The notes below the pieces were generated by a model. It did not search any database and was not told where the DNA came from. It worked only from the letters and a program-made list of their open reading frames with translations. DNA of 63,707 bases, the filler included, from Hyphochytrium catenoides (lineage: Eukaryota; Protista; Hyphochytriomycota), in the NCBI GenBank assembly GCA_900088475.1. It is 7 parts of 7 records of this genome, joined end to end, with 100 filler letters (N's around TTAATTAATTAA, not from the genome) between each part and the next. Parts side by side here need not be neighbours in the genome. Positions count along the whole stretch, not along the records: positions 1 to 21,333 come from FLMG01002879.1; 6 more parts are not named here. One strand, given 5' to 3'. The position numbers were made by a program, and so were the translations under genes. Below, piece after piece: positions 1 to 63,707 of the stretch (the stretch's first letter is position 1; the number at the start of each line of letters is the position of its first letter).

Positions 1-890
1 GTGGTGTTCAGCTTGCTTGGAACATCAATCAACCACATTGGGCTGGCGACCACCATCTTCATCCTACTTGGCGTCCCTTCTTCCAATCCTCTCCTCTTCC
101 GCCTCTTCCGTCTCTTCCGGTTCCGCGGTCGACGTCGGACCTGGAGGCAAGAACGGTTATCCTGCTAGTTCATGCTCTCAAGCAACTCCAGGCTGCTTTC
201 CTTGTTGTTGCGGTTGACAGCCTGCAGTAGGGAGAACTTACTTTTTTTGTCGAGGATGAGAGAGGAAGGGCAAAGACTGACCGTCGACTTTCAAAGCACT
301 TTCTTCTTCTTCCTCCTATCTTCTGTAGCTGTATTGGCCTATACTTTCTAGATGAGGTTTGCAGGGACAAGCACGAAAGAAGAAGGGCGAGAAGAAGAGA
401 AGAGCGCCATGGCTACTATTTCCAGAATAGGGATACAGATGGGTTCTCTATCGCTGGTGAGGATAGTGCCTGTGCCTTTGAGCGGCGAGAAGCCACGAAC
501 GAAGTGATAGAGAAGGCTTTACTAGTTCTCTTGTTGCCGAGGGTTCTGCTGCTCTTTGAAGCTCGACAATTTCGCAATCAGCGCTTCATCTTGTTGATAG
601 ATCAAATCCTACACTGTTTTGGCTTAGGCTCTTCCTCTTACCTCCTCCTCCCGCTCTCCGCTCCTCGTAGGAGCCACAGTCGTCGCGTCACCAACCACTG
701 AAGGTCCGTAGGTGCCGACTTCCGGCTTCTCAATCTCAAGCAGAGTTTACCGCCACGTCACGGGAAGAGCACACCGGCCAGAAAGAGTTCAGACCCGACG
801 AGGGTGGGAAAAGGCAAGGCACGGAGTGGATGGAAGTAACAGAAATACTAAGGAGGAGCCGACTCTAGGAGAGGAGAACTGCAGGTCAAG

Positions 891-2919
891 ATGCATTTGG
901 GCTCGCCTGTCGCCGAAGCCCTCGGCAAGACAATGTGGTTCTTGCATGTGGTCATGACGGCTGGCATCGTCGTGATTTTCTTCAGAAGGAGGCATCTCTA
1001 TCCAATGACCGTCATGCCCATCTGGTGGCTTATTTTAGGCCATATTAGCACTCCATGGGGCGCCTTCATCTACCTCTCAGGCTTCTTCCACACGCCCTGC
1101 AACTCCTTAATGATCTTCCTCATCTACACTGGAGGATATTTTCCTGCTGTCCCAACACTCTTCGTGCAGTGCTTCATGCTCTACTATAACCACCGCCATC
1201 AGCATCAGCAAATAGCTCAGCGAAGACAGAGCAAGGATAAGACGGACAATGGTGGCTCATCAACAGGAACAGTAGTACAAGAAAGGAAGGACAGCCAACA
1301 ACTTCATCAACCCTGCCCAGCTGTCGGTCCCCTCGCAAGACTAGCGAAGTTGGTCTCTGGCCTCACCTTCCAGCAGAGGCGGGAGCTCTACGCTTCCATG
1401 GTATTTCTGGCTGGGATGATTATAACGCTTCCCTATGGAGGATTGGTCGTCAAGACATTCCATCAAGCATTGAGGGCTGACGAGCCGCACCCTGAGCTTC
1501 TGTTTGACTTACGAACCTGCAGGCTACAAGCTACCAATGTGGTGAGCTGCTCTTCTCCCTCCCTATAAGTCTTCCTCTCTTATGCTCGAGCCTCTCCGTT
1601 CGAAAGAATGCTGCCCTGTCCTGTTGTTCAGCCCTCGTTCAGTGATAGATTTTACGTGATGGTGGTGGTTGCGAGGCCTTCTTATCCCTCCAGATCCTCT
1701 TGAAAAAGGGTTAATCTTGTAACTAACTCTCTCCTCTCGCCCACCTATCAGCTGCTCGTGAACCACGCGACTATCTTCTTCATCGTTCTCATCATGATGG
1801 GCACCTACTGGAAGCTACGTAGCGTAAACGAAGCGTTTAGCATGAAGAAGCAGTTAATGCGCCTTGCTCTCTATACATTAGGGGTGGTCCTGCCAGTACA
1901 GGTCATAAAGGCGCTGCTCGGTGTTCATGGGCCGTTTTGGTTGTCATTTGCCTTCTACTTTACCTCAGCGTCTCTATACCTCGTCTACGAGGTCACTTGT
2001 GGCATTATTCCCATCATCATGTCCTACAAGGAGGAGAGAAGGAAGCTCGGAGAGCAAATAAGCTGGCGGAAGAACGATGGAGGTGGTCCCAGGAGCGCGC
2101 CAGTGACATCTTGCTATGAGCTGCGATACATTTTGATGCGGAACAATGTGGACGTGATGGAAGGCTTTCAGGAATATCTAGTCAAGGAGTTCTGTGTAAG
2201 TTGAGAGAAGAAGGATATTTATCCTTTGTCTTATTCCACTCTTTCTCACCTGCTAGTCTTCTGTTGCCCTCCTTCTGTTGAGCAACCTTGTCTTCTCCGG
2301 ACGCTTGCATAAAATACTGACGTCGAGGGCTAGTACCTCTGTTCTAGTTTGCTGTCGTTCCGGATCTTTACCATCAACCGAGTTGTGTCTGTTTCCATTG
2401 TCGTTGCCGAAACGTTTGTCGTTGATCGAGCACCCTNNNNNNNNNNNNNNNNNNNNNNNNNNNNNNNNNNNNNNNNNNNNNNNNNNNNNNNNNCTCTCTC
2501 CTCAGGTGGAGAATATTCTCTTCTTCAGAGCAATTATATCGTTCCGTGGTATCTCCAGTCCATCCGACCTGTTATCCGCCGCACACTCTATCGCCAGGCG
2601 CTTCATACTCTCAGGCACCTCCACCGAGATAAACATCAGCGATTCTCTGAGAAGGAAGACCCTGAACAGGCTAGAGACGGCGACCGAGAGCACAATGAGT
2701 AGAGATTTTTTTGAGGCAGTGGAGGGAGAGGTGCTGACAATGATGGTGGATCCCTTCAACCGATTTCTTGCGCGAAGTCACATTTATGTGCCTCCTGAAG
2801 CTTACCAGCCATTTCTTGCACCGACTCCACCGTCTCCGTCCGCGGCCACGGCTGTTCCCACCCTATCCCTTCCTCTATATGTCCGTCCTTCTTCTGCAGC
2901 CACCGCAGGACAGCAATAG
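891..2919 (+). CDS. 7TM-RGS protein (seven-transmembrane regulator of G-protein signalling, AtRGS1-like architecture), copy A
   Basis: Exons 891-1541, 1752-2195 and 2506-2919 joined by phase-0 GT..AG introns (gtgagc..tatcag; gtaagt..ctcag), giving about 502 aa. Seven hydrophobic segments are followed by the RGS box FQEYLVKEFC|VENILFF...RFILSGTSTEINIS...FEAVEGEVLTMMVDPFNRFL. Intron 2 contains an N gap. Confidence 0.87.
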
Positions 2920-4803
2920 CAGAAATAGAGCTTTCAAGCCTTGGAACTTCGGTCGCAGCAAAAGCAACCAGACCGTCGTAGTCGTCAAGCTGCCCGGCGC
3001 TGCTATTTATATGAAGCCCAGATCCTAGTGGCTGCAGCAGTATTAGTGAATAGTGCAAAGCTCTAGGAGGACAAGAATAGCAGTATGATTTTGTGATGGG
3101 TCTGGTGATCCCCTCGCTACCTCTGCCTGGGGCTGCCTTGTGAGTTCCTGCACCGACTGTCTGCTGGGAGTTCAACTTCCATGATGACAAGCCTGCAGCA
3201 GTAGAAGAAGATGCGACGGAGGATGCCCGAAGGCGAATGACCTGCTGGAAGAAGGCGCGAAGAAGAAGAAGTTGCGGCGCGGACGAGGAGGAGGGTATGG
3301 CCCAGGGTCAGCAGGCAGGACCTGCGGCGGCGATGGCCCAGGCTCTGCTTGCAGCACCATCATCCAACAAGCAAGCAGCAGCACGGCAGGTCGTCGTTCG
3401 GAACTGAAGAAGATAATATGTTGTTAAACTAGGAAGTCTATTGGTAGATTCCACAGCTGGACTGCCTTTCGGGTCAATCCTAGGTTTTGGTTACGAGTAG
3501 TCCAATCAAAGTTACTGCCCCTTGTTGGCTATACCTATCAACACAAAGCTGACTGCCAACTACAAATTCGGTGGGTCCGAAAATAGCATTATTTGTTACT
3601 CGAAAGCCCCCCAAAAAGTTTCAGAGGCTGGCTGACGGTTACACTCCAGTCCCCAGGATGTAACACCTTTGTTCGCCTGTCTCTTCGGGTCTTTCTCTTC
3701 ACTGCTGGCTCTCTCTCTCTCTCCCTCTCTCTCTCTCTCTCTCCCCCTCGTGTCTCTGTCTCTAACTCTCCTCTCTCTCCCCATCACTCACTCTGTCTCC
3801 CCTTTGTCGCTGTCCCTCTTCTTTCTCTCTGTCTTTCCTCCTCGCTCCTCTTTCTCACCTTGGTACTGTACTACTAATGACTGTCTTTGCTCCCTCCTCC
3901 TGCCTTCTGCTCTCTACATTGATCCCACCGTGTACATCATTCGCTCTCGTCCTTCCTTCCTTTCTCCCCTTCCTTGTGCGACAAGTGCTTGGACAAAAGA
4001 AGTAGTTTGGTCCCATCTTCCCATCTCTTCCTCTCTCTCTCTCCGAGTTCCTCTTGTTCCTCTTCCTCCTCTTGCAACGCACCCCGCTGTCGCAGTTTCT
4101 TGATAAGGGCAGGGAGAGTTCAGCAAAGGGATTCGTGCAACTTAGCACCGCATTGTCAACAGAAGACAGCCTGTTCTGTCGCTTCCTCTGCAGCAACTGA
4201 TTGTGTTCCTTAAGGAACAGGCAGTCTTGAGACCTTACTTGGAGCTGCAGCAGACGAAGTGGAGGCAGACGATACGGAGCTGATGATGGGCCAGCAATGA
4301 CAATGGGGACCCAGCCTTAGGGCGCCTTGTTCTTGCTCCCGTTGAGACCATCACCTTCCATCCACGGTCAGGGCTCGAGAGAGCATTAATGGTTTCCTCG
4401 CGGCGGAGATGCTCTTGATCCTCTCCTTTAGCCACGGAGCAGTAGTTGCTTGCCAGTCCCAATAAAAAGGCGAGCTTCTAACACGTTGACTTTGGCTATC
4501 TGACGTCTCAAAAAAATTTCCATCCCTCTCCTTGCATGCCGCTTGGCGGCAAGAGAAAACATTCTCGAGTTACCGAGTAGTCCGTGATAGGGTGGAGTTC
4601 ACACCGGTGCCCTCTGCAGCAGAGGTTGTTGGTCACATAGCAGCAGCACATTCTCTAACAGGCCACATATCGTTCGCGACCCTAGTTGGATGGGACGCTG
4701 AGGGGGCGGCATTCGTCAGCGAAGAGAGGAGACGAAGAAGGCAAGCGACGCGAAGCCACGAGAGCAAAGAGGCGGCTTAGAGCCAAAGACAGCAGACAGT
4801 ATA

Positions 4804-6890
4804 ATGCATCTTGGATCACCTGTCGCCGAAGTTTTAAGCAAGGTCATGATGTCCTTGCATGTGGTCATGACAGCTTTTATCGTCGTGACTTTCTTCAGAA
4901 GGAGGCACCTCTATCCAATGACCGTCATGCCCATCTGGTGGCTTATTTTGCCCCATATTAGCACTCCATGGGGTGCCTTCATCTACCTCTCAGGCTTCTT
5001 CCACACGCCCTGCAACTCCTTAATTCCTTATCTACACTGGGGGATACTTTCCTGCTGCTCCATCAGTCTTCGTGCAGTGCTTCATGCTCTACTATAACCA
5101 CTGCCATCAGCATCAGCAAATAGCGCAGCGAGAAAGACAGAGCAAGAACTGTGGGTTACAGCTGGCAACGGCACAGGAAAGAAAAGGCAGCCAGTCGTCA
5201 ACAACGGATCATGCTGTCGGTCCTTTGGCCACAGTGAAGAAGCGGTTCGCTAGTCTTACATTCCAGCAGAAGCGCGAACTCTACGCTAGTTTGGTCTTCA
5301 TTGCTGGCATGGCTATTACTCTCCCTTATGGAGGTCTTGTCGTCCAGACCTACCATCAGGCCCTGAGACCTGAAGAGCCCCATCCGGAACTTCTCTTTGA
5401 CTTGCAGGCTTGCCGACTTCAAGCTACGAATGTGGTGAGGAGAGTTCTTCTTCCTGCCTCCAATCTAGTATTCTTGATCACGTTCTGGAGCCCGATTCCT
5501 TTGAAGAGATGGCGCTTACTTTATCTGTTTCCTTCTTTGATGAGGCAGCAGCCTCTCATCATCACTCAGTGCCCGATTGATTCTCACCGCCAGCATTGCA
5601 AGCTATGTCACTTCCTTGAATGTTCCTCGTCTCACCCTGCCTTTCTTCCCTCCTGGCAACCTACCAGCTGCTTGTGAACCACGCGACTATCTTGCTCATT
5701 ATCTTGATCATGCTGGGAACGTACTGGAAGCTTCGCAGTGTACAAGAAGCGTTTAGCATGAAGAAGCAGTTCATGCGCCTTGCTCTCTACATGCTGGTGG
5801 TATCCCTGCCAGTACAGGTCATAAAGGCGCTGCTCGGTGTTCATGGCCCTCGGTGGTTGGCATTCGCCTTCTACTTTACCTCAGCGTCTCTGTACCTCGT
5901 CTACGAGGTCACTTGTGACATCATCCCCATCATCATGTCCTACAAGGAGGAGAGAAGGAAGCTCGGAGAGCAAATAAGCCGGCGAAAGAACGATGGAGGT
6001 GGTCCCAGGAGCGCGCCAGTGAAGTCCTGCTATGAGCTGCGATGGATTTTGATGCGGAACAATGTGGACCTGATGGAAGGCTTTCAGGGATATCTAGTCA
6101 AGGAGTTCTGTGTAAGGTGTCCGAGGGATACGGTTCTCTTTTTTCTTGCCGTCCCTTTGGCTATTAGGTCAATACGCTCTCAGAATCTACGGTTCTCTTC
6201 TTTCTTGCCGTCCCTTTGACTATTAGGTCAATACGCTCTCAGAATCTCGTTTGCTCCAGTTTGCTTATGAATGCGGCTGCTATCGTTGTCTCTCGGCTTT
6301 GTCCTGTTCTTCTGCTGGTAGCAGCAGTGTAAAGAGGACTTCCTCAATTGCTCCTCCTCGCACTTCCTGCTACTCATTGGACAAGAGGGCTGGTCCTCGA
6401 ACTCCTTGTTAACTGTACCGCCCTGATGATGATGCAGTTTGACTTAACACCGTCATGGTTGGTTGCTTGACCATGCCTTTTTGCCTTTTATCTTATTCAG
6501 GTCGAGAACATTCTGTTCTTTCGAGCTATCATAGCCTTCCGTGGTATCTCCCATCCGTCGGAGAGGTTATCCACCGCACAATCTATCGCGAAGCGCTTCA
6601 AACTCGCTGGCACCTCCACGGAGGTAAACATTAGCGATTCCTTGAGAAGGACGACCCTGAAGAGGCTGGAGACGGTTAGTGAGAGCACAATAAACGGAGA
6701 TTTCTTTGAGGCAGTGGAGGGAGAGGTGCTGACGATGATGGTGGATCCCTTCAATCGATTTCTTGCGCGAAGTCGCATCTTCGTGCCTCCTGAAGCTTAC
6801 CAGCCATTAACCTCATCGCCTGCGGTTTCGTCTCCTCGGTCTGTCGACCCCTGCACCTCTATCGCTTCCTATAAACCCCTCAAGTCCTAG
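4804..6890 (+). pseudogene. 7TM-RGS paralogue, copy B, frameshifted in exon 1
   Basis: Same exon structure as copy A (4804-5434, 5668-6111, 6501-6890). Alignment to A shows a 5-nt deletion (A tta atg atc ttc ctc; B tta a-- --- ttc ctt) at about 5023/5024, which truncates the frame at 5097. Confidence 0.78.
6130..6247 (+). repeat. 2 x 59-bp tandem duplication in intron 2 of RGS copy B
   Basis: acggttctct(t/c)tttcttgccgtccctttg(g/a)ctattaggtcaatacgctctcagaatct at 6130-6188 and 6189-6247, with 2 mismatches. Confidence 0.9.
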
Positions 6891-7948
6891 TGCTGAAGAA
6901 GGAATACAAAGGCTTTCAGGGGCTACACCGGGAATGGTCGGCCCTACCAGGAGCGGCAGCCGGTTAAGCCTTGGAACTCCCGTTGGAGGACTCAAAAGCC
7001 AAAGCGGTGTTGTCACGGTCAAGGTGTCCGCTACTATGCCAAGCCCCAGAAGTTCTCCAAGACAGGGATGACGGGTTATCCCGATCTCCTAATGGAGGAT
7101 AACTGCAGTGCTGAGAAGAGGCGAAAGAGGAGTACCACTGACGGCAGAAGATCTCTGTTTCTTTATTATTAGTCCCAGGACAAAGCAGTCTTCCCTATGA
7201 AGCTGTCCTACTACTTACGAACTGCGTCTGATATGTGAGCACCTTTGCTAGTCGTTCTTAAGGTCTCTACAAGATACTCATTCAGCAAGCTGACGAGAAC
7301 CGCCAAGCAGGTGTATGGGACACCGCGCTAGGGGCAGAAAGACAGCCTTCGCTATTACCTAAAGCACAGGACGGGCAGTGCTGGTGGCACTCGCACTATC
7401 AATGCGTGGCTCCGAGGAAGGAGACTTCTGTCTCTCTTTCCATTTATCGCTCTTTCTCCGTTGCATTCAAGAATAGCGCTATTCTCTCTCTCCTCCTCTC
7501 CGTTTCTCTCCCAATTCCTCAGGTAGCTTACCACTTGCTGACTAGATGCCTTAGACATTCGTCAATAAAAACCTCGCTCAAAGAAAGGGTTCTATTAGTT
7601 CTCGCGAAAGCCTTCTCTGCTTGTTTGTCGGTACGAAGGCCGGGGTAACCAAGGTGAAGACAAAGCTAAGCCGACCACCGGACAGACTTGCGCAGAAAAT
7701 GTGGGCAAAAACAGCGTCACCAAAGTAGTAGAGCTCGAAATAACACCCAGACCAAGATGCACCTGCTGTCACCACCACTACTACGCATTGCTTTTAGAAG
7801 TGTCCATCTCATAAAAGCCAAGTTGGAGACAGCGTTCTCTCCAAGGGTGATACATTGATTGTGATACTTAGAGCGCAGAAGAGCACCGTCACCTGTGTGA
7901 GGAAGATGATAACGCTTTCGAGGTCTGACTGTCAATAACGCTAATATC

Positions 7949-10297
7949 CTAAGCTTTGACCAACTCCTGCAAGGGGTACGTGGGAAGGATGTCCACAGGT
8001 ATCTTAGCATCTTTGATCCGCTGCAGAGCCCCCTCCAAAGCAGAGTCTTTGGGAATAGTCCCATACGTTTCCAGAAGAGTCTTGGCTGCTTCCTTGTCTC
8101 CAGTGGCCTGGGCGTGCAGAATTGTCCTACCGAGCTTCTCGACTCCCTCTTCCACCTTCTCAAAATTCACTTTGAACTTTCCACTTTCTTCTTCCACCTC
8201 AAAGGCCCCGGACTCTAGGAGGAAGTTAAAGATCAAGGCCTGACCCTTTCCATGCGCTTCCCGCACTCCAAACCGGATTGAGCGGAAACAGCCCGCTAGA
8301 AAAGTCACATACGCTGTTTGGTCAAGGGACGTTGGCAGGACGCCTTGGCGAATCAGATAATGTGTCGCCCAGAGACCCACAATATCCGCCTTTGCTTCCT
8401 CCAGAACGCTGTGGAGCTCTGCATGGCAAGCACGGACTGTGGTCTCCTTGCCGTTGACCTCTATGGTGTGAGGACCGATCCCATGTACCAACTCATGGCA
8501 GAGTGTGTGCGAGAAGAAAGCGTCAAAGGTGACGAGATGCTGTTGGCTCTCAGCCACTGATATCGGTGTCATGGGAAGAAGAATCTTTTCAAACTTTGCC
8601 TCTGAGGTATTCTTCATGAGAACCTGCGCGGTGCCCTTCTTCTTGACCACTTTCTCGTCGTTCGGAAGATTGAAAGCGAGAGTCTGAGGTCCGGCGCAGT
8701 CTCCTCCTGCGCAGACGACGGACATGACACGAATGGGAGCCGCAGAGCCAACATCAGCGTTCTTGAATCTCTCATCCATCGGGAGGTTGCTCTCTAGCTC
8801 TTGCAACTTAGATCCAATTGCCTTTAGCTTGGCCGTTTCTGCATCATCTCTGATTCCGATGTACACTTCGAAGGCAGCTTTAGCACCGAAAATGTCATCT
8901 TTGTAAGTCTCATAGGGTCCAATGGTGATGTCAATGGGCGAGTCTAGCTCTAGCCAGACGAAGTCGCTGGGCACGTAGTTGTTGTCGAGGAAAGCTTGGC
9001 TGCGCAGCTTCAGATACTCACGAAGCGACTCAGAGGTTGTATCTTTTGAGGCTTCAACGAGAAGCTCTGCTGCCTTTGCCAACCAGCGCTGATAGGCCCG
9101 GGAGTACGGAACTACCTTGAGCTCCCGCGTGGCATCGTCTCTCTCGATTGCGTGGAAGTATCCCTCTCCTGCCTCCTTGAGGTGAGAGTTCTAGAAGATG
9201 TTATAGTGCAATGGAGGGTCAACAAGAGAGAAAAGCGATTAGTTAGGTGCCTCCACCAGCCTTTGTTCGTAGAGAAAGGATAACAAAGGAGCGCGAGGGA
9301 TCTACCAAGAAAGACTATAAAGCGGAGCAAAGCTGTCTCGAAGGAGAGCAACCTCTGGCCTAGGGACCAGCGCTAAGAGACAAGAATGGCCAGCATGGGG
9401 AGAAAAGAGGTCGGTACTATTGGTTTTCATCACAATAATGACAGCGGATGAAGGCAAGCAGTGTCAAACCTGAGTTAACCACTCCTGGAACTCTTCCTTT
9501 TCCATGTCAGGCGGATAATAGTTCACTCCTGCAGGCTTGGAGGAAGGCACAGCAAGACGGTATTGCAAAACCCCGTCTGNNNNNNNNNNNNNNNNNNNNN
9601 NNNNNNNNNNNNNNNNNNNNATACAGCTGTGCATCTGATACTCGAAGATGTCATTGATTACATCTGCAGCTTCAATCAACTTGTAAAGGCACACTCGGTC
9701 ACCCACTTCGAGATGTGAGATGTCAGCGGTGAGATCTGCCGGCGCATAGTCTTCAGCCATTTGTAAGAGACGCTTCTCTTCCTCCTCAGTATTTGGTGCG
9801 TAGCGAGTCTTCAAGCTCTCAAGAATTCCTTTCTGGGACTCAGAGACGCTATAGTTTTCACCCAAAAGAGTGATGATGGCTTCCCAAGAGCAGGTACTTT
9901 GCCCGGGCAATGTCCAAGCGTACGAGGACGACAAAGTGAGTAAGAAATGGTCTTGATGCGCGTTAGGTTCCGACGATTTGGAAGGAATCTGTTCTGTTAG
10001 CAAGAACTCGAGAGCATTCCACGGCAAAGAAATGCCAAATGTTGCCTTAATGCCTTCAAGAGCCGTAGACAAGGAAGAATGGTTCCCGTCCACTCGAAGA
10101 CGGGATAGCGGGCACTTGATATTCCATGGCTCCTTCGACCCAGTCTTCGCGATCAAGAGTTCCTGAGGCTCCTCGCTAAGGATCCAGACATTAACATGCC
10201 TTACCCAATCTTCTGACGTTACGTCCAGAAGCTTTTTCTGTCCTTTTCGCTGACCTTCGCGGGTAAAGACCGGCAGCACCAGGGCTTCCTCTGCCAT
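7949..10297 (-). CDS. Nudix hydrolase 3-like / dipeptidyl peptidase III (peptidase M49) fusion protein
   Basis: Exon 10297-9470 (contains a 41-N gap), intron 9469-9191, exon 9190-7949. Collinear with plant NUDT3: YYPPDMEKEEF, IDITIGPYETY, AFNLPNDEKV, FFSHTLCHELVHGIGPH (HEXXH), LEEAKADIVGL, FRSIRFGVREAHGKGQ, PVDI. The N-terminal part has a Nudix-like fold (HVNVWI...ELLI). Confidence 0.93.
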
Positions 10298-12776
10298 TGC
10301 GCTTTGTTCCGCAGCTCTCGATGGCCGCTTCTAATCAATCTGTTTGATGAGAGTAGTGTTCCTCTCAAAAGAGCCGCTTTCCAGTCGTCGCTGACGGACG
10401 GCGTGAGGGGTAAATAAAGAAGGGTGTCGGGGTTGGCTTGCTTGCTTTTCCTGGTCAAGAGTTCTATCTCTCGATGTCCAAGGCCCGCGGGCCAGAAGAC
10501 CTGCTGGAGAGAAGTCAAGGGAAGATCTTCCTCTTCCCTCCGCTGGGATCCTACTCTCCCTCTTCCCTCCTCTCCTCCCTATGCTGCCCTGCTCCTATGG
10601 AAGAAGTAGAAGTAGAAAAGAGATGATGGCGGAAACAGGGGATCAGAATCCTCTTATGGGTAACCATGTTACCTAGGGAGCTCCATTAGCTGACATTGAT
10701 GTTAACTTTGGGTATCTGAGTTACTCCTGCTACAGCCTCAATAGTCTTGCTCCTTTTTCTCTCCTCCTCCTCCCTTGATGAAGAAGAAGATGCTTGTTGT
10801 TGCTGCTGCTTGCTTGCTGCTGTTGCTGCTTAGGGGCTGTTGTTGCTGCTGCTGCGGGCGCGTGCGCGGCTGCTCGTGATATATAACGAAGACGGAGGAG
10901 ACCGGCACCGCCACGCTGGTTGATGATGCGAAGCGAGGTCGTCGCCACCACCACCACCACCCTCTTCGTCGTTCTGCCTCTTCTGCTGTTGAACAACTTC
11001 TGGCTCGCTGGCGCTGCTGCTTGCTACGGAGTAACTTCTATCATCATGTCTTTTAGGTGTACTGCAGGAGGATGAGGAGGAGGGCCAACTAACAAGCAAC
11101 AGCGCTTCTTCCTCATGCTCTCTTCGCTTCTTCTCTTCGCATTTGTCTGACATAACGTTGTTGGTCCATTCTATCCTTCGCTTTTATGGGAAGTCTCTTC
11201 TCTTTACCAACAAGCCTGGTGGTCTGACAGCGGCAGCAGCAGCAGCAGCAGGAGTAGCGTTCCCTTTTTTTCTGTACGACGCTGCACCATGATGATGATG
11301 ATTATGATGATGATGATGGACGTTGTGTTTTTCTTCTCCACCCACCAGTGGACAGCCATCCTTTACCTCCTGGCTCCTGCTGCTACTATTTTTTATTTAT
11401 CTGGCGATAGTAGTGTCAGGGATGCTGTTAGTTGCTACTTCACTCAGCATTTAGAAGACTGAAGGTGAAGAGCTATGCACTTTAAAGGAGAACGCAGGAC
11501 CCTCACCGTTCAAGAAAGAAACAGCTCAGTTGGCAGACTACAGCGGCTTTTTGTCACTAAGAAACTGACAAGAATTTGGGATCACTTTCTTGGCGCTGTC
11601 AGAAAAAAAGCTGCGAAACTGGCTAATCAGCATCTTCTCAGCCTTCACAATATCCTGAAGGCCTATTGCAGCTTAGGATTAGCACTAGATCCAGATAGAT
11701 TGGATCTATTATTTCATTCATTTGTTCTTTTTTCGGGTCTATCATGCTTCACAGGCTTCACAGGCTTATCAATTTTCAGCTGGTGCCGCTGTAAAGGTTG
11801 CCTCCTGAACAGTGAAGGTTGCTGTTGACGACGAGACGCAAAGTCCCGTGAAGCAGCAGTACAAGAGTGGTATCGATGACATCGCAAAAGGAAGTTAATC
11901 AAAGCTTTCACTAACTTCCACGGTAAGTTACAGCTGTACCAAAGGACTCCAGTCAGGTCTACATACAAAGCACTACCGAGGGTCGACAAAGGCGCGTAAG
12001 GCATAGAAAATATTTGCTGACTAACGTTAGAGCTGTAGAAAGGAGCCCCTCTTCCCTCATCTCCTCTTCTGTGCACCATCATTGATAAACTTCCTTCATC
12101 ATTCCTCTTTGCTCTCATGGAACAACTATGCTACTCCCGAGATAGAGCGTCTGTGACTATCTTCTCCCTCTACGCCTTCTCTCTCACTCATTAGACCTTG
12201 ACTTGCCATTCTTGCGAGAGATCTGAGAAATCGAGCGAGGTTGGCACATCCACGGACCGGCAAGAAAGTTAGAAGAAATTCGAGCTCCAACCCTTCTTTG
12301 TTGTTGGGGGGAAGGCAATAGAGTACCGGCGAGTGGGGTCTTAGCATACATTTTGAGGCCATTCAAGAGGACGTCGCTCGAGGGTTGCCTGAACGCCTTG
12401 CTCGAGCAGAAAATGGAACTGAATACTACTCTGTGCTCGCTATGTGCTGCTCTTGCTAAATAACGGACAGCAGATGCCGCAGCCACAGTGCGTTGTGTCG
12501 CCTGCGTTCTGTCTGGTGCTGCTAACAGGGCTATTATTACTGATAAAGTAGTTCTTCTCTTATAAACTTGCTAAGCGCCAGTCGCAGTTGGAGAAGGTGA
12601 ATGAACCAGCAGTGCCGTCGTGCAATTTGAAGAAAAAAGGAACCTAGATCTCTTATAAGATATAATGTTTCTCTTGTGGGTCGAATCGGTTCTTCCAATT
12701 AGCGGGAGACGCTAAGTTTTGCTAAGTTCCTGGTCGTTATTCGGCTCTTCCAGGCTCTATCATGCTCTCGTTGTTA

Positions 12777-13151
12777 TTAGCGGTTGCGTCCATCTACGTG
12801 CTTCACCGAGACTCCAGCAATATCAAAGTCATCGAAAAGTTTGGCGTTGATCGCGATCCGCGGCTTCGTGAAATCAGGTTTGCCTGTCTGCGGAGTATAG
12901 GAACACTTTGACTCGCAATGAGTCGTGCAGCCACAAACAGTGCAATGGAAATGCATCCGGAGAGCTTCTGTTACTGGTGTAACCCGTCAGTTGACCTCTC
13001 TGGATAATCTTGACTTGGTCCAAGGGATTGAATGCCCATACCGCACCCGCTTGACGCAGACGGTGCAGGTGCAATCCGTGATTTCTGTTGGTGCTTCAGC
13101 GCCTTCAAGCTCGGTCTGACCACAGTGACATTTGCATTTAAGAGACATCAT
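12777..13151 (-). pseudogene. GFA/CENP-V family zinc protein (glutathione-dependent formaldehyde-activating enzyme fold), intronless, bacterial-type, with two compensating frameshifts
   Basis: Reconstructed as MMSLKCKCHCGQTELEGAEAPTEITDCTCTVCVKR / GAVWAFNPLDQVKIIQRGQLTGYT / ..MHFHCTVCGCTTHCESKCSYTPQTGKPDFTKPRIAINAKLFDDFDIAGVSVKHVDGRNR*. Motifs CxCG, CxCxxC-x-KRGAxW, CxxCG and INA are all present. ATG (13151) and TAA (12777) share one frame (375 nt); the middle segment lies in another frame. Confidence 0.85.
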
Positions 13152-14480
13152 TTGTTCTCGCTCGGTCCTTGTACCACACTTCTTGTCCGTCTCTTTTGTG
13201 ACAAGATTGTTGTCTTGTCTTCTGCTGGAATAATGGTGCTTCGGGAAGAAGAGTGAATTGTAATCATTTGGTGAAGCATGCGGGATTCAGGCTGCTGCAG
13301 CCGGTTGCTGATGATGAAGAGAGGGAAGAGGCTGATTATGGGCGCGCCTACTATCAGTAGTTGTTAGGGTTCACTGAAGCACTGCTAAGAAAACACGAGC
13401 AATAGAGTCTCGGGAGGAACCCAACCCGCCGTAGCAGATAGCACTACAATAATGAGGGCTGCGCCGTTATTCAAGGTATAAATAGATGTGTTTTTTTTTG
13501 CAGGAAAGCGAATGATGAACGACGAAGAAAGTCAACAGACCTGCATGGGTGCGGCTGTGCTGGACTTTAGTGCTTCCCAGCTCAATTAGGCCATGGGCCA
13601 TGGTGCAGGTCTAAGAGGAGGAGACAGAAAGAAGCAACCATCATAGAGGATAGAAGAGCAAGCTAGCAAGCAGCAGAGAGCCAGCTTGGAATATCAAGTT
13701 GAATCCCAAGCTCTTCCTCTTCCATCCTCATTCAACCCAACAAGAAAAGCTTTAGTAAAATGGTAGGATATAGTGGGCGGGCCTCTCCTATGACATACAC
13801 TCCTCGCCACCACCTCCATCATATTTTGGCCGCGGCAGTTTATATTTTTAGCTATTATAAAAGAAAGAGAAGACGAGCAACCACAGATGAAGAAAGAATG
13901 GTGATCTGCCAAGCATTCTCTTGGGTAGACTGACGAGCAGAAGTCTGTCATGGGAGAGACTGGCCAATCCTAGAGATTCGCAGTCTCCTCCAAATAAGAT
14001 GATGTCGTAATAGGCCTCAATCAAAGAATCTATGGAGCTGTTTGCCAACAACATGTGGGCGGTGGTGTGGATAGGGCCAATGCATAACCTATTGGGCTTT
14101 AGATCCAGGAAAGGGGTTAGTAAGGCCCCATAGGCAGTAAATGTACCAGGCCAGATTCAACGTCAAGACTGGAATAGGATTCGATCATCATAGGTTCTAT
14201 CAACATCTATAGACGACTGCGTGGTCCTCCTTCGGACATTTACGGCGTTGCGGCTGTTGTCCAATTGCCGGATAGGTCGCCAGTTCCGGAGTAGCTGAAC
14301 GACATATAATTATAGAAAGAAATCTGTACAAACAGCTCTAACAAAATTAATGATCACCTAGAGATTCTCTTCCGCCTGATACACTGCGGGAGACATGCAG
14401 GACTGTTACCTAATTATGTTGTCGCACGAAGAGGGATTCTAATAACAAGTTGTACTACTACAACTAATAAGAAGTAAAGG

Positions 14481-14565
14481 AGGAAGAAGAAGGAAGTCGG
14501 AGGTGGAGAAGAAGAAGGAGAAGAGAAGAAGAAGGAGAAGAAGGAGAAGAAGGAGAAGAAGGAAG
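14481..14565 (+). repeat. Purine-rich simple repeat including (AAGAAGGAG)n
   Basis: aagaaggagaagaaggagaagaaggagaagaagga read directly. Confidence 0.8.
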
Positions 14566-16168
14566 ATAAGCAAACGAAGATGAGAGAAAAGCGACAGAGT
14601 CCTGGATTCTTCAACACGACGTTTTCTTCCTTCACTACCATTAATGGAAAGGGAAAGATGGGAGACGGAGGAGGAGAAGAAGCAGGGGTACCGCGGCCGA
14701 GACCTTCATCAACACCCTCAATCATGCAAGCTAGAGCAGGTCCAACTGCTGAAGGAGAATACGCTTCATTTTATTAGTGTACCAAAGGAAAACCTCACGT
14801 CTCCTCTATTTATCCACCGGATTTATTGCATCCTGTATACTTTGACCAAGTGAGATAATGGACTCTTCTTTTGCGATCATCATTATCTTGTGTCTACTAT
14901 ATTGGCACAACAGGAGAGTCAATCACAATCATCGTTTGTCGAGGTTCTATCTCCTCTCCTTGTCGCTCGTCGCTATCATCAGTGGAGCAAGAAGGAAACA
15001 GCATAGCGAGCTCCTCTATCAATCAGATCCACGTTGTTAGATCTTATCACACCACGTTAGATGGACCTTCTTTGAGTGACTGTGGACAGAAGAGAAAGAA
15101 CCCGAGGACAGGCTGCATGCATGACTACGACCCTGGATGGCACCATCACTAATATCTATACCAAGCACACAACAGAGAGTGTCACATTGTTTACAGTACG
15201 AAGGCTAATAACTGTAGGACTATCCACTGACAGAAAGTAACTCACCTCCTCTGAAGCTTGGATAATGGACGGGACCATAACTCTGACCACACATAACGTT
15301 AGGGAGTGAATATCTCCCAGTAACAGTCAGAGTAAAAGTCAAAAAAACAGTTGTACGGATTTGGGGTTGTATGTTCTATTAGCCACAGGATAGGTAGGGG
15401 CTTGTGCCAGTGGATAGTATTTACCGTATTTCACCAAGCACTTTTGTACATCAAGTTGTACATCAGAAGTGAAGAGGGAAAACAGGAAAAGAGGACTTGA
15501 GAGGGGGACAGAATGGGAGGGGAGAAGAGAGACAGAGAGACAGCAGAGAGAGAGAGAGAGAAAGAGAGGACAAGAGAGAGACACAGCGAGTGCACGACAA
15601 CCAGGCCGTAGGCAGCATCAGAAGGGCGAAAGAGAGGGAGAGAGAGAGAGAGAAAGAGAGAGAAAGAGAATGTGGCGCAACAACAGGGCAAGAGCAGCTT
15701 GCAGGAGTTGCTGCTGCTGCTGCTAGGGAAAAAATGCCCACCCTCATACACAAGTACTCGATATCCTGCCACATCTCTATGAAGTTCATTGCTTGTTGGC
15801 AGAAGAACGCCGCGGCGCTCCTCTGTAACGCTGTGTTTATGAGCCGAAGCAGAACAACAAATTGCCACTCTAATCACCTTCAGCCTTATTATCCCGTGTC
15901 TTTTTTGAAACAAGCGCTCCCAACAAGAGGGCCTTTATTGCCTTCTGCCGCCGCCTACTTCCTCCCCCAAACATCCCCCCCACACCACATAGAGACCGGC
16001 GACAGACTGCTAACAAGCTGAAGATACGTCTTCTAACCTACTCAAGATTAGCCTTGATTGAAGAGGGATAAACCTGATCCCTAGCTAAGCAGGACAGGAA
16101 GAACAGACAGAGCAAGGAGGGAGGAGGAAGAAAGCTTTCATTGCATCTGTTACTAGTCATCATCGAAA

Positions 16169-16534
16169 ATGGAGGAAAGGAATCAGAAGAAGAAGTTGGG
16201 ATTTCACGTGACGGCGGATGAGAGTATCTCCGAAGGCACCAGTCTCGTAGGTTACATAGAAGCCAGCTACCCTGATCTAGTCAAAGCATTCGGGCAACCT
16301 TCCATAGACTATGGAGAAGAGGCATACAAAGTGCAGAAGCAATGGATTTTAGTGACGACATATGGCGGCAACGTGGTGACTATCTATGACTGGAAAGCGA
16401 AGCAATACGGCATTCGGGTTGAGGAAGTCGATATCTGGAATGTCGGTGCTTTCAATGCCACTGCTTTGGCGGAGCTCGATCTGATACTGGAGACTACGGA
16501 TCTTCGATACCGCGTGACGCCGGCTTGTGTATGA
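16169..16534 (+). CDS. Intronless 121-aa hypothetical protein resembling a small conserved tailed-phage protein family of unknown function
   Basis: Clean ORF with a gaaaATGG start context. The motif string GTSLVGYIEASYPDLVKAFGQP...YKVQKQW...VVTIYDWK...EEVDIWNVG matches, from memory, the pattern GTxLxGYIxxxYxxLxxxFGxP..YKxxxEW..xATIY(N/D)WK..W(N/H)(V/I)GG of phage hypothetical proteins. Confidence 0.72.
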   Translation: MEERNQKKKLGFHVTADESISEGTSLVGYIEASYPDLVKAFGQPSIDYGEEAYKVQKQWILVTTYGGNVVTIYDWKAKQYGIRVEEVDIWNVGAFNATALAELDLILETTDLRYRVTPACV

Positions 16535-16930
16535 GCAGCGGTGCAGGAGGTCTTTTTTCTTTCTCACGGTTAAAGCCTGTGATAAGCATACTTGGTCACC
16601 GACGGACCGCAGCCGCATTCCTCAGTCTTTCATCTTTTGATAAGGTTCAACGACAGCGGTGACTACTAGGCTCCGCCCTTCCTTCTGGCATCATCTTCAT
16701 GTTTCTGCCAGCTAAAAGCACAGAGCTTGGTGTAAAAGTAGCTCACCTTTCAAACATGATACTCCGTATTGCCCGTCCTTCTTTCCTTTCGCTTTTCCTC
16801 CTAGTGGTCACCTTCTACCGGCTGCCCTGATTCCATCTCACTATTACTGTTTATCTTTTCTTTTCGCTGTCATTCACTCAATATACTTTCCGTACTCCCC
16901 TCCTCCCTTGCTCTCTTCCTACAGCTACTC

Positions 16931-17257
16931 TGACCCATTTTGTCTATTCAAGCTCCCTAGCGTTCACCACCCCACTGAGTGCATGCCTATCTCTCTCTTC
17001 AACAACGGTCATTGTCATTAGAATCACCCTAATAAGTGGCGGGCGACGCTTGCTTTATTCGTCTCTGATAAATCAGTACTTCATAAAAGGGCAAGGATAA
17101 AGGGGAAGAAGCAAGCATCAAAAGAGGAGAGGAAAGAGAAACAAAAGTCACGAAGTCTTGGTCTAAACAACAACTCTCCCCTGCCACCATCATTGTAAGA
17201 AAAGGAAGTATCATAGTTGAGTTGTTCCTTAGGAATAACAATAGGAGAGAATAGAGG
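16931..17257 (+). repeat. Diverged ~320-bp direct repeat, copy 1 (copy 2 at ~21005-21333)
   Basis: Shared collinear blocks: agctccctag, tgagtg(c/t)atg, aatcacccta, agtacttc, ggcaagga, agaagcaagcat, acgaagtcttggtct, ccaccatca, aaagga..atcatag, gttcct. Confidence 0.75.
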
Positions 17258-17532
17258 TAGGGAAGATAGGGCACCAGGAATAGCATCAGTCTCGATCAGG
17301 CAAGCAAGAGCAAAGGTTCAACTGATGGTGAGAAAGATCGATTTAAATCTGAGGGAGATTATCTTCTGTCACGCAGTGGCTAACCTCTAGCCTGCCACAG
17401 GCCGCTAGTGTGTGGGTAACAACCTCAGCTCGCATCTGGTGCTGCACTTCGTGATGACACCTCCGCGGCGGTCATCTAAGCTGGTCCTACTTATCGAAAG
17501 TACGGTCAATCGTCAATGCCGGTTCGCAGTAA

Positions 17533-17988
17533 TAGGCTGGCCTAGGTCCAGAACGTTTCTGGCGCCTGGTCCGGCACCTAGGTTGAGGCTGACAGCCAGG
17601 CTGGCGCCGCTTCGGACTATGGCCAATTTCCAATGACATTTATTACTAGCTAGGCTAGTCCTAAGTCTGGGGCCAAGCTACCGTTGCAAATAGGCTGCTA
17701 CTGAGAGCGAGACCTAGGCTGACATCTACTCAGGCAAGGTAGACTATCTCTAAAGCTCCTGGTAACATCCTTCGCTGGAACCTTAGCCGGCTGCTAGAAT
17801 GACAACTAGGCAGGACCTAGGCGGGTACCAAGGCAACGGTTGATACCAAAGTTAAGAACGGAGTGGTCTTCAACGCCGACCCCAAATATTACATCCAAGG
17901 GCGGTCGTCATCAGTACTTAGGCTGCTGGTATCTACGGCTAGGACGTAGGCTGGCCCTAAGCCTGGCACCTAGGTACATACCTAGGTT
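17533..17988 (+). repeat. Degenerate GC-rich minisatellite, unit approximately CCTAGGCTGGCA
   Basis: At least 9 CTAGG (6 as CCTAGG) in about 450 bp, interspersed with aggctgg/ctggcacc variants. Confidence 0.55.
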
Positions 17989-20900
17989 GTGCCGTCAGCA
18001 GATGAGGCTCGACAAGCGGGTATGGGAGGGTGGAAGCAATACGGGCTAGCTGTAGAAGCTGCTTTCCTGTATAATGAGTCTGAGTCGTCGAGCTGCCCGG
18101 ATGGCTGGTATACTTATCTGAGTTACTTCTCCACCTCGAACACAGCGGCCAGATTTTAGATTGCTGTCGGAAGGGGCAAATCTTTGAGGAAGCTATGTAA
18201 GTTAAAGCGACACGATGAACACTCTCTTGCTGATAATCTACGTCATTCGCATTCGTCTCTCTTCTTTATCTCTCCGTGACCCCTCTGCTGCTCTTCTTGA
18301 CTTCCAATCTAATTGTCTCTTGCGCATCACTCTTCTGCAGCTCTAAATCCTCGGTTGTCTTATCTTTTTGTGTAGGTGTCTCTGTTCTTTGATCTCTCCA
18401 CCCTCGTAATATAAGCTGCTACTCCCCTCTCTTCTCCATCTTGCCCTTCTTGTACCTCTCTCTCTCTAAAGCTCTCCTCTTTTCCCTTTCCTTCTATCCG
18501 CTCCTCCTGTTTACGTCTTTTGTCCTAATCTCACTTTCTTTAGCCCATTCCAATCTATCCTCAATTGGGGCCTATTATTGTACAATGTGCAGTATCATAT
18601 CATGCTTTTAGCAGCACTTTTATACTCCTCCGCTCCGAGGTGCTGAGGAGGAAGCTGAGGAAGCCTTTTGCTGCACAGAAATTCAGGCCAGGATGAGGGT
18701 GGAGAAACAGAAGAGACCACATCAGACCCCGGATTACGTTTGAGAGCTAAAGCGAGAGGGGATGCAATGTATGTGGCTTATTAGGGAGCACTATATGCCT
18801 TTCCTCAAGATGATGCAATCTCGCTACAATCCCCCCGGGCCCTTTTCCTCATATGCATCACAAACTGCTGCAGTCGAGTGCCTCCCCATTTCAACTTTTA
18901 TCATCTTAGGCAGTCACAGGTTCCAGGTGGCAGGATAGGCTTGAGCTACCACCAAGTTTGCTTTTTTCCTCGACAGCGGAGGTGGAACGCCGCAGCAAAG
19001 AGGGAATCTAGAGTAAAGTCTGAACAACTTCTCAAGACGAAGCGCCTTCATACTGATCATTTAGTGTCTCTTTTCTCCATATTTGCCTCCTCTCTCTTCC
19101 GTTCCGCCTTGCTTTCTTACTTTAACTCTTTCCCTTCTCCTTATTATGTTGCTCTATATCTTTATTTCCTCTTCATTTTTGCCCTCTGCTTCCCTTTTCG
19201 GTCTTACCTGGCCTTCTTCGCATTCTACTGCTGGGTCTTTTCCCCTTTCTCTCTTCTTATCTGTCTCTCACCATGACTGCCTTTCTTCTTACTCTTCCTC
19301 CTGCAGTAGGCCTTCTTCTTGCTCTCTTTCCGCTTCTTCCAAGATATTTTCTTTCAGTCGTTGTTCGCAGAAAGATTGATCGGCAGAGCACCAAGAGAGT
19401 CACAGTCATTCAGTCAATTGACACATAATCATCATCAGGTCCCTCTGTTATATGTTCATCTCGACAGAGCTTCAGACAACATCAAAGTCTACCTCTGCTA
19501 GAAGTCATCAGTTCTCTCCATTCTCCCGTGTGTCGGTCTCTTCTCTTCCTGCTCCTCTGATTCCTCTCTCTGAGCAGTTACAATCTCCCTCACTTTCATT
19601 TTTTCCTCGTTTTCTCGCTGTATCCCTCCTCCTCTATTCTTCTTTGCACGATATCTCCCGTCCTCGTTCAATCTCTCTGACCTTTTCCCTTCTCAGGCAT
19701 GAACCTTCCTCTGTCCTCTTCCTCTCGCCGCTACTCTCCCAACCGCTTTAAATTAGCATCACGCTTACTATTCCTAACTCAGCTGTGTTTTCTTCTATGA
19801 TAGATTGACATAAAGCCAAGCACAAGAAATCATGTCAGAATCGGTTGGACTCGCCTCCCATCGCCTTCAGCATCATGACCCTTTCTCTCTCGTTGTGTCT
19901 CTGTCTGTCTTCCTCTCTTTCTCGCTCTTTGCTTTCTCCTTTCCTTGCGTCCCATTTATTTTCTTCCTTCGATCTGCTGTCTTTTCCTCACTGCCTCCTT
20001 TCATCTTTCTACACTCCATAAATTTGTCTAGTTTTACCCTGTAATGAGAGCCTACAATATGGACTATCGCTTTCCGCCTCACCAGCTCTCACCACGTGCC
20101 TCTTCTCTTTCTTAAGATGCCTCTCTCTCTCTCTATATATAATATATATACATATGCTTGTTTGCCTCCTTCAGTGCACTCAATCTTCTTGCACTCGTCC
20201 TGGTGATCTCTTGTCGTTGCCTCTAAGTACAATCTCCCTTGGCGTCTCTATCGCTTGGGGGTGATAAGTAGTCTGTATGATGTTGCAATTTTCACTCGTT
20301 CTGGATAGTCCCTGTCCCACTTCCCTTATTTCTTAGGGTTGTAACATTTGCTCTTTTTGTTATCTTCCTTGTCTGCATCTTGTGGGTGATTCTCTCAGCT
20401 TCATCTCCGTCTTGGCTCACTCTTACTCGGCTCTTTTCAATAAATACGGGTGAAGGCCCGACCCCATCTCCTTCTTTCATTTCGCCCTCTTGGCTACCCT
20501 CCCTTGTCGTAAATAATGGCTCACCATTCTCCGCTTTCTTGTAAGCTTTCCTCATCTGACTACCTTGAGCTTCGCTTTCTCTTCTTACTTTTTATTCCTT
20601 AGCCTGTTTTGCTCTCCTAGCTTAGGGTACTCTAACAAACTATTTGGCCACCTCTCCTTCTCACTCTGCTGCTTTGGGGATCGTAAGTACTGAACAAAAA
20701 CATTATCCCTCGTCCCTCCGAATTCAGTGTCTCTTTTTATTTGAGGCCCTCCTCCGTCTCTTCTCTTCTTTCTCTTTCGTGGTCTCTGTCTCGTCAAAGT
20801 TCATTCATGCTTTCCTTCCTTTCCGTCCGCTTGCTCCTACTGGACATTTCGTACCTGTTGCCCTGAACGTTCTATACCTCCGCCATCTTCCTCTTTGCGC

Positions 20901-21004
20901 TCTAATTCATATGATAATCTTGCCGTCCTACTAGCCTCTAATACGCTGTATAGTGTGAGCCATCAATAATCGCTAGCCCGGGTACTTCTTTCTCTCGCTG
21001 CTTT

Positions 21005-21333
21005 TGACTTTATTTTTTCGAATATCGAGCTCCCTAGGGTCTGCCAATCACCTCCCTTGAGTGTATGTCCCCTCTCATCCCGGACATTCATCTGTCTCTG
21101 AAATCACCCTACTATATAGATGACGGGCAATGCTTTTTCTTCTTGCTTCTGAATTAGTACTTCCAGAGAAGGCAAGGAGATTAAAAGGAGAGAGAAGCAA
21201 GCATAAACAAAAGAAAGAAGCACGCTACGAAGTCTTGGTCTGTCTAACCCCCAGTCCACCATCAAGACAGGAAAGGAGCCATCATAGCTGCTGAGTTCCT
21301 CAGCAATTACAATCGGAGGAGAGAGGAGGAGAA
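21005..21333 (+). repeat. Diverged direct repeat, copy 2 (runs into linker gap)
   Basis: Collinear with 16931-17257; offset about 4.08 kb. Confidence 0.75.
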
Positions 21334-21433
21334 NNNNNNNNNNNNNNNNNNNNNNNNNNNNNNNNNNNNNNNNNNNNTTAATTAATTAANNNNNNNNNNN
21401 NNNNNNNNNNNNNNNNNNNNNNNNNNNNNNNNN
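21334..21433. other. Assembly linker gap (N44-TTAATTAATTAA-N44)
   Basis: 100-bp six-frame-stop linker. Identical ones lie at 30505-30604, 41096-41195, 52599-52698, 61093-61192 and 62567-62666. Confidence 0.97.
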
Positions 21434-21812
21434 AGGAACTGCCGATGAGACTAAGCCGGTTGCCAGAGAACGACACTTTAGGCTCCGCTTGTCCTGCCTC
21501 TAACTACTGACAAAAAGTAATGTTGTCTCCGACAATAGAAGTATTGACCTCGGAACCCAAAAGCCGATCTGACCTTGACACCGGTAGAAGGGTCGTGCTC
21601 CGCTCCACGCCGGACGGAATCTTGCCAATAGAATAATTGAGAGAGAGCTCTCAATGCCCATGGGTCCGCCGCAGGCGAGGGACGGCGGACAGAAAGGAAG
21701 GAGGACGCCGAATGCAGGGCATATCTCCTTGTCTGAGTACCGGACTTCTCTTGCACAGGAGCTGTCCCAGTCCTAGACCACTTTCTTCAAGAGCGTGTAC
21801 GCTAGTTGTCCA

Positions 21813-22842
21813 CTAGTCCTCTTCGACCTTTGACCTCACTCGTTCAAGAAGATTCTTCATCACATTCTTCATCACGGGCTGCCCCTTTCGAGTCCGCTTG
21901 GAAATCTGGCGGTGTCGCTGTTTTCTTTCCTGTAGCTTTCGTTCTCTCTCAGCCTTCGCTTTCTCTGCCTCCTCTTTTCTTTGAGCATCCTCTTGTTTCT
22001 TTTCTGCTGCAACTCTTTTCGCCTTGAATAGTGGGTCAGGGCGCCGCTGCTTCTCCTTCTTTGACTTCTTGGAAGAGTTCAGCTGGCTACCATCAGGTCC
22101 AGCGCCTCCGGAAGAGCTTATCACTCTCTCTGACCCTGTACCTTTGCGCTCCTATAATGGAAAGCGAGAGAGCAACAGACGCCCCCCAAATAGTAGTGGA
22201 ATATAAAAATGGATGCCCTAAACCCAATAGCGGACGGAGTGAGACGGTGATAAAGGGCTTTACCTCGTCGTCTTGATCTTTTGATGTACTTGTTGATCCA
22301 TCCCCTTCCTTGTCCTTCAGTTTCTTGTACGCCCGGATAACGGCGGCCTTTTCATAGAACTCACGCTTGCGTTCTAGTTGGACGTGAGGGAAAGAAAGCT
22401 GTCAAGCACTGAAGAGGCTTATAGCGTTGGTCACAATATGAAATGAACTCAAGTCGCCAGAATTTGATCATCTCCATTCTGTCCTCGACATTTATCAGTC
22501 ACTGTACCATCATCTACTTAGCTTTCTGTTTCCCCTCATGTTTCTTCCTCCGCTATCTCCGTTTCTCTCTCTCCTCTCCTCTCCTCTCGTCTCGTCTCGC
22601 TCTCTCTTTCTTCCTCTCCCCTCGCTCTCTTTCGCTCCCTTTTCCTCTCCCCTCTCTTCTTTCTCTCCTCTGTTCTTTTTCTCTTGTTCTTCGTTGACAT
22701 CCCTTCATTGAGTTGGCTCCTCCCCTTCACTTCCTCTATTGTTCCCTTGCATCTTGAACGTACTTAGTCTGGCATGGTGGGCCCTCCCAGTTGTGTTCCT
22801 CCCGCTAACGAAGCGCTGAATGCTTAGTCCCGAGCCGCTCAT
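21813..22842 (-). CDS. rRNA-processing protein, FYV7/CCDC59(TAP26)-like family
   Basis: Exons 22842-22764, 22373-22264 and 22151-21813 splice in frame (175 aa): MSGSGLSIQRFVSGR...KRKREFYEKAAVIRAYKKL... charged coiled coil, then the C-terminal signature KRTRKGQPVMKNVMKNLLERV. Confidence 0.82.
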
Positions 22843-23339
22843 CGATCTCACGATCTGTCCCTACTCTCTACTATTAAGGGTGCGCGAGACTGGACCAAAA
22901 AGCCAGGACACCGCCAGGCAGATGAATCCTGAAAGAAGTCTTCCGGCTCGATAACAAGTGAGACCGACCAGCCAGAGATAGCGACCAGTACCACGTGGCA
23001 AGTGGAGCAGAGGTCTAGGGCTCTGTCTATGACCGAAAAGATTGTCATCCACGCTGCAAACCTTCCTCCTTCCACCGCGCGCACTCCTTCCTCCTCCTCT
23101 TATGAGCAGTTGTTGCTACTTCTCATTCACTTTCTCCCCTGGCTTCACTTCCTCCTTCCTCCTTCCTCCCTACCACCCAAAAGGACAATCCCTCCTTGTC
23201 CATTCCTGGAGGATGTCTAGACTATTCCTGGGGGAGTACTCGTATGTTCCGGGGGGTGATCTGGAATGGGTAACGGACCCGTGAAGTAGGAGGAGGAAGG
23301 AACTGATCAACAGAAAATGATAAGCCATTGAGTGATCCA

Positions 23340-23640
23340 AGGGAGGAGGAGAGGAGAGAGAGCGGGAAAGGAGAGCAGAGGAGAGAAAAATGAGAGAAGA
23401 GAGGAGAGAGGGAAAGAGAGAAAAAGAGAGGGGAGGAAGAGTGAGAGAGAATGGAGAAGAGAGGGAGGGAAAAGGGAAGAGAGAGGAGATACAGAGGACA
23501 GAGAGAGGGGAAAGAGAGAGGAAGAGGGAGTGAGAGCATGGAACTGAGAATGAGAGAGAGAGAGAGAGACTGAGTAGGCTATAGTTTACTGAGCAGTAGA
23601 AGTGACACAGGGAGAGAGAGAGAAAAGAGAATGACAGCAA
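23340..23640 (+). repeat. GA-rich low-complexity tract (similar CT/GA tracts at ~3709-3830, 15510-15670, 22550-22690, 41220-41350, 61065-61092)
   Basis: Read directly; these tracts produce many spurious S/L- or R/E-rich ORFs. Confidence 0.85.
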
Positions 23641-23985
23641 AGAGGAAGCGTGCGTTGAGAGGAGAATGGCAGAGTGAGGTAGTTGGCATAAGAAAAAAGT
23701 TGATGACAAGAAAGATGCAATGGAAGTCAAGCCAGGACCAAGAAGAGGCCGCTCAAGCAGACACCATTAGTGCTTAGTGTAAGCTTTGCAAGTGGAAGAA
23801 GACTGTCTTCGTCATAGAAGAGAGGATAGAGCCTGGCTTTGATCGCGCATGCTAAGTACTTCAAAGGACGGCGACCCGTTCGAATCTTGGAGCGTCTAGC
23901 TCTGGTCGTCCGCCAGGCGAGAGATGCACTGTGATTGAGGGCCAAGAGCCTCTGGGCTAGTTGAACAGCGCTGAGTGGTCTTACG

Positions 23986-26900
23986 ATGGCAGGCAGAGGT
24001 ATGACGGGTCAAAAGCGGACGTAAACACTTCAGAACATGACTGAAACCATTGTGCCCTAGATAACTCCTACGGGAGCGTACGCTTCACGATTCGGATTGA
24101 CCTACAGCTGGGCCCTGAAGGGCTGACCAAGCCTTACTTTCGCTACAGATTTAGTGGCTCGAATGTCACGACAACAGTGAGCCAAGCTAGCTTCACCTCT
24201 CGTCCCTCTCTCTAACAACTAGCACCTTGTCCTTAAACCCTTCTCTTTGACCAGAATTTAACGTCTTCTCATAGTCTACTTCACTTTCTTCACATAGTGT
24301 ACACTTCTTTCAACAGTGTTATCACGTCTTCTCTACTCACGCCATCGCCTCCATAGCCTGTAGGTGAGGCAGGCTGGGACGCGGGTACACAAGACGGCTC
24401 CTACTCTTACTCGAAGTCCTGGGAAGGTGTAGAAGTTACGGATTCATTCCTCCATCAACTCAATGAAAGGCCCCTCCTCTCTTTCTGGCTGGCAGACAGG
24501 GCAGAAGGGAGCCTTGCCACCGTTGTCAACCCCTATGAGTGAGAGCTCCACCTACCACCATCGTCTATTTGCTCCTAGCTCTCGCGGGTCTTTTCACTTC
24601 GTGCCTTTACTTTTTCAATGAAACGTCTATACCGGACTGCCCCTTGAAAGAGACAGGCGCCTTCTTGTTCCCTCTTTCCTCTGTTGACTTTCTCTCTCCT
24701 ACGTGAAGCTTATACATCTTGTCCCTAACTGTCCGTTGATCTTTCTCGTCAGTGCCGGCGGGACCTTGGCCAAGAGAGTTGGCAGAACATATCTCGCTCT
24801 CTTTTTCCTGGACACCGCTTCACTGCTTGGTGGAGACCTGGAAGCTGTTTTGCAGGCCAAGGAAGGAGAAGGAGGAGAGCCCATTGAAGCTGCCTTTGGC
24901 TCAACGAAGGGTGCGTTAATGAAAAATAAAGCTATACTCTCTTTGTGTCCTACCCTAGCTGCTATTTTCTCTTCCCCTCTTCCTTCTCCGTCCATAGTGT
25001 TGATCTTTCAGCCATTAGATTACTATCCAGATGCGCCGCCTTCCGTGTTCTTCCTCTCCAGCGGCTCTCAGCCTTTTCTAACATGTTCCTTCCTCTTCCC
25101 GTCATAGGACTAAGGTCTATCAAGTTCTCGCTATGTTCCTCTGAGCCCATCATGGGACCTGAGGCTCTCACACATTGGAATCCGCTGACAGTAGAGGTGC
25201 TCAAAGTTGAACGTCTACCCGGGATCATTGAGAAGAACAGCGGCGCCGCTTCTCCCGCTTCTTTTTCTCTTCAGCAAAAGCACTGTCTCCCTGTCTTTTG
25301 CGTTTTGCACTCTCCAGGGAACAAGTTCTCTTCGCGCGCAGCTGTCTCTACGTTCCATTCCTTCGTAGGTCCAAACACCTCTTCTGGTCTCTCCCTTTAT
25401 CCATTCATGCTGTGCCTCATAAGACTCTTTTTGAGAGTTTATTGTGTCTCCTTTCTCTTCCTTCGTGTGCTTGGCTTCAACCTGTACGTGTACTTCTCTC
25501 TCTCTCCCCGTTTCTGTGTGTGTCTCTCTCTCTGTCTCACTCTCTCTCTCTCTTCGCTCTTCCCTTGGTCCCTGAACGCTTACTACTCCAATTCCTCTGT
25601 CGGCACTGTTTACACTCCGTCCTTACTGATCCGTCCTTACTGATGCTCTTTCTCCTTGACAGGGCAAAAACTTGAAACTGAACTATCGTACAGTCTTTCT
25701 GACAATGAAACTGTCCGACGAGGACTTAATTGATGCGTTTCAGAGCTTTCCCTTAGACGTAGAGGTCCATGATCGTGATTGTAAGCTTTCAGAGAAGGAA
25801 CAGAGAGAGATTGTGACCAGATGGGAGCAGATGATAGTAGGTAAGGCCACAAGGCGTCTGTGCTATCTTAATTCTCTTTCTCTCCCTTTGCCCGTTTAGC
25901 ATCTGCAGTCCTCCTCTCTCCAGCGCCGTTCCCTAGCTCCAGTCTCGTTGAGTTTGCTTCAACCTATGCGATTCTCTACGATTGCTACCTCTTTGCACTT
26001 CCGCTAGCTCACAGTTGCCCTTCAGGTTACACCTCTGGAGACACGGGGTCATCCAACGACCTCCAGTCCTCGGGGTCTGATCGACACATTGGCACCCCTA
26101 AGGATGTCTTTACGGTGGACGAGGAAGCCGAAAAAGAGATCAGAGACAGGCTGGAAAAAGGAGGAAACAACTTCTCTCATGCCGTCGCCAGCTTTAGGTT
26201 AACAGAGCTTGTACAGAAGGTTCTCTAGGCACCGCCCTTCTTGCTCTCCAGGCTTCACGTCTCATCCTGTCTTTGGTCTCTTCTTCCTTGTACCCTAGGA
26301 ATACGGAGCTGGTCCCCATAAGTATGTAGAAGAAGCTGCACCAAGGAAGAAGCGAGTGGTGCCAAGAGATTCTGAGGAAGATTTTGGTCTTACACAGGTG
26401 CTGCTCCTGAACATGAAGAGACAGGGAATAAGCTCTTTCTCTTTCTCACCTCCACAGCGCTTTCTCTCTTTTCTCCTATGTCTCTTTTTTGGCAGTGTCT
26501 GTCTCTGTCCTGATCCCTTTGACTAACTGCAGATCTAAAGCTACGCTGACGCTTATGCCATTCTCCCACCTCTCTTTCACACTCGACACTTTGGTGTCTG
26601 CATATTGTTCGCACCGCCTAACCCCTGGCGCTTCCGCCTCTTTCTTCCCTTCTCATCCTGGCTTGGTTATCGACTCTCGATTGTCCTATTAGGAGCAGCG
26701 TCTAGTACGGCAGACAGGGTCCTATTTAGATGCAAGGACATCGGTCAGCATTCGCGTTAGCATTCACCGCAGTCCTCAGCTTCCAGCTGCAGGGCGGCAA
26801 GGAGGGACCAAGCGGTTCAACAGATTCTTCTTGATGTTCCGTTATAGAGATGTGGCTCTCCTCTCCGCCTTATCTGCTCTTCTTGAAGAGGTTAACAAGG

Positions 26901-29603
26901 CGGCTCTGGGGTCTGGTGTGAGCTTACGGTCCTATAAGCTGTCGGAAGAGGAGAGGAAACGAGCCGAGGAGGGTAGGCTTGATATTGTGACAGGCTTTCA
27001 GGTACGTGAAGCTCTACCTTCCACCATTTCTACTTTCTTTGGGCACTCGTCTCCTTGGCTATGAGCCACATTCAGCAGAGGTGACAGTGGGGGCTTGCTA
27101 AACAACGAACACTTACCTCTCGTCGTCCTTAACGACACAATAGCCTCATCCTAACCCTCTCTTACCTCACTGCACCTTATGCACGGAGCTCACATCCGCT
27201 TTTTCTCCCTTGTACTTCAAGATTATCGATGCAGACTACCGAATGTTCTTTCTGGAGGGAGTAGCAGGGAAATCTATCAGGAAACTGCAGGAGAGACTTC
27301 GTCCACAGCATATAAACAACGCTGACAGTCGATGTCTCTCTGACCTGTCCATCACCTTTTCGGAACGACTCTACTCCTTCTTTGACGTGGACGTGAAGAG
27401 GATCAAGCTTAGAGAGCCGCTGCCGGAGCTGATTACACGGCCTGATATTTATAATAGAGCAGTGGTGAGCCATCAGTGCTTCGAGGCGCTTTCGAAGCTC
27501 GCTACCGCAAGAAAGGTAAGAGGAGTGATAGCAGGGACTTGCAAAACCTAAGCCTTGTGTCTCTCCGCTTGATCTCCCTCCCTTCTCTCTCCTCCATACT
27601 CTCACCCTCTTTCCTCCCTTTGTCTTCGATCCACTCACCTCTCCATCCTACATCTCTCCGCTCTGTTCATCATCATCTTGGGCTAGTGGGGGAAGGATAT
27701 GGCAAACTCTATCACTTACCCAACTTCTTCTCGCCCGTGTGGCATCATTATCTAAAGCTCCTGCTCTGCCGTGCCCACTAGCTCGATCGTTTAGTAGAGG
27801 CGAAACTGGCGGACATCTTCCCCTCGGTTTCGATGCTGTTAGAGGTAGAAAGCAAATACGGAGAGAGTATCTCCTTAGAGGATATTGACGGCTCTCAACG
27901 AGAGAGAAGGGGGCGAGGAAAGCAGCATGAGAGCCCTGTATCCCCTACCAAGAGTGATGTGGCTCCTAGCTTTCAGGGTGGCGCCGGAGAGTCAGAAGGG
28001 AGTGAGAACCAGAGCGGACAACCACAAGATGCCAAGAGGAGAGCGAGAAATGCGATGGAAACTGATTGCTGGAACCCTGCGTTTGAAGCAGCGGTCAGAA
28101 GTAGAGAACCTAAGGATTATTTGGCAGAAATAAGGTTCGAATCTCCTCGCCTTGCTTCTGAGTTCAACATGGTCTATGTCCGTCCAAGCATTGGTGCGCC
28201 GACCCTTTTGCTAAGCGGCTCTCCCTATGGTCCTGGTCGTCAAGGGTATCCTGGACTCTCACATTATGAGCTTCTTTACCGCAGACAACTTCAAGAGCTT
28301 GACCGCGAGGCAGCCGAGAGGAGAAAGGAGGCACAGCGAAGAGAAGCGGAGAGCTATGATGGGCCAGTTTATATTTATAGTGGACAGAAGCTGCAGGTTA
28401 GACCCTCATCTCTTCAGCCTTTCGTGCTCCTTCCATTCCTCCGAAGGTAGCCCTTTGCCGCGTATAGTGTTGCCCTGATATATATCGCCCCACCGTCATT
28501 CAATCTGGCATACGGCCATCTTGCTTGCCTCTGTATCCTTGACTGTGCATGACTCTTTGCCATCCTGCAGTACTCAGAGATGAAGAAGGCTGAAATGCGA
28601 GAAAAGTTGAGCAAGGACAAGAAGGCCACATACACATACAGTCAGGAGTTGCAGTCACTCACCGTTGAGCTGATTGATCCTGACAGGGTGGCGAGAGAGG
28701 AAGAACAGGCCAGCAAAGAAAGGTGGATGACTGACAGAGGTTTTGTCTATCCTGCTCCCAGACCAACTGAGGTAAGCTAAAGATATTAAATGAGAAAGCA
28801 GAATCTATCTTTTGTCGATTGGACGAATGTGGAGCTAACGGCGCCCTTGTTACTCTTCCTTCCCCATGCGGCTTCAGGAATATGTGAAGCATCCAAAGCA
28901 GGTGAGCCAGTCCCGCCGTGAGGAGCTCCAACAGCCCTGGGAAGAGAATGCATACCATCCAAAGCCCGTAGAAAGGGATGCCAACGGACCCGAGAAGAAG
29001 TTCGACACCATCCCTTCGAAAGAGGCGCTCTTCGGATACGTGGATGCCAGCGGCAGGCAGCACCCAGAATTCTTTAAATCTGTCCACCTGACAGGAGAAG
29101 GGCTAGAGATCGAAAGAGCAGCGACAAGAAAGAAGGAAGAGGACGAATGGAGAGCTAAGCTCGTGGTAGATGATGAGAGCTTCTACCCCCATGGAAACAC
29201 TCAAAATGCCGCTCTTCACCGTCCGACCCAGCTGGATAGGCGGAAGGACATTCTCGACGGAGCCGCAAAAAAGAAAGCCCTTCGCATTGTCCGCAATGCT
29301 TCACTTCCCAGTGGGAAGAGAGTCCCTATGGAGCCGGTCCCCGCGTCCATCACCAGCACGGGTCTTTATGAGAGTCCAGCTTCCTTCACAAGTGGACTTA
29401 GGAAGGACGAACCAGCACTGCTGCTGGGCGTGGATAGTTCGACCGGGAGGGCTCAAGACTTTGTCCGCTATATTCGCCGAGATGAGTTCGTTCCTCGCTC
29501 TCAGACGCTACGGTCCAAACATTCAATTCTGCCATTGAAGCCAGAGGAGCGCGTGGGAGCCAAGTGGCTGTCTAAGTACATTGATGACCCAGGCAAGACC
29601 TAA
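23986..29603 (+). CDS. CFAP92/KIAA1257-like cilia- and flagella-associated protein (multi-exon)
   Basis: About 14 exons splice in frame at GT..AG sites. Recognised segments: WNPLTVEVLKVERLPG..CLPVFC, FPLDVEVHDRD, HAVASFRLTEL, GSYLDARTSVSIRV, LDIVTGFQIID, VYIYSGQKLQY, WMTDRGFVYP, ELQQPWEEN. Ends TAA at 29603. The start codon is inferred. Confidence 0.75.
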
Positions 29604-30504
29604 TATCTAAACGTAACAAAGCTTGACGACGCCACGTCCACTACTTAGCTTGCCCTTTTAGCACACTCTCCCATGGTGCGAGAGGTCTATGGACTGTCTT
29701 ACTTACAGGGCAAGAGGAATCTCATAAGTCGTTAGACGTTAGAGTAGCACCAAGTCTGCTCGTCCATGACACCTCGTCTCTCTTTGGGTGCACTGTCTAC
29801 TGATATATAGGGAGACAATGCCCTCCACTGGATTAGGAGCTAGAGCTACTCCATGTGGCATCCCGTGCCAGAGGACATATACTCTAGAATGAAGCAGCTG
29901 CTGGATGGTCATTACCCGGGGCATTTAAATGGATGGCGTCCAGTTAGCCATCACCTCATCCGGGGGCCTTTCCCTTGGGGTGGAGCAGAAATATACCCTG
30001 ATACATCTTACGCACCTTTACCAGTCACTGCGCCGTCGATGAGGAGGACGAGAGACGACTGTGGCGCCAGCAAGTGAGTCAATTTATCAGATTAGCCGTT
30101 AAGGTACCCTTCGTGTTCTCTTCGCGTATGACACGCCATGACTTCTATCGCTGCCGACTCACCATACAAACATTCAACAGTGAAAAATAGGTGAAATGAC
30201 TCTGAGCCCGACAACAAACGCGATGGCCTTGCGGTCATAGCCGTGCCTGGATGGAGCTTACATGCCAGTGTTCTGCCATAGCGTCACAGGCGCGCACGGA
30301 GACTGGAGACTGGAGACTGCAGCGAGAACCTCATCGCCCGCTGCTGCTGGAAGGACGGACATCAGAAGATCAGAAGAAATTGCCAAGAGAAAGAGATAGG
30401 AGGCACCCCAGACCTACCCCTGGAGCTCCCCACTTGAGAGGCCCCAACCCACGGTTCTGGATTCGCATCATCATCTCCTTCCTCCGCTCTCTCTCTCTCT
30501 CTCT

Positions 30505-30604
30505 NNNNNNNNNNNNNNNNNNNNNNNNNNNNNNNNNNNNNNNNNNNNTTAATTAATTAANNNNNNNNNNNNNNNNNNNNNNNNNNNNNNNNNNNNNNNN
30601 NNNN
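30505..30604. other. Assembly linker gap
   Basis: N44-TTAATTAATTAA-N44. Confidence 0.97.
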
Positions 30605-32273
30605 TAGCCCCTCCAAAGATTCAACAAATAGTTTGACAAACTGCAGCCCTACAAGGTTACACCAAGCCTCAAACGTCTTAAAGTTGCTCTCCTTCAGACA
30701 ACCAATTCTGATAGCCGGCATAGACACATCAAAAAATGCCTGTGCTGAAAGAAGTTGAGAAGCCACAAACTACCAAACGTCAAGCTTCTGCTTGGATCTT
30801 TCAGTAGAGAATTTTGACTATGCTATCCTTCCTCTTTCATTCGTGTCGGGGGTCTCTTTTTATAGCTCGTCGCCCTTCTCTCTTGCGTCCTCATTCACTC
30901 TATCTTTCTCGATGGCTCTCTCCCTTTTAAGGGCCAGTGTTGGATCTTTCACTTACTATCAATATCTGGCGTCTCCTGGAAGGCGTCATGGCACACTCCT
31001 ATGACAGCAACCTTCTAGGTTTAACGCTGCTGTTGACCTCTGAGGTAGCGCACATTTCGTGACTGAAAAGTGGTTAGTAGGGTGGTGACAAGATGATGAG
31101 CAGCTCGTGAATTGGCGATTGCCCAGATGCCCGTCTCAACCTTACACAATAGGAAGGGCAAAAGCCGTCTCTCCCTTGTGCCAAGTACTATTGACCTAAC
31201 TAGGGACAACCTTACAGCGGAGTCTGGCTCAAGATTGCATTAACCAAAGTTGGGTGCTGCAGTCACGAGCTGAGGGGTATCGTGTAGGCTCAAACCCAGA
31301 TGCAAACATTTGGCAATTCATCATTACGATGGGAGAATCTTCAGTACGTACCAGCCGCTATAGGCCATAACATTGGAGATTTGTGCTTCAATCACTTTAG
31401 ATGACAGGCAGACTAATCCCTAGCTGGGCAGAAGACTTCTCTCTTCTGCTTCCAACGTTAAGCGACATTAGACCTCCGTCGATAACTGTAACACGCCTTC
31501 GTTTACTGGAATCTGTCTTCCGCCATCCAGATTGTCTTATCTTGAATCGCCCTCTACCGAACAATCTGCTGAACCTCCTCGCCGATTGTATACTTCTAAG
31601 CGAACGTCATCAAATAATGAAGATTGGTAAAGAAGAAGAGAATCGCAGTAGTGGGCGTGTTTCAGCTCCCTCCCTCCCTGTCAACATCTGAATGATGGGT
31701 GTTACAAGTGGTTCATAGTAATCGATAAATATAGCTTTCTATTGGTTCTTGAATGATCTAGTTTACAGTAGTTCTGCCTCATCTGCCCTATTAAAGATAA
31801 AGGGGTAGATCAGTGCGTTTATCCTTGATCAAGACGGAAGATGTTTGCGATTCGCTCTGGTTGACAAAGGGAAAGTGGTTACAACCCTAAAAGGACGAAT
31901 CGCCGAAACAAATGAAGGATAGAGTTATCCTCTTCTTGCTTCCTGCCTCCGCACCTTCGCTTTGCCTGTCCAGACGACTTGATTGGAGCTCTCAATGGCA
32001 CCAGCAGCGGCTCTATCTAGGGATGAACGCCGCCCGGCCGCAGCTTAGGGATGATCGCCGGCCGCAGTTCCTGCCGCAGGGCGGACTAAACGATTAGACA
32101 GTAAGCGTTATGATCATTCACCGTCATGGTAAGATGGACACTGTGTAGGATGTCACGTTCTAACTCTGAAATATGCGGCCCCAAAACCATTAGCTGGCCG
32201 ATGAACAGCCACGCTCCCAGAAGACTATCATCTAGACATTTGTAAGATCCATCAGCCTCAGCGGTCAAGAAGC

Positions 32274-35200
32274 ATGGCACTAGAGTCAGCTAGAAGGTCC
32301 TCGCTTGAGACTTGGCAATCGATGCAAGCAGAGACGAGGCCGGACAGTCAAGGTGCAATTATGGAAGAGTCGCTCTCATCATCCCGATTGATTTCTAAAA
32401 TTTTGATCCACCTTCTAGACGACAGTGATAGCGGAACAGCTCCAGAGTGGGTCTTTAGTCAGCTTTGGAAGCAAAATGCCATACAGAAGTGCAAAGTGGG
32501 GATGCCTGACACGGTAAAAGTAGCCCAACTTGAATTTTTCTTGCTGTTAGGCTCACCTCGAGCGGTAACGATTATGCAGATTATTTTCGAAGATGGTCTC
32601 CCGAACCGTTGGTTATTTACCAACAGGGAGGGATTTATCTGTAAAAAGAAGGCCATGCAGAGTGCTGATATTCTAGAGCGGTTCCTCAGAGTGGCAGCGA
32701 CTAATCCAAGAGCGGACTCCGCAAAAATCGCTGTGCTGCGGTAAAGAGAGTTGACCATTCTCATGCGAGTTGCCTAACAGAGAGACCTGACTGACCTTTC
32801 TTTTCTATAGGTTTGTAAATGGTTCTCACCATGTCATAGGGGAAGAGGAGTTCCGCATTTTTATGAGTCACTGGCCGCGCCATGATATTCATATCGCTGC
32901 GCTACAGGTGGGTACTTCTATGGTTATCGAGTCCCAGAAAGAAGAAAAGAGTAAGTGTGGAAGGCTAGATCAAACTAATGTGTGCAAACCGCAGCCATAT
33001 GTACAGAGTAAAGGCGAGAACGGCACCGTCTACCTAAACCAATACACCGCAGTATTGACAGAAGAAGCTCAAGGGCTTTTGGCTAAACCTTTGCACTGCA
33101 CAGACAAGTTCGAAGGTGTTTACAAGCAAGCCGGCGAGGGGCGCACGTCCGATGTCTTCAAGGTTAGAAGCAGCAAGTGTCGACCATCACAAACTAGGTC
33201 CTCGGCTAATTTGCGGTGCTGACAGGAGAGAAACAAGTCCTTGGCGAGTAAGCTTAACTCAGACCTGGACTCGATCACAAATAATGTTGTGCGATACATC
33301 GAGTCCTTTAACCGCGTCAGGGTGAGGACGCTGTCGCTCGAGTATACAGTTGATGATGATGACCAGGTTCGTTAGTCAAAGCACCTCATGAAGTCCTTAT
33401 CAAATCCTTCATTTCAATTACTTGGGCTGACGTTTTCCGCCATTCAGATCTGGCTATTATGGTGCCGTGGAGTTACCCTTCAGCAGCTTGCAGGTATAGA
33501 GACCATTGAGAAAGGAGTCGGGCCAGAGCTACCAGCAGATGTAGCCTCCAAAGACCAACTGGAGCATTTGGAGGAGTCCCAACTAGTGACTCGGCAGATG
33601 GAAGATGCCATGAAAACTCTCGGCCGACCAGAGACTGCTTCTGCCCCAAGCCAGCCAAGTGGAAGTGGACCATCAGAAGGAGCTATGGCAAGGTAAGCTA
33701 ACTCTTTTTCAAAACGCCGCTGTGGAGTCACCCTATAATCCAGGATGACAGACAATTCTAACCTTTACGTTCTTTTGGCATGTGGGAAGGCGAGGCTTGA
33801 AGGGAACCGTGCGGAAACGGGACCGAAGGGTACAAAGTGACTCTATCGTGGTGGTAGAGGATACTGCTGCGGGGCAGCATGATGATCAAGAGGTGGCGAT
33901 AACCGTATCAGGAGACGGTCGAAAACACTTTCCGACGCCATTTCGGTGCTACGGAGACTATTGCTCCTACAAGCTCTCGGATCCTGCTTCCATCAAACAA
34001 AAGTTGATGCCTTCTCTAGCTTCAAGCCTTTTCTCCACAGAAGAGTGGCGGGATATTGGTAAGTGTTGGGTACGCCACCTCTCTGTGACAGCCACTGCTT
34101 GGAGTGTGACTTGATGGTCCCTCAATGTACATGTTTGTTCTATCTAGCTTCAGAGATGCAAGGCTACAATCCTCTTGAGCATGAAGAGATGTCCCCTAGA
34201 AAGGCGGGCCAATACTTTGCTACAATCACATACAAGAGCATCCTTCTGGCAAGAGAGGAACGTCGAGGACTAAATGAACAGCAAACGGTAACGCTAGCGC
34301 ACTCCATCTCGTCATCGTCACCTGCACTTACCCACTGCTACCCGGTTTATATTTCTTTTGTAGAGGCAACCTGAGTTTCTGCTTGGCTCAGAGGTAGGGA
34401 AAGACAGCAACAGACTGAGAGGCAAAGGAGTTGGGCAATCTCTCCTCAAGCAGACAGGTGATGCAGACTTTGGCGCTCGTTATATGCCTCTTCTAATCAG
34501 TCAGTGCACCTCATATGACTGGACAATATTGACTTCAATGTCCACTGAATCAACAGAGCTTACAGTCATGCGTTCGCAACAACGTCTTGCGCGTGAGGGG
34601 ACAACAGGGCTAGCAAACTACTACCGGCACGTGAAAGTGTGCGCTAATTGCTTCACGATATACTCTATTTTAGATAAGGCGCGAACTCTATTGCTGGTGA
34701 GAGTGCTACAGCGCATAGGTCTCCCTTATGCTCGTTGCCGTCATACTCTAATCGATTGAATGGGAACCTTCCCACCTCATGCAGCAAAAGTCTCTTCAGC
34801 GATCAGAGGAGGCTTCTTCAAAGAGTAGAATTAGGGCCATCCCAAAAGCCATTCACCCAAATCAAGAGAAGACTCCGGCGTCGCCGATAGTCTCATCCGG
34901 TAATAGTTCGAGAGATGGCTCTGTCCCTGATACGACGACAACAGTGGACAAGGGACCCATAGTTCTTGAACACGATAAAGAAAAGTTACCAGCCATCACC
35001 TCGCCCTCTGCCAACAAAGGTGAGTTTTCACGATATAGTGTGCACTCACATTACCAAACTCAAGAGGAGAGGCCATAACATGACCTTCAACTTGTAGGCC
35101 ACAGGCCTAATGGCAAGTATTTACGTTCCAACCCTCAGAACCTCATCAAGTCTCCAAAGGTGAGCCCAGTCTAAGCATCTTAAAAGGATGCCCTCACTAA

Positions 35201-38200
35201 AAGCCATGTCTGCACATAAATCCGTAGAAGGTTACGGCGATCGACGACTATCTTCGAGGCTCGCCTAACGCTCTTAAGGTTCCAAAGGACGTAGAGGACG
35301 AGCAGCGCACTGAACCAACAAAATGCGAACTAAGAGAGTCGACCCCCACTGCACCATGTGCTGGCATACTTGTAGTCGCAGGTAGTTGTCTGCATGGATT
35401 GCATGTTCCCATCCATCCCTTCCTCGGTAACTTCCGTTCATCTTGCTAGAGGAAGACAAAGAAGGCGCTGCACGCATTGTGAGCATCCTGCTAGAACATC
35501 ATTTCGTGGTCCACATTGCCAAGAGTTGTGAGGAGGTATGATCGACTTCAAGACAAAAAAGACCGTCGGAGGTCAATTGAAGCGAGAACTTCTTATAGCT
35601 ATCCTTGCCTCACCTCTCATATCGTTGACCATAGGTTATGGATTATGCGGGGAGGATCGGCCCTGAAGAGGTTCAGGCATTTCTAGTCGATCGGAATTTT
35701 GCAACCTTAGGCGCAGGGTCTCTTACTAAGCAGATCCGGCAGCTTGAAGAGGAAAGGGTTCGTTGCGCAAGCCTATTCTTTCTAACGCTCCCGCTAAATA
35801 TATGGGTGTTGTAGGCTACGCAGCTCTCCCGAAAGCGTCCCATCATCTGCACGAGTGATCGTACGGCTCCAGAGGATCTGCGAAGCTACATGGAGGTAAC
35901 TCCATGCCGTAACTCATGTGACCTGTACCTGTTAACATAACCTTGCGTTTAGGCGGGAATGGATGGATGTATTGGCAAACCTGTCACTGCCGAGGCTCTG
36001 CTGAGTACTGTCACTGCCGCAGTTCCATCTCACAAAACCTTAAATGCTTCTTTAGTAGGATCAGAGAAGGGTAATGGCCGTACTCTTTGTTGCTCATCTT
36101 CTTCCTATGAATGGTTCCTTATGGAAATACTGATCATAGCCCTCATTAGGTGCTGAGCGCACGAGCTCAAACTTAGAGACCCGCCAACTCCACGCTGTAG
36201 GGAGGTCTACTGCTGTGGTGGCATCGTCAATGACCAAGCCAGGTGGCTCATTGGCGGAAGATAGAGTAGACGAGATAGTTCACAGAAGATTTCAGGTGGG
36301 CCCTTTACTGTTCATGACTACCTCTCGCAGTTGTAGTCTCGACTATCAGCAACATTCCTCGTTAGCTGAGTAATTTTCTCAGATGGATGCGGACACTTGC
36401 ATTCCATACTGCGTCATTGGTAGAGCCCCACAAGATGGGGATAGAGACAGACAACGCTTCTTTTCCCTTGTGGTCACTCATGACACATTCGACACCTATG
36501 AAAGGCTGCAAATACTCTTCACACAGATTGTTGGCAAGTATCCCGGTCTACAGGTGACACAACGACCACACAGACTTCCCAAATGTGGTGACCACTGAGG
36601 AATCCGCGTCACCTTCCCTCCAGGTGCTTCTTTGGAACTACCCGGGACAAGCTTTTACGACCTTCCGAAGGGATGTGAGCCTGAATAACGTTTACTTGGC
36701 GGACTGTCTAGACGCTCTTCTTGTTCATGGTAGGAAGAGAGTACTTCATCTAAGGATATTGACCGTCTCGTTATGCTTTTGAACCTCTTCTCCGTTGACC
36801 ACTTTTGTCACATAGCTGGCTCTTACGGAACGAGAGAGTTCAACAACACACACCCTTTCTACCTGCTAGGGTAAGTCCTCAAACGACACATGCTTGTCTT
36901 TGAAAGAGGCTCATTTTGCCGCGTAAACAACTCTCCTTGTTGGCGGTGCAGGTTTGGGAATGGCGCAAGCATTTCATTATATCACGCGTATGCTCACCAT
37001 TCGGACTACGTCCGTGGTATCCTATCCTTCAACGGGTTCACCTTTGTGGACTCGCACCTTGCAGGTATGGGAAGTAGATTAACCACTACTCTGCGAGATG
37101 TAAGAGTAGTTGTATTGAAGTGTATCTTTCATCCACTCTATCACCAGGCATCGTACATGATTGTCTCAACGTCTTCAACTGCTCACCGCCATCGCGCCCA
37201 GATCTACCCGTTTACTTTTATACGCGTTTCATTTTCAGTGGCCAATACCTATCAACCGTAAGCGGATGTTGACGTTAGTTGCATGAGCCTCGTCTTGGCC
37301 TTAGCCGCTCCGTCCTTCACTTCCTCCTACACTCTGTAGGTGTCAACTCCGCTAGCACTCAACTTGTACACGGCTGTTACCAATCCTATAACGCTTGAGG
37401 GGCGGGTTCAACTCTGTATGGGCATACTGAAGCATGTTGACCTAAGATCGTTGCTGGACAAGATTGACGTAAGTTAACTTCTTCCAGATGCACTGTCTTC
37501 GCGGAAATTTTTCCTTAACCGTTAATACGCCTCACTGGGGTTACCAAACCTCAACCGTTCTCGTGCTTCCTCTGTTATGGTCGCCAACCCCATTTAGGCT
37601 CCACTCGTTGTAGTCCAGTCCCAGCAAAACGGGCTAGTGCGGCCGCTCCACGGAGATATGTTCATAGAGAAAAGAGGAGGGAGTAGTGCTTCAATACACA
37701 GGTCCTTAAAGAACAGAAAAGCACCCTGTGTTGTCCGGTAAGGTTTGATGGCCCTAACACTGTCTAGAAGCCGCAAAAAATCGTCCTACTCATCGTATTG
37801 CTTTGCCCAAACTGAACTGACGTATCGTACGCTTCAGCATTAGGGGGGGACATGAGCTCTTCCAAGAGAACAAAAAAGCAGTAATGACTCTTGTTGAGCA
37901 AATGGTGACAGGTTATCATGAACAATATGACGCTCTGTGGGACCCCAACAAGTATTTGAAGGAGCAACAAAGAGTTGACAAGGATGGTAGGTGCACCGCT
38001 TGCAGTACTTCTCTTTTCTCCTATATTGTGTGGCAGAGCCCTGCTTGAGTTTGCCTTGTTCATCTTAAGAACCCGCACGCCCCCTTCACTGTCTTGTCTT
38101 TGGCCATTGGTATTCTTTAGGTGAGGCGACGAACGTGGCCCCTCACTTTGAAGATGTCTTTCTTGAGCAAATCCTTAAAGTGGTTAAAGCGGCTGTTCCA

Positions 38201-41091
38201 TCGCCCTCGTTGGCTCAGCAAGAACAAGACTATAGGAGCCAAATTGCGAAGAGCGCAACGGAAGGAAAAACGACAGACCCGAGGACTGACAACGTCCCTG
38301 GTATGAAGTACTGATATCTTTCCATTTACTCCTGCGACTGTCGTTCCTAGCTTATCGCACAAGTTTTAAGCGTAAGGCTTGTGAGGAGAGGTGTACCTTC
38401 TTCGTGCTCACCGTAGCATCGTCTAAATACTGCAGATGCTTGGCAAGGGTTCAAAAAACAGAAACGTGAAGAAGCACAAAAACTTCGTGCGGCTCTTGGC
38501 GAAGTCTCATGTTCCGCAGCGCCAGATCACGCTACACCTGTTCGTGACCCTCTTCGTCCGAAGGCAAAAGGAGCTGATAGAATCGGCAAGGTGATAAACA
38601 CTGTACATGTTCCCTTTTCCTTCTGCTCTTAATCAAAACCTCCCATTATCTAACTTGTCCTTATTGGAGGTCTGTACTTCTCTTATAACATTATTGGCTC
38701 CCTGTCATTGTAGATACAGCTCTTCCAACTACATTCTGACTGCAAAACAAAAGGCATTTATAGATGTACTGGTATTAGAGTCTAACTTTATCTTTGCTTA
38801 GACTTTTCTTCCGCTCGACCCCACTCTCGCAGCGTTTGAGAAGTACGAACGCCAGGGGCCAGTTTCATCCTTGCCTTCAGGTATTGTCAAACTGGACTTA
38901 TGCTTGAGTGCCTGCGTCTTCACCAATCACCATGGCTTTCATCTACCTTAGGTGTACTCAACATGGCAGAGGTGAAGGAGTACATGGGATGGAGGGTGAA
39001 GAGAAATAAGAAGAGGTAAGGGGAGTGTTTCTTGTCATACCTTTGGTTGAAAAACGTAGGTCAGCTACTCGCCGCTCATTTTTGTGTGTTGACAGGCTAC
39101 GCCGCCTCGAACATGCTGCTAAACATATACAAAGAGCTGTACGGGGTTTTCTTGCCCGGAGGGTAGCGCTTGGTAAGTCAAGAGGAACATTTGGCCCTTT
39201 TGAAACATGGGACAGGTCACTAAATACACGATACTCCCAGGAAGAAGGCGGGAACAAGCAGCCCGAGTAATTCAGAGGGTGGAACGAGGCAGGCAGGGCA
39301 GGAGTCGGGCTAGACAGCGGGCAAAGGAGTTGTGGGCGGTAGGTTACTGGTCCAGACTTGTCAGCCGAATTAAATCCATCTGATGTAACCTCAACTGGGT
39401 TTTCCGTCCCACTTAACCGCATCATTGCTCATTCCAACAGGCTAAGATGCTACAGGCACGTTGGAGAGGAATGAGAGGCAGAAAACTTACGAACCGCAAG
39501 CGCTGTGAGCGGGCTGCTGTCCAACTTATCCAGAGAGTTGCCAGAGGTAAGATGACCTATAGATATCTGCCAGAGGGGAACAGTGTCAACTTATATGCCA
39601 GCGAGGTGTCAAGTTTCAAGATGGCGGGTTTGGTCTCGACATCGTACTAACAGAATGGTCAGGCTACTTGGCCCGAAAATACGTGAGAGGTCTGAAACAC
39701 AAGCGGAGACAAGCAGCTACCAAGATTCAGAAGGCCGTAAGGGCCCGTCAGGCTAGAAAGAAAGCGGCGAGAAAGCGGAAAGAGCGAAGAGCAGGCATAA
39801 GTATCCAGGTGCCGACATCTCATCTTCTCCTCAGGCTTTCCCAAGCCAATCTGTATGAAAGTTGTAGTAGGACAGGGCTTCCATGTTCACACGAGCTACG
39901 CTGTGGATTACCTTGATAGCTGAGTCCTCGTGTCACGGTATCCTGGTTTACACTTACAGAGCGTTTCTATGTCTCCTGGAATGCCCATCAACATAGAGAA
40001 TATACCGGGGCCACCTCGGCCGTCGACGGGCGCGGCGAGAGCGAGATCGTTATTTATTCTCGAAGAGCCAAGCGCAGGGTATTGAGTTTGGTCGTCAGCT
40101 GCTTTTAGAGCACAAGCTACAGGGTCAGTACTGGACTGAGATAACCTGCCGTCCTCGAATAGTGCTAGATAGTATGGTCATCAACACCATCTGACGACCC
40201 TCGTGTCGGTAGGTACCAAGCTGAAAAGTGAAGTCACTTTGCTTACTCAAGAGAAGGTGAAGGCCGAGAGCGAGGTGGACCGAGTGCTCGCAGAGATCAG
40301 CGAATTTGAAGAAGGGATTCGTCTCTTAGAGAAGGATATGCAGGACTTGACTAAATTGGGTAAGGCCATATTGAGCGGAACAGGAGCTCCTACGTCGATG
40401 CAGGGAATGGGGTTTTACGTTTGTCATTCAGGCTACTACGTACCGAGTTTATTATGCGGTTGAAGAGTCACCTAACCAAGGTAGTTCATCTACAGAAATC
40501 GAGACCGGAGGCGGTCGGGGGTTGAGTGACGACGCTCGGCTTCAGCTTCGAGAGCAGAAAATTCGTCTTGACCGTGAGTTTGGTTTAATGTTGAGTCGAA
40601 TTGCGGAAAGGAAAGAAGCTCTAGTAAAGCTCGAAAGCAAGCTACAAGCACTGGACACCCAGAGACAATCCAAGGAGGAAGAGCTGAAGGAGCTGGAGAG
40701 AAAGCTTGTTGTGCTCTTGGAGGAGCAGCAGATGGAACTTCAGCTTATAAGGCAGCGACAGGAGGCGACCACGGTAGGTCAAACGTTCGAAGACACCACG
40801 ATTTCTATCCCTTTTAGGGGTCCTTCTGGGCTTTTGCCTACTCTCATTCTTGTTGACTGGTTCAAAGAGTTTATCTATTCTCATCTCCCTCTCCTGTCCA
40901 AAGTTTGGCAAGCCGATAGATCGGGCCACAGCTGGTTTTGGCTTGGCTCAGTCGCCGGGAGCATTGGGGTCTGCGAATGGCCCTGCTGGACCTTCTGAAG
41001 AACAGAAGCAACAGGCAAACGCTCTAATGCAATCCACTGAGACCATGATGAAGTTCGGCTTTATGAGTACAGCTATGACCTACTTTAGCAG
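32274..41091 (+). CDS. Large multi-exon protein: conserved N-terminal domain + response-regulator receiver + alpha/beta-hydrolase-like domain + multiple IQ motifs + coiled coil (3' end lost in gap)
   Basis: More than 30 short exons. Receiver: ILVVAEED..AFLVDRN..PIICTS..AGMDGCIGKP. Hydrolase fold: VVTHDTFDT..LLWNYPGQ..FYLLGFGNGA..PLVVVQSQQNGLV..GGHELFQE. IQ motifs: IQRAVRGFLAR, IQRVERGRQGR, LQARWRGMRGR, IQRVARGYLAR, IQKAVRARQAR, IQRIYRGHLGR. Ends ...LMQSTETMMKFGFMSTAMTYFS at a donor site just before the gap. Confidence 0.85.
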
Positions 41092-41095
41092 GTAC

Positions 41096-41195
41096 NNNNN
41101 NNNNNNNNNNNNNNNNNNNNNNNNNNNNNNNNNNNNNNNTTAATTAATTAANNNNNNNNNNNNNNNNNNNNNNNNNNNNNNNNNNNNNNNNNNNN
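41096..41195. other. Assembly linker gap
   Basis: N44-TTAATTAATTAA-N44; it truncates the upstream gene. Confidence 0.97.
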
Positions 41196-42788
41196 AGAGA
41201 CCGAAGGGAGCTAGTAGGAGGAGCCAGACCAGACGCAGTGCCCTTGCCGGAGAGAGAAGAGTGAGCTTGGAGAGAGAAGAGCCAGAGCGAGCGAGCGAAA
41301 GAAAGAAAGAGAGAGATCTGATGGTAGGAGAGAGGATAGATGAGAGAGTGGAGATGCAGCAGGTGTCTTAATGAATAATTGAACGGGAGATAGAAGGGAA
41401 GTAACGCATGTGAACTCTTGTTCCACATCACCTCATAGAAAAAGGCAGTGTGGAAAAAGGTAGGTAGGACAGCCCTTCACCAGAGTGGATACTTCAGTGC
41501 AAGGAAGCTAGTAGCAGATGATGACCCCAAGACAATTTGAGAGGCATGCTCGACATCCTTCAGCCAGGAACAGCAAATGTACAGAGAACCTAAGACATAG
41601 GAAATGCTTCGTAGTCACTCCGGCTCATTCCTGTTACATTTATCCCTGGTGAGAGGCATTTGTACCTCAGCAGTAAGAGGAGGAGTTTTTCCACAAAGAT
41701 GATGATGTCATTCGAAAAGGTAAGAAGCAACGGGGTAGCCAGCAGCATCAGGTAGCCAGAGTTTTATAGTTTACCTCCAGCCCTTTGATAACATGTAACG
41801 GACAGGAAGAGGAAAGAGATAAAGTCTTTCCTAATCAGCTTAAACCGGCTTCTGATACCTTCTATCTCGGCACCCGCATAGATCTAGGGATATGTTCGGA
41901 CTTGGGCCATTTCTTTCTTCTCTTCAGGCTCGCCAAATGATCCACTACCTGCAGCCTAAGCTCTCTCGGATCACAAGTACTCCACTGTTTTGAAGGGGGA
42001 AGTAAAATAAACCGAAGCCAAAGCTTCTGTAGAAGAAGAGAATGCTCGCCGACAGAACTGGTGACTGATAGCTAGTACTAGGGCGTTTCAACAATCAAGC
42101 TGACGAGGGAAAAGAATGACGCAGTGGGCTTTGTAATGTTCTACAGAGGACGTATCCAATATGCCGTACCTTACTTCCATGACAGTGAATAGCGTTGGTC
42201 TTCCCCACTGGAATGTAGAAACCTGAACGTCCTTTTATTAGCCTCCTCGCAGAGAAGTCTACGAAGCATTGGAGACGGTAGCTGCTGCCGGTATCTCAAG
42301 GCATGGCATCGAAGATGCGAGGTTGCAGCTGAGTGAACCTTGGAAGAAGGCTATTATCTCGTTGATTTGAGGAAACAATTTCCGCATCTGTTACAAGATC
42401 TGCCAGTATGGGTGTAGGGAGGAGAGGCAATGGACTAGACTCTTCCAAAGATGTCTATTGAAGTGCTCTAGAGCCTCAGAGCCTCCCTACCCTGAGCGGA
42501 TAAGTCAATTTTTTCCATAAGAGTGACTGGTACCCTGCTAATCGGGCTGAAGGTAGGCTCCACTTTCGAATCTTCACTTGTCACATTCAGTGTTAGCATA
42601 ATAATAGGATGCCTCGAGGTTGAACTCACATGGCAGAAGTCGGTACGAGATGAAGGAAGAGAATTACCAACCTTGTCCGCTACGAGAAAGCATAAGGTCA
42701 CCGACGTTTCTTAGGCTTTATAAGTAGGTTCTTCCAATGCTCGCGAGCTACATAACAGCAAAAGCGGCCATCGCTACTCTATGTATAA

Positions 42789-45700
42789 TCAAACTACCTC
42801 CTCTGGCCTCCTATCCTCCTCTCTCACGTAGTAACCCTCCTCGTCGTACGGATTCCTAAGCACATCCTTATCATAGAGTTGGTACTTCTTTCTTGGTGGG
42901 TAGTTGTAAGGGTCATAGGCGCTAAGAAGCTCTTCTTGAGACAGTCCTTCCTGAGGCTGACCTGCTGGCCGGCCCGTAGCAGCAGCAAGATGAGCTGCCT
43001 CCTCTGGGTGCTGATAAGCAGAGAGAAACCAGAGTGGTATGGTTAGCAAACTCCATTTCCTTTGAGGTGAATGACGACCAGTGCGGTATCTGCTTTGTAA
43101 TTGGCAACAAGAAGCAAGAGAAACAAGCGAACCTAGGAATAGACGGAGACGCGCAGTAGCTGCTCTAAAATCTGCCAAGACGCAAGTGCCATTAACCACA
43201 CCACGGAGGAGACGAACATGAACGCACGAAGGATACAAAAGGAGCATAATCTGGACGGAGGGGGAGCGATATAGAACAGGCGGAGCGATGAGCGATAAGT
43301 CTCTTCTTTGCATTGGGGCCGGAAGGCTGAGCAAAGACTTTAATCACTCACCTCCATATCGAAGCTATCCTGCTCTACGGCGGCCTCAAGCGATGGCTTC
43401 GTAGTGCTAGGCTTATAAAACTTGGTAATCCGGAACCAGAAGATTACTGTTACGACGACAGGGATAGCGACGAGCGGAGCGCCTACGGCAAACTTTTCGA
43501 GCCCCAGTTGTCCTGCCAGCACCAGTTGGAAGATAATTGTGCTGACCATTACCTTGGCTACAATAGAGTTCCAAATACGTCCCTCGGTGCTAAAGTAGAC
43601 ATATGATGAAGTGAAAGACGAGTGGGGCAGTCGGTCAGCTGCAATAAGAGTAAAGCACTAGAAGTCGGAAGAGATGACCTGATGGCCACATACACAAAGG
43701 GATTGGAGCCCGAACCAGAGGAAAGTATTTGCAGTACTACTGCACAGGTAACGTGGTGGATACGACTAGTGTAACATATTCTCAACTGTGAGCACGGAGG
43801 AGGCGCTAATAAGTTGCCGAATGTACGGGAGAAAATGGGGCCACGGATTGACAAAGGCGACAACAAACCAGGACTGGCACACCAAGACACATGAAGTACC
43901 TGAACTCTGGGATGAAGACGTATAAGGCGTTATTCAGCGTCACGATGTATGCCAGGAAGAAGTATACAAGCGAAAAGGCCAGAACTAAGGGAGCGATGCA
44001 AGCGTAGGTTACGGTGATCGCGAAGATAAGCAGGTCCAGCGCAGTGTTCTCCGCATAGTTAGATTCCCCTACGGACAAAGAAAATGGTGTAAAAGGCTGT
44101 CATTGGATTGCACAGCGGCTTCTAGGAGGGTGAAGAATGCTTACCTGGCAGCCAGGCATCCCTCCTTTGCCGATTGCTCTTAGCGCGTCTCATTTTCAGC
44201 CAGGCTTTCACAAAGGGTCCGAGCCGTAGCAGTCGGAGAGGCAACACATTGAAAGCATTCAACATAGTATAGTTTATAAAGAAACTTGACTGCGGCGGAA
44301 GAGAGGTCGCGAGTAGATCCACAATGGAAGCTGGATGGTCAATAATCGTTTCAATCGCTCCCAACGCGGCACCAGCAAGAGTGACTCCCAACAGAACATT
44401 GAAGATCTGTCGAGACAAAGGCGCAAAAAAGAGGAAGGCACAGTAAGGACCTTCGTAAGCATGTACTCGTGTAACAATGGCATCCCTTCTGCTATAAAAG
44501 AAAAACATTTTCATTGACGACCTAGGAGAAAAGAGAAAATGCTTCTCGATAAAATCAAGAGAGACGGAAGTGGATGCTGAGAGGGTAGAGGACTTACATC
44601 AAAGAGGTAGAGCTTGGTGAACACGCCAAGCGAGATCGAGCTCCTGGTCCATCTGCCCTCCAGCTTGGAGAGGAACTTCAGAATACCGGGGAGCAGGGCC
44701 ATAAAGAGCTTCAAAACAAGGACAGGGAACAAGCCTTGAAAGAAGCCTGAGCCACAGTGGCAGAAAGTAGGACAAAGAATTATTAAGGAGAGTTTGGGCG
44801 TTGTTGCAGTAGTTGCTGTTTGATAGCTGCAGATAATAAAGTTTGCTTATCTTTTGGAGTTGGACGAACCAGAGAGGGGATGACAGTTATTCTCTCTCTT
44901 CTTTCATTTCTGTTGGACCTGCAGCGTGATGGCCTACCTCTAACGACAGGGGAAGAGTCCAGCACTGACTCCATAAAAGGGAATGTATCAAGCAACTGCG
45001 CTATATTGACCAAGCCGCTGACGAAGAACACTGGGATATACCAGAACAGAATAAGGAGGAAGACCAGGAAAGAGACCACGGCGACGCGCATTGACCGTTG
45101 CACTTTCCGTATCTTGAGGTTCTCCCACACAATCTCCTTGTTATCCGGTGCCTGATAGACGTCAAAGTGGAAGCGGTCCTTTGCCAGACGCGTTTGTGTA
45201 GCAGTGACGACCTTACTCCTTTGCGTAAGGGTTACGAAGCAGCAATGGGTGGGTTCCTGTTCAGAAGAAAGATTTCATTGCGGGTGATTAGCTTTGCCGG
45301 TAATAAGCAGACATACAAGGATGGCGGGAGAACAAGGTCCGGATAGATGATTGACGTGGATTACCATCATCTCACAGGAGGAAAGGAGTTGAGGAAGAGA
45401 AAATGCAACGGGAACTGCAGGGCCGACAGGGAGCTAATATGGTTGTTTTGTATACCCTCAGCCGTATCTCATCCTGAAGCTGTCTCATCTGGGTCTCCAG
45501 GTCGTCCAACTCTTCTTCATAGTAGGTGATGGAATCAACCTCTTGGGCTACGAGCTTTGCTTTGTGCTTAGGCCTCTCTCCGGTAGTCTGGGCTACCTGC
45601 CTGGCTGCCTCATAATTGATGATGGTCGCATCGTGCTGCTTCACCAGCTTCTGCAAGTCATCCTGGAAGGTCAAGTAGCAGATCGTAAGACAGAAAACGG

Positions 45701-47355
45701 GAGGACATGGGTATAAAAGAATTGTTTCTCTTCGTTAGTTGGGAGTGAATGTGGTAGGTAATAGAGAACCGCGACTAGCAAAAGACGAGACAGGGTGTGC
45801 TACGAGACGAGCAGCTAGGTTGGAGAAGTTCAGATCCTTGCAGGTTTAGCGTATTAAGAACTAGACTGAGTGATTAGGCCATCAAGAGCGTAAAGGCCAC
45901 AAGAGTCCCGAGGAGGTGCCCCTTTCACATGTCCCATTTGATAATAGGACCATACATCTGAATGAGCCTTTGCTTACCTTGGGCACCACCATATGCACCG
46001 CCCGAACTTGACCTGGAAAGATCTTTTCCATAAGTTTGGTTATCTCTGCGCTGTTCCTCTTTCCCTTGGGAATTTCCATAACTAGGATGGTGTAGCTTCG
46101 AGGCTCAACCCGCTTCAGGTCTAGATCTCGGTAGAAGGCAAAAATCTTATACTCTTGGTGTACGAAGTATAGGATCAGGGTCGTTAAGAAATAAACCCCA
46201 ACTAGTGTCAACCATAGCTGGAAGTTGAGGACGATGTAGATGGCGGGAGGGATGATGAGAGGAGAGACACATTAATCATGATGTCAGATCATCTTGCCAA
46301 CAAGGGTAAGTATGTTTAGCAGGTAGTGAATCAATCCATAGAGAAGATGAGGGTCGACATGAGGGGTACGGCAGCCATCTAATGTTTGATAATAGCATGA
46401 AAGCTGCCGATTGCTTCCTAAAGCCACAGGTAAACGCTTGCGAGAATGATGCACAATTGGCGGAAGGAAAGGACCCCACCTGTGGAAAATAGGAAAGAAG
46501 TTGTAGGATCGCATATTAGGAGAGAGCATACCTTCCATTCCTTAGAGGAAGAGTCGACATTCTCTATTGTGAGCTGCCGCAGCCCCGATCGCCCATTTCC
46601 CCCCGTAATATATAGCGGAAGGAGACAACCCAGACCATAGATGCCAAAGGCACCAAAAACCTTCAAACATAGACTACAGTGACAGCAGAGGGACAATCAG
46701 CACAATGGCCATTCAGTCATGGGTATGAGCTCTAATCGTAGCAAAAGTAAGCAGCAGAGGTACATCCAAAAAGCTGGATGTGAAGGTTATTGAACGGTCA
46801 GAGACAAAGCGAGTGAAGGAAAGAGGTACTCTAAGAAGAGCCTCAGGACAGGAACAATCTTTGGAAAGGAAAGGAACCCTTACCGATGGAAGCGAGTGAC
46901 GATGAGAGTGTCTAGTCCTCCATGCTCATATATAGTCTTGTCATCCATTCTCCAAAGCGAGCGCAGCCAACTAAAGAACCGTACCGGAGGAGGCTCTAAA
47001 GTCTCATGCGTCAAGAGCAGCTTCGGCGTGTAGATATGGCGAACCTATGCGGTAAGGTAAGAGAGGAGCGGAGGCATGTTGAGACGAAAGAAAGACCAGC
47101 TTATGAGGGAGGAGGGAGGAGGACGTGAAGGACGAATGGGGCAGGTGAGGGACAGGCCCTTGTGATACGGTCCGCAAGGGCCCCTACTTCCAATAGCCTT
47201 ACCCTTCGTCTCATAATGACAAAGAGGATCAGCAGCACGACACCAATGCTGCCAAAGATGATGAGGGATGTGTAGAAGGCACTAGAGTTGGCATTGAGCT
47301 CCTCATTTTTATCTCTCTGCTCCGCCGCTTGGGAGTTCTCCACGAAGGAACTCAT
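42789..47355 (-). CDS. OSCA/TMEM63 (CSC1/ERD4-like) mechanosensitive calcium-permeable channel
   Basis: Multi-exon. N-terminal TM then IYTPK, GLDTLI, LLPLYITG, YTILVMEIP, VDSITYY, CFVTL..QAPDNKEIVWENL, ILKFLSKLEG, LATSLPPQSSFFINY, YACIAPLVL..YFFLAY..NALYVF, STEGRIW, IIFQLVLAG. Confidence 0.94.
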
Positions 47356-50300
47356 TGTTGCCCGGCGTCTTTCTCAACCGTTTCAATCCTGGTGCTTCCT
47401 TAAAACCCTAGCTTCCTCCTTCTTGACCGAAGTCCTCAAATGTTAGAGTGAGGACACCGCAGTACTTCTCCTTCAGCCTTGCTAACGGACGGATGAGTTG
47501 TCCTTCTTGTCAACGATGCAGGAACTAGAAGAGTGAAAGACCTCTTAGTGGTGGAGCATCAACGCTCGCCGCCCTCGGCCGCAGTCGTTGTGCCCTTCTT
47601 CAAATCCCTATTGGAAAGAAAATACGTCCAGTTCTGTGGGGCAGGAAGAGGCAGGTCGTACACTACTCCTGCTAAACCAAATGGCGGATCACCTTTGGTA
47701 AATTTATGGTCCGGGGTAACTGGTCAAAATGGTTCTCGGAAGTCAAAATCCTACCACCTTTGTAAGAAGCGACGAGGAAAGCCGAACACGAAGTCGGAAA
47801 GAGACACCCAGGAGGAACAGAGAAATCAAGCAAGAAGGTGTGTGTCTCCCCCAACTAAGAAGTAGAAGTGAGATTTGCTACATCTTGGTCGTTTCCTTGT
47901 TCCGTTCCAACGACGAGCACAAAGTTCCTTTCTTGGCTTCTTGGTGAAGGAAGAAGAGGCAGACCGCGGGAGGAGGTGGGATCCAAACAACCTTTGCCGT
48001 CTGTCTCGTTCGCCTTGTTTGCAGCAGGATTGTCCAACTTCCCTTCTGTAGAGAGGGAGACGATTAGGAGGAAAGGTGAGACGGATGTAGGGAGCTCAGC
48101 CAGCAATAGGTGTGATCCAAAGGATTCCAAAGGGCTTTCTTTGGACAGAGAAGGGAGGAAGAGGAGCAAGAGGGAACGAGTTCAAAACAGGCCCACTTAT
48201 ATTTTGTAAGGAAAGGTTAGTGGGAGCTGCTTGAGCGACGACGGCATCGATCGTGTGCAAATAGCAAGGCCCAACAAGGCTGGAAATACTACGAGTACGG
48301 TAGGCAAAGCTCCAAACGAGGCTCTTGTGACGGTTCAACTCGATGATGAAGCTGCTTCCTGTGTATGAGATGGGTGGGCCTGCTTCGGTTCTGGGGGGTC
48401 CCTGGTACATACACAGTAGCTTATGTGCCTCATACTTTTCTTTCCTAAGATTTCCGTAACATTCGAAAGGAATAGAAAGGCCAATTCATAGTCTTCTACT
48501 ACCAGCTCAACGAATATTTCAGAGGTGGAGCTTCTGAAGTGTTATATTTCCCCCAGGGTCGGACAGGTCAGTTGGTCCAAGTCGCAGGGGTTTCTAGTAA
48601 AACGCCTCTCCATATATTGTCGCTGCTTTAGTTTGTTTCCATGTCTTTATAGATTCATAATAACAGGAAGGCTATGGCATTTCCAATAATACCTTAACAG
48701 AGCGATTTATGAAAGGCTTTTCGCTCCACCTAACCTAAGATAGTCTCATAAGTAACACCACCAAGTGGCAGCAGCTCTACTGTGTTCTTTGAAAGGCATT
48801 CAAAAGATTTTTTGGAGTCAGGAGATCTCATGAAGCGGCACTACTTCCTGCTGTTTTATGGCTGCGTCTGGTTGCTTGGCTGCTGCTGCTGCTATTCTCT
48901 CTTCTTAGGGTTAGGGTTTAGGGTTGTCACGTCTCGCTACCACTTATTACGTCAAAGTCTTTCGTCTCGATCGCCATCACCATCATCTGTCAGCAGCCAA
49001 GCAGCAGTTCAGTTGTTGCTGGTGCTATAACAACATTAGCAGCAGCCTCCCGCCAGCGGCGGAGGGTAAGCTATTTCCACTAAACTTGCCGACAAGGCTT
49101 CTGGCTGCTTTCGATATCCTCTCTCGATGTCTCCTGCCTCCTTGTCAGAGGTCCTTGGTTATTACTATACGTAATAGAGTTGTCCCAAGTTAAGCCTAAG
49201 TCCTTGCCAGTAGGTAGTAGTCGAGGTGGCTCTCATCGACTTCTGATGATCTTTTGAGAAAAGCAGGGAGTTACCATATTTTTCTCTCTAAGAGCAAGAG
49301 GCGAGGTGTCAAGACTAAAAAGCTGAAATCTCAAATGGCCTTCTTTCATTACCTGTCGCGACTTGCTTCATAATTAGCGGAAGCAGAGAACGTGTGTTTG
49401 TTGACCGAAGAGTAGTACCGGATACGACATTTGGCTCAAGCAGGTATCAGCGATTCTCTAGGCCTACCCATTTTACCATCACAGACACCTAGGGCTCCAG
49501 AGGAGCAGCAAAGACAACAGTTCCACGGAGCCTCCCTCGACAGAAGCGAATGCGAGAATGGCAAAATGAGCCACTTTAACAGCTGCCCGCCGCAACGGAA
49601 GAAGAGACGTATACGACACGTGAAGATCGAGATCAAGAGTGCTGACAGGGAGAAGAGTCATACAACAGGCTGCTTTTCAACGCACCAGACAACAGTTGAC
49701 AGGAGGGACAGCACTCCGCCAAAAAAGCAGAAGAACGGACTCCTTTTTTTCAAAAACATAATGGACCACAAGAAGAACAGCTTAGCCATAAAGAGCGGTC
49801 CTTTTATCAGGAGCCGGCAGGACGAAGAAGGAAAAGTAAGAACGGCCTCGACGGAGCAGCATATCGCTCAGACTCTGCGATGTACCTTAAGAAATAGGTA
49901 GGGAAGCCTTAGAAAACCATCACTTCCTTGTTAGGAGAAGGCCCAAAGGACAAGAGGGAGAAATGGAACGAATAGAGATACCACTCGGCTGAGTATGACA
50001 GGCAATACAGATCATTTGCTAGGGACCTAATCCCGCTACTGCTGCCTTCCTTATGGGCAGCAGTGCATGTGGTGATTACAGGGCGGACTCACCAAAGAAG
50101 AGGTTGCAATGTAACCTCACTTGAGGCCTCAGCATCCTTATAGCCATCAATAAAGACTTTTGCCCCAGTTAATAAACTCCGAGTCTTCTTCCGCTTCCAC
50201 TTTCCTTCCACCGAATGGCTGAAGAGGCGGGGTTAGGAGATGGTAATCAGTCGCTTTAACCTTGCCGCTACGCAAGGTTAACTTTTCCCCTGAATATGAC

Positions 50301-50659
50301 GTGCAAACTGGATCTTCTACTTTGTGGAAGGATAAAGGATAAAGCGGAGATTCCTAAGAGCCCGTTCGGAAAAGCTTCATGTCCCTCTGATCCATGGAAT
50401 CGCTGTCATTCATCATCCTCTCTTCTCCTGTTGCACTCTGATTCTGTGTCTGCGACAAGCTATACGACATGGCACTTTCACATGGACAAGCTGTGATGAA
50501 GTCTTTTGTCACAGTATCACTGTAAGATACTGGATCAAATTAGCGACACCTACACTTACATCGACGTGGAAGCTCTCCCAGGCAGGTGATAACAATTAAC
50601 AGACCATAATAACTGACAGGGTTCTCCAGAGATGGGCTGACTCTCCGAGGTCTAATTTC

Positions 50660-51964
50660 TCACTGTCTGATCACCTCGCCGGGCACGATCGTAGAAGTTC
50701 CTGAGGCCGGATTGAACACCGCATGACGGACTCTGTATGTATAGGGTCCACAGCAGGCGCCGCAAGGACCCCCATTGACGTGCGCCTTATCCGCACACTG
50801 ATCGCAGAACTCCCCAAGCATATTCATAAAGCCGCAGCCTATAGTCATCGTGTTCTGAGCACCTTTAGCAAAGCTCGTCTCTCGTGAATTGATAACGCTG
50901 CCAGCATCGTCCATTTGGCCCGATAGGAGCGTACTGGTCGAGTAACCGTTCATGACCTTTTGTGCCATCAGATTAGAGTATACGATATCGATTGGCAGAA
51001 CGTCCTTCTTAGACTCGATATATTGAACAATCCTCCGGATAGATTTGCCCTTCACCATATAGGCATGAGTGTTTCCCATCGTCTCCAGTTTGAAGTACCC
51101 GACTTCTGATGCATTAACCATAGGTGGGCGCCAGGCCGTGCCACCAAGGTAGAAAAAGTCCCAGTCCGAAAGAGCTACTTTGTTGTTTCTTAGGGTTCCG
51201 ATGAGAATTTCTTCAAAGCCATCAATGAAGGCAGCGTCATCCTCGAATATTACTAAGTCGCTATACTTCTCAACCTCACTTCCGTATCGGTTACGGTTCT
51301 CGGCCTCATGCTCCTTCATGAGGTGAAGGTGAGAGAGCAAGCAACCATAAGCGCCAGCGCTGCTATAGTAGTAGGAGGCCTTTAAGTCTGTTCTGCCAAA
51401 CCACATCTCTTCGGGAGGAATCCTTGCAACGTCTATAGCGTGAAAGAGGGCGGGTTTGGGCAGGAAGCTGATGTTATGGAGATCCCAGTGGGCCATAAAG
51501 CTTCCGAGTCTACCGTAGTCCCCACGTGAAACCATAGAAATGACTCGGACTTTCGGGTCTGTCAACGCTGTGTTAGACCACCACCTTACTGCTGGTGAAC
51601 CATCAGGAAGCAGCGGTAGCGGAGTAGCCGCAGAAGCGGCTGTTGAATTGAGCGACCTTACGGCATTCCCGTTATCGGGAGCCCGTGGGTGCTGCTGGTC
51701 CCTTCGATTATACCAGAGTTGTGCTGGCATGCTCACTACATCGACAACGGAAGGGTATCGCCAGCACGAATTGAAGATAACGACTGTAATGGCGAGGACT
51801 AACAACACAGTCAATACCAGTGATCTAAAGGACATCAAAGCTGGTGACCTTCTTCTGTTACTCCTATCAGAATTTTCTTGACAGAACCTGCTGTCGTCGC
51901 CGTCCTTTGACGAGGTTTTTCCCATAAGGGCCATCCTCCCATCGTCTTCTGCCGCTACCTCCAT
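50660..51964 (-). CDS. Glycosyltransferase family 25-like type II membrane protein, intronless
   Basis: 434-aa ORF with signal anchor LVLTVLLVLAITVVIF. GT25 motifs: FHAIDV, GAYGCLLSHLHL, LVIFEDDA, WDFFYLGG, THAYMV, PIDIVY. Confidence 0.85.
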   Translation of the reverse strand: MEVAAEDDGRMALMGKTSSKDGDDSRFCQENSDRSNRRRSPALMSFRSLVLTVLLVLAITVVIFNSCWRYPSVVDVVSMPAQLWYNRRDQQHPRAPDNGNAVRSLNSTAASAATPLPLLPDGSPAVRWWSNTALTDPKVRVISMVSRGDYGRLGSFMAHWDLHNISFLPKPALFHAIDVARIPPEEMWFGRTDLKASYYYSSAGAYGCLLSHLHLMKEHEAENRNRYGSEVEKYSDLVIFEDDAAFIDGFEEILIGTLRNNKVALSDWDFFYLGGTAWRPPMVNASEVGYFKLETMGNTHAYMVKGKSIRRIVQYIESKKDVLPIDIVYSNLMAQKVMNGYSTSTLLSGQMDDAGSVINSRETSFAKGAQNTMTIGCGFMNMLGEFCDQCADKAHVNGGPCGACCGPYTYRVRHAVFNPASGTSTIVPGEVIRQ

Positions 51965-52598
51965 TATTCTCCAGCAGCACGCGCACTCCTCATATATAGG
52001 ACTACTCTAAATCCGGAAACCCTCTGGTTTAGCGGAAGGAGACTATAAAACGTGCTGTAAGTGTTGCTCAGGCCAGGAGGCAGGCAGGACACTGCCTGAT
52101 ACCTTGCTGCTCTCTCTCGCCACTCCGATTGAGCTTTCCCTACTCAATCTCTGCTGAACGACGAGGCGGCCCGGCACTCAGAACTCCACTTCAGGCTTTT
52201 CTGATGCTTCTGTCAACAGGCGTCTTCTCACCACGCTTGCTCCGTCTTGAAGCAGCTACTCGACCACACTGTTCAGACCAAAGCGCTCTTCTTGCTCTCA
52301 CTGGTCAATTATTAACAATGATCGTCATCAGACAGCTTGCTCATCATCAGAATTGTGCTTTGCCCATTGCCCTTGTGTTTTTCAGGCCTGATGACCTGCC
52401 GAGCACAACAATAGAGATGGGGCCTTGCCCGTTTCTGCTTTCCCACCCTTATTTATTCAACCTTTTTTACTGATTTTATGGCGTTATACTTAAACTAATA
52501 AAGGGTTGTGCCACTATTGTGCCCTGCCTCTATTGTGCAACACATAAAGATAATTCGCTGAGCGTAAGCGAAGCGTCTAGTGGATAGGGCATGAGCCC

Positions 52599-52698
52599 NN
52601 NNNNNNNNNNNNNNNNNNNNNNNNNNNNNNNNNNNNNNNNNNTTAATTAATTAANNNNNNNNNNNNNNNNNNNNNNNNNNNNNNNNNNNNNNNNNNNN
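52599..52698. other. Assembly linker gap
   Basis: N44-TTAATTAATTAA-N44. Confidence 0.97.
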
Positions 52699-53259
52699 TC
52701 TTCAAAGACAACCACTTCCAGTGTCTGAGCACCAACAAAAGAGTCTGTACTCACTGGTGACACAGTTCAGGGAGCTCGACCAATGTTTCTCCTTCCTACT
52801 TACTACACGGATGACTAATGTTAATGAGGGCAAACGGGTCACAGCATTAAAAAGAGGAGAGGCGAAAGGAGAGGAGAAGAAGGAGCTGTGTAAGGTCAAG
52901 GGCTTTGGCAATATTATGAGCGCGGAGCGCGGGCGTTATTGGGACCACAGAGACAGAGAGAGAGAGAGAGGAGTACCACCCAGCGCGTGGGGGCGAATGA
53001 ATACGAGTTACATCGGTCTCATCTTACAATCGCCGGAAGACCCTTCGTCTATCGCTCGGGTGCTCTCCGCCAGGTGGTAGCAGCTCATCATTATGGCAAA
53101 GGCACTCACTGCTTCACACACTTTGCCGCTTTTATCATAGGTCTTAGCTGAACGACAGAAGAACCCTAACGCTAGGACAACGCGAACGAAGGGTAGTAGT
53201 AGCGCGCGTAGTAGCGAAAGCACGACGAGCGCATCACTGCTAGGTAGTTCATCGTCCGC

Positions 53260-55822
53260 ATGAGTCGCTGGAGTAGACAATGTCAACCCTTTCATCATCG
53301 GCTAGCGACCAGTCGCCTACGAATCCTCTTTCTTCTCGCAGGCACAAGCCTACTGCTTGTGCACTTTCAGGGACTAAGCTTCAATCCTGCACTCACGTCA
53401 CGTGACTCAGATAATGGTAACGTTATCGATTCTCGGGTTCTCAACAGGTTGGCCAGCAGGAGCGAGGACGGAAACGACTCTTATCCTAGTGGTAACGATT
53501 CAGTGGTCTCTCCTCGAGACCCAGCCGCTTCCCTAGCTGCTCCAACAAGAGCTTCACAGCTCCAACCTACGACGACTCCGCTAGCTGCTGCCTCACTAAG
53601 GGGAGTAGGCGGAACAACCTCAAAAGCAGGCAATTTTTCTTCATCGTCACAGGGCTTACCACAGAATTCGTCAGAAAGAACCCTGCCCTTAAAAGATGCA
53701 GGATCTCCGACAAGCCACTCAGCAACTTCTCGACCATCACTATTCGCGGCAACAATAGCACCAAGTACCTTCCCTCCTAGCGTCTTTAGTCCTAGCAAGA
53801 TCAACGCTAAAAGCACAAGCACGTCTCCCTTGCCAACTGACCCACCATCTGGCACACTTGTCAGTGTCGATAGCCCTTACGAGACCAACGACATCAGGGG
53901 TAATGCCGTCAGCAGCGGTCAAGTGCAAGTCTACTCCATGGCTTATGAGAAGATCGGCCTATCTGAAGCGCTTGGTGCTCCTTTCTTGGTTGAGGAAGAA
54001 GATGGTGACCACGTTAGTAAGCCAACCTCCCTTACAAGGAATACCTCTCGAGAAAGGGCTAAAGCCTCCTTCACTAAAGAGGAAACTGGTCAAGCGATCA
54101 TTCATGATCGAGCCCTGAAGACGAAGTTTCAGACTACGGCTGTACTCATTCATTGGAAGAGGACGAAGAATATAAAAACGATCGTTAGCTACCTCCTAGA
54201 TTACTCCGTTGTATCGGAGGTTATCATATGGAACAACAACCCAAACGTACGTTGACAAAGGAGTACTTCTGCAACGTCTCCCTCACGGCAGCTTCAAAGG
54301 AGATCGTGATCGTTAACTCTCGGTATAACTTCGGGACACGAGGACGTTACTTGGCAGCGGCCATGGCCTCTAACCCGACTGTCTTCCTACAAGATGATGA
54401 TTGGGATGCTCGAGGTTACTTCTGGGGATTGTTCCTCGGGTATTCTGCATCACCGTCACAATTGCTACTAACGCGCCAACGGCGGCTAATGACCACAAAT
54501 GGTCCTTCTCTAACCATACCATAAACCTTCACTCAGGGTTCGCTTGGATAGGCTGCGGTTGCTTTGTAAGCAAAGCGCATCTGGATCGTTTTCGAATTAT
54601 CGCCACGGGGTACAATAGTGGCCCAAACATTGAGTTGCATATGGACGCTATGTTTACCATCATGCTCAACCAGTTCCCAGTCATTTACACCGTGCAGCTG
54701 CAGGAGCTGGGTGGTGAAGAGGAGCGTGCGGTGGGGATTTATTACTCAGGCAACCACGTTCAAGATGAAGTAGGTGCAGTAAAGAACTTTGCGGCTAGAA
54801 GCGTTTTTGATTCACTTATAAAGCAATACCAAGACGCAAGAAAGGCAACGATAGCGGCTCATCAAGGAGAGAGCTCGAGACTTCCTCTGACTTCCAATGG
54901 CTCCATCTATAATAATGCCGAGAATGCGACGACGTTTAGTCTTGCAGAGCAGAAAACTCCTAGCCGTACTCAGGACACAGATGATACCAGCAGCGAGTCT
55001 GAGAACTTGACTGCCAGCAACAAGGTGAATGCAGCTGATGTGATTCTCAGCTTAACTGTTGCTCAACCGCTTAACAAGAACTGGCCGCAACGATGGTGGA
55101 GCACCTGCCCCGATGGTAGCTGTCGCTTCGAAACAAACATTGCCCTGGTAGATATCTCCACGCCCCAGTATGACCCCACCAGGGCTAACTATGAACCGGT
55201 AGCAAGAGAGCTATTCAACCAACAAATCGGACATTTTACACGCTTTCCTATTCCCTGTGCTGTCGGTGGAGGTGACTGCTGCTGGAAGTCATTCTACCCT
55301 CTCAAACTGGGAAACGTCATTGGTTATGACTTCATTTCTATCGGTAAATTAAGCAGCGTGGTGATCAAGCATCGCCTTCCGAGAGAATTTACGTCTCAGG
55401 TGACTGTCTCGGTCTCTCTGGATGGGATGGCATACCGAGACCTAGACCCTTCTAACTATTATTGGGCCACCACTTACACCAACCTCACGACAGCAGAATC
55501 GGAAAGTGGCTTGGATAACAACTTGGTGGCAGTAACGAGGCTCAATTTTTTTCAAGAAGAAAGAAGCAGCAGCAGTAGTGACAGTGACAGTACTCTGAGA
55601 GCACATGCTGCCGAAGACATTGAACCTTTTGTCATCACCCGCTTCCTTCGGCTTACTTTCGTCGGAGCAGATTGGAAGACCAAGGACGGAACGTCGACGA
55701 TGGATGGATACGGTGAGGCGTTGAAGGAGGAAGTTACGGTGGGGCCAGGCATCACATCATCATCAAGACACCTTGAGATATGCGGGCTTCAGAAACGGTT
55801 TGAACCACTAGTTCCAATGTAA
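53260..55822 (+). pseudogene. GT-A fold (GT64/EXTL-like) glycosyltransferase-like type II membrane gene with S/T-rich stem and possible C-terminal beta-sandwich, split by two -1 frameshifts
   Basis: Three overlapping ORFs (53260-54255, 54228-54524, 54401-55822) read continuously: TTAVLIHWKR..EVIIWNNNPN / LTKEYF..IVNSRYNFGTRGRY..VFLQDDDW / ..HKWSFSNHTINLHSGFAWIGCG..DAMFTIMLNQFP. The span is 2563 nt; adding 2 nt gives 855 codons. No intron can be placed at either junction. Confidence 0.75.
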
Positions 55823-56489
55823 AGCATCAACAGCCTGTGTGTCAAGAAATAAATACTAAGAGCATCTCATCGTTTTCTCAATGCTGAGGTAACAACCTCC
55901 TTTATGGTGCTTTTGATGATGAAGGTAGAAAAGAAGGTCAGTGTAGATGATCAACACAGCCGGGATATCCTCCCCACCATTAACCACATTGGCACCTTGG
56001 CCATCGAGGGCTAACATAAGTAGAGTTGTCGAACCCCGCAAAACGCCTTGACGAAGGCTGTGGCGTCCTCTCGTCTCGAAAATACTAATCAGTGTCAGTC
56101 CATGAAATTAATTGCTAGGGATCGACTAGCTAAGCCAGGCTCTTCGGACACTTGGGCAGGGACAAGTTATCATAATAACTTTTCTTGGCGTTGCAAAGAG
56201 CAAGAGGACCCTTTTATCTATCTCCTCCCCTGACTGCCAATAATCGTCTTAGAGAAGCTCAAAGAAGTACCTCTAGCAGGCATTATGTCGCGGACACGGT
56301 GGCGTGAGGCACCGATTATTATATAACTAGCAAGTGTGTATGTATATTTACTACGGATTTGGCATAGAGAGTAGAAGTAGGTATCGGGGCAAACCATTGT
56401 TCTTCCTTCTTCAGCTCTTAGCTATCTCCATACGCAGCGGAGCCAGCTCTAAGAGAGATGATAATGCCCCCTCTTGTGAATCCAGCGGC

Positions 56490-57340
56490 ATCAACAGCTC
56501 CCGAATGGCTAAGAGTGAGGAGCTCTCAACATCAACGCGCCACCCGAACCACCACCAATTGGATAATCAAATCATATTTATAGGGCTCCCTCCTTTTCAC
56601 GCCTTCTTACATCTATGAAAGGCAATTTTTTAAGCGATCTATCAGTCTAACGAGTCTAACGAAGGAAGGACGACGATTTTCCAGCAGTCGTACAGAAGAG
56701 GAGCTTGGTCACAGGTTGAATAAGGGCCGATAATAAGATGTGCCGTGACCTGTGTATAGTAGGTTTCTGTTTTCTTGCTATCACGGCCCACCCCATCCCC
56801 GAGGCCCCGCGCGGACCGATCCATGACCCTAGAGCACGCGGTCGGTTCGGAGGTAGGGAAGACGGAATATGGAGAAGATAGAAGAGACACCCATTTTATT
56901 CAAGTCAGTCTAGTTATTCTTATTCAGATACTACGCAATAATTTTTTCGTAGACCACGAAGGTCACAGCGCTGACAGGAAAGGCACGCAGGCACGTAGCA
57001 CCAAAGCCATTCATCAGAAAGCTAAACTAGGAGGTTCGAAAGGCATCGTTGCTGTCACGGAGAATGAGGAGGAGGCATTATTAGTGACAACATTGGCAAC
57101 AAGGGAGATCATGGTTCCCCCTAAAAGCCATGGACCAGGAATGCTTGGACTGAGCAACCACTGCACTTTTCCTCGTAACTCCTGACCACTCGAGTCGACG
57201 AGGCAATCGTCGCAGAAGATTAATGCTTTTATCCTAACGCTTCGTCCTTCTGACTGTTCGTACAGCGATAGTTACCTCAGGGCAACAACAAGAAAATGGT
57301 GGTGAGCTATCAATCAGCGCTAGGGCTATTTCCAGCTGCT
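56490..57340 (+). repeat. Diverged non-coding duplication, copy 1 (copy 2 at ~58330-58860)
   Basis: Shared blocks: ggataatca, cacgccttctt(a/g)catctatga, cgaaggaaggacg, ttccagcagtcgtacaga, agatgtgccgtga, aaagccatg, actgagcaacc(a/g)ctgcac, tcctgaccact(c/a)gagtcga, tacagcgatagttacctc, cgctagggct. Copy 1 carries about 360 extra bp (~56750-57110). Confidence 0.85.
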
Positions 57341-58329
57341 GTAGCAATATCTCAAGCACCTGTGATGAGGGCGAAAGTACTGCTGCTGCTAGTTGTGACC
57401 TGGGACAGCTAGGTGGTCTGGCTATAGGCCAGTGAAAAGGATAGTGAATGAGACGATCAGAGCTGATGGCTATGCAAAGTGTTAATATCCTTCGTTCTCT
57501 TCTTCTCTTTTCCTGCATACGAGTATTATGATGTCATAGTGAACTATGGAAAGGTTTGTTCTTCTGCAGCCGGCAGTCCGCCTCTTTGTCGCTCATGGTG
57601 CTTTCCCCGTCGATGGCGGAGTTTAAGGGATTATGTCTGCACAGCCCTGTGTGGCCAGGTGAGACGAGTATTATCTGATTCTTTTACTCTCCTCCTCCAT
57701 TCCGTCGTAGGTCAGTCCTACCCTCTAACAGGGAAAATCTGGCATTCCACGTTACGAATAGTATCTTCCCTTCCAACGACTTAATATACATCAAGCCCAC
57801 CAAAGAACCTGGCGCGGCGTGGGTGACAACCGCTATCTTTAGAGCAGCCAGCACCCGATACCGTCAGCCGCCTTGAACTCACCTCACTCGACGCCAATAA
57901 CGTCTATTTGATGCTTAGAAGGATGGACATCTTAAGCGTTGTCGTCTGTTGCACCAGACTCGCTTCTGCACTGAAGTGAATGTCCCAAGCGAGACAACAG
58001 AGTCAACAACCACTACGAAGCTATTATATCCTGGATCTTGGGCTGTGTCGTGTCGACGGTGACTGTCTTCAAATTATCTTTCTGACAGCAGTAGCAGTGA
58101 CAATAATCTGAGAGGCAACCTTAGTTCCCATGACTCTGTTTGTGCATGTGTCACCGCCTGCCCTATCTACCAGCAATCACAAAGACTGGGTAAAGAAAGT
58201 AGAAGTAGGAAAGCCATCGTATTACATTCTCCGTTCTGCCGCTCTTTACTCTCATCATACTACGCAGCATAGCCTTTGAGAAAGATAATACATGTGTCCT
58301 CTTATGACATCTGGCAGCACCATTTGCAG

Positions 58330-58860
58330 CTCCTGAATGATGGCTACTAAGAAGGCTGAGCACACCGCCGCACCCAATCAAGGATAATCACATCGTAAGC
58401 TTCCCTTCTTTCCACGCCTTCTTGCATCTATGAGACGGCAATAATCGGTCAATCAGTCCAGCGAAGGAAGGACGGACGAAGACTTCCAGCAGTCGTACAG
58501 AGAGGAGGAGCTTTGTACAAAGCTTTGATGAATTGATGGCCGATCAGATGTGCCGTGAGAACTTGGATCCATTTCCTAGGTTTCTCGGTTGTGCCCCTAA
58601 TAATAAAGCCATGAATCTGAAGAGATGCTTTGAACTGAGCAACCGCTGCACGTTTCCTCCTCGTGATTCCTGACCACTAGAGTCGAGGGAGCCATCATCG
58701 CAGAACGTTGTTATCCCTACGCAGCAAAGAGCCAAAGCAAGCCCACTTCGACGGCGGGCACCGCTTCCTGGCTGCTGGTCTTTTTACAGCGATAGTTACC
58801 TCTCAGACCAACAAGAATGGGAAGCTATTCAATGTCCGCTAGGGCTTCTTGCAGCTGCGG
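58330..58860 (+). repeat. Diverged non-coding duplication, copy 2
   Basis: Collinear with 56490-57340. Confidence 0.85.
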
Positions 58861-61092
58861 AAGGGTTGGCACAGGAGGTCCTAGTTGTCTGTTGGGGAAG
58901 TCAAGGTTATCGGCATTCCACAGTGTGAAGGGACGAACCGCAGCGGTCTTGTGGGCAGTGTTCCTCCTCTGTTAGGGCTCGCACTCGATGTGACACAGAA
59001 ACGAGATAACATTCTTGTTGAGGGGCAAGAAGGAAGACCTGATCGACAGGTGGATTGCCTTGCAAGATAATGACGGCTTGCCCTCTCAGCAAGCCCCAGC
59101 AGCAGGAAAGTACATATTGATAATAATAATAATAGAGCAGAAGCAAAAGAAGAAGAGAATGACTAACATCGGTCTTCTGTCCCTTCTTGTCCACAGCCTT
59201 CTTTACTTTGGAGTTCAATGAGGATGAGATGAGACTCATAGTTCTTCAAGCTTCTTGACCATGATGTACCCTCGCTGCACAGTCAATCGAGCCCTTGACC
59301 TTCTGTGCCTGTTTCTTAGTTGCCTCCTCATGATGTGTCAGTCATGGAAGGAGGAGGATCCAATGTGTTCAATAAGGGCAATAGATGGTTGGGAAAGAAG
59401 CTGGCTTTCCCCTGCCTTCGATAGGCCGCGTACCCTCCGCCACCAGTGAGGAAAGAGGAGAGGTGAAGCTTGACGGTGATAGAGTTATAACCGAGGCAAG
59501 CAGAAGCACGCCCACCAAGAGTTTCTGGGCAGCAACAACGAAAGCACTGGCAAGATAACGCGTTCAATTCTTCCTTATTTTTGCTGCTGCCGAACGCTAA
59601 TGAATGCGGTTTTTCTCGGTCAACGGTCGCTCTTGCTCTGCTCATTTTTCTCAGCTAATTATAAGAGACGAGGTAAGGGAGTCTGAGGAGAAAAAGACGA
59701 GGAGGCGAAAGCGAGCCACCATCATCATGCAGATACCGTTCCCGAGGAAAACGATGTACGTGATGGAGCCGCAAGCAAGAAGGATAAGTGGCTGTGCTTC
59801 TTTAAAGCTGGACATGGGGCCAAGAAGGGCCCCAAAGCACTTGTCCCCTTCAAGTTTTTACCTAGTCATCATGGGAAGAGTTGACTGAGTTTGAGGGGCT
59901 TCGAGTCCATTACTGCCCCGCACTGCTAAACGAAGAGCAGCTTGCTGCCGTGTGCAGTTGCGGGCCAGGACTTCCGTTCGTGATGATGAGGGCACCCACC
60001 GGTAGGAACAAGGTGTTGTGAGAGGAAAGGCCAAGGATAACTTTTCTTTTGCTTTTCTCCTTCATTCTTAGGCTGGTTGGTCACAAAGATGGTGCTACTA
60101 TCATGGGCAAGTGCTATGGCAAGCTCTGACGAACGAGAGTAGCAGCAGAAAAGAACAAAAGCAGCGAGGACCATGGAACGTCGTTCTTGAGACGGTTAAC
60201 GATTGGAAAGTTGTCCTTTCTTATGCCACAGCAGGCCGGGTTGGATCGACCCTGGGTCCTGAGAGAAGGAAATGTGACAACGACAGTTTCTTCTTCTGGC
60301 TCTACCGTCCTGTCGCCCCTCACACCACCGGATCTTACTGCTAGTTTTGTCCTTCGGCGTCGTCCATTGTTCTTTTCCTCCCTGCCTCCATCTTCAGCCT
60401 CCTTCGCTCTTACTGTTCTTACATGTTCTCTCACGTCCTCAGCCTTCGTTGCCCCTCAAGGAGGCACTTGCAAAAAGAAACAAACGCGGCCTCCACCTTC
60501 TCCCGCCCTTTGCCTCGTCACTGAGCAAACTCATCAACAACAGATAGAGGAGACAAAACGAAGAGAGAGAAAGGGAACGCTTCTTGCCTTTGTTATCTCT
60601 AGGAAGGCTCCAGCATTACATTTGCTCCTCCTCTGTCCCTTGCTTTGTCTTCTTGTCACGCAGCCGCAGGGATCGATGCAAGACAGCAGGAAATCTAAGG
60701 ACCTACTGCTAAGGGCCTTCCCCAGCTGCGCCACAGACCCAGAGAAGAGACCAAGATGTCCATCATAAAGTTCTGGGCTAAGGCGGCCCTGTCCCGGCCC
60801 TTCTTCCCACTAAATAAGACTAGGATACAGAAGTGGAGTTAATTTCGTGAGGATGACATAACTTCTGGTAAGAGTGTGGAAGGGGCAAGGGGGTGAGTGA
60901 AACCGTGAAGTCATGAAAGTTGAGTTACCGGTTATCTTCGGCACTGTGAAGGAGACAGTGTTTTATTCTCCAGGACATTGGCCTCTCTCGCTGTCCCTTC
61001 CGTCCAATTTCCTGACAGTGCTGTGGGAACATGAGGGGCCAGTGCTGGGCTGGATCAGGGCCCGAGAGAAAGAGAGAGAGAGAGAGAGAGAG

Positions 61093-61192
61093 NNNNNNNN
61101 NNNNNNNNNNNNNNNNNNNNNNNNNNNNNNNNNNNNTTAATTAATTAANNNNNNNNNNNNNNNNNNNNNNNNNNNNNNNNNNNNNNNNNNNN
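61093..61192. other. Assembly linker gap
   Basis: N44-TTAATTAATTAA-N44, preceded by (GA)n. Confidence 0.97.
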
Positions 61193-62566
61193 GAGCAGGG
61201 AAAGTACAATCTTCAAGATAATGGTGTCCGCCTTTCACGACTCCACGTATGCTGTGCGATTAACAGTGACAACAACAGTTCCACTATTACGGCCGGAGAA
61301 CCCTTCTGGTAGCCAAAGTGGTAAGAGGCAGCCTGCTTCCAAAGATAGGAGTCTACCTTAGAGAAGAACAGCTTTCGCTAGTGAGACAGAGTGGGATAAC
61401 GTCACCTGATATGTCGGGGAAGTTTTTTAAGCAGTCAACAACTATCTCTTCTTTCATCTTGATGAAAAGCACTTTTCCACGACCTGTGGTGCCTGACGGT
61501 GGTGGGGCTTATGCTCAACCTCACAGTCGATTTAACGTGGACTTGAGGCTTAATATGATGGACTTCTTAGCCATGAGGCAAAGTTAGCCGACGTTTCCTG
61601 GCCCATCTCCATGAATATAGAGCGAGGGAAGCAGACAACGTAGTCCTCCTCATCATGGAGCATCAACATCGCCTTTCTGGACAAGGAACGACCTGCCGGT
61701 CAATCAACCTGCCGAGGATCTACTTCTTCTGTGTGAGAGGTGCAGACACCATGAAGTCTGGGTCCTCATTATTGCGTCTCTTCAAAGTGATAATGCCGCT
61801 ATACCATCTTTGCCTAACCAACACTGCGCCGCCCGGCCGATCTCTGGCGTATAATGTTAGGTGTCTGTGGAGAGCCTTTGCGCCTACAGTCATCATGAGC
61901 TAACAATGACGAATCAATGGCGTAGAAAGCCAAGATCTTCGCGTAAGGTGATTTGATAGAAGTGCTTTGGCTCACAAAGTACCCAGCCGCTGAGTGAGAG
62001 AAAAGAAAGGTAGCCTCTTAAGACTCGTGGTCCTCGACCGGCTACAAGGGTATTAACCCGACACAGAGCTATAGAGACACTAACACTACTTCCAACCCAA
62101 AGCAGTGAAGTGGATCATCAAGATCCTCTTCCTGCCAGAAGACAAGGAACTTCCCCTCTCTAGCTCCATGAGCCTGTCTTTGCGGGTTATATCGCGGACG
62201 TTAGGGATAGATATTCCCATTAGTGCACCGAAAGGCCGTGACCTTTTTTAGTCTTTGGAATGTAACGTAGATGCGACGTCCAAGGTAGTCTTCGCCTAGA
62301 GAGGTCTCCAGGTAACCCTGCTATCCTGGTCATTGGGCTGGCAAAGGATGTGACACCATTTTGTTGGGCCAATGCGTGCTCCTTCTGGTCGGAAGATTTA
62401 ACCCACACTAACAATGCATAGCCTCATTCTTACTCTACTCGACTTCAATCACTCCGACGATGTCCTTTTGACGCTTACTAATAAAGAAAGGGATGGAAAC
62501 AAATGATGAGAAGATTCTTGCTGTTTATGCGCTCCCGATGAGGAAGATAATAACTCCCTAGTTGGA

Positions 62567-62666
62567 NNNNNNNNNNNNNNNNNNNNNNNNNNNNNNNNNN
62601 NNNNNNNNNNTTAATTAATTAANNNNNNNNNNNNNNNNNNNNNNNNNNNNNNNNNNNNNNNNNNNN
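62567..62666. other. Assembly linker gap
   Basis: N44-TTAATTAATTAA-N44. Confidence 0.97.
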
Positions 62667-63557
62667 CCGCCCTTGATCCTCTGTTTCTGGTCCACTCTGT
62701 CACTCTTGTCCGTCCTTTCTCTCGCTTCTCTCACTCTCTCTTTCTCCCCTCATCTCGCCCTTACAAACACACGTTCTCACTCACACTCTGTCTCACCAAC
62801 TAGAGCTCTTTCATCTGCTTATCTCAGTAGAGTCTAATGTACTTCTCTGTCTTCTGTCTTTTCTATTGGTGAAAAGTCCTTTGTGTTTATTGACCTGATT
62901 TCCTCTCTTTCCCTTCCTGTGTCCTCCTAATAATTTATGAAGAAGTCCATCGACCTTAGTCCGACCACAGACATTGGACATCCTGGTGTCTCGTAACCCC
63001 ATACAAAAATCTCTGCCTCTCTGACCGTCCCTCTGTCTCACGCTTTGTACTCCCGATCTCTAATACCACTATCTATCTCCCACTATATCTCTCTTCTTTC
63101 TCACCCTCGTACGCTCTGTCTCGCATAATCAAGACACAAACGATGCCCCTCCCTTGCCGGCCCCATCTCTCTCCTCCTCCTTCTTCATCACTCATCACTA
63201 ACAAGAGAGCCTGCCTGCACCGCAAGGCGGATTTATTATTCATCACTCGCTCCATCCACAGCTCTGCCTCAAGCTATCATGGGTTTGAGAGCTCATCGTG
63301 TGTCTGCTTTATCTCACAAACACGCACCCATAGCTATCATATCTTTTGTAGGGGAATAGGCCTCGTTAACGTTTGGGTCTTATTAGTGACTTTAGAGTTG
63401 TGGGTTTGCACATTATTCTGAGCTTGGCCGAGTGTGTACGGACATAACCTTGTTTATAAGGGAATCTTAGGTGCAGGAGTTGAGGTGAGGAGGGAAGAAA
63501 GAAGAGGATGTGGTTCTGCCTTGACAGCGGACATTCTCTTGCTCTCTTCAACCTCAG

Positions 63558-63656
63558 CAGTAGTGTCGCAGTAGTGTCGCACTCGTGTCTCAGTGGTGTC
63601 TCAAACAAACAGTAGTGTCTCATCCGTAATGTCTCAGTGGTGTCTCAGTAGTGCAG
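63558..63656 (+). repeat. 11-bp minisatellite CAGT(A/G)GTGTC(T/G), about 7 degenerate units
   Basis: cagtagtgtcg cagtagtgtcg cactcgtgtct cagtggtgtct ... cagtagtgtct ... cagtggtgtct cagtagtg. Confidence 0.85.
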
Positions 63657-63707
63657 TACAGGGAGCAATTCTCTAGAGTAAAACCTTTTTACCAAATCCT
63701 CTCTAAA

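Follow-up and report, generated by a model that had tools for sequence, protein, structure and literature searches.

To our knowledge, it is rare for a bacteriophage gene to enter the nuclear genome of a eukaryote. Well-studied cases are cdtB and aip56 of insects, single-gene transfers from a phage or bacterium into the nuclear genome that encode toxins, for which expression and selection have been shown and orthologues are present in several host species (bioRxiv 10.1101/544197; PMC10120054). These few transfers gave the host new functions. The open reading frame (ORF) described here lies in a window of 63,707 nucleotides from Hyphochytrium catenoides and resembles cdtB and aip56 in being a single, intact, intronless ORF of prokaryote or phage derivation with bona fide genes of the host around it. 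For cdtB and aip56, however, a toxin function is known and several host species carry the gene, whereas this ORF is known from a single occurrence, at the level of sequence. Single-gene transfer from a phage or bacterium to the nucleus is already known as a phenomenon, and the ORF is a further case of it, very probably a horizontally acquired and still intact accessory gene of a tailed phage in a eukaryotic nuclear genome, as represented by one assembly.

The described proteins most similar to the ORF protein are encoded by phages. A tblastn search of 50,697 phage records returned matches annotated as 'hypothetical protein' in the uncultured myovirus MW202796 and in Flavobacterium phage immuto, and further searches, in which the query was a more consensus-like member of the family, extended the set to Methylophilales (OM43) phage Melnitz, Prochlorococcus phage P-SCSP2, and Streptomyces phage BRock; in the cultured phages, the annotation of the family copy is always 'hypothetical protein'. 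The homologues of Melnitz, P-SCSP2, and BRock share the domain, length, conserved motifs, and predicted fold of the ORF protein, and the same four features match in QQO92051.1 (Flavobacterium phage vB_FspM_immuto_3-5A) and UOF82029.1 (Myoviridae sp. ct2os315). The surroundings of the genes are different, in that the phage copies are found in tight same-strand arrays, whereas the ORF stands alone in eukaryotic low-complexity DNA. Unlike the phage copies, the ORF also has a purine-rich N-terminal extension and is not preceded by a ribosome-binding site. The positions of the ORF, its parts, and the nearest host gene are listed in Table 1.

Table 1. The phage-type ORF, its immediate 5' flank, and the linked host gene (positions along the window).
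Feature	Position	Strand	Basis
Intact 121-aa ORF	16169-16534 (stop included)	+	ORF listing; ATG start, TGA stop
Phage-family core (profile positions 10-103 of 120)	16208-16498	+	Six-frame hmmsearch, i-E 2.8e-32; alignments A1 and A2
N-terminal extension, 13 codons	16169-16207	+	Profile match begins at 16208; repeat family D2; pLDDT by block
GA-rich host-type low-complexity tract, ~35 nt 5' of ATG	16096-16134	.	Repeat family D2
In-frame TAG, 12 nt 5' of ATG	16154-16156	+	Codon listing, -16..-4 sequence
Nudix + Peptidase_M49 fusion gene, plant NUDT3 type	7949-10297	-	Peptidase_M49 match

An ATG, 121 codons, and a TGA were found exactly where the initial annotation had placed a clean and intronless ORF, and the motif order that it had given (GTSLxGYIxxSYxxLVKAFGxP - KVxxxW - TIYDWK - WNVG) is present and, in alignments A1 and A2, coincides with the part that a real protein family conserves. 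All invariant and near-invariant family residues fall inside this core. The in-frame TAG closes the reading frame on the 5' side and thereby makes the ORF self-contained, with a single domain and at most about 40 nt per side outside the homologous core. Its first 28 nt are purine-rich, like the GA-rich low-complexity repeats of the host, and belong to repeat family D2 (16169-16196), which also has copies at 16096-16123 and 16107-16134, and residues 1-10 of the protein were modelled with low confidence (block mean pLDDT 60). Both features suggest that the start codon and the N-terminal extension may be host-derived, and the GA tract further upstream sets the 5' boundary for whatever DNA is phage-derived. 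The start codon is accompanied by an A at -3 and a G at +4, and a Shine-Dalgarno remnant is absent from the -16..-4 sequence. With respect to the earlier description of this start context as host-like, the purine at -3 indeed recurs in 3/3 identifiable host starts, but three comparators are too few for such a label.

The relationship of the ORF protein to the phage family was examined with profiles from which it had been left out. The whole protein scored 108.8 bits against such a profile, exceeding 78% of 86 independent members from IMG/VR (median 99.6 bits), and the core was recovered in a six-frame translation search with an i-E value which, for a profile built without the ORF protein, indicates a match far beyond chance. 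Across the 126 sequences of alignment A2, three residues are invariant (W59, Y73, and G93 in ORF-protein numbering) and eight near-invariant (G28, L37, G42, P44, K54, T71, K76, and W90), every one of which is retained in the ORF protein. The family is characterized by the motif series GTSLxGY / LVxxFGxP / KVxxEW / TIYDWK / WNVGG, by proteins of approximately 100 aa that are acidic (median pI 4.9; 4.73 for the ORF protein), and by genes spanning 25-64% GC. Homologues of the ORF show 43-55% identity overall, the best value among approximately 15 billion proteins being 55% over 80 residues. A word-indexed search returned three metagenome proteins of 120 aa with 43-45% identity (E 1e-12 to 1e-10), while no match to the ORF protein below 1e-30 was obtained in an exhaustive HMMER search of 1.84 billion representatives, and the databases searched contain no identical sequence.

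The occurrence of the family was surveyed in metagenomic, viral, and prokaryotic sequence collections. In the exhaustive HMMER search, 947 representatives (50%-identity clusters) were detected at E <= 0.001, and a word-indexed search with the 126-sequence profile yielded at least 1,840 clusters (90% identity) at E <= 1e-5, for which all 120 matches listed are unnamed metagenome proteins. No eukaryotic name appears among the detected relatives listed, all of which are phage or metagenome proteins. A six-sequence profile led to 455 family loci in IMG/VR that were confirmed by tblastn, and a scan of 185,579 prokaryote species genomes gave only 9, all on short MAG contigs, although the patterns of the two scans differed slightly and the two counts are not strictly comparable. 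The genome scan was based on alignment A1, A2 being too diverse, and on the viral contigs matches came with the profile, not with the ORF protein alone as query. Because so few loci were found in prokaryote genomes, the family can be assigned to phages; it is carried by them and not by bacterial chromosomes. Thus, the earlier description of a small and widespread hypothetical protein of environmental tailed phages has been borne out by the IMG/VR loci, the metagenome representatives, and the cultured phages alike.

Phylogenetic analysis of 176 sequences produced an unresolved bush, in which the ORF protein is a deep branch without a supported sister and has a terminal branch of 1.16 (median 0.8). 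No donor clade was recovered in this tree, and nesting of the ORF protein within one phage clade was not seen.

Gene neighbourhoods in phages, which had been proposed as a further check, were compared across 86 loci and consist of early-gene arrays without a conserved partner. The contigs of the nearest relatives are phage-like, with small, tightly packed genes on the same strand, among which Phage_L5_gp82, GP88, DUF932, Ku, and PolyA_pol are present, and the median gap between the family gene and an adjacent gene is 5-48 nt. Recurrent neighbours include a sigma factor, an HTH regulator, an Fpg/Nei glycosylase, guanylate kinase, and RNA ligase, in addition to Ku and DUF932; the phage setting of the family is therefore that of early and nucleic-acid-metabolism genes, not of the virion module. 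Clustering of the neighbouring proteins revealed no conserved neighbour, the most widespread neighbour family being present in 14/86 loci. Just upstream of the family gene in several of the nearest relatives, an 'antirestriction protein' or DUF932 gene is found (5105-5953 of locus L001, which is MW202796; 7939-8928 of L084; and 1785-2795 of L086, where Ku is also just upstream). A link between these genes and the function of the family was considered and rejected, as they are neighbours in only 3/86 loci. Domain architecture varies to some extent within the family: tandem two-domain versions exist (P0124, P0129, and P0247), and fusions to unrecognisable partner domains are represented by the P0250 group (~181 aa), P0130, P0134, and P0238. 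The fusion partners have no Pfam match, and the C-terminal domain of the 181-aa group, modelled with pLDDT 82-95, has no PDB match of its own.

Searches of curated libraries agree with the initial annotation that no function has been assigned to the family. Neither the ORF protein nor up to 126 relatives had a significant family match in Pfam, PHROGs v4, NCBIfam, or PADLOC, the anti-defence and defence models of PADLOC had no significant match among seven family members, and a sequence-profile search of solved structures matched none. The single candidate, Pfam DUF7738 (PF24880), was rejected: 3/126 members match it weakly, the best at 23.3 bits against a gathering threshold of 24.6, about 30 residues are all that the match covers, a scan of the isolated domain lowers it to 14.9 bits, and the ORF protein does not match at all. 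A literature search found nothing published on DUF7738.

Structure prediction followed by Foldseek, a check that had likewise been suggested, returned a confident model with matches to phage proteins and to one mitoribosomal protein. The AlphaFold2 model of the ORF protein, computed from the 126-sequence alignment (pLDDT 91.7, pTM 0.84), is a single-domain alpha/beta structure with the order b-a-b-a-b-b-b-a-b. Against BFVD, it matched 12 uncharacterised phage proteins at E <= 0.001 (TM up to 0.79, E down to 1e-9), as well as proteins of Tupanvirus, Fadolivirus, and Mimivirus, weakly (E 0.03-0.07, TM 0.44-0.55). Against the PDB, the sole high-probability match was chain AR of 6Z1P, the mitoribosome of Tetrahymena thermophila (TMq 0.60, E 0.017), which is mL103 (UniProt I7MKV5), a ciliate-specific, uncharacterised protein of the large subunit (PMC7326499, Supplementary file 2); the main text of that paper does not discuss mL103. 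A second model, of the 181-aa fusion P0250 (pLDDT 77), again had mL103 as its top and only high-probability PDB match (E 0.0032). For the two models, the mL103 matches have a Foldseek probability of 1.00, TMq 0.36-0.60, and 9-14% identity, and the sequence profiles of the family yield no match to mL103. Thus, mL103 is the only solved structure that shares the fold with high probability, although it has no detectable sequence similarity to the ORF protein and is a ribosome-embedded protein of 348 aa compared with the 121 aa of the ORF protein. The predicted resemblance between the family and mL103 is reproducible and confined to the level of the fold, and on the basis of these models mL103 may itself contain a phage-type domain.

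A role for the phage protein can be proposed only tentatively. It would bind, stoichiometrically, without enzymatic activity, and possibly as a dimer, to a conserved macromolecule of bacteria, with nucleic acid and the translation or nucleotide machinery as candidate targets, and it would serve in host take-over or counter-defence. This is a best guess of low confidence, appreciably more likely to be wrong than right. A non-enzymatic role is suggested because the residues at invariant positions (W, Y, K, T, G, and P) do not form a catalytic set, and a dimer is suggested by the tandem two-domain versions; the proposal also draws on the acidic character of the family, the lack of a conserved operon partner, and the embedding of mL103 in the ribosome. 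A further and rather unlikely extension is that the eukaryote has co-opted a phage take-over protein that binds a bacterial-type machine (the ribosome, or nucleic acid or nucleotide machinery). The protein would then act on ingested or symbiotic bacteria or on the host's own bacterial-derived organelles, in parallel with an older and independent recruitment of the same fold as ciliate mitoribosomal mL103, and this reading, taken as a whole, is improbable. If it is true, eukaryotes would have drawn innovations repeatedly from a dark phage family.

The eukaryotic nature of the surrounding DNA is indicated by genes within the 21-kb stretch that contains the ORF (positions 1-21333), in which runs of N occur only at 2437-2493 and 9580-9620. 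The ORF lies in the gapless stretch of 11.7 kb from 9621 to 21333, together with the first exon (9621-10297) of the Nudix-M49 gene, which has a GT..AG intron of approximately 275 nt (about 9190-9468) and contains the second of the two gaps. With host genes searched exon by exon and under a length filter that hides full-length relatives, the M49 exon matched plant NUDT3 at only 55-56% identity. In the tree, it is sister to the land-plant NUDT3 clade with 100% SH-aLRT, on a long branch outside the clade, and the next group out comprises bacterial M49 proteins. Judged by these sequences, the host is a eukaryote with plant-type genes that lies outside the land plants. A spliced gene with 7TM and RGS domains is also present in two tandem copies (891-2919 and 4804-6890), whose exons are 78-90% identical and whose introns have diverged. 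Copy 2 has frame breaks in exon 1 (about 5030-5075) and in the RGS exon (about 6497-6642) and looks like a decaying pseudogene. Just after its exon 2, a 60-nt unit is tandemly duplicated at 6129-6247 (96.7% identity).

Apart from the ORF, no ORF of at least 96 aa with a Pfam match was found in 10.3-21.3 kb. No phage or mobile-element ORFs were found in its flanks, where none of the ORFs from the 86 phage loci was convincingly matched either, and no tRNA, rRNA, or Rfam matches were detected in the 21-kb stretch. Repeats bracketing the ORF are limited to low-complexity GA/CT tracts. A profile search of the six-frame translation detected no second or decayed family copy, and it also led to the rejection of a candidate decayed copy at 17861-17968 that had been suggested by weak tblastn matches. 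Several statements of the initial annotation are consistent with this picture, including the isolation of the ORF from viral neighbours, its location in eukaryotic DNA (it is linked without a gap to the spliced Nudix-M49 gene and lies near the 7TM-RGS gene), and the decay of a neighbouring gene, which can be identified as the frame-disrupted RGS copy 2. The paralogue count that it had recommended gave a single copy in the stretch, and its suggestion of a transfer from a virus or prokaryote to a eukaryote agrees with the phage-only relatives and the gapless link to a spliced host gene.

A phage origin of the ORF and its isolation in eukaryotic DNA are accordingly well supported, with a high degree of probability. 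The donor may have been a lytic phage from water or soil, or a bacterium that such a phage had infected, taken up by the eukaryote; flanking phage DNA would never have been transferred or would have been erased, and the start codon with the first ~13 codons may come from purine-rich host sequence. An assembly artefact or contaminant, in which a read from a phage or bacterium had become part of a eukaryotic contig, would also account for relatives that are found only in phages, but it is very unlikely: the ORF is in the middle of the gapless 11.7-kb stretch with host-type repeats on both sides, it is bounded within approximately 40 nt on each side by DNA without phage homology, and its GC (0.49) and GC3 (0.56) equal the values of the host exons. 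A phage contaminant would moreover bring tightly packed genes, whereas no phage ORFs are adjacent here, and a chimera would need two junctions located exactly at the ends of one gene. The weak fold matches in Tupanvirus, Fadolivirus, and Mimivirus could point to an indirect route, by which the gene arrived via a giant virus or some other viral element integrated in a eukaryote. The fold matches among phage proteins are far stronger, however, remnants of giant-virus or other viral genes are absent from the 21-kb stretch, and the relatives at the sequence level are all phage or metagenome proteins, which leaves such a route with very little probability.

What has happened to the gene since this transfer may be explained in two ways of about equal weight, either of which is quite conceivable yet somewhat less than an even bet, and the intactness of the ORF and its near-consensus score would fit purifying selection and recent insertion equally well. 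The insertion may be recent and neutral, the ORF being neither expressed nor used and still intact for lack of time to decay. A profile score as high as that of functional phage copies would be expected right after transfer, family donors of approximately 50% GC exist, and no orthologue or paralogue was found in the databases searched. The same lack of orthologues for a single-copy ORF speaks against the plausible alternative that the initial annotation had inferred, a putative domesticated gene whose phage protein the host would express and whose reading frame selection would keep intact, with possible roles, for example, against bacteria eaten or harboured or on bacterial-type organelle machinery. 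The synonymous-codon log-likelihood per codon of the ORF is -0.03, between the values of host exons (-0.015 to 0.085) and those of GC3-matched phage homologues (-0.19 to 0.045), and the ORF does not differ significantly from GC-matched neutral recodings (p = 0.28; host synonymous-codon bias is weak), a result that would fit a neutral insertion and lends domestication no support. The host-like GC and GC3 were also considered as signs of amelioration, and this was rejected because both values are within the range of the family genes and a matching donor is possible. On the other hand, a recent neutral insertion has to explain why the adjacent phage genes left no trace, despite the short spacing in phages, and why host-type microsatellite DNA starts approximately 35 nt from the ATG, which would imply either a precise trimming to one gene or time enough to erase the flanks; in addition, the RGS duplicate in the same stretch has already acquired two frame breaks. 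The decay of this neighbour is in turn consistent with domestication, as are the fully host-like flanks, the full-length ORF with all invariant residues, the purine at -3 and G at +4 without a Shine-Dalgarno remnant, and, by analogy, the possible earlier recruitment of the fold by a eukaryote as mitoribosomal mL103. An organelle role would be harder to reconcile with the N-terminus, which is unlike an organelle targeting peptide when the sequence is judged by eye and not by a tool.

The transferred gene belongs to a family that is very common in phages (at least 1,840 clusters at 90% identity) and absent from the curated libraries searched. With an intact copy in a eukaryote, the question of what the family protein binds can be approached in another system, independent of the phages. 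The reproducible fold match to mL103 represents a testable lead for both proteins. If the ORF is unexpressed, it would instead provide a clean example of a recent and minimal single-gene insertion from a phage into a eukaryote.

The composition of the DNA on either side of the ORF is also distinctive. From 13000 to 21333, strongly strand-asymmetric low-complexity DNA is observed with a GC skew reaching -0.42, the + strand being purine-rich with GA repeats at approximately 13-16.5 kb and pyrimidine-rich with CT repeats at approximately 18-21.3 kb, and the ORF is located at the switch between purines and pyrimidines. GA-rich repeats are present at 14.5-15.7 kb as well, and their complements at 18.4-20.1 kb.
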